A stretch of DNA of 63,766 nt from Pelomyxa schiedti (lineage: Eukaryota; Protista; Evosea). The position numbers and the translations under genes are program-made. A model generated the notes under the pieces. It was not told the origin of the DNA. It saw nothing but the letters and a program-made list of their open reading frames with translations, and searched no databases. Shown piece by piece: positions 1 through 63,766 of the stretch (position 1 is its first letter; each line of letters begins with the position of its first letter). The stretch spans positions 1 through 63,766 of the forward strand of contig JAHLWZ010000875.1 of NCBI GenBank assembly GCA_020536535.1, written 5' to 3'.

Positions 1-396
1 GGGGGAAGCCTCAAATAAGGAAGGGTACATAGAATTGTTGTACAAAACTGCAGAGGCGCTGTGCCGTGGTTCTGGTTGGTTTATTTGAGGCACCTCCTGC
101 CATACATCCAATCCCACTTCAGCTTCACAAGCACGATCCAAGTCCAACGAAATCATATCCCCTTGGCCAAATCAGAGGGGGAAAAAAAGAAAGAAAAAAG
201 AAGTAAGAAACCCAAGATGGAGGTGCCATCGTAGCCCCCATAAAGATACAATTTGCTTTCATAAACAACCCCACAATGTGAATTTCTGCACGTAGTCCCC
301 GGTGCGGCAACTCTCTCCCTTTCAAGACAGGACCGTGTTAATTCCTAAATAAGACCGGCAAGACAGACACAAAACACACCACACCAAGCGCCGCAT
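1..396 (-). CDS. Kelch-repeat protein, 5' part (runs off the window start)
   Basis: Spliced reading MRRL|ELTRSCLER..RNSHCGVVYESKLYLYGGYDGTSIL|GDMISLDL..WQEV..PEPRHSASAVLYNNSM. The GG-Y-D kelch motif is present and GT-AG introns keep phase. Confidence 0.75.
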
Positions 397-475
397 CTGA
401 TTGTTTCGTTGTTTACCTCAGTGAGTTTCCCAGAACGGCTCCTGACGGGTCAACCGACAAACAAATAAAAAAAAA

Positions 476-3400
476 ATGAGGGCGGGGTGTTTGGTTGGGC
501 TGTTGGTCGCGTCTCTTTATGTGATTTCGAGTGTTGGTGCTGCGCGCACCAAGTACAAAATGGATTTTGATTGGCGGTTCAACTTGGGCGACGTATCTGG
601 TGCCGTATGTTGTTTTTTTTCTTTTATCCCCCGTGTTCATTTGTTTGGGTGTTGAGGACTAGAAAGTAACGTTCAACTTTAAGGAAAATTACTATTTTGA
701 TGATGACGACTGGAGAGTGCTTTCTATTCCACATGACTTTGTTGTCGAGGGTGTATTCAATGAGACCGCCGACATAAATCATGGATACTTGCCATATGGT
801 ATAGGGTGTGTTTTGTTTTGATGGGGAATCCGGCTTGGTTGTCTCACATCGTTATTGTTCAGATGGTACCGCAAGCACTTTACAATGCCGTTAGATGCAA
901 GGAACAAAGCAATCTGGCTCGTCATTGATGGTACCCAGACTTCATCTAAAGTTTATCTCAATGGGGGTCTTCTTGGATCGCATAATACCGGCTACACCTC
1001 ATATTATTTCAGCCTCACTTCCAATCCTAATATACTCTTTGGGGAGGAGAACATTCTCGCTTTGCGAGTCGATTGTACAAACCCTGATAGTTGGTGGTAT
1101 GATGGAGGCGGAATTTATGTATGGCACTCTATTCCCTTTATATACAAGTGACACTGTTCTTTTCCAGAGACATGTATGGATTATTGTCTCAGACCTTGTT
1201 CATGTGCAACAATGGGGTGTTTGGGCTAATTCTGCGGTTGATGGGGAAATATCCAGGCAAGGTGTGAAGGCCTACGCTGATGCCCTTATTACACCCGAAA
1301 CCACAATTGTCAATGAGGATTCCAAGCAGGCTTCTTTTTACTTGATTCAGGAAATGAGAGATTCTGAGGACTCACTCATAGCCTCATCTACATCCACGAG
1401 TGTTATTATAACAAGCGGGGGAAATGCCACCGTCAATCAAGAAATGTCAGCCTCAAGTCTCTCGCTATGGTCAATTGACACCCCTGTCATGTACACACTC
1501 AGAACCTTGGTGATGGTTGGTGGCGTGGAAGTAGATAGAGTGGAGACGCCGTTTGGTGTCCGAAAAATTGCTTTCGACCCTTCTCTGGGGTTCTTCCTCA
1601 ACGACGAGTCTGTGAAAGTGAAGGGATTAGCAAATCACCAGGACTTTGCTGGCCTTGGAGTAGCAGTTGCAGATACCTTGCAAACTTGGCGTGTGCAGAA
1701 ACTAAAAGAAATGGGAGGAAATGCGTGGCGATGTGGTACGTAATCGTAAGTATTATGTACCCTCTAAGAAAAAAAACAGCTCACAATCCACCAAACCCTG
1801 AGCTATTGGATGCCTGTGATACTGTTGGGTTCCTTGTGTGGGATGAAAACCACAGAAACAATGTGGATGCAGACGGCATTGCCGATCTGTATAGCATGTT
1901 GTATCGCGACCGCAACCACCGTTTGTCCCCATTTCCGACTTTAATAAGCCTGATTATGAAAAGCCTCAATTGTTTATTGGAGTTTATGCAATGAGGCACT
2001 ATGCAACGACTTCAACACAGCAAATGGCCAAGTGCTCTCAGACATCGTTCATAGTGTAGACCCAACCCGCCCAGGTAAATCAATGCCACCTTACTCGTTA
2101 CGGAGAAATTGCACTGACTTGTCACAGTTACTGCAGCCATGAATTATGGTTGGGAAACCAAGTTCCCAACTGTTCTCGATGTGGTCGGTATCAATTACAA
2201 TACCGGGGAGTACGATATCCTTCACAAAGAGCTTCCCACCAAGCCAATAACTGCTTCTGAGACGTCATCAGCTTTATCTGATCGCGGGATGTATTACATG
2301 GATTCGACAGGTTGCTATTTGTCCTCGTATGATGTCAACTATCCCAGCTGGGGAGCAACTGCTGAAGATGGTATTCGATATATCTAATTTTCCTCACCTT
2401 AGTCACTCCTTTAGGGTGGGCTCCTGTGGACGAAAAGGACTTCATGGAAGGAAGCTTTGTTTGGACTGGATTTGATTATGTAATCCCACCCCGTTACTTT
2501 ACTTAAAACTAACGGTAGCACAGAAGGGAGAACCAACACCTTACGCGTGGCCAAATGTCAATAGCCACTTTGGTACCTTCCAAAAAAAAAACTTTCAAAA
2601 CATCCCTAATGTGACGCAGGAATTATTGACATAGCTGGGTTTCCCAAGGATGCATTTTACCTGTATCAATCGATGTGGGGGACATCTCCAATTGTACACA
2701 TATTCCCGCATTGGAATACTCCCATTGGCGTATCAGTGACACCTTGCTCCACTACTTCGTCACAACAAAAATGGACGTACTCTGGAACCAGCAGCAAAGC
2801 AGCTCAGATAATCAGTAGTGATGGGTTGTGTGTAACAGCCGCATGCAGCAGCCCCAATACTGGGTGCATGCCTCTTACAACAACTCAATGCGATGCAGAT
2901 AATCTAGATCAGATGTTCACATACTCGGGGAAGCTCTTCAAGTCTTCCAGCAACGGTGGATGCATGGACTTGTGGAACAGCGGAACCAATGTATACGTCG
3001 GTGATTACAAATGCGATGGCAATTCCAACCAAAATTGGGTCTATGATACCTCAAGTGGTCACATTATCTCATCGTACGACACATCGCTGTGCCTGAGTTC
3101 CCATAGCCATGTTGAAGTGTGGGTGTACACGAACGGTGCAAGTGCTGAACTCTTTGTGAACGGGAACTCACAAGGCATTCAGCAAGTAGCAGAAAATGGG
3201 CACGCAGCATGGCCGCAGGTCCTCTATGAATCTGGAACCCTTTCTGCAATAGCCTATGATTCCAATGGTAACCAGCTCGACTCCGCCTCTGTTGAAACTA
3301 CTGGCACGGCATACTCCATTGCACTTGATGTGGAGCTCGGAGACCGCGATAGCATATATGCAGACTCACAAGACATTGCGCTTGTGAAAGCGTCCGTACT

Positions 3401-3677
3401 CGACGCAAGTGGCCGCGTCGTTCCAACAGCAGCATACACAATCACATTTGCTGTGGATGGTGTTGGAACTGTGGTTGGAGCAGGCAATGGCGACCCTTCA
3501 TGCCATGAGCCTGATAAGGCAGATTACAGAACCACTTTCAATGGTCTTGCCAGAGTCATTGTTGGGCAAGCTTCGGCACCAGGAACCATCAAGCTAACTG
3601 CAACGTCTCCAGCGCTTGTTAGTGCCACAATAAGCATTCCTGTAGTAGCTCCTCCAACAGTAGATCCCACCCTTTAA
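476..3677 (+). CDS. Secreted glycoside hydrolase family 2 (beta-galactosidase-like) with an inserted ricin-B lectin domain
   Basis: Signal peptide MRAGCLVGLLVASLYVISSVGA. GH2 motifs MDFDWRF, PHDFVVEG, WYRKHF, VKGLANHQD, AHNPP, WSLCNE (acid/base), ASETSSA (nucleophile), GSFVWTGFDY, GIIDIAGFPKDAFY and VGAGNGDP. Ricin QxW repeats at about 2740-3105. Confidence 0.93.
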
Positions 3678-3932
3678 AAACAATAGAGTTAAAAAAACAA
3701 AACTTCACACAAACAACCCGGCACCGTTACTTAACTCCTCTGTTGCACTGTGTCGTAGATCTCAACCAACACCACAAGAACAAGATCGGAAGTGCGAGAT
3801 CTTCGCGGCATCCTGTGTCCTTCGTTCCTTATCTGAACTTGCTGTCCACGATTTTTGTGTGTTTTTTTTTGTAGTTTTTGGCGTTTATCGCTTTTTCGTT
3901 CTCGGTTTTCTTTTCTTCTCTGGCTCTTTGAC

Positions 3933-6698
3933 ATGGATCCCCTGATCTCTCCGTCCACGACGACGACAGTCCAGACGACGTCACAAAATCAAAACAAACC
4001 TAAAGTGGAGGGGGGTGGACCCGCCACCACCACCGCAACGACCACGTCTGACGTCACGCCGGCACAGAGATCTACGCTAGAGTCGTCGTCCCCAGCGACA
4101 ACAAGCCCGAACGCGTCTTCGCCGTTGCTGGCGCAACAAGGGACTACTATTGTTGGTGCCGGATCTGTACTTCACAGCCTTTCTTCTCAGCGCCAGCATC
4201 ACCCGCACCACCACTCCCCGTCTCCGTCACACGGACTTTCGATCAACACCGCGTCGTCAATGGCCCGGGTCGTAGATCCGCTCGACAGCGCGGCGACACC
4301 GCCTCCATCTCAGCATCCGCTGCCGGGCTCTGCTCTGCCTTTCGTGTTGCACAAACCTATCCCAATTTCACCGCCGCGGCAGCTGTCTGCGGTGTCGCAC
4401 TCGTCGAATGGCACACTGTTTGACTTGGGGCCGGAGCGAACACGCTCTCGGTCGTGGTCACCAACTCAATCCCCTCTTTACACACCGTCCCCGTCGCCTC
4501 CTATTCAAGGAGCGATCGTTTCGCAACCTCTGTCTCCTTCAACACTACCTATGGCAGTACCGCCAGGAGTGTCTTTAGTGGAGGACTCCAAAACACCGGA
4601 GATGACCTCCAGCACTCCTCCTGTTTGTTCAAATCCTCCACGGCCTCCACCACCACCACCTTCTTTTGGATTGCTTGATATTGGGCTTGGCACTGAGGAA
4701 GATGACGGGCTTCCTGATGTGTTGCATCGGTACCAGGCATTCATTAATCAAGGTACATGCGTGGCGCCTGCGTCTAGTCTTCTACTTTCGGCTGTGGCTT
4801 ACCAATTGTAGATGTAACTGCCATTGCAGAACATTTCCGTAAAACATATGCTGACATCAAACGGAACACAGAAAGACCCCATGTTCTCGTTGTAGGTCCA
4901 ACGGGGTTGGTCTTCTCTGTTTAATAATGAGGCATTTACCTGAAGTAGATCTGGTAAAAGTTCTCTTATCAACTCTGTATTTGGCGTGGAACTTGCCAAA
5001 GAGGGCACAGGCGTGCCAATCACTACGCATTTTAGTCGGTATGAGTTGGATGGCAGTCCAGCTGTGGTATTTGACTCCAAAGGTCTTGAGCACGGCCGCA
5101 GCACCGAGTTTGTGGACGCCACAGAAGAATTTTTTGAGCTGCATCATGTGGGGCAACCTGGCTTGTGTGAAGACCCCATCCATGTAATCTGGTTTGTTTT
5201 TTAAAAAACGGAACAACCAAATACGACCTTCAAGGTTACACTCTAACCAAACTTTAATGATTTTTTTTTTCCCTGTCCAGGTATGTCATCAACTCTGCTG
5301 GCTCTCGCATTCACCCATTTGAGGTAGAACTCTGGAAAACCACTTTTGCTCCGTTACCAATTATGTTTTTGATCAACAAATCGGATATAAGTTCTGATGA
5401 AGATAGAAAACTACTCAAATCAACTATTGATAAACTGAATTTGCCCAACTCTCTTGGGTATACCCTAAAGCCATATGTTCCTCTGATTTAGTAATTTTAG
5501 CTGTTTTGAAACTGTCTCTGGTCATCACTCCCCAGTGCTGAACTTAACTTTGTGCCCAGTTTGTAAAAGTGATGACCTAAATGTTAGAAAGAAGCAAAAA
5601 CTCGCCACATGCGAGTCTTGCCACCAAGAGGTACTTTTTGGGGGTTTCAAACGACCTGAATCAATTTTCTGCTAGATTCCTTTGACAGTTTGGTCGCATG
5701 TGGATTTAATTAGTAAAACAATTGAAGCTCTCCCACTACGAACTAGGGAAGCCTTCATTGGGGCACAGATTGTAAGTTGCAAACACAAAGATAATACTGC
5801 AAAATCTATTATTACGGAGTTTTTTACGCAATATGCACAGGTAACACTTCTTTTTTTATCCACCTTTTCTTTACCAATACATAGACTCGCTTTCTTAGAC
5901 CATTACAAAATCTGATCTCCGGAATGTTAGTGAGATTGGCAATACTATGGGATTTCGTTGATCGAGGTTCTTTATTAGGGACCGCCATTGCACAGGTAAG
6001 CCAAATGAAAATAATCTTTCACACAAATTTGCAGTAGGATTTATTTGCAAGAGATCTTTATTTTAGGCAAATTCTTCTAATTTTGCGATCAGCAACGGGT
6101 TCTAGGGACTACACAACTGCTGTTGCTATTCTGTGGAATAGGTAGAGCGCATCTCCGAGTCTCGGAGCTTTGGCTAACTCTTCTTCTAGATGCTTGCGTA
6201 AGATTTTTATGCAAATATTTTTTACGACTTGTGGGGAGACCCCAGCTTCATCCAATTGGGAAGAGGTTGTAACTTTTCTTGTTCTTTTATTTTGACAGTT
6301 CAAAGCTTGTGGAAAAGTGTTTTGCGGACTTGAATGAGGAGGCTTTACTTAACCTCGTTAAAGATCTGTCTTCTACCACGATTGAAGAAGTACTAGAAGA
6401 GGAAATGCCCGCCAATAAATCCTGTGGTGGGACACCACTTTGCGCTTCACCCAACCTCCAGAACATGTTCTCTGCCTTTAATCCATCTCCAACTCCCCCT
6501 AACGAAATCAACACTAGTCCGTCCCCCTCTCTCGAACCCTCCTTGATGAACAGAACAATTCAACAACAGCCACAAAACAAAGTTGCCACGCCACCAATAT
6601 TGACAAGTCACCCATTGTGTAACAAAGAACCCACACCATCCACAGCAAGCAGCACAGTACCAACACAATCACAAACCCCAACACCCAAAGACAGCTAG
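3933..6698 (+). CDS. P-loop TRAFAC GTPase (MMR1_HSR1/AIG1-like) with Ser/Pro/Thr-rich termini and a CxxC..CxxC insert
   Basis: Spliced G1 GPTG|SGKSSLIN, G2 GVPIT, G3 DSKG, G4 INKSD, then CPVC..CESC and AFIGAQIV. Confidence 0.75.
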
Positions 6699-6880
6699 TC
6701 CTCATGAATAGCTCTCCTGTCTCCACTATTGTATGTTTGTGCAAAAAGAAATAAAATTAAATTTACTTTAACTATCGATAGTGTGGACACCTCGCCACAG
6801 ATAGCCAAAAAGAAAAAAAAAAGCCGATGTTTAGCGGATCAGATCCATACAGTTGCAATTTAATTTGATTAGCAGTGGCG

Positions 6881-8237
6881 ATGTCGAAGTCGACGCGCAG
6901 TGCCCCTGGTTCGAAGGTATATATAATAGACGTGGGCCACCACGTAGTAATGTTGAAACAAAGGGGACGACTAAGAAGACAGTTGCTGCAAAAAAACCAC
7001 CGTAACAACCCGATGCTTTGGGGGGGAGTTTTCGTGTGGTTCTATTTCATTTACATTATGTGTTTAGGACCGTTTTCAACATCGATGAGGTGATGGATCC
7101 CGATACTGAAATGTGGCTGATCAAGTATCCAGCCTCAGTGTGTGGTTTTTTTTTTTTTTTTTACCCCAATTCATTCTGTATCTTCCCTTCTCACTTGTGG
7201 TTTTACATATAGATGAAACTCGAGGACCTGGATAAGGTTTCTCTACTTGTGGATCCTTCTGCCAATAAAATACCTTCGTGTGTTGTTCCTTTTATTTCGT
7301 TTGTACTGATTAATACCCAAAAACTTCAGTCAAACACTCAAATTGGCTAGTGAGCAAACGGGCTCGTTTCGTGTGACAGAGTCGATACTAGAGGAGTTCG
7401 AGCATTACGTCAATTTATTTCCCAACCAGCAGGACAATTCCATGGCACTAGGTTTGCTTTTCCTTCCCTTTCAGTTCATCACTCATGAGCAGGAAAACCT
7501 TTTGCCCACGAAATTGTTATACAGAGACAGATTGACGTTCATCATGCTCCTGCAGAGAAGGAGAAGGATGCTCCAACACTTGTCAAACTGAACGGCATTA
7601 AACCTTGCGAGATGAAGGCTCGTTGGAAACCTCCTGGTGCTGGTAAGCTAACTTCTTAATATCTTCTTTTTTTAACACTGCCACTTCCAATACAGAGAGA
7701 AATTATACTGGGTGCCCTCCTCCCCCTAGTGTTGGCAAGCGACCCAGAAAAGAGACAGCCAAACCCAAAGCAAGCACTACAGTGGGGAGTGCGGAGCAAA
7801 CCGCGGGCCAAGCACCCACTCAACCTGCATCACCAAACCCAAAGAAACGCAGGATTGCCAAATCTTCAGCAACTCCTTCAGCGTCGAGCTCCACCCAGCA
7901 AGCTTCTGCTGTAGAAACCCCAAAAACTGCTACTTCCAAGCCACCAGCTGCGCCAGCCAAGGGACCCACATCGACATCAACACCAACATCAACGGCTTCC
8001 ACACACCCCACTCCTTCTACTCAGCCACAACCCCCTCCATCCAAACCCATAGCTGCACAAACAAAAGCTAAGCCAGCAGCACCCCCACCCAAAGCAGCTC
8101 CGCAGTCATTAAATAAGACAGCTCCGCCTGCATCATCAACGCCATCCACAACCCCTGCTACAACAACAACAACCAAGCCCCCTGCAACTCCATCAAGAAC
8201 CAGAGCTAGCGCAACAAAAACCAAACAAACCCCCTGA
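6881..8237 (+). CDS. Probable RNA polymerase I subunit RPA34/PAF49-like protein
   Basis: EMWLIKYP near the N-terminus, MKARWKPPGA motif, and a long Lys/Pro/Thr-rich C-terminal tail. Recalled similarity to the A34.5/CD3EAP family. Confidence 0.5.
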
Positions 8238-8277
8238 AAGACTCTTGCACAAGTCATCAATTTGCAAAAAGTTTTTT

Positions 8278-11259
8278 TTAAGAAAACTGCCTACCACAAA
8301 CACAAATGGTGAAAAAGGTGGGACAAGAACTTGCCCCAACTGCCCCAACAATACTCACTCCCAATTGTCTGCCAAATATTTCACAACTATATTGACGGTC
8401 AGTGTGTTGGCTGGGACGAGCGCGGTAACTAACCTTTGATTTTTTGCTTGGTGGTACTGTAGTTTCTTTTCCCTTCTCTGCAATGCAGGATTGAACAAAC
8501 CGCTCCAAGTCCCTCAGTGTGGCGTCATCAAAGTCCATCAAATCCAATTCAATGTCTTGGCCATCGGCCTGCTTTGGAATGGTTTGTGAGGGATTTTCAG
8601 AGTTTAGATAGGAAAGGAGTAGCTACATACATGTGGAGGAAGGTGGGCTATTTCTACAACTTTGGCAAGCTGTGTGTAGTTAAGCAGTGACATTTGCTCA
8701 CCCAAAATGCGTTTTTCATCAATGGTCATAGGTTTAACTTCAGGACTGTGAGGAAGTTAACGTCATCATAAACACTTTAAATAGAGATCAACATTGGTTC
8801 TGGGTATTCAGAAGCAATCTCTGCAGGTTGCGCTGACGTTTTAGGTGTGGTCCTGTTAGAAAGATTATGATTTACAGCAGCCAGTGCATGTATTTACACA
8901 TACGCCTGTGAAGTCGACGACTTTCTCTTTCTGTTTGAGGATGTCTGTTGACTACCTTGTGAACGTGGAGGAGTTTGTGTCTGCGGCGCATCGTCTTCCC
9001 ACTTTGACTTGGACCATTTTTTTTCAAAAACGTCACTCAACTCTTGGCTCCAAGAATAGATTGGGGATCCTTGCATGTTATACAGTTGTGCATTTTTCCA
9101 CACTTGCCTGACATCTTTACAAAACTGTTCCTTGGTGTCATAGAAGTTTTTGTCTACTCGATCCTGCAAATAGGTAAGCTCGTATTGAGAGGTGTCATTG
9201 TACCTTAATTGTACCCAGATCCATAGGGTTCTTTATCAGGTCGAAGTACCCAGGGGCACAATCACGCTCCGGGTCAACTGGTTTATTGAAAATTCCAGCT
9301 ACCCTATGCTTTCGGAGAGCACTGATGATTGCCTTGCAATTTTTAAGGTTTTTCCCTTCCAATTTTTTGGGTTTTGCTGGGGGTGGGGTAGTTGGTGTTG
9401 TCGTTGTCGTTGTCGTTGTAGCAGCAGCGACAGTTGTTGTGCTTGGACTGGAGGGTTGAGTTGCTTTGCTAGACGAAGGAGGTGCAGCTGTACTGGCGGC
9501 CACTGTGGCCTGGGGTGTTGTAGTGCCTGATGTTATATTTGCGGAAGCAGTACTTGTCGCGGTGGGGGTTGTTGGTGAGCGAGGTTTCTCCTGTCTTAGT
9601 CAGATTTTTTGTAGCCTCAAATGAAACAACCTTGATTGGTACCCGGGACAGTAAATTGTAAACAGGCTGTGTACCTATCTCAGCGAAGGTCCCAGAATTG
9701 AGTTCAGAGAAGTGCCTGCAGGACAGATGAGATAGAACACAATGTAAAGTGGTGATACTGAAGCATGAACGAGGAGACATTGTCTTCAAGGAGAGGATAG
9801 GCGTTAGGCTCTGCTGCCAACATCTCTGAAAGTTTGGGAATGACTTCAAGGCTCAGGTGCTTGACAATGTAGGCAATACACTTAGTCTTTTGCTGGATTT
9901 AGATTGTCCACAGTCTGTGAGAGTTTAGACCTGCAACTCTGCCAAGGCATAGTTGTGTGCCAGGGATAACAGCTGCATTGCTTGCACTGAATCACCGTCT
10001 GTGCTGAAAAGGGAGACTGACCCTGTATATATCCACTCAAGGAAGTATTTGAAAGTTGTAGAACTACAAATTATGGGATACAGCAGTTGAAAGAAAAGTG
10101 ATACCTTATTTCTGAAAACTCAAATTCGTCAGCAGGGTCATGCTGACGGAGCAGATCCAGGAAGAATTTACATCTATATTTACTGTAAATATCGGAGTGC
10201 AGTTATACAAGAGAACCTCGCAGAAAGAATACATTTATGTGCCCTATACACAATACCATCCACTTTTATAATTATGTCACTAAAGAGTGGGTCATTCAAC
10301 AAAGAGGAAATATTCGGTAGTAGTGTTTCTGTTGGTGTTGGTACAGGAATATCTTTTTGTTGTTGTTGGTAAATAAACTAAATCCCGGGATTGTTAGTAA
10401 TAATACCTTCAATAGTCAACAGTTGCAAAGGGGTTGCCTGATGGTTGTTGATGATGGACCAATCAGCGTGGTTTGTAAGAAGTAATAAAGCAACATCTTT
10501 GTAACCCTTTGTACAGGCGAGGTGTAGTGGGGTGTGCCCTTGCTTGGTTTTTTCTGTAGTTGTGATTTGAAAACAGTTCTCCAAGGGGGGGTAGCGTACC
10601 ATTAACACCAGCACCTTTTTCTATGAGAAAGGTGCAAACGCTCTTCAACCCTCTAGACCGAGTAAGTTGTGTTACATTGAAATAGGGCAAAAAATGCCGG
10701 AATCAAGGAAGATAACCTAAAGCAAGCGTAGTGAAGTGGTGTCCACAAATCACGGTCTTTTGCATTAACTTCGGCACCATGTTGTATAAGAATTTCCACA
10801 CAACGCAAATGGTTGTTTCGTGCAGCATAATGCAGTGGTGTAGTGGATTGCTTTGTGGGGCAATTGACTGGAGAAGCACAGGTGTTAGAATCTGGGAAGA
10901 ACCACACAAAGAAAGGGGAAAAATATGATAGAAATAGTTTGGGGTCGTCGCAAAGGAAAGCCAGTGCAAACGGGCCACAAACAAGAACAATTGACAAGTA
11001 GCAAGGCCGCACCATCTGCCTTTGCATTCAACAAAGTCAGAAGGACCTGCTCCCTGCCAAACACTGCCGCATAGTGCAACGGATATTGTCCAAGTGTATC
11101 CTTCGCATTTACAGGAACCCCTTGGGAAATAAGATGCTGCACCACATCGTCTTCACCCCTCTCAGCCGCACGATGCATTGCACTTCCAGCATCATCCCCT
11201 GACGCAGAGGGAGTCGAATTTGAACGCTCGCGGTTGCCGGATTCGGATGATCTGTGCAT
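8278..11259 (-). CDS. Ankyrin-repeat + BTB + two bromodomains + ET (NET) domain protein; 3' end approximate
   Basis: Ankyrin repeats MHRAAERG, PLHYAAVFG, TPLHYAARNN, TPLHLACTKG. BTB motif LLNDPLFSDIIIKVD..AHKCILSAR. Bromodomain motifs IFNKPVDP..APGYFDLIKNPMDLGTIK and FCKDVRQVWKNAQLYN. ET motif LDLMDFDDATLRDLERFV. Confidence 0.85.
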
Positions 11260-11750
11260 CAGTGTGGCCAATACGAAGTCTATCCACCAATGTATGCAGC
11301 ATAAGCCAAAAAAACCAACACAGCCACAACACCAAAAAAAAGGGGCAAGAAAAAAAAAAGGATGCAGTGCGCCGTCGCGATGGTGGAGTACTACGGAATA
11401 CAACAAATGCGTCATATTGCCGTGTTTGTGTCGCGATCGGACTGACCTGGACGAAGTTCCGGTGACCTGTTGCGTTGGGTCCAATCTCCGGGTTTGTTTT
11501 TTCAAAGACCAAAAAAATGACTGCAACTGTAGATCTTCACAGACCAATTTTTTCGCCATCACACATCTCTCCCAAGGCGTTGTGCTTCCCAACAACGATG
11601 TGGCCGATGTGCCTCTCATCTGCTCCACAATTTCAGAGGACCACAACGCTGCAAACGGTCTCTGAGATTCGGTCTTCTTGGAAGCGATCTCTGATTAGGA
11701 CAGGGAGCCATTCATCAACAAGTGGAAATTAAATCAAGCTCCACTAAACA

Positions 11751-13797
11751 ATGAAATCGATACGGGGCACCGGTGGCATTGGTAATGGGCTGGAGACACT
11801 GGATCTACTGCGTCAGGAGTACGAGACGTTGTTGCAAGATCTCAGTTGTTTCAAAGCCCAACGCGATGAACTGGAAAAACAACGTTGTTGCCACAAACAC
11901 AAACACAAAAACAAACACAAAAAAATTTAAAAATAAAATAAGATAATATAAAATATTAAGTGTAACACTCTTTCCAATTCCGCAGTGCAACAACAATCAC
12001 AAGAGTACAGTTCACTACAATCACACATGAAGGCAATAGAAGCTACTCACAATCAGCAACGACTTTTATGGGAAGAAGAAAAAGCCAAATTAAAACGAGC
12101 TGTAGAGCAACACATATACCAGCAAGTGCAACAAATGCAACAGCAACAAACACAACAATCTCGACAAACATTAACTACATCAGGGAGCAATTTCCTCACT
12201 CCCCCATCTCCTTCCTCTGTATCTTCATTGATTCAACCACAACCAGCACAAACACCATCAACTACTGTGAAAACTTCTGCACCCTCGAGTTCTTCCCCTG
12301 ACTGGACCGTAAGGTAGGTCTGCCATACTACCATACTCTTCAATATAATACTGTGAAGCTATAATCAGCCAAATGGGTCTTCAGGAGGACCTCTTCGAGT
12401 GGATTTGTTACACACTTTTAGTCACACAGAGGTTGTATGCTGTGCTGCTCTATCAGATGACGCAAGGTACAGAAACCAAAAACAACTGCATTTCTATACA
12501 CCAATAACTAATGCCAAAAAAAAAAAAAGATTTGTGGCAGCTGGTTCAGGGAGGTCTCTCTACATTTACGATGTGGAGTCTGGCAAACAAGTCCAGTCAG
12601 TTTCCCATTCTCCACAATTGTTTTGTTTACGGACAGCTCATTCACCACAACAGGACGATTACAATTACTGGTGATGATAAGCTCATAGGTTGTAGGACTA
12701 AATACACCTACTCTCTAATCTGGTGTTTAGGTTGTACTAGATCTGTATCATTCAGCCCCTCCGCAACGCACATTGCTGCCGTTTTGGAAGACTATATTGT
12801 TAGAGTTTGGGATTTGTCCAATGTAGGAAATGGTGCATCAAACACTCCTGTCTGCATGTTACAACCACACAATACATACCCCGTTGCATGGTTGCCCAGT
12901 GGTAAAATACTGGCTGCTTGCAACAGAAATGAGCTGAAACTTTGGGAGATTGAAACTCAAAAAGTGCCGCTTTTTCTTATTTGTGATTCGGAATATTAAC
13001 ATTCAATGACAGGTTTCAATGTCTCTATTAGCCAGTGAAACTGCCAATCAATGTACCTCGATTGCTATCGCTCAATCAGGAAATTTAATAGCGGCTGTGT
13101 GATGACCACTAGACATTGCAATTATTGTTAATATCTATCACAGTCATTTGCTGATTCGTCTCCAACCATATGGGATTTAAGGACAGGAAATGTTCTGGAT
13201 ACCCTAGATGGCCACGCAGACTCCGTTTATTGTGTAGCTTTTTCTCATGATGGTATTTTCTCCTTATCTATATAACCACTTATTTGGGAAGGTACCAAGC
13301 TTGCATCTGCAAGCATTGATAAAAATGTGAAATTGTGGGCAGTTCGAATTCCAAATTCTTCCACACCTTCACAGTGTATTGCTACTCTTTCTGGGCACAA
13401 AGTAAAACCCAAATAAATAACCCAACCAACCACTACGAAAGCCCCAGCGTCAAATAGCATTACTATTAAATAAGATGAAAGTGAATGCACTGAACTCCTC
13501 ACAGGATTTCGTACTGACGTGTACATTCATTCATGAAAGTCGATATATTGTTACTGGTGGCAAAGACCGCACGATACAGGTGTGGGATACGCAACAGCCG
13601 GTACCCACACAGGTTCTAACAATTCATGGGCACAGTAACGTCGGTATGCCTCTCGTACCTCCTCCATTTGAACCTCACATTGGATCCCTTCCTCACTGCC
13701 AGTTTTGAGTGTTTCTACCGGCAAGGAAGGAGGTGTTTTTGTTTCTGGAAGTGGTGACTCCAAGGCCAGAGTGTGGAAACTCATTGCAGGATCGTAA
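11751..13797 (+). CDS. tupA: Tup1/TupA-like WD40 transcriptional corepressor
   Basis: Tup_N coiled coil LETLDLLRQEYETL..MKAIEATHNQQRLLWEEEK, a Gln-rich linker, and WD40 repeats HTEVVCCAALS, DFVLTCTF..VTGGKDRTIQVWD and VSGSGDSKARVWK. Confidence 0.85.
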
Positions 13798-13895
13798 TCC
13801 AACAAATACACACAACAATCAAAGAGAATTCCGACAATTTTTTTTTTAAATTCATTCTTAAAACAAACAACAGCTTTACAGTGAAGGTATTTACT

Positions 13896-14777
13896 CTACC
13901 AGTCAGCAGTCCAATTGCCATCGCGCCTTTCAAAGCTATGTACATCGAACTTGACAGCACGGAAGGCGTCTGTAACTCCGACGTCAAGGATGGACGGCCC
14001 TGGGACCTTCTGCCCAAGACTGCAGTCCAGGAACCTCATCCTCTCGTCCAATATGACATAGGAGTTCTGCATGGTGCCGTTGTCTTCCACAATGGGAGCG
14101 ACGCCCGTCACGGAGCCGTCGTCGCCCGGCCTCGGGCTGTTCCTGGCCACAAAGGCCCTAAATTGGTCGTCGGTGATTGCGACGGCGGCGGCGTTGGAGG
14201 CGCATCTCTCGTTCTCCAGGACCAGGACTTTGAAGACCTTCCATCGGCATGGGTTGATCTGTGCAATCTCGTCGGCCATGTTCTCGTCGTGGTTCAGGCT
14301 GCACACGACGGTGTTGAGCTTGACCTTGATGCCAAGTTCTTTGCATATTTGAGCGGCCGCAATCACGCCCTGGCGGTGGTTCCTGGCCCCAGTTGGTGAG
14401 ATTTCGGCGCGGCCAAGTGCCTGGTTGGTTGGATCTCGGAAGGAGTCGATGGACAGGCCAAGAACGTCGACATAGGGGCCATATCTCGCTAGCCATTCGC
14501 GCGTAATCTTGGACCCGTTGGAGATGATAGAAACGGTCATACCAGGCAGGCCGTGTGCGAACTTACACATCGCCCCCAGCTGGTCGGGTCTGAGGAAGGG
14601 CTCGCCGCCTGCAAAATTTATCTTACGCGTGCCGGCGTCGTAGAGCTTTTGAATGCCGCGTTGACATTGGGTCAAAGACAGGGGGCTGGTTGGTTCTCTT
14701 GTGGCTGTGTGGAAGCAGAATATGCATGCATAATTGCAGGCCCTCAGAAAGTGGAAATTTACAGAGGTTAGTTCCAT
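13896..14777 (-). CDS. RSAD2: Viperin (RSAD2-like radical SAM enzyme), intronless, 293 aa
   Basis: SVNFHFLRACNYACIFCFHT (CxxxCxxC), KINFAGGEPF, SIISNGS, LSIDSF, KLNTVV, RWKVF, SYVILDERMRFLDC, SILDVGV, and a C-terminus ending ADW. Confidence 0.96.
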   Translation of the reverse strand: MELTSVNFHFLRACNYACIFCFHTATREPTSPLSLTQCQRGIQKLYDAGTRKINFAGGEPFLRPDQLGAMCKFAHGLPGMTVSIISNGSKITREWLARYGPYVDVLGLSIDSFRDPTNQALGRAEISPTGARNHRQGVIAAAQICKELGIKVKLNTVVCSLNHDENMADEIAQINPCRWKVFKVLVLENERCASNAAAVAITDDQFRAFVARNSPRPGDDGSVTGVAPIVEDNGTMQNSYVILDERMRFLDCSLGQKVPGPSILDVGVTDAFRAVKFDVHSFERRDGNWTADW

Positions 14778-15191
14778 GTCAACTCGCTTTCTTTTTTGTT
14801 TGTTGTGTGGGTTTTTGTTGAATCGAACGTTTTTTTTTTTTTAAAAAAATGTTAGGTCAGTTTGTGGAAGAAATTAAAGAAGACACACAAAAACTTTGCC
14901 GGGCTCTGGAAAACTTGGGTTCTCGGATTGAGTAGACACTACAGTAGACCCATAACTCCGATGAGATCCGCGTTGCTCTCTGCAGTATTTCCAAAGAGCC
15001 TTGTGGGCACACTGCCTCAGTCCGAGTCTAGAATGTATGCATCCGAGTCTCTCATCATCAGGCAGTTATTCCGGAAAAGAAAAGAACTTCGTCTGTTGTC
15101 TTTTCCAAAACGAAGTAAAAGCCCGGTTGCAGGAACCCCGAAAACAATACCAACAAAACAACACAAATCAAAACAAATACGCTACACTAAC

Positions 15192-16478
15192 ATGTCGTCG
15201 TCTTTCGTAGACGACGGCAGTCCCGCGTCTGAAGGCAACATAGACGTAATCACCGAGGGCATCACTCTGTGTTTGTATTTTTGTGTGGGGCTTTTGTGCC
15301 TATGGCGGTTGTTGGTGCACATCACGGTGTCTAAGAGGTGCACAAGGCTCATACAGTTTCACGCGTTTTTGTTGTCTTTCTTCACATGTAAGCCGCTCTC
15401 GTACTTTTGCTGCTGCCCCGTTCGTTTTTCAGATGCATTTTTGGTTCTGTTGTTGTTTTTTTCTTATTGTTTCTTTTCTAGGTGTGGTTTTACATTCTTC
15501 TGTAACCTTGGTGGTAATTGTGGACGGTGGCAAGTACTCAACAACGTTCTTGGAATCACTGGCATATCTTTTGGGAATTGGCTCGCACTCACTGTTTTTC
15601 ACAGCCTTGCTGCTAATATTGATAAACATGTACACCTTTTAAAAATCGGGGAGATGGACTTCATTTTACCTTAGGTTAGAGATTATGTTTGTATCTGTAC
15701 TTGAAAAACAGTTCTTATTCTCTAAGTTTGCCATCATTACATTCTGGATCGTGATGTTCATACCGTATATGTATGATATAGGCACTGCCATCTATTTTGT
15801 AATAGACCCTTCTGCAGACATTGATGGTACCTCAAGACATTCTCCGCTACTATCCCTGTAGCTAATTACTAAATAACTTCAACAGGTAGTCCTCTGTACG
15901 ATACAGCTGTTCTTACTGTTTGCGCTTACGCACTTCTGTGTGGGATTGCGTACTGTATTGCAACAGGTCTTTTCTTTTATCGGCTTTACTCCTTGGAGAA
16001 AAGGAGTCGGACATTATCTAGTATCTTTCAAATTTAACAAACGAAGTCGTATAACAATCCCTTAGTACAAAGCAAGCCATTTTACATTTTGGTGTGTAGG
16101 ATGCTTCAATTTTCTTCCTTATTTTTTCAAAAAGATTGCTGTCATGTGTATATGCTTCACATCCTTCTTTTTGCAGGTTTGTTTGCTCTATTCGTTGTAA
16201 ATAACTTACGCAATTCCAGTTTGCCATGTTTTTATACAGACCGGTTACCGGGAAGTATATGAACGTCTGGGTATTCCAAATCTTCGCCTACTGGGTTCCA
16301 GAGGTATTTTTCCTTTGTTTACACTACTGTGCAGTGTAGTGTGCTTAACGCGTTGTAGATCGGCAGTTCACTGCCACTCCTTGTTGTTGCCCGAATACCA
16401 GACCCTCCACCAAGGCACCCATACACTCCAGTAAATGCCACCATGACTGTACCCTCACAAAGTGAAGGAGACATATGA
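15192..16478 (+). CDS. Multi-pass membrane protein (about 7 TM; THH1/TOM1- or GPCR-like)
   Basis: Successive hydrophobic exons (ITLCLYFCVGLLCLWRLL; FAIITFWIVMF; LTVCAYALLCGIAY; IAVMCICFTSFF; VFQIFAYWVPE) joined by GT-AG introns. Confidence 0.55.
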
Positions 16479-16606
16479 TACATCCATTATCACCATTTTG
16501 TGTACAAGTTTAAAAAAAAAACTCAACTAGAAGAAGCACGGACCAAGCAAAAGTTTTATTTTATACCAAACTCATGTTGGAGCATGGAAAAGAATGAATG
16601 TATAGT

Positions 16607-17028
16607 TTACTTGGACTGGCAGTTAGGTCCCTTCTTTGGGCCACCCTCCACGACTTGAATGAAGCGTCTAGTAGAAAATCATAAGAGCGAGACCATTGAA
16701 AATCAAAAAAAAAAGTGGCGAGTACCTGTTGTAGAGAATGCGCTTGTAGGCGCGTCCCCTTGGCTTCTTGTGCTTCTGGGTCTTGTCGACCTTGGGTGTC
16801 TGTGCCTTGACTTTGCCTGCACGTGCCAAACCACCGTGTACCTTGCCTATTGACACCGAATAAGCGTTTGGACACACGACGCAAAATATTGGGGATTTTT
16901 TTTTATTGGGGTGGGGGTGGACGGAGAGCGGGTGGCAAGTACGTCGTCTCGACGTCTCCTTCCCACTACCGCGGGGAAAAAAACGAATAATATAATGGGG
17001 GCGACAACACAAAACAGAACAAACCCAT
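16607..17028 (-). CDS. RPS30: 40S ribosomal protein S30 (eS30), no ubiquitin-like fusion
   Basis: ATG G|intron|[35 protein letters not shown]|[19 protein letters not shown]. Confidence 0.96.
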
Positions 17029-17348
17029 TGTTGAGAAACGAACGACGAAGAAGAGGCGGTCGGCGACCGACGGCTTGATGTTGAGCTTGGTTTCTTTTTT
17101 TTTGTTTTTTGTTTGTTGTTCCTGCGAAGGAGAGCGACAATAATGAAGTCAATTCTCAATTACGATTTCAGTTGCAGTATCTATTATTCGAATCACTCCC
17201 GACCTGCACTCTGGGAGTTGCTGAAGGATGGAGGCGTTCTCCCCATGTGGGTACTCGTATGCAATTCTGGATAAGAGACGGCTCTTAGGATCCGCAACAC
17301 AAGTTGATGGTTCCTCATTTTCCTGTTCAACTGAAAGAAAACCGTTTC

Positions 17349-17786
17349 ATGGGCAACGAACAGTCAGGGAAAGCGACAGTTACCAACCTTAACAGCGCCG
17401 ACATCTGGCGAATCATCAACGAACTACCGCCGATAAGCACGCCCATCATTCTCACTGTGTGCATAACGTGGCACCAGACGGGCGACAACGCCAACTACCT
17501 GTGGGACAAAACGTCGTCCATCGAGCCCTCCATCTACAGCCTTCTCGCCGACGATACCACCGGAAAACTCAAAGTCGGCCGTTACACCGCCGTCACAATC
17601 CTGGGGATGCGCGGATGGAAAGTAGTCGGCGCCACAGAGGCGAGGTCCGAGGACAAAGTCAGCATCACCCAGACGGGGTTCATCATACTGCAGAAAGAGA
17701 GCACCACTCTGCCGGGACCTGTTTGCCGCCCTGGCCCCGACGCTCCTCCCCCTTACTGCCCTACCCCCGGCGGTTCCGCGTCTTAA
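17349..17786 (+). CDS. Intronless 145-aa hypothetical protein with an N-myristoylation motif (MGNEQS)
   Basis: Open, GC-rich frame starting MGxxxS and ending in a Pro-rich tail with PPPY. Confidence 0.6.
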   Translation: MGNEQSGKATVTNLNSADIWRIINELPPISTPIILTVCITWHQTGDNANYLWDKTSSIEPSIYSLLADDTTGKLKVGRYTAVTILGMRGWKVVGATEARSEDKVSITQTGFIILQKESTTLPGPVCRPGPDAPPPYCPTPGGSAS

Positions 17787-17917
17787 TAAATCACTGCACA
17801 CACAGTCCCACAAGCAACTCGTTCCCAAGGTTTTGTACTTCTAAGGGTCAACAACAAGCTCGGATAAAACAAATTTTATTTGGCATTGTGTAGCCGTTGG
17901 TTGGTTGGTTGTCTTGG

Positions 17918-20193
17918 ATGGCGTCGACGGCTGATGGTGAGGGTTATTTGAAGATTGGGTGGACGAGGGGACACTGCCACGGAGGCACTTCAGCGACTGA
18001 GTTGTCACCTTCACCTGCTTCTGCTTCTGTTCCTCCTTCTGCTTCCACAGAACAATATTCACGTTCATTTCACGGGGATTCGCGGTCCTCGTCTGGTAAC
18101 AATAATATTCCGGCACCAAGGCGGTCTCATTCTGCTGTTTTATGGTATTCCTCTTATTACTTTTTTTTATTTTGTAAAATGACTCTTTGGCGAAGGAGAC
18201 AAAACAAGATGGTACTCTTTGGCGGTTACAGCTTTTGTGGTGAGAACTTTAATGACACATATATTCTGGATTGTTCTACAGGTATAAACTTCCGTGATGC
18301 AGCAAACAATCTTACTCACCACTATACCAAGGTGAGTGGCAACAGATGCAATGCTGGGGCACCATACCACCTGGGATGTGTGACCACTCTGCAGTAATTG
18401 TTGAAGATGAGATGATAGTTTACGGGGGCTTCACGGCTAGGGGCAAATCCAAAAATACTTACGTACTTGACTTGCATATCCACAAGTGGAGGCTAGTCAG
18501 TCCAGTTACAACAACTGAGGGTGAGTGTCCTGAGGAAATTGATGGACATGTGTGCGTTGTACTGACCAAAGAGGTCTTTGGGCAGCCAACACGGATACTG
18601 ATATTTGGAGGAAGAAATAACAGCTGGCTAAGTAACAATACAGTTTGGATCCTCCATCTTGGTTTCGAGACCTATTTTTGTGGTTTCTAAACAAATTTCA
18701 GATTCACTGAGATGGGAAAGGGTCAATACTGGTTCACCGGCTCCCTGTAAGAGAGTTGGCCACTGTGGTGACATCTGGCTCCACGATGGGGTACCAGACC
18801 ACGTTATCGATTTAATTCATTAACCAACTAGAACCGAGACTTGGTTATGTTTGCAGGCTACGATGATGGAGGACAGTTCATAGGAAGGTTAAACGACACT
18901 TGGGCACTAAACTTGGGTAATTTAGTTATTTAGTCATAGTCTATCTGTTGACACTTTCCCAGACACATTCAAATGGCGACAACTTTCTTGTACTGGAAAT
19001 ATACCCGATCCTGTGAGCAATCATAAAGGCATAGTCCTTCCTGACTTATTTTCTAAAGTAACAGGTAGCCCACAAGTTTTTTTTATAACTGGAAATCACA
19101 GGGTGGACTGGTCACTTTTGGAGGATGGGGGCACGATAAGGTAGAGGTAAATACCTTCAGTATCCTTGATCTAGAAAAATGCATCTGGCACAGAGGGTTA
19201 TTCACGACTGAACCCCCACTTCCAAGAAGAAATTACTCTCTGGTAGTCCCATTTTGAATGACCTACAACGAATTTCACTCTTGATTCATCAAGGTGCCCT
19301 ACGGTCAGTCTCTACTCCTGTATGGAGGTTACCGCAGTGCCTATACCTTTGATGAACTACTTTCTTTCCAGATCTTTAGTGGTAATACACTGTTCCTCAA
19401 AGAAGTTTTTTTTTATGTGAGTAAGCTGGAGGACACAACATTGAGGTTCCACCGGTATACCAAGAGGTCAGTGAATTCCCTTTAGACTCTCTCCCGGATA
19501 GGTAGTGACTTAGTGTTATTCTCATTGAATTTATGCAAAAAGAGATCTGGTGAACGTGTTTACATATGGCACTGGTGCTGACTATTTAAATTGGACTCTT
19601 GTCTCAAGGAAGTGGAGAACACTTTTGTCATCAGCTAGTGATGCATCGTTAAATGAAACTTCTACTCATGCAATTAGAGTTGTGGAGACTTGCTGCCAGC
19701 AGCTTGTGGATTGCTAGGACTACCAAAACAAAGAGTGATCCCGTACTTGCAAGTTACCTATCGAAAATCACTAACAAGGCCCTCATTGACTTCTTTCAAA
19801 TGTATACCAAAAATGTATTACAAATAGGAACAGAAAAAGGAAATTTCCTCACCTCAAACAGGCCACCTATAAATTTTGGAAACTGAATTTCCAGATTATA
19901 CAAGAATGTATCAGGTTTTCTTTTTGATTTTTTCGCTTGTAACATGGACCATAGAGCCACTGATATGTCAAATGAGAGAGGACTACAGTGCCGTGAATTC
20001 CGTTTTTCTGGCTGCTACGATTTGTTCTGTCCATCTGATGAGAAACTTTGGGGCCGCCTTGTGCACTTTTTCCCTCAGTATAGATTCCTGGTTGCTGTTT
20101 TCATGTATCCTAACTATTCTTATTCATCTAGAAAAGCTTCCTGAATTAATTAACCCTGAGAACTTTCTCCCACCATCCAATACAGCACATTGA
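17918..20193 (+). CDS. Kelch-repeat protein, possibly with a C-terminal F-box-like segment; end approximate
   Basis: Kelch repeats PRRSHSAV, VLFGGYSF, CDHSAV..IVYGGF, ILIFGG, LVMFAGYD, LLLYGGY. Later SLDSLPD and LVSRKWRTLL. Confidence 0.75.
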
Positions 20194-20830
20194 ATTCTGA
20201 ATACCCACTGATCAAGGGTATTATCATACATGACTCTGGTTCGTGTTGTACACAGCCTCCCCTTCGGCTGCCACCCTGTGCCATCTTGCCACTTCTTATT
20301 GTAGCCCCTAGTAGCGTCACTTTTTCTCGATTCATTGGGACTAGGTGCTTTCTCTCTGAGGTTCGTTCCTTTGCCTCCTGTTCCTTTTTCTCACTGGACA
20401 ACAACAAGATAACTCAATGTTCCCGGACCATAGCTGAGCTCTTGTGCTTAATCTCAGAACAATGTTCTATCAGTACCACGAAGCCACAAGGATCCCAAAC
20501 AGAAAACAGTATCCTCCACATCAACCTTTATTATGGCACTAAGTCAACCTCCCAGGCACTGATGGCACTGTCTCCTTCGCAATTGCAATTGAACAAATGC
20601 AGAGAGAAATTCTATATATGGACTTTTTCTGGACGACAACAGCGTCCCACTGTGCTACGGACCTTTCCATCCTTCTGCGCATTGAATGTGTAGATTGAGC
20701 TTCGTCGAAACTACAATTTTTTCCATCACAGATCTGAATACGGTGTTGTTGCACAATCCTCTTATACTTTTCATACCCCCGGTTGGTAGATGAACGAGGA
20801 AAACTTACGGTACCTCAGAGCAGCTCCCAT
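20150..20830 (-). CDS. Possible small multi-exon gene of unknown function
   Basis: ATGGGAGCTGCTCTGAG|GT followed by several GT-AG-bounded segments. I could not assemble a fully consistent frame. Confidence 0.25.
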
Positions 20831-20978
20831 CCCCTACGTGATAGCAGTAATCAAGATCTTTTTGGTTTTTGCAGAAAGGGAACGAACCCAAGCCAAAAAA
20901 CCACGACGAGCACCAAGAAAAACCAACAATAAACAAAACAAGGGAAAACAAACAAAGCACCCAGAGAAGGAAGGGGAA

Positions 20979-22746
20979 ATGTCATATGGGTCGGTACACG
21001 AGTGGCTGGTGTCGCTGGGCTGCGGGCAGTACAGCGGCACGTTCGCAGACGAGGCCGTCGAGGACATGGACACGGTGCTGCACCTCCGCGAGTCCGACCT
21101 CGAGGCCCTCAGGGTCAAGCGGGGCCACATCGTCAAGATGAGGTCGTCCATCGAGTCCATGCTCCTGGCCCGGCCCCAGTCCTCGTCCTCGTCCTCCTCA
21201 GCCTCGTCCTCTCCCTCCTCCTCCACGTCGTCCTCCTCTTCCTCGTCGTCTTCGTCCTCGGCCTCGCCTCCTCCACCTTCTTCGTCCTTGGCGTCGGTGT
21301 CCGCGGCCGCCTCGTCCTCGGCGTCGATGGCGTTTGGGGCGCCGTTGATGCCCACGGTGGGGCACCACCCACAGCACAAGCCGCCTAATTTGATGGCGGC
21401 AGCCCCGGCGCCGCCGATTATGGGCGCCACACACGCACATTCACAAATGGACGGCGGGGGCAGAGACACTTCGGCTGGCCCGGCTTCCACTAACACTAAT
21501 TCTAGTAATAATAACACCCCAACAACCCCTGTTCAAACAACTACAACCACCACAACACTTACTACTACTGCATCCACTGTAACAACTGTTATGCCAGTAC
21601 TGGGAAGAAGCAGGTCTTCTTCACCTCAGCGGTACCACCTCAGCAGCATCCCATCGGCCAGCCAACAGGCTCCACCGATGCCACTTTCTGCACGACCCCT
21701 GAAACCCCCACTGTTGCTCAATGCTGTTTCAAATTTAACTGGAGGTACAAAGGCATTTCCACTTTTGCTTGTATATTAAATGCCTCATCAGCAGAGCCAT
21801 TGAGTGCGAAGCCTGTGAGTGGAAGGACTAGAGATGACCTTTTTCAATTTTATTTGGAGGCTTCTGCAGGCAATCAAGAATTGGCGTTACGCTTATTCAA
21901 TGAGGACCCTCGAAGTGGATCAGCTTTGAGAAGACCTGAAGGAGATAGAGAAAATCAAAGGTGGCAACAAGAACCCCAGCCCCTTCCTTCCAATATGGGG
22001 GTGAGTCTCATTCATTCCAACATTAATGATTCTGATTTGGTAATTCTAATGTAAATTTCACACTCCTAGGATCTGATTGAGCACCGGCCACACTTACTCA
22101 AAAATCATGTAAAGTGTGTGGTAGTTGGAGATAATAATGTAGGGAAAACAGCCCTTCTCATAACCTACACAACGGATGTGTTTCCAATGGAATACACACC
22201 ATCTGTATGCTCCACCAAATTGCTCATTCACTCTAAGGTGTTTGTAGATATTTACTAACTGGGCGGATACCAAAGTTGTAGATGGAAAAACTGTAATATT
22301 TACCCTATATGACACCTCCGGTCAGGACGATTATGACCGACTGGTATTTCAACAAATTCTGCCCATACCTTTTATTTTCATTCTTATGTGCCATTTAGCG
22401 CCCATGTAGTTATTTCGCCACCGATGTATTCCTTATTCTATTCAGTGTAACAAGTATGCGATCACTCGAGGCCATAACCCGGAAATGGTACCCCGAACTA
22501 GCACACCACTGCCCCTACACACCGTGCATAATTGTGGGAGCCAAAGCAGACCTGCGGGACACAGCCAAGCCAAGCACGCTGGTGCCCCCTGAGGATGCAG
22601 CCTCATGTGCGAGAGCACTGGGTATGAAGTACATGGAATGCAGTGCAATGACTGGCAAGGGACTGCAGGAGGTTTTTGATGAGGCACTCAGGGTTGGGGT
22701 CGAAATACCCCCAATGAGGAAAAAGACCATGTGCAGACTGCAGTAA
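20979..22746 (+). CDS. SAM domain + low-complexity linker + UBA-like domain + atypical Rac/Rho GTPase with CAAX
   Basis: SAM: [28 protein letters not shown]-like ([11 protein letters not shown]). UBA-like: [21 protein letters not shown]. Rac: [19 protein letters not shown]|[16 protein letters not shown]|[15 protein letters not shown], ending CRLQ*. All four introns keep phase. Confidence 0.85.
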
Positions 22747-22964
22747 GATACAAAAGGCCCACCCAACCTTTCAAATTGTGCACAGTAGAAGTAAATAAAA
22801 TAAAAATAAACCAAGGCCGGAGTTCTGCCAAAAAATCAACGCAAGCACCTTCGACCTTTTTTCAACTATGTTGATCTTACCTGCACAAATATAGACGGGC
22901 AGTTGCCGAACACTGAAAGAAAAAAAAAAAAAAAAGCAGCACGGCTGTTTCCTTCATTGAACCC

Positions 22965-25184
22965 ATGCGTAGCGCAGCTCTTCTTGTTGTGGGCGTTGTG
23001 CTTGTGGTCACACATGTGCTTGCGCTGGGTCCAGTGTCATGGCCTGATGCCTACACGTTGGATTTGACAGTAAGGTGCAGTAAGGGATTCTCTGTAAAAC
23101 TTGCAAACTGTGCTAAAACGTACGCCCTCTCACCCTTCTTTTAGGAGTTGGAAAATTCATCCGGATTATGATGAACCTGTGAGGGTGTACTCAAACGTGG
23201 ATATTCCAGCACAGCGGAGCAATGTAGGCCTTTATTTACATTTAAAACAAGTTCTAATTTTTTTGTTCTTAGTACACTCTTCGCAGAGTGGACAACCTTA
23301 TCCAAGTTGATCAGGTATTCTTGAAGGGTATCTGCTTGGCCTAATTTGCAAAAGCAACAAATTCAGACCCTTATGAGATACGACGGAGGAGAGGTGTGCT
23401 ATTCCTGGGGTGTGGCTGTTGACCCTGCAACTGTTACTGATTTTGGTTTCATGGTTTTCTCTGGAGCCTGTTTGTCTTCTGCAAACCCGTTTTCTTTTAC
23501 TTCCCCAATCTAGATGAAATATCTTGGAATACTCTCACTGACTATGCAACTGTAAACGGTAGACTGGCCAGTTCAAATTTAGTCCTATTTATACTTTATA
23601 GGACACCCATGTGTTGTATACACAGGACATGGTCTTAGTGGACCAAGCTTGGTGTATCCCACTGTAACAATAAGTGTGCCATACACTTTATCTTTCATTG
23701 GAGTTGATTTCTTTAGAATACTCTGTCTTAGCCTCAGATATTAGAGTTCCTGTGCAGTGGAATTGGACAATAGATGACGCTGCTGGTACCAATAAAAAAA
23801 AAAGAAAGATGAATAACAAAAAAAAACCCTAGATTACCCTTATGCAGAATACATCAACTACGAAATGACAGTGGGAACCCCTAACTCATACCTACTTGAT
23901 GGATTTGATAACTGCCATTTCTATGGTCCGAGTTTTTCTGCCACGATGTTGTCCCTTTGTACTTGACACATAATTTTAATTCAATTCAGGGACAAGAACG
24001 TACTCGATCTTCCCGTGATCAACCAGCAGATAGTTGATGAAATTAATGGGAACCCTTCTTCAAGTTGGAAGGCTAAGCTTTACCCAAGGTCAGTCTTGGT
24101 ACTGGAAAAAGGATATTTTAATTTAAGCTCTCGAGATTCTCCTCTATGACCCTGCGGGAGGCAATGGCACTCCACAAGCAATTCGGAAGCTCTCTTGGAT
24201 TACGGAGCAAGAGAGTACAAGTTCGTGATGACCTGCCCTCTGCCTACGACCACACAGAGGCATACCCTGACTGCCCACATATGATACGAAATCAAGGGGC
24301 CTGTGGCTCTTGCTTCATGCATGGTAACAATAAACACCTACAAGATCTTCCTTAGACTGAGCAGGTGTTACGGAAGCACTGGAAGATAGACTCTGTCAGG
24401 CTTCAAACCAAATATGGACAGGAAAAATGTCAATCCAGTACTCACTTGGCTGTGACTACCTTGATTGGGGCTGCAGTGGTGGCAGCGTTTCCACACCTTG
24501 GGAAGCCATTTCCAGCAATGGAGCTGTGCAGTATGATTGTATAGAATACACGTGTGCTACACTTCCCTTTTTGAGACTGTGCTAGAGTTGAACAAAGGAT
24601 CTGATACATTTTTCCAGGTCTGATAACGGAGTATCACCCACATCATGTCCAACAGAGTGTGATGATGGATCAGACCTAAAGTTCGTTGACTTTAGTCTTG
24701 GAGACATAGTTCATCCTGAAACAGAGGGAGAAATTATGGTCAGTCGTAAAACTCCTTCCATTAGTCCCACCTGTTCTCAGACAGAGATATATGAAAATGG
24801 GCCTGTCTCTGCAATGTACGTGGTAATGCAAGACTTTATGACCTATTCTTCTGGAATATACACATACTCAACTGGGAATCTAACAGGCTCACACATTGTA
24901 AAAATTGTAGGATGGGGGGAGGAGGGTGGTGTACTATACTGGAGAGTTGCTAACAGCTGGGGTATTCCCCATTCTTCCTACTTTTATTATGACTGACAAC
25001 ACTATTATTCCAGGGGATAATTGGGGGGAAGACGGGTGTGCAATCCCTTAACTCTATGATTAAAAACTAAGTATTGTATTAAAACAGCTACTTCCGAATA
25101 AGGCGCGGTACCAATGAAGTAGATATTGAAAATTCCGTCTTCGCCGCTGAAGTACTCACTTGGCCAAGCGGTTCATCGATGTAA
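22965..25184 (+). CDS. Secreted cathepsin B-like cysteine protease (C1A) with a long N-terminal extension
   Basis: Signal peptide, propeptide VDEINGNPSSSWKA, RNQGACGSCF (catalytic Cys), GSHIVKIVGWG (His), ANSWG (Asn) and YFRIRRGTNE. Confidence 0.9.
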
Positions 25185-25393
25185 CAAGACTTTCATTTTT
25201 TCTAAATCTCACAAGTTCCACAGGACACAATTGTCTCTTCTGGGTCTTGTTGCCTCCCTGATTCTTCTCTTCCTGTGAAAAAAAAAAAAGCAAACCAAAG
25301 AAAATTTTTCTCTTGATTTCGTTCGTTGGCCTTATGTACAAACAAAATGGCAGAATGTTGTGAGCCAAGGGCGCAAACGCTATTGTTTTTTTT

Positions 25394-25890
25394 CTAGCTG
25401 AGTGCTCCAGCCACAGAAGCAATAATGATGATAATGGCTGCAATGACACACAGGGCTATCACAATAACAATAATTTTCTTGCGCCGTGCTGCGTTTGCGT
25501 GCCCCTCAGCCTGTTTTTTTTTCCCAGTTAATGGATAGAAAACTGTGTGAGGATAAATGAAGCGAGTATTGAAATACAGTTTGTAGTTCTTCTTTTGCTT
25601 GATGCACGTCTTCTTTTGCGTGTTCTACGTTTTCTCCACCTTGGGCGATTTGTTCACCCTGCTCCCCAACTAATTCATTGACTTGCACAATTACGTCTCG
25701 TAGATCTGCCAGGTCTACCTTGTGTATTAGTAAAAAGCCTTCAACGGAAAAAGCCACACCAAAACACAAACAACAAAAAAGATCCAGTCCCACCTTGGCC
25801 CAACTGCACGAACTCCGCATTTCGTTCTCGTATAATTACGTTGTCTGCCAGCAGTGGCTCTTGCAGTGTCGTCTGCTGTTGTGCCATCAT
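25394..25890 (-). CDS. Short syntaxin-like Qa-SNARE (about 110 aa) with a C-terminal TM anchor
   Basis: DLRDVIVQVNELVGEQGEQI..NVEHAKEDVHQAKEELQT followed by RRKK and a hydrophobic TM segment IIVIVIALCVIAAIIIIASVAGALS*. Confidence 0.8.
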
Positions 25891-26092
25891 CACATCAAAC
25901 CAGCAATTAACTACCAATTTGAAACGGCAATCGAATTGAGGTCGACACGAAAGCTCTCAGCACCGAGCCACATTCTTACCAATTCCGTGGAAATATCCCG
26001 GGGAGGGAGACATTACTTCCCTGCCTGCGATCTAGGGATCTTGTTTTCAGAAAACCCTTCAAAAAAAAAAGTACCCGCTCAAAGGATAGGAC

Positions 26093-27894
26093 ATGTCGGC
26101 TTCAGGTGTGCCGATTTTTAATGTTATACAAACGACAACTCCACGCGATTGGCTACACTTCACATGTTACTGTGAGCCTCGACCAACACTTTTTTTTTTT
26201 AGTGGAGACACCCGAGGCGCGTCGCGAGCGTTTGTTGGGAGTCCTCAAATCTCACCGGGAAGCTGTTCAACAGGTTTTCGCATCTAGACACCGTGTAACA
26301 GTCCAACGAAAAATTACTGGCAGGTTATGCAATTTGAGCAAAACCTGGACAGTGAAACAAAGTCCCTGGATGCTGTGGATGTTGACAGTGTTGAGCACTT
26401 GGCCCAGCACCCAAGTGAGGTTTATGCAGCTTACTCAGAGCTTCAAAAGTTTGCTAGGGGGTATGAGACTTAACTTATTTCGAAAGAAAGCCTTATTCGA
26501 GGAACTTTTAGGTTAAATTTGCAACTACCTGTACCGGAAATTGTTTTTATTGGGCCAGCTGGACACGGCAAGAGTGCTTTGATTGAGGCAATTCTGGGCC
26601 AAGTGTTTACTGGAGGTACCGAGAACATTTGAGCCTATACATAATTCATGCGAAATAGAGGGCGGAACGAAACGTCCAATGACAATACAAGTCGTCAATA
26701 ACCCACAGTGTGTGGTTCCTCGGTGTACACTAAAGAGAGATACCTTCCTTAAAGAATTTAATCATGACGAGGAGGTGCCTATCGAGAGATTGACTGAAGA
26801 GCTCCAGAAACGTAATCAAGTACTTTTCCTTGCTTTTCTTTCTGGGACTACCGATTTACCCTTTTTACTTTCCATAAATACTTATTTTTCTTTTTAGCCC
26901 TCTGAGGTTCCGTTTATACTGCAATGGGAACATTGTTCATGTATTAATTCACTTCTCTTCGATATGCCTGGCTTTATACCTGATCCCTCGGACCCCTCTT
27001 TCTCCAAAATCGAAGAACTTGCTCTGGAAGTAGTAGTCTTTGTACAATAGACAGCATTTTAATTGTATTCCTCTAGTTTATCAAACCATCCCATAGAATG
27101 ATTGTCGTTGTACGACCGTGTGTGGATATCCAGATTCCAGACGCATCAGATTTCGTTATGGATCTCGTCAGGAAATGCGATCCATCCCTCAATAGGACCG
27201 TACTTTTGTACACCAGACTGTTTGCACAACTGCAACAACCAGTAGCCTTATACAAGATTTTTCACTTTACCAATACCTTGTAAGGAATTCCATGCCACAA
27301 GCCGTGTGAATAAATTCTTGTCTGGTTCTGTAGTTGATGCTAGTCATCAGTTCTTTGCTACTCTTCTGTCACGTGGTCTAAGAGCCACACTCACGGAGTC
27401 CTACGATTTTACACTTAAGTTAGCAAAATGCAGCCACCGTGATCTGCTTATACTAGAGCAAAAGCAATTTGATAAGAGGTTTCTTTACTCACATTTTTTT
27501 CCTCCACAACTCAAAACACTTCAGATTTGAGAAGACAATTGGCATTCCCGCCTTCCTTACCTTCCTTCTTGAGCACACGACTAGGACCTACAAGAATGCA
27601 ATTCCCACTATCTTGAAGCGTCTGCGACAAGAGAACATAAACAATTCCAAAAAAATGGCCAAACTTATGGAGGAAGAGAAATGTCTCGCTGTAGAATCTC
27701 TGAGATCAAGTGCTGTTCATTATGTTGTTCAGTTTGTTAAAGTAACCTCGATTGATCTTTTCTTTCCTGACTGCTTTTCATCTTACTTCCTAGACGATAG
27801 AGAGTCTCCTTGAGGGTACAGCAGAAGGTTATCCCACAATACACGGTCAAACTTTGGAGCAAGAGAAGCAACAATGTGGAAGTGTGAATCACTT

Positions 27895-27931
<37 letters not shown>

Positions 27932-29094
27932 TTTTTGAATTAAAATATTACATTCAGTTATTGGCCAATGGGCAGACTCAACCGGTGCCCTTATTGAGGT
28001 ACAACCTAATCTCTGGAATGTTCCCTACTGGGATCATAAGGTGTATGGCGGTCAACAGTTTAATCGACTGCTTTCAGGTTGCGTTTCTCCCCTCTATCTT
28101 TCCCTTAACACATAGAAAAGAGTTCAAGGCAGTTTCTGAGCACTCGCAACTACCAGAAGTTTCTGATGACGAGATTGCCACAGCCACTGGAGTTCCAAAG
28201 CAGACCAACCTGCCAAATTTTGTTTGGGCTGTATGTAATACATGTTTATACCATTCTACTCCTTACCAATACAGGCATGCGATATTGCTAAACAAAAAAC
28301 GCAAGAAGTCTTCATGCCTCTTATTGAGGAACTTCTTCAAAGAGCTTCATTCGTTGTAAAACGACTCCCAGTAATTGCGGCAGCAATAATTTCCATGCAC
28401 GAAAAGAATTCTCCTGGTATACAAGGAAGAAGGTAACAAAAACACTAGTAGCATCTCCTCACTAAACCCTCAACAGTGTTGGGCAGTACCCATTCTTCAC
28501 AAACCATGTCCATGATCTTTTCAACACTTCAGTGGATCACTTTGTAAAAGTTTGTAAGGAGAAATGCATGGACGAATTCTTCTCAACCCACACAATTTAC
28601 TGGGACTTAACACAGTAATTCCGCTTATCATTGTTTTTCCGAAGTCATGATACCACACAGCAACTACAAAACCTTGACGGCCTCAACCGTTACAGAAGTT
28701 GTACCACTAACTCAGCAATTGTTTACGATGTGCAAAGAGAGAATAGCATCAAACGTCATCCTGAAGTGTCATAATTACTTGCTCACCCCCCTATTAACTG
28801 ACTTGTGGGCCGAAATTCATACAAAAGTATCTTCCGTTACCGCTTCTTTTCCGGCACTAAATTGACCCAGGTAAACGCTATACCGTCAGAAGCCCTTCAA
28901 AAGTTATTTGAAGTAGAGCCAGCAAGCAAATCCCTTCAGATCCAGAAGAAGAAGCTGAAAGCGATCATTGATAAGAGCGCATCCAATGGTAGGTCTTCTT
29001 GTCTTCCTACTCCCCTTGTATAACTCCGAAACCAGAGCAAAAATTTGTCGAGTTGTCTTCCCAGTTCACCCACAGCAACAGCGGAAGTAGTTGA
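26093..29094 (+). CDS. Dynamin-like GTPase of the DRP5/ARC5/Dlp clade
   Basis: VYAAYSELQ, PEIVFIGPAGHGKSALIEAILG, GGTKRPMTIQVVNNPQCVVPRC, DMPG, and C-terminal helical stalk exons. Confidence 0.85.
27896..27928. repeat. Poly-T tract (about 33 nt) in a dynamin intron
   Basis: Read directly in the sequence. Confidence 0.9.
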
Positions 29095-29287
29095 CGTGCT
29101 TTTTGGTTTTGCCTTTGTTGGAACCTCAGGCTTCCTCCGCGGGGTTTCACTAATTGATACACTAAGGGTTGATCAAATCAACAGTTTTTTTCCCAAATAC
29201 TTTTTCCCAGAAACTTCTTTTACTAAACAAAAAATAAACCGAGCGAGGGGGGGCCACTAAACATACAGCACCAAAAACCCGGCTCGT

Positions 29288-32049
29288 GTGTCAGTAAAGA
29301 AAAGGGTTGGTTGTGGGAGAAGAGATAACCACAGATCTACAACGCCAAGTCAAACAACAGCATACACACCGGTAACCACGTCGTCGTCTCGAGCTAGACA
29401 AAATCCTCGGCGCAGGTCCGAAGCACGGGCCCGCACGCGCCGTACATCAGATGATGAAGATTTTGTAAATGACGAACCGGAGGAGGATTCTTCTTCCGAG
29501 TCGGATCGCGATGTGCTTCCTACGAAACGCTCGCGCAGGTACCATTAAACTACTGGTTTTATTAGTTTTCACTTCTTTCTGTACTGCGTTTAAACCCTTT
29601 TAATGGCTTGGCGTTTTACCAAAAAAAAAAAAAAAAAAAGACGCAAAGAACCTGCACAAGCTAAACTCGTCTCACAACCTACTGGTGTATTGCATCAAAT
29701 GGCTCAAAGTTTGGGGTTGGCTGTACCTCTTGGTGCGGCACCGTGCAACCTAAATACAGCAGCTTCCCTCAACGGTCCTCCTCCTCCTTCGCCTTCTCCT
29801 CCAACTCCTCAGGGTGGGCTAGCAAATGGATCGCCTTCCACAACAGCAGTTCCAGTAATTTTTTTTTCCTTTCTGCTTTATTTCTTAAAGTTCTTCTTTG
29901 CAGACCACCGAGTCGGCACCTCTGGGTGGCAGCTCTTCCAACACAACCACTTCATCAGCTACACTTCCAAATCCCTCTTTAGTTGAACAGGAGGAGCAAC
30001 TTCCATTCCAGCCGCCAATCAATACTGTCCAACAAGTAAATAACCTATTCTCTTACTTTTACTCACTCCTGAAAAGATACTCAACACTACTGTGGGAAAA
30101 TGTCGTATTTTTGTTGTGACACTTGAGCATATTAAACTGAGTCAAAAACGCATACTTGATCTCCCTCCCCTAGAATGTGCAGTGGTAACATTTTTCTCAT
30201 ACCCCCTTAAATTGGTAACAAATACCCAGAATTTAGAGGCCTTATCTCGGCAACACAAAGAGTTGTACGATGCTATGGCAGTTGAAACTAGCATGCTCTC
30301 ACGTCTTTTTGATGAAATTCTCCTCATTCCTGCTGAGATGCACCACGCTAAAAGACTTCAGATGGTTAACTTCATTATCTTTCCCTTCGTGTAAATTCTT
30401 TTTAGAATCTAAATAAATACATGAAGCAACTTGATTTGTACCAACTCGAGCTGATGCATTACATTAGGCCAGATACAGTTCCTTGGTAGTGTCTATTCTT
30501 AATACACTTTGATCTTACAAATGAAGCCCCGCAGCACTACTCATTACCGACCAGCCTTTTTCCCGATCCATTGTGAAAGGCCAGACTGTTGCACTTGAAG
30601 CTCAACTTCTCTTAGCTTCTTCAATTGGTCTCAAGTATGTTCTTGTTTTTTCACTGAAATTTTTACGTTTTAACAGGAACGTTGGTCCAGTCGATGTTGA
30701 TATAGTGCAACTTCATGGAAGTGCCAAAAAAGGTGTTAAGTCTTCTGGTCCTGCTATTGAAAACGCATCAGAATCCCTTGACTCTGAAGGAAAGGTACAC
30801 AATTAAAACCTAGTCTTGTTCTTATGTAGTAGGTGCGATTTCATCTCCGGTTTCCTGCAGGAACCAACAAAAAACCTGTTACTCTCAGACTCCATGCAAC
30901 AATGTCCTACCATCCACTTAAGTGCCACAATCCAGACCTTGCGGTATTTCTCCAACTTAAAGTATTTCCTGTCTAATTCTATCAACAGCAACCTGGCGTT
31001 AGAGTTATTGAAAGCAATGCCTCGAGGCCTTTCATCATTACCACGAATTCCATTCAATGGCAAGTTTAACAACGAGATTTACACTAACGACATGTAGGCG
31101 AGACTCTGAAGGAATTCTTTTGAAAATGGAGGCTTTTGGGGATGCAACCGAGATTTCGTGGGCAAAATTTGCCAACACACTGCAATCCTACTATTTGGTA
31201 AAGAAGCGCTCACTTATGTCTCGTCACATGTGTACAGGGAGCCACCAGACAAAACCCGGAGCAACCAAACAGACCCCTGACACTCAAAGACTTCGAGTTT
31301 CTCAATGCACTTAAATTCGATAGCAGCACGACAGTGACCCTTCAAGCCTTTGACAACTTTTGGGAGTGGTTCGGCGCTGCCTTGGAAAAGATAAGACACC
31401 AGAAAAACTTGTGTCCTCTCTGGCTTAAAGGGTAGAAGAACTTTACTCCAGAAATAGAATTAACACAAAGAAAAGATATATCTATGGGTTTATCAGCAAG
31501 GTTGACTCAGAGAAACTCCTCTCCTCTTTTGAGGAGGGAAGCTTCTTGATCAGACTCAGTGACAGATTCCCAGGGAAATATGCTTGCGCTTATGTCTATG
31601 ATGTAACGCATTCCTTTATTTCCAAGTGTTCTAATATCTTGTAGGGAACTGTGCATCATTCTCTTATAAAAGACACGGATGTAGCAGGCAATAAAAGAAC
31701 TCTTGTAGACTTTTTGCATGAAATAGATCATGTTCGTACCATCATCCAAGTGAGATGCGATTTCAATGGTCACTTACAACTCAATAAATGTGTTAAGGTA
31801 CCACATCACAATCATTCTTTGTAAACCCAAACCCAAACCCAAAACTAAGACCAAAAACAGAATGATATGCTGCAAGAGTTCCTGTCTGAAAAGCAAGAGT
31901 CCTGCACCCCAGGATATGAAGAATTCCCTCCCCCAGGCATGCGACCTATTCCTAGGGTAGTTCCTCCCGACTCTGCCACCGTAAGCTCTGAGCAGTTGCT
32001 TGCACATGCAGCACTCTTCATTGACCAACACACACAGCAGCACCCATGA
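29288..32049 (+). CDS. STAT: STAT transcription factor (Dictyostelium type) with SH2 domain; start codon uncertain
   Basis: Coiled coil, ITDQPFSRSIVK, RFPAGTNKKPV, SRPFIITTN..QW, EISWAKFANTLQ, GATRQNPEQPNRPL, FWEWFG, YGFISK, GSFLIRLSDRFPG (SH2) and C-terminal pTyr site PGYEE. Confidence 0.92.
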
Positions 32050-32190
32050 GATTTATAGTTTTACACAGTTGCCTAGGGCCAGCCTCTATCACAAGCCAAA
32101 TTTTACAAACAACCGTGCTTTAAGCACAATTTTTGCGCCTTTTCCTTTTTTTTGAAGAAGATTTCCAAAAAGCCTCACCCATAGTGAATG

Positions 32191-34320
32191 TCAAGGTGAG
32201 CACTGTGGTTGTTCCTCCTCGTCGCAGTCAGCGTCAGCTAGCTTCATCAATCTCGTCACGCAGTATTGCCCGCAGCCGCTGCACAACGACTGCAGTGCAC
32301 CATTCATTGTGCCAAAGTGAAGCGATGAAGGAGGCACCACGCACTCGAAGTCCAGGGCAGAGGAGGTCGCCGTCGCGGACACGAGGAGCCCCAGGGTCGA
32401 GTGGCCCGACTGAATCACGAGGAAGTCGCCGGGGCGCGGGGTTTCTGGTGCCCCGGGTCCGTGGGGGGTGGTGGTGCCTGGACATGGCCACTTGGAGGCG
32501 GAGGCGTGGCGCGAGAACACGCGCATCAGGCTGGATATTATGAGCTCGGGGTCTGTCAACCCTACCGCAAGCCGGAACCAGTGCCCAAGATGGTTCGGTA
32601 TGTTGTCTTTTTGGTTGTTGTTGTGTTGTGTGTTGTGTGTTGTTTTAGGTTGGATTTTTGTTTTGGAGGCATACCGGGTTCTAGAAGTAACCTGCTCAAT
32701 TGTCAAGGCGAAAGCTTAGATTAAGAAATGAAACCTGGAAGGGGAATGGGTTGGCCACTCCAGGAGAGTATGAGCTTCCCCATATGACGTGGCATTGTGC
32801 AGCTTGCCGTTGTCAGTGTCTGTGACAATGTTGCGTGCTCTGTTGCAGCTTACGGGCATGTGAAATGAAAATACTCCTGGATAGAGAGTCCTATTTAACG
32901 CTCAGGATTTGAGTCACATTCTGAAGTCGTATTTTGTTATTTTCGGCGCAAACCTGCCAAAATAGCGCTGATAATTATTGTAAGTGGGATGTGAGAGAAG
33001 AGATGAATGCATGACTCTTGTGACACAGGGAAGACGACACAAAAACTGGGCAATCTTTGTGGCTGACAAGGAGGCTCTTTCTACTCTGAGTGGAAGAGTT
33101 TCAATACCCTTGGCTCAGTCAATCAATATATCAAATAGGTTACAATTTCAAACCTTTGAGATAAGCCACGCATTCATTGGGGATGCACAAGAGCCAAAGC
33201 AAAGTCTGTGCGCACGCAGTTTTGGCACATAACATTCCCTTTTTGATTTTGATACAACAGCAACACCAATAACAGAGTCAGCCTTTCCACTCAGGTACTT
33301 TGTTCCGGACTCCACCACTATATCGGCACCAAATCTAAAGAAATTAGCGCAGAGCATCTGGGAAAACAAAAGTGAGGAAGAGAGCACTGTAGTGGCTGAC
33401 AAATGACTGGAGATAGCCATGTGTTGTCAACAGTAATTACTGCACCTGGGAGCTTAGATTTTATCACCGAGAAAACTGCAAGAAAGTCTGGGACTTTCCC
33501 ATTTGGATTCGAGCATGTTTCTAGGAGAACAACAACACCCTTATCAGATTTTGTAGCGCCCCTCCCACTGATATCTGCCGCCACTTCCATAACGCATTGC
33601 GTAGTGTAATCGAGATTTGTGAAATCCACATACTTCGTATGTATACCTTTCAGCAAGTCACTTTAATAGGAAAAGCGAGCGAGAAGAAAAAGAGAAATCA
33701 TCCATAGAACATCACCCCTCTGGCACACCAGCTAGAACCTGCAGCTGGTCCATGAGCGTGTAGACATCGCAATATATCTCTTCGCTGCACATCACCCATC
33801 CGCCGCACTTACACACCGAGCACACCACCGCGCTCAGAGCAGCCATCCCCGAGGCGAAAGCAACACAGCAGGACATCCCGCCACTCACGAGACAGTCATC
33901 ATCCTCAGTCTCAGCATTTGCCGACGCTGAGTCGCTGCAGCCAACACTCTCAAGTGGGATAGTAGTGCCATTGACTCTTTGATTGGTGCTGTTATTGTCA
34001 TTGCATGTCGGCGACGGCTCGGCTGGTGCAGGCGTTACCGTAACGGCGTCGGTTGGCGGCAAAGCCGACGACGGTTCGAAACCGAAACGAGTTGCGCCGT
34101 GTAGAATAGCCACCTGACGTTCCAGGAGATCAATTGTGGGATTGGAATCGCGAGTGTAGACGTGCCGTTGAATCTGTGCGGCAGATTGGGTGGCCGGCGA
34201 CGACCCCGAGTGGTACTGGAAGGTGGAAGAGAGACTTATGGGCGGTGTCACGGCCCCGTGGTAGCCCAGGCCGTCGCGGGAGGAGACAACCATTGCCCTC
34301 TCAAATTGGCGGCTGTTCAT
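32191..34320 (-). CDS. Cys/Met metabolism PLP-dependent lyase (cystathionine gamma-lyase / methionine gamma-lyase family)
   Basis: VTPPISLSSTF, YTRDSNPT, FASGMAAL, LETCSNP, VDNTWLSP, ESGTKYLSG (PLP Lys) and FRLAVGLTD. Confidence 0.88.
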
Positions 34321-34479
34321 GGGCGGGTTGATGGTGGTCTGTTGTTGATGTTTTTACGGGTCACTGTCTTCAGATGAAACGCTTTTTTGGGAACAAAAGC
34401 AAGAAGAAAAAAAAAAATTCGCTCGTTGAGGAGCCACGCGCGGAAAGCCGAAAACGAAAAAGAAAAAGAAAAACCTCAA

Positions 34480-36323
34480 ATGGCTACGACACCGCAAGTT
34501 TTCGCGCTGGTGAGGTGCAAATTTGATGCTACGACTGAAGTCCAACTGTCGATACAACTGGGCGAGACTGTGGAAGTTTGTTTTTTTTTTTCTTCAAAAA
34601 AACCAATATATGTAGTTGTGCTGCATGTGACGTTGCGGAAATTCGTAAAATCCCTATTCGCGGTTTCTAAGGAATATTGCTAGGTTTTGAAAAAGTACCC
34701 GCAAGGGTGGACCTACGGGCGAAATAAGGAGGGAAAAGCTGGTATCTTTCCTAGTAATTACGTTGAAGAGGTCGCTGCACAACCAGTGGTAGCCGCGCAG
34801 CCCACGCCCACGCCAACAGTAGTTGGTCCAGTAAAGTTCAGGTTTGTTTGAAGAAATTTTGGCTAGAGTGGTTACTTTTTCCCTTACCACTTTGTGATAT
34901 TTGCCTTAGAGTTCAAGCTCTCTATGACTATGTGGGTAGTTCACCAACAGAGTTGTCATTTAAAGCTGGAGACGAACTCGACATAATAGCTGACAATTTG
35001 GCTGGGGGTTGGTGGAGGGCTGTCCTGCAAGGGAAAGTGGGTCACATCCCCTCTGGCTTTGTTCAGCGCCTTGCTGACTCGCCCACCCCTGCACCTCCCG
35101 TAATTCCCCCATCTCCTTCTTCTGGCAGCCCAACAACACCAACCTCTACCCCCACACCCACTCCCACGCCAACTCCCACACCCACTCCAACTCCAACTCC
35201 CACACCAACACCAACCCCAACCCCAACTCCCGCTCCCGCTCCCACTTCAACTGTGACCCCGGCCAGCAACGCTGCCCCTGTCGCTGCTCCACCAAGTCAG
35301 ACTCCAAGCCCCGTTCAGAGTAACGCTAATCCTGTCGTTGCTGCCCCAGCTTCAACCCCAGTATCAACACCAACAGCCCCACCAGCTCCTACAATAACTG
35401 AACCCACGATTGCTCAGCCAACATCTTCTCTACCAACACCGTCTGGGTCAGTGGAACCTCCTGCCCCTGAACCATCTCCAGATGGTGAGGTCTACCCATA
35501 CAGAGCTAAAGCGAAGTTCGCGTACACATCAACAAAGGATGCTGAGCTTACATTCAACTGTGATGATGAAATAACCATTGTAAACCCTGGAAGCAATGGA
35601 TGGATTCTTGGCTTGCTCAATGAAAAATATGGATATTTACCTGCTTCCTATGTTGAAAAACTTGGTCTCGAAGTCAGTTGTTTTAATTCTTTAACGTCTT
35701 GAAAGATACCCCAGTAGTGATTGAATCACCGCAGCCAGACAATACTATCACTCCTGTAGCACAGACCGAAGTTAAGCAAACACCTCCTGCCATAAAACAG
35801 CCGGAACAACCCCCACAACAAAATGAAACTCCACAACCCGCGGCTCCAATGCCGACCTCAGTTCCACCACCGGCTCCAGTACTTGACATCGTTCCTCCAG
35901 TTGTTGCAGAGAAGCCAGTTGAAATCACTCCTGTTCCTGCAAGTGCGAGTGCGAGTCCAAGTGCAAGTGCAGTTGTCACACCAAGCCAAACTGCATCTGT
36001 TCAAGTTGTATGTGCTTCTTTGCTGTACGGTTTTTCCATTGATACTTCTTAGGTATTCCCTTACAAAGCAATTGCATTGTATGACTACAGAACCTCGAAG
36101 GCTCACGAACTTGCCTTCTCGAAAGGGGATGAAATTACTATTGTGAAAGCACTGCAAAAGGTATCAAACTTACAAAATACTTCCAAGGCCCACTAACAGT
36201 TAATTAAAGGGATGGCTGTTTGGAACACTCAATGGAGGGCTAGGCGGGTTGGTTCCAGCCAAATTTGTTAAAGAGATAGTCCCATTCGCCAAACTACCAG
36301 CGGAACAGACCCCTGGAATGTAG
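34480..36323 (+). CDS. Adaptor with four SH3 domains and Pro/Thr-rich linkers
   Basis: SH3 motifs GIFPSNYV, ALYDY..ELSFKAGD..GHIPSGFV, AKFAY..GYLPASYV and ALYDY..ELAFSKGD..GLVPAKFV. Confidence 0.92.
35146..35245 (+). repeat. Coding (Pro-Thr)n repeat
   Basis: Degenerate ACN-CCN hexamer array encoding about 15 TP units. Confidence 0.9.
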
Positions 36324-36378
36324 GCTGTTCATTGGTGTTTTCTCATAATAACAATCCCGAATAAAAAGGCCCCATACC

Positions 36379-37207
36379 ATGATGGCTGAGCTTCAGAAAG
36401 ATCAAAACTTTGGATTCCGAGGTTTTTCCCTTGGCCTCTTTACATCACAACCGTCGGCCCTACCTTTCTTGTGCCCAATATGCAAGTGCGTGGCTGAAAA
36501 TCCAGTAACCCATACTGCAACAACCGAGGTTGTCAGCTCAATGCCATTCTCTGCTCTTACATCCGTCCCATAGAATACCGTTTTCTGCCAAAAGTGCATT
36601 GCCAGCTGGTTGGATCGCTACAAGAGCTGCCCCATGTGCTCAAAGACAGTCTCTTTGGCCGAAATGGGCGCTCTACCCCCATCCGCAATGGCCAACTACT
36701 CCGTGTAAGTCCCTCCCACCTCTCCAACAACAAACAAACAACCAACCAACCAACCAACCAATCAATCAATCAATCAATCAACCAACAAACATAACACACA
36801 ATAGGCTGTGCATGCAGTGCGTGAACAGCTCGTACGGGTGCAAGAACATCACCACCCTCTCGCTACACCAGCAGCACGCGGCGACGTGCCCCTTCCACCC
36901 CGTGCACTGCCCACACCCCAACTGCTGGCGCACCTTCACCCGCAGCACCATCGACGAGCACGCCAGGGCGTGCGCCAACCGGCCCGCCCCCGGCGTCGCC
37001 CACTGCAGCGTCCCCGTGTGCGCCTGGAGGGGCAGGCCCGAGGAGCTCCCCGCCCACCTCAAGGAGTCCCAGGCCGACCACATCACCGCACTCTCCAGCG
37101 TCGTAACGACGCTGATGCGAGATCAGGCCGAGACACAGGCAACTGTTAGAAGTCTGCGTGAGACTGTGGCAGTACTTCTGGCTGCTAACAAGACAAATCG
37201 GCCCTGA
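36379..37207 (+). CDS. RING + TRAF-type zinc-finger protein without a MATH domain
   Basis: RING: CPICK..FCQKCIASWL..CPMC. TRAF fingers: CVNSSYGC..HAATCPFHPVHCPHPNC..HARAC. Then HLKES..HI and a short coiled coil before the stop. Confidence 0.85.
36725..36790. repeat. Intronic (CAAC)n/(CAAT)n microsatellite
   Basis: Tetranucleotide tandem array read directly. Confidence 0.9.
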
Positions 37208-37364
37208 TGAAATAGGGGAGTGCCGGACCCTTTCTGGAAAACAAACCAAAAAAAAAAAAGCCAAACAAACGAAAAAAAAACCTAGACATTCACCAATAAG
37301 AGTTTTGTTGAAAAAGTAACAGTTTCATTCCATTCCTTTTCTTTTGCCTTGGGTGTCTTGGAAA

Positions 37365-38111
37365 TCAAGAGAAGTCCGCAGCACACTTATCACAGAGGTC
37401 ATAATCGCACTAGAGAGTGTGTGTTATGGGTTTTTGTTGAGAGAAGAAAGACAAAGTTGGGGATACTCACAGTGTCACAGCGGAATCTAGGTACACCGCG
37501 TGATTGGTTGAAACCAACCATACCCCTCCTGCAACCACCACTCCTTTTCCTGCCATCACATGCCCAGCCATTGTCACGGTTGTTGCGGAGCAGGGGGTGT
37601 CTGTGCAGTGGATGAACAACGTAGTACGGTGACCCATTCATGCACTCGTCACAAAGGTCATACCCACACTAAAAAAAAAAAGAGCCACCAACCCATTAGC
37701 CAAAAAGAAAAAAAAAAATTGAAAACCCCGCCCCATTAGCCAAAAGAAACCAGGGAGGGATAGAAGGACAGAAGAGATCGATCGGTACCTGGACGCACCT
37801 CCAACGAGGGGCGGTGCTGCCGTTGCACACGCAGCCAAGTTGGGTGGCGCGGCACGCCCACCTGCTGCCGTCGCCGTAGAATTTCACCAGGGGGTGCTCG
37901 TGGAGGGGGTGCTTGCGGCTCAGTTCCCTCATCCGGGTGTTGTACTCGTCCTGTGACATGCCCCCTCGCGAGTACTGCTCCTGAATAGTCTGTGTGTTGT
38001 GTGTGGGTGGGTGGTGCTTTGTTAATATCATGTCACCTTCATTCATTCTATATTGTATTAGGGGCATGTGGTTTGTACTTGTATCTCTTTGGTGATAGAG
38101 AAGTACCCCAT
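37365..38111 (-). CDS. Small protein with two tandem Cys/His-rich zinc-binding (C1/DC1/ZZ-like) modules
   Basis: MGYFSITKEIQ|..HPLHEHPL..WAC..C..RWRCVQ|CGYDLCDEC..HPLHRHPL..WACDG..C..RFRCDT|CDYDLCDKC*. Confidence 0.8.
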
Positions 38112-38285
38112 TACGGCGCAGTCCGCGACTTACTACGATTTTTTGAATGTTTGTTTTGAGAAGACTTGAGAGAAATTTTGTACGCGAAAAGTACGGATCT
38201 GTAAAGGGAAAAAAAAAAGGCTAAATGTTCTATCTATTGTACAACGTTATTACCACAGTATTTGGTGTTTATGGTGTTGGTGTTT

Positions 38286-39227
38286 CTACAGCACGGTGCA
38301 CTTCTTCTTCCTCTTCTCTTTGGTCTTCTTTGGGGTGTTGCCTGCTTCCAATTGCCGTGCTTGCCTTACTGCACTGTGGAAGGCATTATCGACATTGTGT
38401 CTTGTTAGTGCACTCGTCTCCCTAGTAAGTATAAAAAGAAAAAAATTGGTTGCAGCAGTAATACCAGAATATACAACCAGACGATTTGGCAAAGTCCTGT
38501 CCTTCCTTTGTTGTTACTTGCCTCTGGGCATCCAAATCGCATTTATTTCCTACAGAAGAAATCAGTGTTACACACTACTACTGCTAATAGTTACCGCACA
38601 TAACCACTGGGCGGGACCCTCGCACTCTGAGAATTTGGTGGTGTAAAGGAGACAGACTCTGGAAACTGTCTCGGTCTGTTATACTATATACCTTCAAAGA
38701 TGCAATTTAGAATGGGGAATGACACTAAGTATAGTACCAACAAGAATGCTTGAGCGGTTTTCATATATTGATCTCGAATAGCGGAAAAACTGGAGTGACC
38801 GAGTGAGAAATTAGCAGCGGGGATTGGGGACACACTCTTCCGTGATAGTGGCACCTGTATGATGCCAATTTACACTGGAGCTTTGTGTACCACAACTGGC
38901 GGTATCAAGAATATCTAATACGGCCAGTTTGCCGTCAACGCAACTGTGAGTGCGGTACGAATCTTCAATTGTCTAAACATTTCCAGCGTTAAAGGGAAGA
39001 AAAGTGACAACGCAAATCGAATAGACCTACAGGATCGTACAACGTCACGAAATGATTGTTCACAAATTGTATGGTCAAAGAACCTTTCCAAACGTCACTC
39101 CTTGTACCCGACGGAAAAAAAAAAAACTTTCTCTCGTACTTTTGCCGGCAGATGTGACACCCAAAACAACAAGTCGATACTCGCTCAACGTGCCACACGT
39201 ACGTGGCTCCACCGCATCGTAGTTCAT
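38286..39227 (-). CDS. Ras-family small GTPase with an atypical G1 and G3 and a CAAX box
   Basis: EYRLVVLGVTSAGK|SSLTIQFV..YDP|TIEDSYR..LDILDTAS..FSAIRDQYM..|NKCDL..ETSAL..KKKCTVL*. Confidence 0.9.
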
Positions 39228-39482
39228 CGATTAACTTTATTTGAAAATTTTAAGTTCCTCTCCCCTCAACCGGCTTTCCTGGGCAAAAGTTTCAACAAAC
39301 ATCGGTTCAAATAAATGATCGCTTGAACGTCTTCGCTGAAAAAAATCTTGTTCTGGCCACAAAGAGAGCGGAAGAACTGCACCATGGGGTATTTCCCTAT
39401 TACCGATAGACAATAGTAAAAAGGAAAAGAGGGCTCCCGTTTTACTATCTGTACAGTGGTAATGGTGTTGGGAATCCAATCC

Positions 39483-42178
39483 TCATTGTAGAAGGACCAA
39501 GGACTTGCCATGTTGTTTGAGGTCATCAAAGAGTCTTTCGTTCTTCAAGGTAGCGCAGAAGGTGGATATGAACTCAACAACGGACTTGTCTCTGGAGCCT
39601 TTTTTGCCATTGAACACAACCACCATTTGCATTCCAGGAAATACTTGCTGCACAAAGTAACTGTACTGCGGTTCCTCTTTGTTGTCATAATAACAGGATG
39701 GGGCATGTGTGGATTGCAACTGCTCTAGCAGGAGTAGTAATCCAGCTTCAGTCTCACACAGAGAAGATGGTTGAACGCTTGTTGCTGATGTCATGGTTGT
39801 GGCTGTTGTTGATGTACTTGTAGTTGGGGTTGTGCCAGTAGTAGTAGGGGTAAGAGCCGAAGACATTGTGGGATTAGCAGCAGAACTTGTATTTGAGGGT
39901 GTGGAAGTTGGTAGTTGTGGGCGTGATGGGGGAGGAGTGGATGGTGCTTTGGAAGTGGATGGAGATGTGTGTGTAGTGGAGGGTGATAGCTGTGTGGTTG
40001 TGGAAGCTGGTTGCCGGGGTGATAGGGAGACCATACTCAGTTTTTGTTGCACTTTTTGTATTGATGAATTGATCATAGTTATAATGCTAATGACACAGGG
40101 ATAGTGTGGCCTGGCACTCTGTGCATAGATCAATTTTTCCCTTAGATTTCTTTTTACAACCTCTGGTGAAACGAAGACTGTCGGCCAATCAATTAGAAGC
40201 TCTTGGGAACCCACCCCAGCGAGACAGAGATAGCCATTATACTCAGGAACAACACCAGAAGGCTTTTCATAAATAATCCACACACTGTGAGCTTTGTTTT
40301 TATGTAGGAAGGTTTCTATCCTACAAAATAAATAAAAGAAAGGAATGTAATGAGTTGTACTGTGCTATAAAGTCGGTAGTTTTCTTCTGGTTCGGCAGTT
40401 GATCGTCTTGAATGATTGCCGCTGTGCTGTAAAGAGAATTTCCAACATATTTGCTCTTGGCTTCTTCATATTGACGATGTATTGCATGCAATGGTGTTCG
40501 AAATACCAGCCTGACTTTGGAAGTTTCATGGAAAAACCAAACCCACATCAGCTGATACAGAGGCATGCATGTCCATTGTTGCACCACTGATACGTGATGC
40601 TCTTCTTCTTGCTGATGAAATGTTGGACACCTAAGCCTAAGAGAGGGCTAATAAACCTTTCTGGATAGTTCTAGGTCTGGCCAAGTAGAAAGAATTTTGT
40701 GGCACACATTCAATACAAGCATTGCTTGTAGGAATTTCACTTCGCTTATCAGTATATCTGCAGCCACAAGTCTATTTAGAATCTGAAGCTCTGTCCTTGG
40801 AGAGTCAGCTAAGAGAAATATTAAGAAAATAAGGGGCAAAGAGGTAAAGAAACAGATAAGGAGCGAAAGGAAAAGCCACAATCAAAGGAGTAGGAGTCAT
40901 ACGTGATGTGATATACTAGATTGGAGAGAGTCTTACAATCAATGGCCTCCAGTGGTATGAGAGTATCTTTCAATTCTTGCAATAATGCCTCTCTCTCAGG
41001 CATTTTTTGATTGGCTAAGCTTTCATACCTGCATAGAAGATGAGTCGAATAGGGTGAGTCATGTGCCTCTTTACAATGTAGAAGTAAATATTCTTGCTTG
41101 AAGAAATGTGCAAAGATTTTTCAGTACAGGTTCGATGAGAGCCACTTGATTGATGTCACCATGAATAAGTGGTGGAGATTGAGGTGAGGGTTCCCGGGAA
41201 GAGGGGGGTGCAATCAAAGGCTGGGCCAGTGCCTGCAACCTCTTCTGTGCTGCTAGGACCAAATTTGTCATATCGCGATGGAGTGCGTGGTACAGTGGAG
41301 AAACAATCTTTAATATGTAAGTAAAGGCAAAGGAAAAGTGGAGTGCCTTTTTTTTACTTGACTGCCAGGCCAAAGTGTGGTAATCCTTTTCCGCTGTAGC
41401 TAAAACCAGCATGTGGTTGAACAATTGTGACCAATTCAATTTCTGTCTTTGTTGAGAAAAGAAAAGTGGAAGGTTTCTTATAGTAGGTGAGATACTGGTA
41501 CGCCTTTGCATATTTCTGCGAATCTAGCAGCTCTGTTAATAGTAAGACTAAAAATGGCAAAAACAGTTTGTCACAAGAATATGTTCAATACATTTCGAAC
41601 TTCTTACGAGACAAATGAGTGAAGAACAAATCAAGTGTCTCTGACAACGTTTGCTTATCCAGAGATGCAGGAGCCACACCACCACCTCCCAAGTACCCCA
41701 ATCCATGCATAGGTCTTACATTGGCTGGTGGGCTCCGTGAGGGTACCAAAGGCAGGCTATTTGTGGAAGAAGTAAAACGTGAAGGAGAGGGCATTGTAGA
41801 CAACCCAGAAGGGGATCCTGAGGAACTCTTGAACAAATTGGATGTTAAAGTGGCAGTCACATTTGAACTATTAGCACCACCCCAAGCTGCATTTGCATTT
41901 GCAGTTGCAGTAGAAGCAGACGTGGGTTTCGACGTGGCAGCAACTGCAGATGCGGCTGCACGCGACGATTCGGTGGACGCCGTCGCGTTGGAGGCAGGCA
42001 CGTGCGCCTCCACAGACGACCCCGACGAGGACGAGGAGGACGAGAAGACCGACGATGACGACGAATACGACGAGGTCGACGAAAGAGAAGAAGATGATGA
42101 ATCACCTGTGGCGGCGTTGCTAGAGGATGACGTCGCCGACGAGTCTGTTTTGCTGCGAAACCACGACGAGAACGCCAT
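39483..42178 (-). CDS. KICS2: KICSTOR subunit 2 (C12orf66)-like protein
   Basis: C-terminal VVFNGKKGSRDKSVVEFISTFCATLKNERLFDDLK and DWPTV resemble my recollection of the C12orf66 (DUF2003) C-terminus. Ser-rich N-terminus. Confidence 0.65.
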
Positions 42179-42246
42179 AATTTCGTTTTTTGTCTTGTCT
42201 TTTTCCGATGTTGGGTACATCAAATCTCCAACACAGTGGCCATAAT

Positions 42247-43968
42247 TTATAGGTAGAGGAACGCGGCTGGTAACTGGGGTTGAGAAGCATGCTGCTTTAC
42301 GAGGAGCTCGGCCTGCCTAAGGAACTCTTCTCGATTGGCAATAAATGCCTGCACGTTTCCCTCATGGTCAGCACATTGCATCTGTGCCTGTGCCTCCTCT
42401 TTGTTGGAACTCCAAGAGTCGATCACATTCACTCTCTCACGAATGCATTTCATCACAGTCATGATTGTGACCTGTGGTGACCATGAGCCAAGAGCAGGCA
42501 CTAGGCAGGAGCAAATTGGGTGCCTGGTGTTCAGAATTGGGTGGTGGATTGGTGTGACTAGTTGCGCGAGGGGCGCTCGGAATGGGTACTCTGAGGGAAG
42601 TGTGAATTTGATGATAAAGAATCCTTGTGAGTATGGCATGCCAGGTGGTTTGAATTGCACCATCACTTGGGTGCTCTGGCCAGTAGCAAAGGCACTTGCC
42701 GGCTCAGCGAAAACCCACTCTGGCTCAATTGCTTGTATTATGTCCCGCCTTACTCTCCTGAACTGGCCCGTAATGCCACCGGCCTTTGGTGGCCATGTGG
42801 TTCCGGTTTGAAGTTGTTCCACTGCATCCAGTAGCGGCGCCACACTACTACTTCTTCTTTTCACAATGCTGTACCGCCTTCCCGGTACAACCAGGTATTC
42901 TGAGTAGCAGGTTAACATTGGACAGTTTGGCCCTAGTACAAAATTACCTGATTTACCAGAGAAAGGTTTCAGATCAAATACCATACCCCCAAGTGAAAGG
43001 ATAACTTCGTTGGGGTCATATCCCACTGCATAGGTACGGAAGTGATCAATATCTGTGCATTAAAAGGAAAAATGAGAAACTAAGGAAATGAATTAAAAAC
43101 AACCAGTCGTGGCTGAAGAAAACTGCAACCAAAATTCAACTGAATCCGTATTGAAACAAAAGCAACCAGTCATGTACATTGACAAGACTAAACAAGGTTC
43201 CATCTCTTTCAATGCTGAAACTAGCAAAGCTATCACACCACACCATTTTGGCCATAAATCTGTGTCACACAAGAGAGCTCTGTTCAGGAGAACACTTGGA
43301 TTGAGGGCATTATCAGTGCTGTAGTTGAGTGTGTACAGTGCAACAGCACAAGCAGCTTCAGGGTTAGGCTTTTCCCTCTCATCGAGTCCAGCTACAATAT
43401 TTCGGCACCTCTCAATGATCTCAAGCTGAATCAGAAAGGTTGAGGAAAGAGAAAAGATATCACCTTTTCCTTGTTCTTCATTCCAGTTGCAGAAACAGCC
43501 TCTGCAAAACTTGGAATTGGCACACTGGATAGTACTTGTTCCATATGTGATTGGACTCTTCTTTTCACCTCTTCCTCATCCTCAATGGGCACATTCACCC
43601 ATCCAACCCTGTGTGGCTCCATAAACCCCAAGTAAGTTCATAAGTAAACAGAACCAGAAGCTTAAAAAAAAAAAAAAAAAAGACAAATCAGGTGACAGTG
43701 AAATTAGAGATAAGTAATACAAAATGATAGGTACCCTTGGGTAGGCATAGTCAATTACTTCTCGTATGAACCACAGAGGTAAAGCTCTCAGTCCCACTCG
43801 AACATAAGAGCCAGTCTCGGGGTCTCTTGTACTCCCATAATTGTCGGTTGTGACACAATGGTTGGCACTCTGTCTACACGAAGTGGCACCATATACCAAC
43901 AACGTGCCCAAAATCCTACGTTGCTGGCACCTCCAAAGTTTATGAGGTCCACCTGCTGCCGAGGACAT
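42247..43968 (-). CDS. Degenerate ADP-ribosyltransferase-like domain fused to a C-terminal ubiquitin-conjugating (UBC/E2) domain
   Basis: ART-like: AVALYT..LLNRAL..KW..LLVSALKEM..SMYMTG..FWLQFSSAT|..FDLKPFSGKSGNFVLGP. E2: PYSQGFFIIKFTLPSEYPFRAP..TPIHHPI..ICS..WSPQVTI. Confidence 0.72.
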
Positions 43969-44169
43969 TACTTTTGGATCCTTTTTCAAATAAAGTTGGA
44001 ACGTTCCAACGGCACCACTAGGCAATAGATTCTACGGGCACTGCAAACGCAGTCTTTGGCACATAGTTCATCTATCGTGTGCGTGTCGTTGTGGTTTTCG
44101 GAGAATGACCCAACAAGACACCAGTGTGTGTTTGCAGAAGAAAAGCCAAACAGGAAAACAACGAAAAGA

Positions 44170-47100
44170 ATGTGGCTGTTCCAGAAGCAGCCCCAAGACG
44201 TGCTGTTCGAGGCGTCGCGCGACGGCGACTCGGCGACGGTCCTCAAGATCCTCTGCGAGAACAACCTCTCGGCCGACACCACCGGCAGCGCGTCGGGGGG
44301 CGACACGCCGCTGTTCGCGGCGAGCGCCAACGGGCACCCCCGCGTGGTGGAGCTGCTGCTGACCAAGGGGCGCGCGGACCCCGACCGCGCCATCGCCACG
44401 CGCGGCGGCGCCACCCCGCTGTTCGCCGCGTGCGCCAACGGGCACGCCGAGGTCGCCCGCGTGCTGCTGGCCAAGGGCCGCGCGAGGGTCAACAAGCCCA
44501 AGGCGTCGTCCGGCGCGACGCCCCTGCTGGTGGCCGCGCAGAAGGGCCACGCCGCCGTCGTCGAGGTGCTCATCGGCGTCGGCCACGCCGACGTCTCCCT
44601 GGGCATCCGTCCCACCGGCGTCCCCAATTCCCCGTCTTCCCCAGCGCTTTACACTTCGTCGTCATCTGCTGCTTCTTCTAAGAAATCTGGCTCTGGATAT
44701 GGAGCTGGCGTTCAGACGAACGTGAAGGCGGCCGGGGCCACGCCTTTGTTTGTTGCTTCGCAAGGGGGGCACGCTGAGGTTGTAGAGCTGCTGATAAAGG
44801 CCGGCGCCGACGTCGACGCCCCTGGGGCCGGGGCCGACGCCACCTCGTTGTTCGCAGCCAGCGCCGCCGGGCACGCCAATGTGGTTGCGATTCTGATCGA
44901 CCGCGGGCACGCGGACACGAACAAGCCGAGGAAGAGCGACGGCGCGTCTCCGATCTTCGCGGCCTGCGCAAATGGCCATGTGAGTGTAGTGGAACTTTTG
45001 GTGGCGAGGGGCGCGGATCCCAGGAGGCCCTTGCCCAAGCTGAGGCTCACTCCGCTGCACATCGCCGTGATTATGGGTCACGCGCATGTCGTCGCGGCAC
45101 TCCTGAGAGCCGGCGTTGCCGCGGACGGCATGGAGGAAGGAGCCGGCGCCACGGAGTGCAACGACTGCTCCGAATGCGAGCCGCAAGATTACATAGTCGT
45201 CCCGCCGCTGCACATGGCCGCTGCCAGGGGCAACACTGAAATTGTTTCATTGCTGGCCTCTTGTGGTGCCGATTGCGAACGGCCGGTGGGGCTGTGGGGG
45301 ATGACGCCCTTGTGCATCGCCTGTCGCGCGGCGCGGCCTTTGATCGCTCATCTGCTCATTGATGAGGCGTGTGTTGGCGTGGAAACCCCAACTTCTCCAC
45401 GCGATCCAAGCTTTACACCTCGTCCTCCTATTGTCTGCGCGTTAGTGGGGAGAGATCAAGTATGCTTCCCTTCTTCACTTTCCTAACGCGTTAATTCTGA
45501 TCCCGCGCATGTGCCTCTTCTACTGGAAAGATCACTTGCCTCTATGGCCATGAGTTGACCGAAATTTCTACCAAAGAGGAGTTAGAGAAATACAAGGGAG
45601 CACATCATTCATATGTTGTGTGTTCTGCGTGCGGTGGTTGGGTGAATTTACCTCTTCCCGCGTTGGTATGCGATGTATGCAGCTCTTTCTTTTTATGTAC
45701 AGTCTGCTGTGCTGCCTGGAGGGCGCCGCCAGCCCTTCCTTCAGGCTCCCCTCCTGGCTCTCCTACACTCTCACCTTGTATTCCTACATCCACTTCCTCC
45801 TTAGCTCTCCTCCCCTCCCCTCCACAGACAACTCTTCCTTCACCAACCAAAAAATCCTCTTCTACCATAACACCTCCTGAAGCACCTACAACTTCCAAGC
45901 GGTCTCCATCTCCGTCACCTCCTGCAATGGACATAGATACACAAATAGCAGCTTCTACAGCGGCAATGGCCGCCAGTACCAACGCTATTGAGGTAGCCAG
46001 AACTATTGTGATAGCTGGAGCTACAGTACCTGAGGTGTGGAGAAAAGAAGTAAAATCTGCTATCGGAGGCTCTGATTTGATGCATAGCTTACTGGGGCTG
46101 TGGAGAGCCTGTGGGGTTGCAAAAATTTTCTCTCAAGAACCAGAGCAGCAACAAAATGAAGCTCCTCCAAGCACAACAACTACCACTGAGGGACCCGATG
46201 CTCAAGTATCTGTGAAAGCCCCTGAGCTCCCACAAATTGTCAGCAAGTGGGTGTGGTTCGACATGTGCATAGCACAGCCATCACAACTTATCACGAAATT
46301 GTCTCAGCGGGCAGATACCCAAGTTGCAACTGCTCACATTCTAGATGAAGGATGCACTGGATATATACCGTTTGGAAGTAGGTTGTCCTGTTTTATCTAA
46401 AATATACCAAACAAGAGAATAATAAAATATTTACTAAGGTATGAATCAATTATCTGTGAGAATGGTCCTTCACCTCAATCGGGATCTTCAAAAGAAATCC
46501 AAAGAGAAACTCAGTACGATAAACCAAGAGAACCTGTTCAAGCAACGCCTCCAGCAACACAGTAAATTAATGGTGCAGCAATGTGAACTGCAAGAACAAG
46601 AATTGTTTCAGCTCAGAGGAGATCTGATGCGTGTCAGTGGTGAGCTGGTAGATGCACGACGAGAAGCAGCAACTGCCATGCACGATCTAGCAACAACAAT
46701 GGTGGAGCTGGAGTGGCTGAGGAAGCAGATGACTGGAGGAGTTGGTGCTACAGCAGGGTCCACCAGCCCAGCTGTCAAACGAGAAGTTGATGCACAAAGG
46801 GATAAAGGTGACATGGGGAAGCAGTCTGACTTGTCTGTGCACACAAGTACAGATACAATTCCCAAGGTAATTTATGTGGAACCAGATGCTGATACAGGAA
46901 CAACAAAAGGGAAACAGACACTCCCTCAAATAGTCACCCCACCAACAGCCGTTATCGTTGACTCGGCAAGTTTTACTAATGGTCAAGCCCCAACAAAGAC
47001 AACCAGTGGCGATAAGTTTAAAAGCGTTGAAGAAATGCATGAAGAGGGTAAGTCTTTGGGCTCAAGCTATGGGTCAAGTACATCGCCAAATTCTTGTCCT

Positions 47101-48289
47101 ACACTCTACACTAGTGGGCCTGCGAGTGATGACACTTTTTCCTCCACTTCAAGCAGTTCTGTCCATTTCAGTGAATTTGAGGCTGCCTCTGTAGTATCCT
47201 GCAGTGACTCTGATGCTGCATTCTGTGTTACAACTAAGGGCAGTGATTCCAAGAAACCTCAGAAAGTGATTGTGAAATGCACCTCAAGTTTTGATTTTAC
47301 TAGTAGGCAAACCATTGCTCAGTCAAGGTTAGCCATCGATATCTCAGTCAAATTAATTACAAATGGAACTTCAAAATAATCAAGGTACGGAAATGAAATG
47401 TTCGTTTTAAACATGCTCCCTGCACACGAAAACATTCTCCACCCCCTTACTTCCTTCATTGATACGCTCCCGGAATCTTGGCGTAATTTGATACAGCCTC
47501 CTAGTAAGTCCTATCACCTCACTTGCGACGCTAATTACTGATTATGCAGAGCCATTTTCAGACTCTGTAATGCTAAATGTAGTAAGCCCGTATGGAGGTT
47601 TTCAACTCAAATTCCACGTGAAGGGAAAAAACCATTTCTGCAGGGAAGCCCTTCTGTGCTATGCAAGATAAAGTGAGAGCAGACCCGAATCTAGTTAAGT
47701 CCTTGCTGCTCCAATTACTATCTGGCGTAGCGCACCTTCAGTTCAACCAAATTGTGCACAGAAATCTTTGCAGCGACACGCTAATAGTGGAAGAAGAAGA
47801 GGTCGGCCGCCCGACATCTAAATATTATATAAGCCACTCACATCTCCAATTCAGGGAGTATGCACAGTTAAGATAACCAATTTCGAGCTAGCAACCATAT
47901 GTGATTCCACCGAACTAAGTAGTACTCTGGAACCAAACACACTGGCATGGGGTGATCAACTCACTCTTGCTCCGGATGTAGCGGAATCAATCAATTCACA
48001 TGGAAGTTCTGCCACAGAACCTGTAAGATATGGTCAGGCTGATACTTTTGCTGCTGGCGTAGTTATCTGGAATTTGCTAGACACCATTCCTACAACAATC
48101 ACTGATCTCCCCACAACACCACCCACAATAGGCAAGTACTCCTGCATAGTTGACTTTGACAAACTACCCAGACTCGATGCCTCAGTCTGTGGAACTGATG
48201 TGGTTCACGTTTTGGCCTCGTTGGTTGTCAAGGAAGGCACAAAGTGCATGATGTCAACACAAGAGGCCATTGCCTCACTCAGAAAATGA
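44170..48289 (+). CDS. Ankyrin-repeat protein with a coiled coil and a C-terminal kinase-like (probable pseudokinase) domain
   Basis: About 9 TPLFAA/TPLH ankyrin repeats, CxxC motifs and a coiled coil. Kinase: HENILH, LLQLLSGVAHL..IVHRNL, KITNFELA, LAPDV and ADTFAAGVV. Confidence 0.8.
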
Positions 48290-48473
48290 TAATGAAACTT
48301 TCATTTGGTTTTCATTATCCCTTTAGCAAAAATGAATTACTTGTGCTACATGTTTACAATTTTTTCCTTTCGAAAAGCTCCACCCAAGCTCCTCTGACAA
48401 CCAAAAAAAGGAAGTTAGAATCCTTCTTACTTCTTTGTTAATGGATATTTGGCACTCAACCAATGCACGTGGA

Positions 48474-49744
48474 TCAGGAAATAACTTTCATTAACCAGCT
48501 GTAGGCATCAGACAAACCCTCACCAGTCCTTGCACAGCAGGGCTGAACGAGCCATAGAGGGTGATCTATCTCAACTTCTGCAAGTCTCATGGCCTCGCAT
48601 ATTTCATAAGCAGACAGAGCGGTAGGACGATCTTGCATGTTGGCTTGTTTGTTGTTTGGTGAGAAATAGAGCCACTCAACGAAACTGGTACCTAAAATGA
48701 GGAGCGGAATATTTCGAAGTAGTGGCTCAGCTGATATCTGCGTAATTGTTGGGAGACAATAAAAAAGATAGTAATACCGCCAAAAATGTAGGAATTTGCT
48801 CATTGAACAATTCTATATTGCTGCTGTCCACAGTCCATACAAAGGCGTTGATGTTTTGATAATCTTTTTTCCTTGTTAGAAGGGGAAAAAAAGACAGAAT
48901 CACAGACAATGCCGATAAAGGACCCTCATTCTCTCATCTGTTTATTGGGATGAGACAACTTAACTCAAGATGGAATACTTGGTCCTGTGTCCTGGATGTA
49001 ATATGGGTCACCGAAAAAAGTGTGAAGTTGTAGCATACATACAACGTAACCGTGGTATTGCCATGGTACAGTGTATCACAATCTATGGTCGTGTTGATTA
49101 AAAAGTAAGTCTTTCCACAACCCAACTGAAACCAATGGTGCCCATTACAGCGGGACCTGGTCTGTAAATTTTCATTGTGTATAAGGTCGTTTTTTTCCCT
49201 GTGGTGATGAATTGCGTTGAGTGATGGGGTGTACAATTGCAGGATGTACCTGTGTCTGGAAACCCGGTCCACAGAATTTTGGGTTTAGGGGTCCAATAAG
49301 GTATGTATGACAATACTTTCCTGACAGCTGATTCCACAGGTACGTACACATACAAAGATTCCGCCTTTCTGCAAAACTTAAGACAAATACCACACATTGA
49401 GCAAGAGTAAAGAGCAAAGAGCAAAGAGCAAAAAGCAAAAAGCAAAATGCAAAATGCAAAAGCGGGGGAAAAAAATCCCACTTGGAGCCCATTGCCGCGC
49501 CTGTGTGTGCGGCCTTGAATTCGACCAGTGACATAGTGCCGGGGTTGTATTCGTAAGCCCGGTGTGACTTGCCCAGTCCCACTACTGGGCGCCACGCCCG
49601 ACTGAGGAACAGATTTCGCCAAACCGAGGGGTGTGACGTCACCAGCAAGTGCAGAGACTGGCACGTGCGAGACAGGCGGCACAACGAACGGGCGTCGAGG
49701 TACACAACGACTCCCCTGCATGCCATCCGTACGTTGGAACCCAT
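48474..49744 (-). CDS. F-box domain fused to a degenerate Arf-like GTPase; start approximate
   Basis: F-box: VYLDARSLCRLSRTCQSLHLLV..VWRNLF. Arf: KILWTGFPDT|GKKTTLY..TIGF|NCDT..LY|DTGP|NERMRVLYRH..AFVWTVDSSN..PLLILG|NKQ..WLVQPCCARTGEGL..AYSWL. Confidence 0.8.
49411..49462. repeat. Intronic (AGCAAA/AGCAAAG)n tandem repeat
   Basis: Read directly in the sequence. Confidence 0.8.
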
Positions 49745-50032
49745 AACTTACTCCCACAGTCCCAGTCACACAACGAGGAGGATGGGGAAAAACCCGAACA
49801 GTGCACGGATGTCAACTGCCGTGGTATCCATCCCAATTAATTATCAACTTGTATTCTGGGAGTTCCTCCAAGAGTCATTAGGATGACAGGGAGGGTCGAT
49901 GGGGTGTGTTGCCTGGTGTTGGACTGGGTGCGTGGAACTGAGGCAATTCCCAGGGCTAAATATACTTTGTGATAGGAATTTTAACGAGAAGCGGAAAAAC
50001 ACGCGAACCACAAAACGAAACAAAATAAAAAA

Positions 50033-51043
50033 ATGGCCGACCCAACCAAGAACAACGTGCTGGTTAAGATCGCCATGGTAACCGTTATTTTTGTTTTTTC
50101 TTGTTGTTTTCATGATACACACCAAACGGGAACCACTTTTTTTTTTTTTTTGTGCAAAAAAACAAAGTACTAATGGTCGTCGCAGGTGGGTGACTCTCAA
50201 ATTGGAAAGTCTTCACTGATGGTATTTCGTTGTTACATTTGTTTGGTTTGACTCCTAACGTTATTTCCCTCAGGTCAAATACGTCAATGGTACCTTCAAC
50301 GAGGATTTCATTCAGACCCTTGGTATGGGCACCGTTTCAACTATACATATATACATTTCGCCACCCCAAATATACCTGCGGTAGTAATTAGTTGGTTGTT
50401 AAGGTGTGGACTTCATGGAGAAGACCGTGACTCTGCGCAATAATGATATTACTTTCAGTATTTGGGATCTTGGAGGTTGATACCTTCTGGGTGTCTTTGT
50501 ACTTAATATCTCGTGCGTGCAGGTCAGAAAGAATTCGTAAGCATGTTGCCTCTTGCTTGCAATGATGCCGGTATTGGGTAACATAATCACTTCTCTGGTG
50601 TTAATCCGTGTTCTAGTTGCCATCCTGTTTATGTTTGATTTGTCCCGCAAATCGACACTGAACAGTGTTAAGGAATGGTACAGACAAGCACGTGGCTTCA
50701 ACAAGGTTACTCGCTTTTCTATATACCTTAATTGCCTGATAATGTGAAGACCGCGTTCCCATTCCTTATTGGGACCAAATGGGATCTCTTTGTAACCCTT
50801 CCCCCTGAAGACCAGGAAGAAATTACCAAACAAGTACGAACCGAATTTTATCATGGATGACAATTGACACTTTAAAAGGCAAAGAAGTTCGCTCAAGCCA
50901 TGAAATCACCACTCATCTATTGCTCTGCCTCACGAGGAATCAACATTAACTCAATATTCAAGGTTGTTCTCAGCAAGGCATTTGAGCTCTCGTGCACAAT
51001 CCCACAGACTGACCAACCTGGGGAACCCGTGTTTTTGTATTGA
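50033..51043 (+). CDS. spg1: Spg1/Tem1 small GTPase (septation initiation / mitotic exit network)
   Basis: KIAM|VGDSQIGKSSLM|VKYV..TLG|VDFMEK..SIWDLGG|QKEFVSMLPLACNDA|VAILFMFDLSRKSTLNSVKEWYRQARGFNK|TAFPFLIGTKWD. Confidence 0.93.
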
Positions 51044-51214
51044 TTTGCCTTCTATGACAACCCACCCACCCCTCACAAGCTATCCCCACTTTTTGTGTTT
51101 GTTTTTTTGGAGGGCTGAATCAAATCCTCCCCACACCCACTACCACAACATAAATACTTTCCCTTGGATTTGTGATGCTAAATTTTTCTCCAAAAAGTGA
51201 AAAAAAAAAGCGCG

Positions 51215-54200
51215 ATGAGTTACAACGAAGGGTCGCTTTCGTCGTTCTCGGCGTCAAACAAGGACGAGGCCCCCGACTATCACCAAAACACCACGGACCA
51301 ACTTGGTGACGTTCCCGACGACGAACAGTATGACAACAGTGCTGCCTCTCAAGAGAACGACAACGAAAATGAAAACGAAAACCAAAACGACGAGGAAAAG
51401 GAAGACGGCAACCTCGAAACCGCTGTCGAAGGCGACGACAAGTCCCACGACAGTTACGATGACTACGATGATTACGCCGAGTCGCCACCACCAAATGAGC
51501 ACCAACCCCAAGACACAGTAAGCAGCAGCAGCAGCACCCCCGCGGCCACCGCCGCCCCCGCCACGCCGGCCGCCGCGTCCCATGGCAAGTCCGCCGCGGC
51601 CCAGCTGCCCTCCTCCCGCTCCCGCTCGCCGTCGCCTTCCTCCTCGGACGAGCACAGCGGCAGCCCCCGCCACGCACAGCAGCCCCCCACGCAGGCCCCT
51701 GCCTCGCACAACCCCACGCCCACAACCACCCCGCGGCCCCCTGCCACTCCTGCTAGCCCTACTACCACCACCACTACCACTACCACTACCACTGGCAGTA
51801 GTCGTGGGGCAGGCGGCAGCGGCGGCGTCGTTGTTGTAGGATATTCCCGTGCGGCGGCGGCAGCGAGCACGCCGTCTGGGACACCTCACTCGCTGTCTTC
51901 CGGCGGCCGCGTGGGGGCTCCTGCTGCCGCCCAACCCGTCGCCGCCCCTGCTGCCGCTAAACCCGCCGACTCACATGACCACATCACGCCCAAGTCATCC
52001 CCGAGGCCGATAGCCACAGCAACCACAACCACAACCACAACCACAACCAAAACCAAAACCAAAACTCCAACTAGTGGCAGCCCCGCAACCAGCGCCAGAG
52101 GTTCCGTGCACGTGCAACAGCCGCAGCAGCAGCAGACGCAGCCACCACCTCAACAACACCCACAAGTTCAAGGAGGAGGGGATGCGGGGGTTAAAAGTGG
52201 TGCTGGGGAACTGAAGGGAGTGTTGTTTGTGGTACCGAGGGGCAGAGGGGATGGCGACGGGGGCGACGAAGCTGTTGGTGTGAAAGTGCTTCATGCGTAC
52301 CCTCCAGCAATTGGGCTGAATCCAGCTGCACTGCTGGCCGCCAGGTTGGCACTTGGAATGAGAGATAGTTCAATGCAGCTTTCTGGGCAGCCAGTAACTA
52401 GTGATTTTTACCACCTTTTTTTTCCCCCCTTTTCATTTTTGATAACTTATTTTTTTACATTGCTAGATGCAAATTGCGTGCTATGGTGATGCTTGTAATA
52501 CAGTATTCTTTTGCAGCGTTGCCAGAGTTAAGGGTCCTATAACTGCCGTGGCACTGGTTTCATCTGGTGCAGCAACTCCCATGCATATTAGAAGATGGGT
52601 CCCGCATGGACTGCATTCAATTTTGCAAGCAGCAGTCCGGGAACTGAAGTTTTTATTGGAAGATGTTGTAGATATCCTGTCTCACATGACAGACAGCAGT
52701 ACTCCAGGAGGCAATCAAGTTTCACCTCTGGCCTCTTCTTCAAGCCAAATTCATGGGCCTCCACCAAACCAACATGCAGAGGAACATGCGATATTGGAGG
52801 CTCTTCTTTCATCTTTATTGTCATCCATGTCCGAATGTGGTATACATCTCGACGCTGCTCTGCCCTTCCCCTTCACTTTATTACTTCCAAAAAGGTTTTC
52901 CTGGGGAGTCACATGTGAGCAGTCTTGATATATTCACTCAAACTCAGAAGAATGTAAACTCCTAATCACTGAGTATAACTATCCCTTATGCGGGCTTACT
53001 AAAGGGCATCTTATGCATTGACCTTCCGCCACCATTTCAAACAGACCTTGAAACAATATTCACTGAGCTTCTTGGTGCACAACGTCAAAGCGACATGCAA
53101 CTTGGGGTGTCTTCACTCCTAATTTTGATGGAATTCTGATACAAAAAAGGAATTTGCACGCACCAGGTGGCCAGTGGGGTGTTGTTTGCTCGGACCACAG
53201 TGCGTCATTTACTCAACATTTCACCCTTCACTGCTGTTACCAATTGTATGTTGCTGTTACCTACTGGAAAGGGCTAACAATCGAGAGCCTGGTATGTGCC
53301 TTTTTAGTATTAGTCTACACCCAGAGCTCTCTGACAACCTTCAAGAGTCCTCCGAATTTATAACACAATACAAAGTGTTTGCCCCGGCTTGTGTGGGGTC
53401 AGGTCATTACTCCACCTTTTATCCTGGAGTAATACTGTTTCAGAACACCCAAGACGCCAGCAGCATTTCCTATCAATTGTTGCACAAGGACAGTTTACAA
53501 TGTGTTTGCTTTTGCTTCCAACGTCAACTTACCCGGGGTATTTTTTTCCACCTGAACGAAACTGATGTAACATCCCATCAGAGAAGTTGACCCCTATTAC
53601 ACACAGAACATGCAAAGAGCCTTCTCGGAACTTTGGAGAAGTGGCCTTCTTGACAAGTATCATACCATTTTTGTCCTTGGCAATCACTCAATTTCCTCAG
53701 GATACAACCTTTTCTGAGCCCTCCCGAGGTACTCTATCCTCCAAACGAGAAACACCCTTTCATGTTAGTCTACCACCAATCAATCCAACTGTGAATTACT
53801 ATTGTGTAGGCTTTGCCTCAATAAAGATGTGGCCATAGCACATTACATGCTCTGCAGCAGCTTTTCTGGACTTATTTTATGTCCACCGCAGACCCTGCTA
53901 TGCAGTGGCGGCAAGAACCTACCTAACATTCAGATGCAGAAACCTCACCACCTCACCCACAAATTCAGTTCCAAATGTTTTCAATTATGCTGTCATATCT
54001 CGTCGGTTCTAAGGAAATTTGCACCTGAGCCGAGAGAACAAAAGGTACCTAAGCTGGAAATGGAGGAAGCAATTACCCCAATTAGGCCAGGGCAATACCA
54101 GGTAAAAAAAAAAATATCGGCCATACCCTATGGCATTATGTTATATAACTCAGTTAGGTAAAAGAAGATTTGTTTCCCGAGGCCCGTCGACAGTACAAGT

Positions 54201-54300
54201 CTAAGTTCTGTGAATATGGGCTCAATTTCACATTTGGAAGTCCTCCAGTGAGCTATTGGGTTGTTGGGTAAGCTAACACCATCAAAACCAAAACAAACAC
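51215..54300 (+). CDS. Large uncharacterised protein with an acidic and Thr/Ser-rich N-terminus and a possible uDENN/longin-like region; end approximate
   Basis: Long first exon 51215-52400, then many GT-AG exons. KVLHAYP followed by alpha/beta segments is only weakly DENN-like. Confidence 0.5.
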
Positions 54301-54581
54301 CAAGCTAATTTTGAAACAGGCGGTCGGAAGAACCTCACACGCATCAGGTGTATGTGTGCTATGAATCCTCTGTGTCTGTTCCTCTGAGAGAAGTTTCCTT
54401 CAAGTTACTGTTTGGAAAACATGTTGTGTAAACAGGTTACGCCAAAACCAACTTGGCTCCAAAATGTAAACTCAAAGGTGGGTTACTTTCCCCTCGTGTG
54501 GCTTAACTTGTCTTCTGCACTTGAAGTGAAAGTAACCAAGCCAATAAAAACACTTTCGTTCGTAACCTTTGTCTTTCCTTT

Positions 54582-55200
54582 TTACTTAGACCGCTTTTCC
54601 TTCTTTCCCTTACGCTTCTCTGAACTCGAGTTCTTTTTTCTCTTTGCCTTAGACCTGTCATTAGAGTCAGAATCAATGTACTACAAGTCTTCTTTCATAC
54701 CTCTTGGGTGATGTCACAGAGGAGTCTGAATCAGAACTAGAGTCTCCTTTTTTCTTCGTTGCTTTGAAGGCTCCGCTGAGAGTACGAACTCTGCTGCTGG
54801 AGGGTGCAATGTAATCCCTCGGGGCAGTAGTACTCTCCTTAAATCCTCTAATTGTTCCGTTTTTTCTGCTTCATCTTGGGCCAGAAACTCCAAGAGTAGG
54901 AAAAAGACATACAGTTTTTTCTTGTGTCTGCTTCATCCCTTTTTTTGTTCGTAACAACATACATGATATTATAACAGCATCAGCCCCCTGTCTTGTTCCT
55001 TTTCTGCGAGAGTAATTTCCTCAACTGTCATTATTTAATACTAAATTGTTCTTAATATCTTTCTGCCTCACCACGCGGTACTAAAAACGTGCTGTTATAA
55101 TAAAAGGCTGAAAACTGTAATGCTAACAGTAACGTGCGTAGGCAAAAATGAGATGCCGACTTCTCCGTAGTTAACGCCGGGACCAAAAACGACAACAAAC
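54582..55200 (-). CDS. Probable small Lys/Ser-rich nuclear protein; start approximate
   Basis: Last exons read EEKGDSSSDSDSSVTSPKR..DSDSNDRSKAKRKKNSSSEKRKGKKEKRSK*. Confidence 0.4.
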
Positions 55201-55354
55201 GACAAACAGTCGCAAATCCGCACGTAATCGCAAAACAACCCAGTGCAAACAAATACTATTTTTTTTTTGCACCAAAACGAAGGAGAAACTCGCTGCTAGC
55301 AACGGCATAGCAAAAAAGAACAAGGTGGAGATAGAAATTCTTTTTAATTTATAA

Positions 55355-55550
55355 TGTCGACGACACCCCGAGGGGTGTCGACGACACCCCTACGACCAGA
55401 CTGGGTACTGGGAAGATTGGCGCAATCGCCCGCAGGTGAAGGAGTGGAGCGGCCGACTCTCCTTTGATCACCCAAGATTGAACGCCGCACTGCGGGTAAC
55501 TCTCGACGAGAGCTGGTTTTATGGTTTCTGGCGCTCGGCGCTTTTTGTTC
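55355..55550 (+). ncRNA. Candidate structured non-coding RNA or DNA element, family unassigned
   Basis: Five or more perfect short stems in a GC-rich island between AT-rich flanks, ending in a T5 run. Confidence 0.3.
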
Positions 55551-57453
55551 AAGACTCCCTGCCGGACATTATGGGATGGCTGATGAAAAACTTTTCAAAC
55601 CATCACTAGACGAAACGGTAAATCAATAAACAATAAAAAAGAAGAAAATAACCTACCGTCGGTTACCGGTGGCGCGGTTCAACGATCTACGGCGTGAATT
55701 TACTACAACACCGTCACCCCCACAAGAGACAACAACAAAAAATACTTATTTTGATGGTAATGAGAGCCGTTAATTAATTGTTGTGTTTATCATCGTTTAT
55801 CGCGACCGCATGGGCTTCGTCTGCGCCTAGTAACATCTATCACACCGTAAAACTCGTTTTCTATCTGCACCACGTCGAGAGCAGTTTTGGGAGGCTAATG
55901 TGGTGCACGGGAAAGCCTTTTCAGCTACGGCGGCCAATTCAGCGCACATCGTAGTCTAACGGCTGGTCACCCAACTTGGTTTCGGGTGCAAAAAGGAAAT
56001 TTTATCGTTTTCCCTGCGGGAAATGCTGGGTCAAATTACACTGGATCTTGGAAAACAAAAACAAAACAAACGAGGAGAGTGTGGCTAGTAAACTACTACC
56101 AGCGATACTGTTGTTGTGTTGGTAGGTTTTTTTCTCTTTTTCCCCTTTTTTTATGGCGTTTCTTTAACTTGGTGCATGTATGTTGTGCCACACAGCACTT
56201 CTTTTGGTTGTGCATTGTGCACTTGCTCACAAATGTGTACACTTCGTGGTGGTAGGAACTTTAATTCTGCATCTATGTACACCGGTATTTGCTGAGCAAC
56301 TCTCTGCCCAGGTGCGTTCTTTTGTACTTACACTCCCGTTTTGGAATACACCTTGTATGGGAAGACTTTGATGATATACTTTTGGGTACTACACTCCTCC
56401 TGAATGAGGAGAGCACTGCATGCAATGTATGGATGCATATCACGAATTACCCTAAGCAAACTCTTCACAGGTGGACTAATTTGATTCCCTGATCCGCGCG
56501 GTTTGCATCCCACCTTATCAGTTACTGTAAACAGCTTTTGGAATATACTCTACTTTGGAATCTCGCTTATGACACTTTGGAAGACATTAAAGACTTCTGC
56601 GGTACTCCCAGCCCTTGACTTGTGTACCATGACGCGCGCACGCGCCACCTGGTGGGATCAATGCCGGGAGAATCCTGAGGCGTAGGCCTTTGTCCTTGCG
56701 CCAGGGAGTTCTTTTGTCCACCTGCTGGCTTGGTGTTGGCGTGTGGAGTGGTGGCCCTGACAGGGAGCTGCGCCTCGGGTTACATTCATTGTTGGGCTCA
56801 TGACTAATGAGTAGAAAAATGTGTGCAGGTGTGGAGAGATTGATTGGAGAGAAAGAAGCCTTTACTTCGAGATGAATGGACCTCATAACGTGAATTCAAT
56901 CGGCAACCACTAGTTACTGAGACTGGCATGGAGACACGGACTAAGGTAATGATGATTGTTAAACTTTATCTGCTTTAACACGCACCAGTCGACTCTCATC
57001 TCCAAGAACAACTCTACCAACTGGCCGGATTTAAAAAGGGCAATGCCTAGCAGCTATCATAAGGAATTAACAAATGATTCTTTTTTGGGACTGTTAATAG
57101 TAGAATAATCGCGAGTTGTTCGCAGTTAATAGAAAAAGGAGCATAACTTCGGAGAAAGATGTAGTAACGACTGGATTCTAAGAGTACAGCCTGTGCGATA
57201 CGTGGGTTCTAAGTAGTTCAAAGTCAAAGAGATGATAATGCCATGGTGTGGCTGGTACGGCAGGAGGAAGGCGGTGCAATTGAGGTAACCTGTAAATTGC
57301 CAAGCCAGCTTCTGTAGTTGAGGTGCGCATGGAGGCATCTCTGAGAAATGACGCAGTGGATCATAAAAAACGAGGGAGAGAATCGAAATATGTTTCGGCA
57401 GGATGAAATCAAAAGCAACGTAATTCACACATTTCTTTGTAAAGTAGTTCAAG

Positions 57454-57800
57454 GTGACCAGCAAGGACTCCAAAGGCAAAATCAAGCTTCCAGAGCTGGG
57501 ACCTAATGAATTTAATGTCAGGCAATGGGTTGAACATGTGAAGATGTTCCGACCCAGGTCTCAGAACCACAGGCTCCTGGCGATCTGCCATGCTGTATGC
57601 TGTGAAGCGGTTAACATAGTGGCCAGAGCAGACCAGCAAACTGTGGAGAATGTATTGCAGAGCCTGGTGAATACTTCGATGCACGGCGGGGTATTGGTTT
57701 TACAGCCGGGTTCACAGTGACCCCAAAGGATGACTGGAATTCAATGCTTTGCAGGTTTCTGACAAGTGATTCGGAGCTAATGAACGTCTCTTTTCCACAT
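57454..57800 (+). pseudogene. Fragmentary ORF, weakly retroelement gag-like
   Basis: KLPELGPNEFNVRQWVEHVKMF.. has no ATG start and is interrupted by stops and frame changes. Confidence 0.2.
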
Positions 57801-58428
57801 ACTGTTTCAGGATGGGTGTAAAGGCATTGAGAATCCGCACTGGCCCCTTCAAATTTACGTTGAATGTCTCCCTAGCAGCCTGTGGAAAATCAGGATATGA
57901 CTACTGCTAAAGAGTAAACATTTCCAGAGAAGGAGACCCAAGGCTTCTGTGTCGTCAAAGACAACAGTTGTTGAGTTCAAAACTCAATACTGTTAGATAT
58001 TAAAGACATTCGCTAAATAATGATTGAGGAAAAGGGGCAAACACTCACAAGTACGTAAAGAAATGGAAAAAATCTGCGGTACTCGTTTGCCGCCCTTGTT
58101 GCTTTCCTACTTAGGAGTTAGTCCGACTGTGAGCAGTGCCCACATTTAAGGTCAGCACCTCAGATAACAAAAAGTAACTATGCTGTTTGAGCCTGTGGTT
58201 ACTGGATAACTCTTATATTTAGTGGTAAGTGGTGTCCACATCAGAAATACTTCAGAACGTTGTGTTACTTTTAGAATAGTGTCAGGCTGGAGGGTACAAA
58301 CTTCAATATTGAACGAAGCAGATGTAATGTAACTCAGATGATACCGGTAGAGTACGAATGTCGCTGAGCAGGGTGTTGTAAGGTGTGCAGTGATTTTTTG
58401 GTGTTTCACTGAACATCGACAGGCCTGA

Positions 58429-58713
58429 AATGTCTTGATAAGAGGCATCCCCAAAGGCACATCAACGAGGCAGCTATTTTTGCTTTTCGCCACCAAAGGT
58501 CATTCACCCGGCACTGTCTCGCCAATAATGCCCGAGAAGGACGACGGCTACACCAAGCCAGCTGTCAGTGTCAGTGTGATGCATGCCTACGTCCACTTTG
58601 CGAGTGATACTGCGAGAGCGAGCGCCTTGAGGGATCGGCCGTACTGTATTGTAGACAACGAGACCAGAAAACCTACCGAGCTCAAAGTCAAAGCCACACG
58701 GTGCCGCAAATAG
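58429..58713 (+). pseudogene. Isolated RRM-like fragment
   Basis: VLIRGIP (RNP2-like)..LFLLF..HAYVHF (RNP1-like)..A. An in-frame TGA lies just upstream and there is no usable acceptor or ATG. Confidence 0.4.
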
Positions 58714-58799
58714 CGATCCGGCATAGTTTGTTGTACAGTGTGTTGATAGTGTTAAAACTAGAGCCTTTTCTTTTTTGGTACCATGCGGCCCATAACTGG

Positions 58800-61386
58800 G
58801 AGAGTGAATACTTCTCGCAAGCCTAATGATCATGATTAGTGGTGCGGCTTGTGAACGCCATGTCAAATATTTTTGAACAGTGTAATAATAGCACAAGAGC
58901 TGTGGGAATAATAATTACGGGAGTGATAGATACCTCAGGTGGCCTTGCTCACAACAAGTTCGGAAAGCATTATTCTTAGCCGGCTTGTTTGGCAGAATAC
59001 CGGCACCAAATTTCTCAAAGAGCCCACGACAAGCACCAGCACCCACATTAGTAACAGGTGAGAAATGCCTTTGTTAATGTAGCCGGCAAGCCAGCGGCCT
59101 GTTTTGGGTTCTTATTGAGTAAATTCCAGTGCTCAATAAGCCAGGTAGCCAGCTTCAAGTTTTCTGATTAATTGCAGGCACAAATGAAGAGGCGGAGAAA
59201 AACTCCCTGCGCTGGTGGGAATGTTGTTGCCTTGCAGTGTGTGCCGGTGGCTCCTCCTCTCCGCCAGAAAGGTCAATTTCATCTTGGGTAAACTCCATGT
59301 GTGATATCAACCACTGCGCACAGTCAAGAGCTCCTGCCTGGAGGAGTGTCCAACAAATACCCCGGCATAGATATGGGTAGATATGGTATTACTATTTCAG
59401 AGTCGGGTGCCAGGGAAAACTTAGATGCTAGCCATTTGAACAATACCAAGAATGGTACCACAGCTCACCTACGGAGAGGGACACTTTCATGTAACTCAGT
59501 GGCAGTGGCACTTGTTCAATAAATGCGTCTGACAATGTTTGCTTGTAGGAAACGGGACTATCCTGGAGGCAGGTTGAGATTAAGAAAGGATGGTGAGCAG
59601 AGTATGTAGATGAACTCAGAGTGTTCTTCGTTACGTAGAAGAATGAAAGTCGGGAAGTAAGTGGAAATTTATACACCATCTCCAGGAATAACAAGTCACC
59701 ATTTGTATTGTCAGTGAATTTATTACTACTAAGATCTATGCAAGCTCTATACTATGCCTTCTGTTAACCGAAATAGCGTGTATTGGCAAGTAATTGCCCG
59801 CATTTGCTGGTGTGGAGAGTTTGGGATGTCTTTCATAAATAGCAACTTGTTTTGGTGGTTGGTATTGCTGAAAATCTCTTGTAAATAGCTGCTCTACACC
59901 CAAATGGTAGCATTGGATCAGCAGTTCAGAATGAATGGCTATATTTGTGCACATTGTCGCCATAGTTTCAGCTCCTATTATAATAGAAATTTCATCACGT
60001 AACGTACAATCGCCAGCAACGTCAATCAGGACCAGCAGACTGGTTCTACTGTCAGCGAGGAACGTTGAGTGTAATACCACATTATTCCAAAATTGCTGGC
60101 AACCGAACAGTACAACGTGGGGTAGGGTCAGGCAGTACAAACTACCATGGAAATTAGAACGGGATGATTCTAAGGATTGTGCTCGGAATTAGAAGTTCAG
60201 GGCCACTTGCTTATAACCCTATGGAAATTAGTTCGCTGTACGTGATCACAGAAAGAAGAATTGGTGTACTGGGACCCAGCCGTATTGGAGGAATGGGAAA
60301 GAAGGAATCGAGTTCCTTCTTGTTACTTGGTAGTCTATTATGAGAGTGTAGCGTCAGAGGAAGATATTGAATCTGGGAAGAGTTTGGCCTGAACAAACTT
60401 AGAATATCCAAGCAGTCGACCAAGAAGCAGAGGAGCCAGTGGTACTATGCTGTAAGGAAAACCAGAAGTTGGGATCACCTTACTGTAGAAGAATTGAACC
60501 CTTGTACTGTGCACAGAATACACAAGATTAGAGTAATAAATTCCACTGAAACATCCTACTATCAGCAAGAAAGCCATTTGGACACTACTAATGCAACCAA
60601 AAAAAAAAGCCTTGCCCGAGAAGAACACCGAATCGGAGTCCCACAATTGCCGCTCCCCCACGCCGTTGCGACTCACAACTTCCAACACTTGCTCTGGCCC
60701 CACTGTGTCAGTGCAAAGTCGGTACTGTTTTACTTCCTCTGCAAGCTGCAAGAAAATGAGACAACAAAACAGAGCTGGGAGATGTGGTACCACTTTGATT
60801 TGAGCTTCTACACCCTTTAAGTGTGCATCTAAACCCATGACCTCAACACCTCTATTGGCACTTGCAAGTTTTTCCTTGAGAACATTGAGTTGCTTCATCT
60901 TTTCCTTGTAAGCATTGTGTAGGGCGATGAGGGAGTTCAATTCCTCTGAAATTTTTGCTAGGCTGTCTTTCACTTGGGCTAACTGCAGTTGGTTTCTTGG
61001 GTCGCTGGCTCTTTCCAAGGCCTTTGCCTCTAAGGTGAGTTGGTGTTGCTTGCTTCCCAGTCTTTTAATAGCTGCTGGTTCCGTGCTCATCTGAACGAGG
61101 ACGTTGGCGGCCGCTGAGTCCACCAAATCAAATGCACATTCCGGTAGGCACCTACCTGCAATGTACCGGTGGGCCAGTGTTGCAGCCTGTAGTAGGCATC
61201 CTCAGTAGGTTCCATGTAGTGAGGGTGCCCAAACTTTCTGTGCAGAATGTCATTACAATTGGCATCCTCAGTGCAGGCCCAAACATCGAATCCCTCGGGG
61301 TATTTCATCCTCTGCCCTGCGCCATTGAGTCCGCACCACCGTCCATCGTCCAAGGGGCCTTTGATGAAGATGAATGACAGCCTCAT
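58800..61386 (-). CDS. Multi-exon uncharacterised protein with an N-terminal coiled coil and degenerate ankyrin-like repeats; end approximate
   Basis: MRLSFIFIKG..|AAANVLVQM..coiled coil. Later GALDCAQWLI, NLKLATWLIEH and NNAFRTCCEQGHL. Confidence 0.5.
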
Positions 61387-61778
61387 GACCCCAAAACTGT
61401 GGATCTCCCGCCCGGGCAATCAGTTTCAAAAATGCAACACACAACATGTGTGGCGCGGTGACTTCGCGTCTCTGTAGTTTTAAGTACGGTTCTAATCACT
61501 GATGCATTTCTGGGAAAACTACCACACCTCGGTTCTCTTGGACTTCTGTGGGTCGCTGAGGGCTGATTCCAGTTTTCGGGGATAATCCATCACTTTCACA
61601 TTACCATTCGAAACAGGCCCAAGGGAGCCCTTCAGCCTATTTTTTTGGACTGAAGGCGCGCTCCTTGGAGCCAAGTTGGACCAATTGGCCCAGGAATACT
61701 CAACACCTCATTACTTTGAACGAACGTTACTGGAAGCTCCCCACCGCGACGTACGACAAAAATACAATATCATCAGTC

Positions 61779-62918
61779 ATGTGCAGCATACGCGTGTGCA
61801 CGTTTAACGTGCTTGCACCGTGTTACGACACCGGGAAGACGACCAAGGCGCGTGGTGGGTTGGATAGGCGAACTACGACACCATCATACATGCCAAGGAT
61901 AGTCGGTTTGTGCGAGGCATTGTTGTCCCTAGACGCCGATGTGTTGTGCTTACAGGAGGTTTTGTTTTGCTTCCCCCGCCCCGCCTTCTTTGACTTTCTC
62001 CTTAGTTTTGGGAGAATCCTGGTTTTGTTGGTGCATTTACTTCTCGTTTGGCGAGTTATACTCTCCTGTACACAAAGCGCAGTTGGAGTGAAGGTATTTC
62101 CCCTCCCTATTCTTTCTTATTCCCTCTTTAAGAGCACTTGGTGATTGATAGTTTGTTAAAGAAACCAAATCACAGATGGGGTGGCTATTTTTGTCTCAAA
62201 TCGGTTACATATTGAGGAGTCCTTTTCTCTAATTTTCAATGACGTGGGAGACAGAGTGGCTCATTTTGCAAAACTACAATTACAAGTATGTGAGTGCATA
62301 GCTTTTTTTTTTCCTCTCTCTCTCTCTATTTACTTGGAAGCTTAGAATGGAGAAAAAGTTCTTGTAGTTAATACACACCTTACATTTCCCCACAATGAAT
62401 ATGGTTAGTACTTATTGCACAGCCATCTTGAATCACTTGTTAAAAAGATAAAACTATCCTGCGAGTTGCACAGATAAATATGATCCTAGATCGTATTGAT
62501 GAAGAGACTCACAAGTGACCCAAATACCTTTGACCCTTTTTTTCATTCCATTCAGGGACACCTCCCTCCTTGGGGTTATCCTTGCTGGGGACTTCAATTC
62601 TCATCCCGGATGTTGTGTTTATCCACTCCTTCACAACAAGGGGTGGCTATCGGCCTACAGTGCCTGCCATGGAATGGAGGCACGGGTCACTCACCGAAAC
62701 CATCGTTCAGCTGAAGTATCTGCCGACTTTATTTGGCTAGGATATGTAAAATCAAACAGAATTAGGCCTTCCGATGCCTACCTCTTCCCCCGAACTTCTC
62801 CGGACACGGTATTCCCTTGCATCTGTCTTTCCAACCCCTCACTTCCTACAAGACGTTCCCTTCGGATTTCAAGCTGTCCGATCACAGGCCTGTTGTGTGC
62901 ACCTTCGATGTCTCCTGA
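61779..62918 (+). CDS. Endonuclease/exonuclease/phosphatase (EEP) family protein, CCR4/nocturnin-like
   Basis: TFNVLAP, DVLCLQE, DGVAIFV, NTHL, GDFN, THRNHR..DFIW and SDHRPV*. Confidence 0.9.
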
Positions 62919-63122
62919 TAGCACCAGCGGCAGAGGAAAAGCATCCATTTAAACCAAGACTAAAAGCCATGTCCCAGATACGTGCAGCACTTCAACTTTT
63001 TCGTCTTTTTTGTGATTGTTTTCTTTCAAAGGGAATCACGAAAACACCGAAAAACAAAAAAGGGTTTTTTCTCCAAAAAACAGAAGGGAAAAAAAAAAGT
63101 CAGACAACTACGCCGTGCGGTG

Positions 63123-63766
63123 ATGAGCACAGAAACCGGTATGTGCCATGACACCGGAACAGAGGAAAACCCTTTTGTTGTTTTTCTCATGTCTCGTTGT
63201 CCTTTACTTTTCACGCCGTGTCCCTCTAACAGTCACATTCAACACAAAACAAAAAACAAAAAACGGCAGGGTCCCCTCTTGATGACACTGTAGGTTCGTC
63301 GTCTCACGCCCACGAGCACCACGGCAGGCATCATCACAGCACTCACCACAGCCACCACCGCCACCACGACTCTGTGCGTATCGGCATCGACAACGACTCC
63401 TCCCATAAGCGGGGGCCGTCGGGCGGAGGCCTGCCCCACGCCTCGCCCGCGGCGACCGAGGCGGTGCGGTCGACGTCGCCGGGCGGCTCGGTGGGCTCCT
63501 CCACGTCGCCGCCGCTGTCCCACTCCCGCTCACCCTCGCACTCCCCCGCGCGCTCCCGCTCGCGCTCCGGGTCCCCGTCCTCGTCCTCCGGCTGCAGCGA
63601 CGCCGAGGACGGCTACGGCCGGCCGTCGCCCCCTCCCAGCCCCTCGCCCACGCCCGGCGGGATGCTGCCGCTGCTGCCCGACGCCGCCGCCAACGCCAAC
63701 ACGCCGCCGCCGCCGGGCCCGGCGCCGACGCCGCCCCTGGGGCTGGCCCCCAAGTCCCCGATGCTC
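63123..63766 (+). CDS. 5' part of a gene with a His/Ser/Pro-rich N-terminus (runs off the window end)
   Basis: MSTETG|SPLDDTVGSSSHAHEHHGRHHH.. stays open to the end of the window, with a phase-1 GT-AG intron. Confidence 0.7.

Follow-up and report, generated by a model that had tools for sequence, protein, structure and literature searches.

The viperin locus of Pelomyxa schiedti

The window, by which we mean the whole 63,766-nucleotide stretch of DNA from the anaerobic amoeba Pelomyxa schiedti that was analysed, carries on its reverse strand a complete ORF at 13896 to 14777 that runs from ATG to stop (13896 to 13898) in 293 codons plus stop and a single exon, exactly as the first-pass annotation had described it. 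The ORF list, the profile NF038283, matches to solved structures and an AlphaFold2 model searched with Foldseek agree in making this the coding sequence of a viperin. Viperins are radical SAM enzymes. With the help of a [4Fe-4S] cluster and S-adenosylmethionine they turn a ribonucleoside triphosphate, by removal of water, into its 3'-deoxy-3',4'-didehydro (ddh) analogue, a terminator of viral RNA synthesis. Because the 21 codons upstream are open and include no start codon, M1 is the likely start; homology to solved viperins begins at residue 4 and continues without a break to residue 289.

Against the NCBIfam viperin model NF038283 (viperin_w_prok, cut-off 180 bits) the protein scored 248.2 bits (E 8e-74) over model positions 3 to 280 of 281, whereas the best non-viperin model, MoaA (TIGR02666), gave 57.9 bits against a cut-off of 284. 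The narrower animal-type viperin model TIGR04278 gave 244.9 bits, under its cut-off of 450, and Pfam returned the general Radical_SAM domain only. By sequence, viperins and viperin-like enzymes took all nine top places in the PDB, with E values from 3e-60 to 2e-54 and alignments that cover residues 4 to 289. An AlphaFold2 model built from a 72-sequence alignment had a mean pLDDT of 93.1 and a pTM of 0.91, and its 30 best Foldseek matches in the PDB were all viperins (TM 0.75 to 0.89, reaching 0.88 to 0.89 for 9dfw, 6q2p and 7n7h), followed by MoaA at TM 0.68 (E 1e-10). The model contains the partial (beta-alpha)6 barrel closed by a C-terminal extension. On both the profile scores and the fold we rejected membership of the MoaA family, the check that had been proposed for the viperin assignment.

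The motifs listed in the first-pass annotation were all found in the translation (CNYACIFC, SVNFH, KINF, KLN, RWK, SY, LDC, GQK, RR and the WTADW ending), as was KVLVLENERC after RWKVF. The radical SAM cluster motif CNYACIFC (14715 to 14738, reverse strand) supplies C14, C18 and C21 of the CxxxCxxC signature, which, like the SAM motif GGE (G57-G58-E59), is invariant in 72 aligned viperins; N7, N87, K153, N155, R178, K180, Y240 and R285 are invariant in the same alignment. The nucleotide-binding residues of mouse viperin (6Q2P) we take to be N77, H79, K120, N122, K220, N222, R245, K247, an S-Y pair and R347, and the predicted equivalents N7, H9, K52, N54, K153, N155, R178, K180, S239, Y240 and R285 are all kept. 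By alignment, every family-invariant ligand of substrate and SAM is present. The ORF encodes a complete viperin that is apparently functional.

The gene lies between two spliced genes on the forward strand, a WD40 gene at 12595 to 13803 with seven GT..AG introns of 39 to 103 nt and a gene at 15629 to 16481 with six short GT..AG introns, both defined by RNA contigs. A DNA run of the same study, as assembled by Logan, covers 11960 to 16999 unbroken, so that the viperin gene is not joined to its neighbours by misassembly. The absence of introns had been put forward as a peculiarity of the locus. That absence agrees with the uninterrupted homology and stands out beside the spliced neighbours, but many more uninterrupted ORFs of 200 to 476 aa lie in the window, several of them with eukaryotic domains (SAM, ankyrin, SH3 and E2), and a single-exon viperin gene is therefore not exceptional here. 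Three RNA-like runs, two of single-cell RNA and one with spliced contigs, contained no contig over 13892 to 14700 though both neighbours were covered, a gap in contigs that cannot prove silence, and the unspliced state of the gene is argued from homology. In line with the description of a stand-alone enzyme, the genome holds one copy of the gene and no CMPK2-type nucleotide kinase adjoins it, in which it differs from the mouse and human gene RSAD2; the sole Thymidylate_kin match is on another contig. In the diatom Seminavis, a thymidylate-kinase-type gene adjoins viperin.

The P. schiedti gene is already in GenBank as an 'IFN-inducible and antiviral protein' of 275 aa, the sole difference from the 293-aa ORF being an 18-residue gap at residues 79 to 96. 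These residues, which include strand 3 and S86-N87-G88, are encoded by a 54-nt GT..AG stretch at 14489 to 14542 (reverse strand) that the deposited model cuts out. We judge this intron to be a probable prediction artefact, and the gene to be single-exon, because the stretch encodes V-S-I-I-S-N-G-S, with Asn87 invariant in every viperin compared, because the strand that it contributes (E81-86) is modelled at pLDDT 97 to 98, and because its GC content of 0.50 is unlike that of RNA-confirmed introns nearby (mostly 0.29 to 0.43). The deposited model thus appears to drop a conserved strand, for which a correction is due, and the case raises the suspicion that short in-frame introns were called too often when this genome was annotated automatically.

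Phylogenetic placement and origin

A phylogeny of 101 sequences, 49 of them eukaryote-like rows including the query and 52 prokaryotic, was inferred with IQ-TREE under LG+C20+F+G4 by PMSF. The query fell within the 49-row eukaryote-like clade (UFBoot/aLRT 100/100), and there within a nested clade of 46 rows (98/91); the 52 prokaryotic rows all lay outside the larger clade. The P. schiedti viperin is therefore a member of the main eukaryotic viperin clade, from a family known from every eukaryotic supergroup and already possessed by the last eukaryotic common ancestor (PMC10732462). Inside that clade its position is poorly supported: its nearest neighbours are two environmental sequences, at just 91/67, it does not group with the named Amoebozoa, and its terminal branch is long (0.91 versus a median of 0.57). 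The sister support and the branch length weaken the case for vertical descent from an amoebozoan ancestor. The nearest non-self proteins are 49 to 53% identical to the query, the named sources among the nearest relatives being diatoms, a blastocladiomycete, red algae, choanoflagellates, animals and fungi; identity is 29 to 40% for the 80 best prokaryotic loci and 34 to 36% for viperins from giant-virus metagenomes.

A second Pelomyxa carries what is likely an orthologue. The viperin of Pelomyxa sp. JSP (EukProt EP01106_P017052), known from a transcriptome only, was placed in the eukaryotic clade with an unstable position by Culbertson and Levin 2023 (PMC10732462); a word search with residues 172 to 268 did not recover it from the protein collection searched. 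It is absent from our 101-sequence tree and was compared by eye from the printed supplement. By this comparison the two proteins have in common RACNY, a longer linker after FCFH, R-W-K-x-x-K, a G/N-E-R in place of G-E-N, K183, R191, a short loop after strand 6, D-C-S-x-G-x-K-V-P-G-P and the R-R-x-G-x-W clamp. The JSP protein differs in having an N-terminal extension of about 33 aa, in lacking the second of the two inserts described below and in not ending in Trp. Because both species carry the same lineage-specific residues, the gene is older than their split and goes back to an ancestor shared by at least these two Pelomyxa species.

We hold it to be probable, with some reservations, that the ORF is a native, single-copy viperin gene of P. 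schiedti from the main eukaryotic clade, encoding a minimal one-exon version of the enzyme whose predicted product is most likely ddhCTP. The first-pass annotation had instead raised the possibility of horizontal acquisition or retroposition. Acquisition from outside is at odds with the 100/100 support for the eukaryotic clade, with a Cys/Lys base-selecting pair that 91 of 117 eukaryote-like relatives share and that all of the 80 best prokaryotic sequences lack, and with the orthologue in a second Pelomyxa. Transfer into the Pelomyxa lineage from a virus or a different eukaryote, or an old retroposition in which the copy took the place of a parent gene with introns, would explain both the single exon and the high GC3, and we regard such an origin as unlikely though deserving of consideration. 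In its favour, the 882-nt single exon lies among genes with introns about every 100 to 200 nt, in a genome with 7.43 introns per gene (PMC8887013); the GC3 of the coding sequence is 0.69, against an overall GC of 0.43 in the RNA-confirmed exons of the neighbours; an A10 run lies about 51 nt beyond the stop codon; and the weak placement away from named Amoebozoa is echoed by the instability of JSP in published trees. Against it, intron-free viperin genes are common elsewhere in eukaryotes, as in Seminavis and on two environmental contigs, although those of Paraphysoderma and Capsaspora contain introns. The composition is not foreign to the contig, since the SAM-domain and ankyrin ORFs of native type in the same window share its GC3 range (0.62 and 0.75, respectively), and we rejected composition as a sign of transfer because these long ORFs are equally GC-rich. 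Around the gene we found no clean target-site duplication, only low-complexity, CA-rich flanking repeats that are imperfect and were rejected as retrocopy evidence, and no second copy is present. With the nearest non-self proteins and the giant-virus copies at the identities given above, no donor is in sight, and a giant virus was rejected as donor on its low identity. Any such event would in addition have to be older than the split of the two Pelomyxa species. As a native gene, the P. schiedti viperin is an ordinary member of the eukaryotic family, already annotated, pared down to a minimal architecture and bearing a small number of substitutions specific to its lineage; its discovery value is small, given that a Pelomyxa viperin is already in the PMC10732462 data set and the P. 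schiedti gene is named in GenBank.

Nucleotide selectivity and variant residues

Base selection by viperins has been assigned to the beta-8 loop by Shomar et al. (preprint 10.1101/2023.09.13.557418), who report that Cys314 and Lys319 of the mouse enzyme confer CTP selectivity, that an Arg in the loop of some fungal viperins confers UTP selectivity, that most prokaryotic viperins have a promiscuous pocket, recognised by an Asn where the mouse enzyme has the Cys, and that two mutations turn a promiscuous viperin CTP-selective. In P. schiedti the loop reads CSLGQK (14007 to 14024, reverse strand), and in an ungapped alignment to 6q2p (mouse numbering being the 6q2p chain index plus 44) its C252 and K257 coincide with the published CTP-selecting pair. 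We predict ddhCTP because this base-selecting pair is kept. The first-pass annotation had suggested a different NTP specificity from the loop that follows RWKVF; the published selectivity residues sit elsewhere, in the beta-8 loop, and are retained, so that the suggestion is not supported.

The loop that had drawn attention is nevertheless unusual. At the end of strand 6 and in the loop beyond it (KVLVLENER, K183 to R191; 14205 to 14231, reverse strand), column counts show that K183 replaces a Gln kept in 115 of 117 eukaryote-like and 65 of the 80 best prokaryotic viperins, and that R191 replaces an Asn kept in all 117 of the former and 71 of the latter; the loop is shortened to 12 aa, from a median of 16. 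Both substitutions are rare and, as the same Lys and Arg are found in JSP, common to the two Pelomyxa species. The variant loop is thus real, but it is not a published specificity element. This region presumably contacts the adenine of SAM more probably than the nucleobase. For the corresponding mouse residues, Q250 and N258, we found no open paper on their role, and the accessible literature does not link positions 183 and 191 to the nucleobase.

Both inserts that had been described were confirmed. Insert 1 (AEISPTGA; 14385 to 14408, reverse strand) belongs to a surface loop after a conserved G-R that varies in length across the alignments and is modelled at pLDDT 78; the region R123 to H133 is 11 aa long, where the median for eukaryotes is 8, and a loop of at least this length occurs in 19 of 117 eukaryote-like relatives. 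Insert 2 (SPRPGDDGSVTGVA; 14097 to 14138, reverse strand) precedes the conserved E-D-N...M-x-x-S-Y and, from the alignment and the comparison with JSP, appears specific to P. schiedti. Its region, R212 to E231, is 20 aa long against a eukaryote median of 11, a length equalled in only 3 of 117 relatives, and AlphaFold2 models it as a small hairpin (pLDDT about 91).

The C-terminus reads RDGNWTADW (13899 to 13925, reverse strand) and, from the translation and column counts, contains the clamp as R285-x-x-x-W289, with Trp289 in place of the usual Tyr, and ends in Asp292-Trp293. A 2026 preprint (10.64898/2026.09.10.750538) claims that the RxxxY clamp is essential and that the disordered C-terminal tail outweighs the pocket in deciding which substrate is used; it reports that a fungal viperin shortened to end at its inner Trp yielded ddhUTP alone, with most of its activity in cells gone. 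In P. schiedti the tail beyond the clamp residue is just 4 aa, and its last three residues are modelled at pLDDT 57.

If the ddhCTP reading is right, the cluster held by C14, C18 and C21 would, with SAM, dehydrate a ribonucleoside triphosphate to its ddh analogue, most likely ddhCTP by way of the Cys/Lys pocket, and this product would terminate viral RNA synthesis. The enzyme would do so in a minimal form, with the N-terminal tail absent and the C-terminus about 9 residues short of animal and fungal ends. What the enzyme makes, that it acts against viruses and that the cytosolic Fe-S machinery matures it are what we infer for the protein. The two loop substitutions and the clamp Trp might alter activity or specificity, and these, together with the preprint's argument on a tail that is nearly absent here, weigh against an ordinary ddhCTP enzyme.

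Taken further, Q183K, N191R, the clamp change and the near absence of a C-terminal tail could together mean a changed substrate range or chemistry, which we consider quite unlikely. Such a change would fit the near-invariance of Gln183 and Asn191 among eukaryote-like relatives and the behaviour of the truncated fungal enzyme, and the persistence of both substitutions in the divergent congener JSP suggests selection for the variant state. The selectivity residues proven by experiment (mouse C314 and K319) are kept, however, as are all family-invariant ligand-binding residues, the clamp Tyr is already F or W in 30 of 117 eukaryote-like relatives, and the silence of the accessible literature on a link from positions 183 and 191 to the base likewise counts against it. 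Whether read as a ddhCTP enzyme or otherwise, a viperin that has no N-terminal tail and hardly any C-terminal one, and that combines the Cys/Lys pocket with changes at two near-invariant positions, is a natural test case for current claims about substrate choice.

Mouse and human viperin (RSAD2; 6Q2P, 5VSL) agree with the P. schiedti model in fold (TM 0.88 to 0.89, rmsd 2.2 to 2.3 A, E 4e-60), in the CxxxCxxC and GGE motifs, in the ligands for triphosphate and ribose and in the CTP-selecting Cys/Lys pair of beta-8. In contrast, the Pelomyxa protein lacks an amphipathic or membrane tail at its N-terminus, stops about 9 residues sooner, in A-D-W and without the L-D-W tail, has Trp for Tyr in the clamp, carries Q183K and N191R, has a strand-6 loop 4 residues shorter and contains the two inserts. 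The best structural and sequence matches are the viperin-like enzymes of Trichoderma virens (7N7I, 9DFW and 9DGW), with 9dfw at E 2.9e-60, TM 0.88 to 0.89 and 40% identity; these enzymes carry the beta-8 Arg and prefer UTP, whereas Pelomyxa has Cys/Lys instead.

Termini and cluster maturation

The terminal Trp had been read as coupling the enzyme to the cytosolic Fe-S assembly (CIA) targeting complex, as in the human protein. According to Marquez et al., the CIA signal is [LIM]-[DES]-[WF]-COOH, the terminal aromatic residue and its position being most critical, and shortening a client tail to a single Trp abolishes binding. The D292-W293 end agrees with the [DES]-[WF] part of this motif, but the antepenultimate Ala291 is not L, I or M, and a tail of 4 aa falls short of the length that such binding calls for. 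In the multiple alignment W293 occupies the conserved core Trp column (R-G-G-x-Y-x-W), two residues farther from the clamp position, a column that holds Trp in 99 of 117 eukaryote-like and 58 of the 80 best prokaryotic viperins; animal and fungal viperins have their terminal Trp (L-[DEQ]-W) in another column, a median of 10 residues further on, so that W293 stops about nine residues short of it. Nor is a terminal Trp confined to CIA-matured homologues or kept in close relatives, since 13 of the 80 best prokaryotic viperins end in Trp at the core position (YEW, YDW, YSW or YPW) and the JSP protein does not. The hosts of such prokaryotic viperins have no CIA system. Of the proposed coupling, then, the D-W end is present, but it falls in the core column instead of an LDW tail, and as evidence for CIA coupling the terminal Trp appears weak. 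More generally, a Trp end alone is no sign of CIA targeting in a viperin, since many prokaryotic viperins stop at the core Trp.

Maturation by the CIA pathway is likely all the same because the P. schiedti viperin is a cytosolic eukaryotic Fe-S protein, and the terminal Trp adds little to this. Profile matches in the P. schiedti genome include MMS19_N (118.6 bits, contig C564) and a DUF59/Cia2-type domain (35.4 bits, contig C466); in Archamoebae a NIF-type system lies upstream. A bolder interpretation, which we think improbable, is that the D-W end at the core Trp acts as a minimal CIA signal, either newly invented or retained from an archaeal-type Y-[DE]-W, while the genus-specific Q183K and N191R beside strand 6 and the missing tail reshape the handling of SAM or nucleotide. 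Were the ending a retained Y-[DE]-W, this would suggest that the client terminus existed before the CIA complex took it over.

At the other end of the protein, there is no trace of the variable N-terminal tail that 83% of eukaryotic viperins are reported to have, as is also the case in 10 of 117 eukaryote-like relatives, and 53 of the 80 best prokaryotic viperins likewise have no more than 10 residues before the core. A recent acquisition from a bacterium or archaeon (for example, a Pelomyxa endosymbiont), or a contaminant contig, would account for this missing tail, for the end near the core Trp and for the lack of introns, but is scarcely credible given the 100/100 branch that parts the protein from all 52 prokaryotic sequences, a best prokaryotic identity of 34 to 40% against 49 to 53% for eukaryotes, a Cys/Lys pocket foreign to the 80 best prokaryotic sequences, the orthologue in a second Pelomyxa, a GC3 common to native ORFs and the position of the gene on a 63.8-kb contig, flanked on either side by a spliced eukaryotic gene and with its junctions spanned by an independent assembly, and we rejected transfer from a prokaryote.

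The likeness of the native Pelomyxa enzyme to prokaryotic viperins (pVips, including those of Asgard archaea) lies instead in its architecture: they are of similar length, have no N-terminal tail and in many cases also stop at or just past the core R-G-G-x-Y-x-W. They differ from it in sequence, at about 29 to 40% identity and with the 100/100 branch between them, and in the base pocket, where pVips have Asn (or Asp) with Tyr, His or Leu, the type reported to be promiscuous, and Pelomyxa has Cys and Lys.

False intron and apparent compositional classes

The 54 nt that the GenBank model of the Pelomyxa schiedti viperin gene excises as an intron (14489-14542, minus strand) are in frame, GC-rich and conserved as coding sequence. 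Were such calls frequent in the annotation pipeline, they would bear on the published figure of 7.43 introns per gene as well as on many protein models of P. schiedti. Long uninterrupted ORFs in the window (20790-21779, 33712-34320, 36530-37207, 44056-45486 and 51197-52489) tend towards high GC, with GC3 of 0.60-0.75. In the intron-rich neighbours, the short exons confirmed by RNA have only 43% GC overall, so that this one contig looks to carry two gene classes by composition.

Viperin homologues in prokaryotes, giant viruses and a diatom

Many archaeal and some bacterial viperins terminate in Y-[DES]-W, exactly at the conserved core Trp (L006, L021, L033, L041, L044, L058, L061, L063, L067, L069 and L073, among other homologue loci), an ending that resembles the eukaryotic targeting tripeptide for cytosolic Fe-S assembly (CIA) at its last two positions. 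The archaea and bacteria with such viperins are not known to have CIA machinery. Five metagenome contigs from IMG/VR giant-virus MAGs (L091-L095) also encode full-length viperin homologues, which share 34-36% identity with the protein of Pelomyxa. In the diatom Seminavis robusta, the viperin gene (501-2107 of locus L089) is without introns, and 177 nt away there is a convergent gene for an 821-aa protein that contains a Thymidylate_kin domain. The pair exemplifies the viperin-kinase linkage that Shomar et al. describe (10.1101/2023.09.13.557418), whereas no such linkage is present in Pelomyxa.

Apparent antisense gene overlap at the viperin start

An assembled RNA contig (window 14711-14945, plus strand) links approximately 14711-14766 with 14856-14945 across a GT..AG intron at 14767-14855, within which the ATG of the minus-strand viperin gene falls. 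The divergent plus-strand gene, which includes a membrane-protein-like ORF (14862-15674) and has exons to approximately 16481, therefore seems to start within roughly the first 22 viperin codons, antisense to viperin. Such an overlap could mean that the two genes interfere in transcription or that they share a promoter region. Further along, a ribosomal protein S30 gene of the ubiquitin-like fusion type (16553-17159, minus strand) has the deepest RNA contigs of the stretch and a confirmed 58-nt intron (16668-16725).
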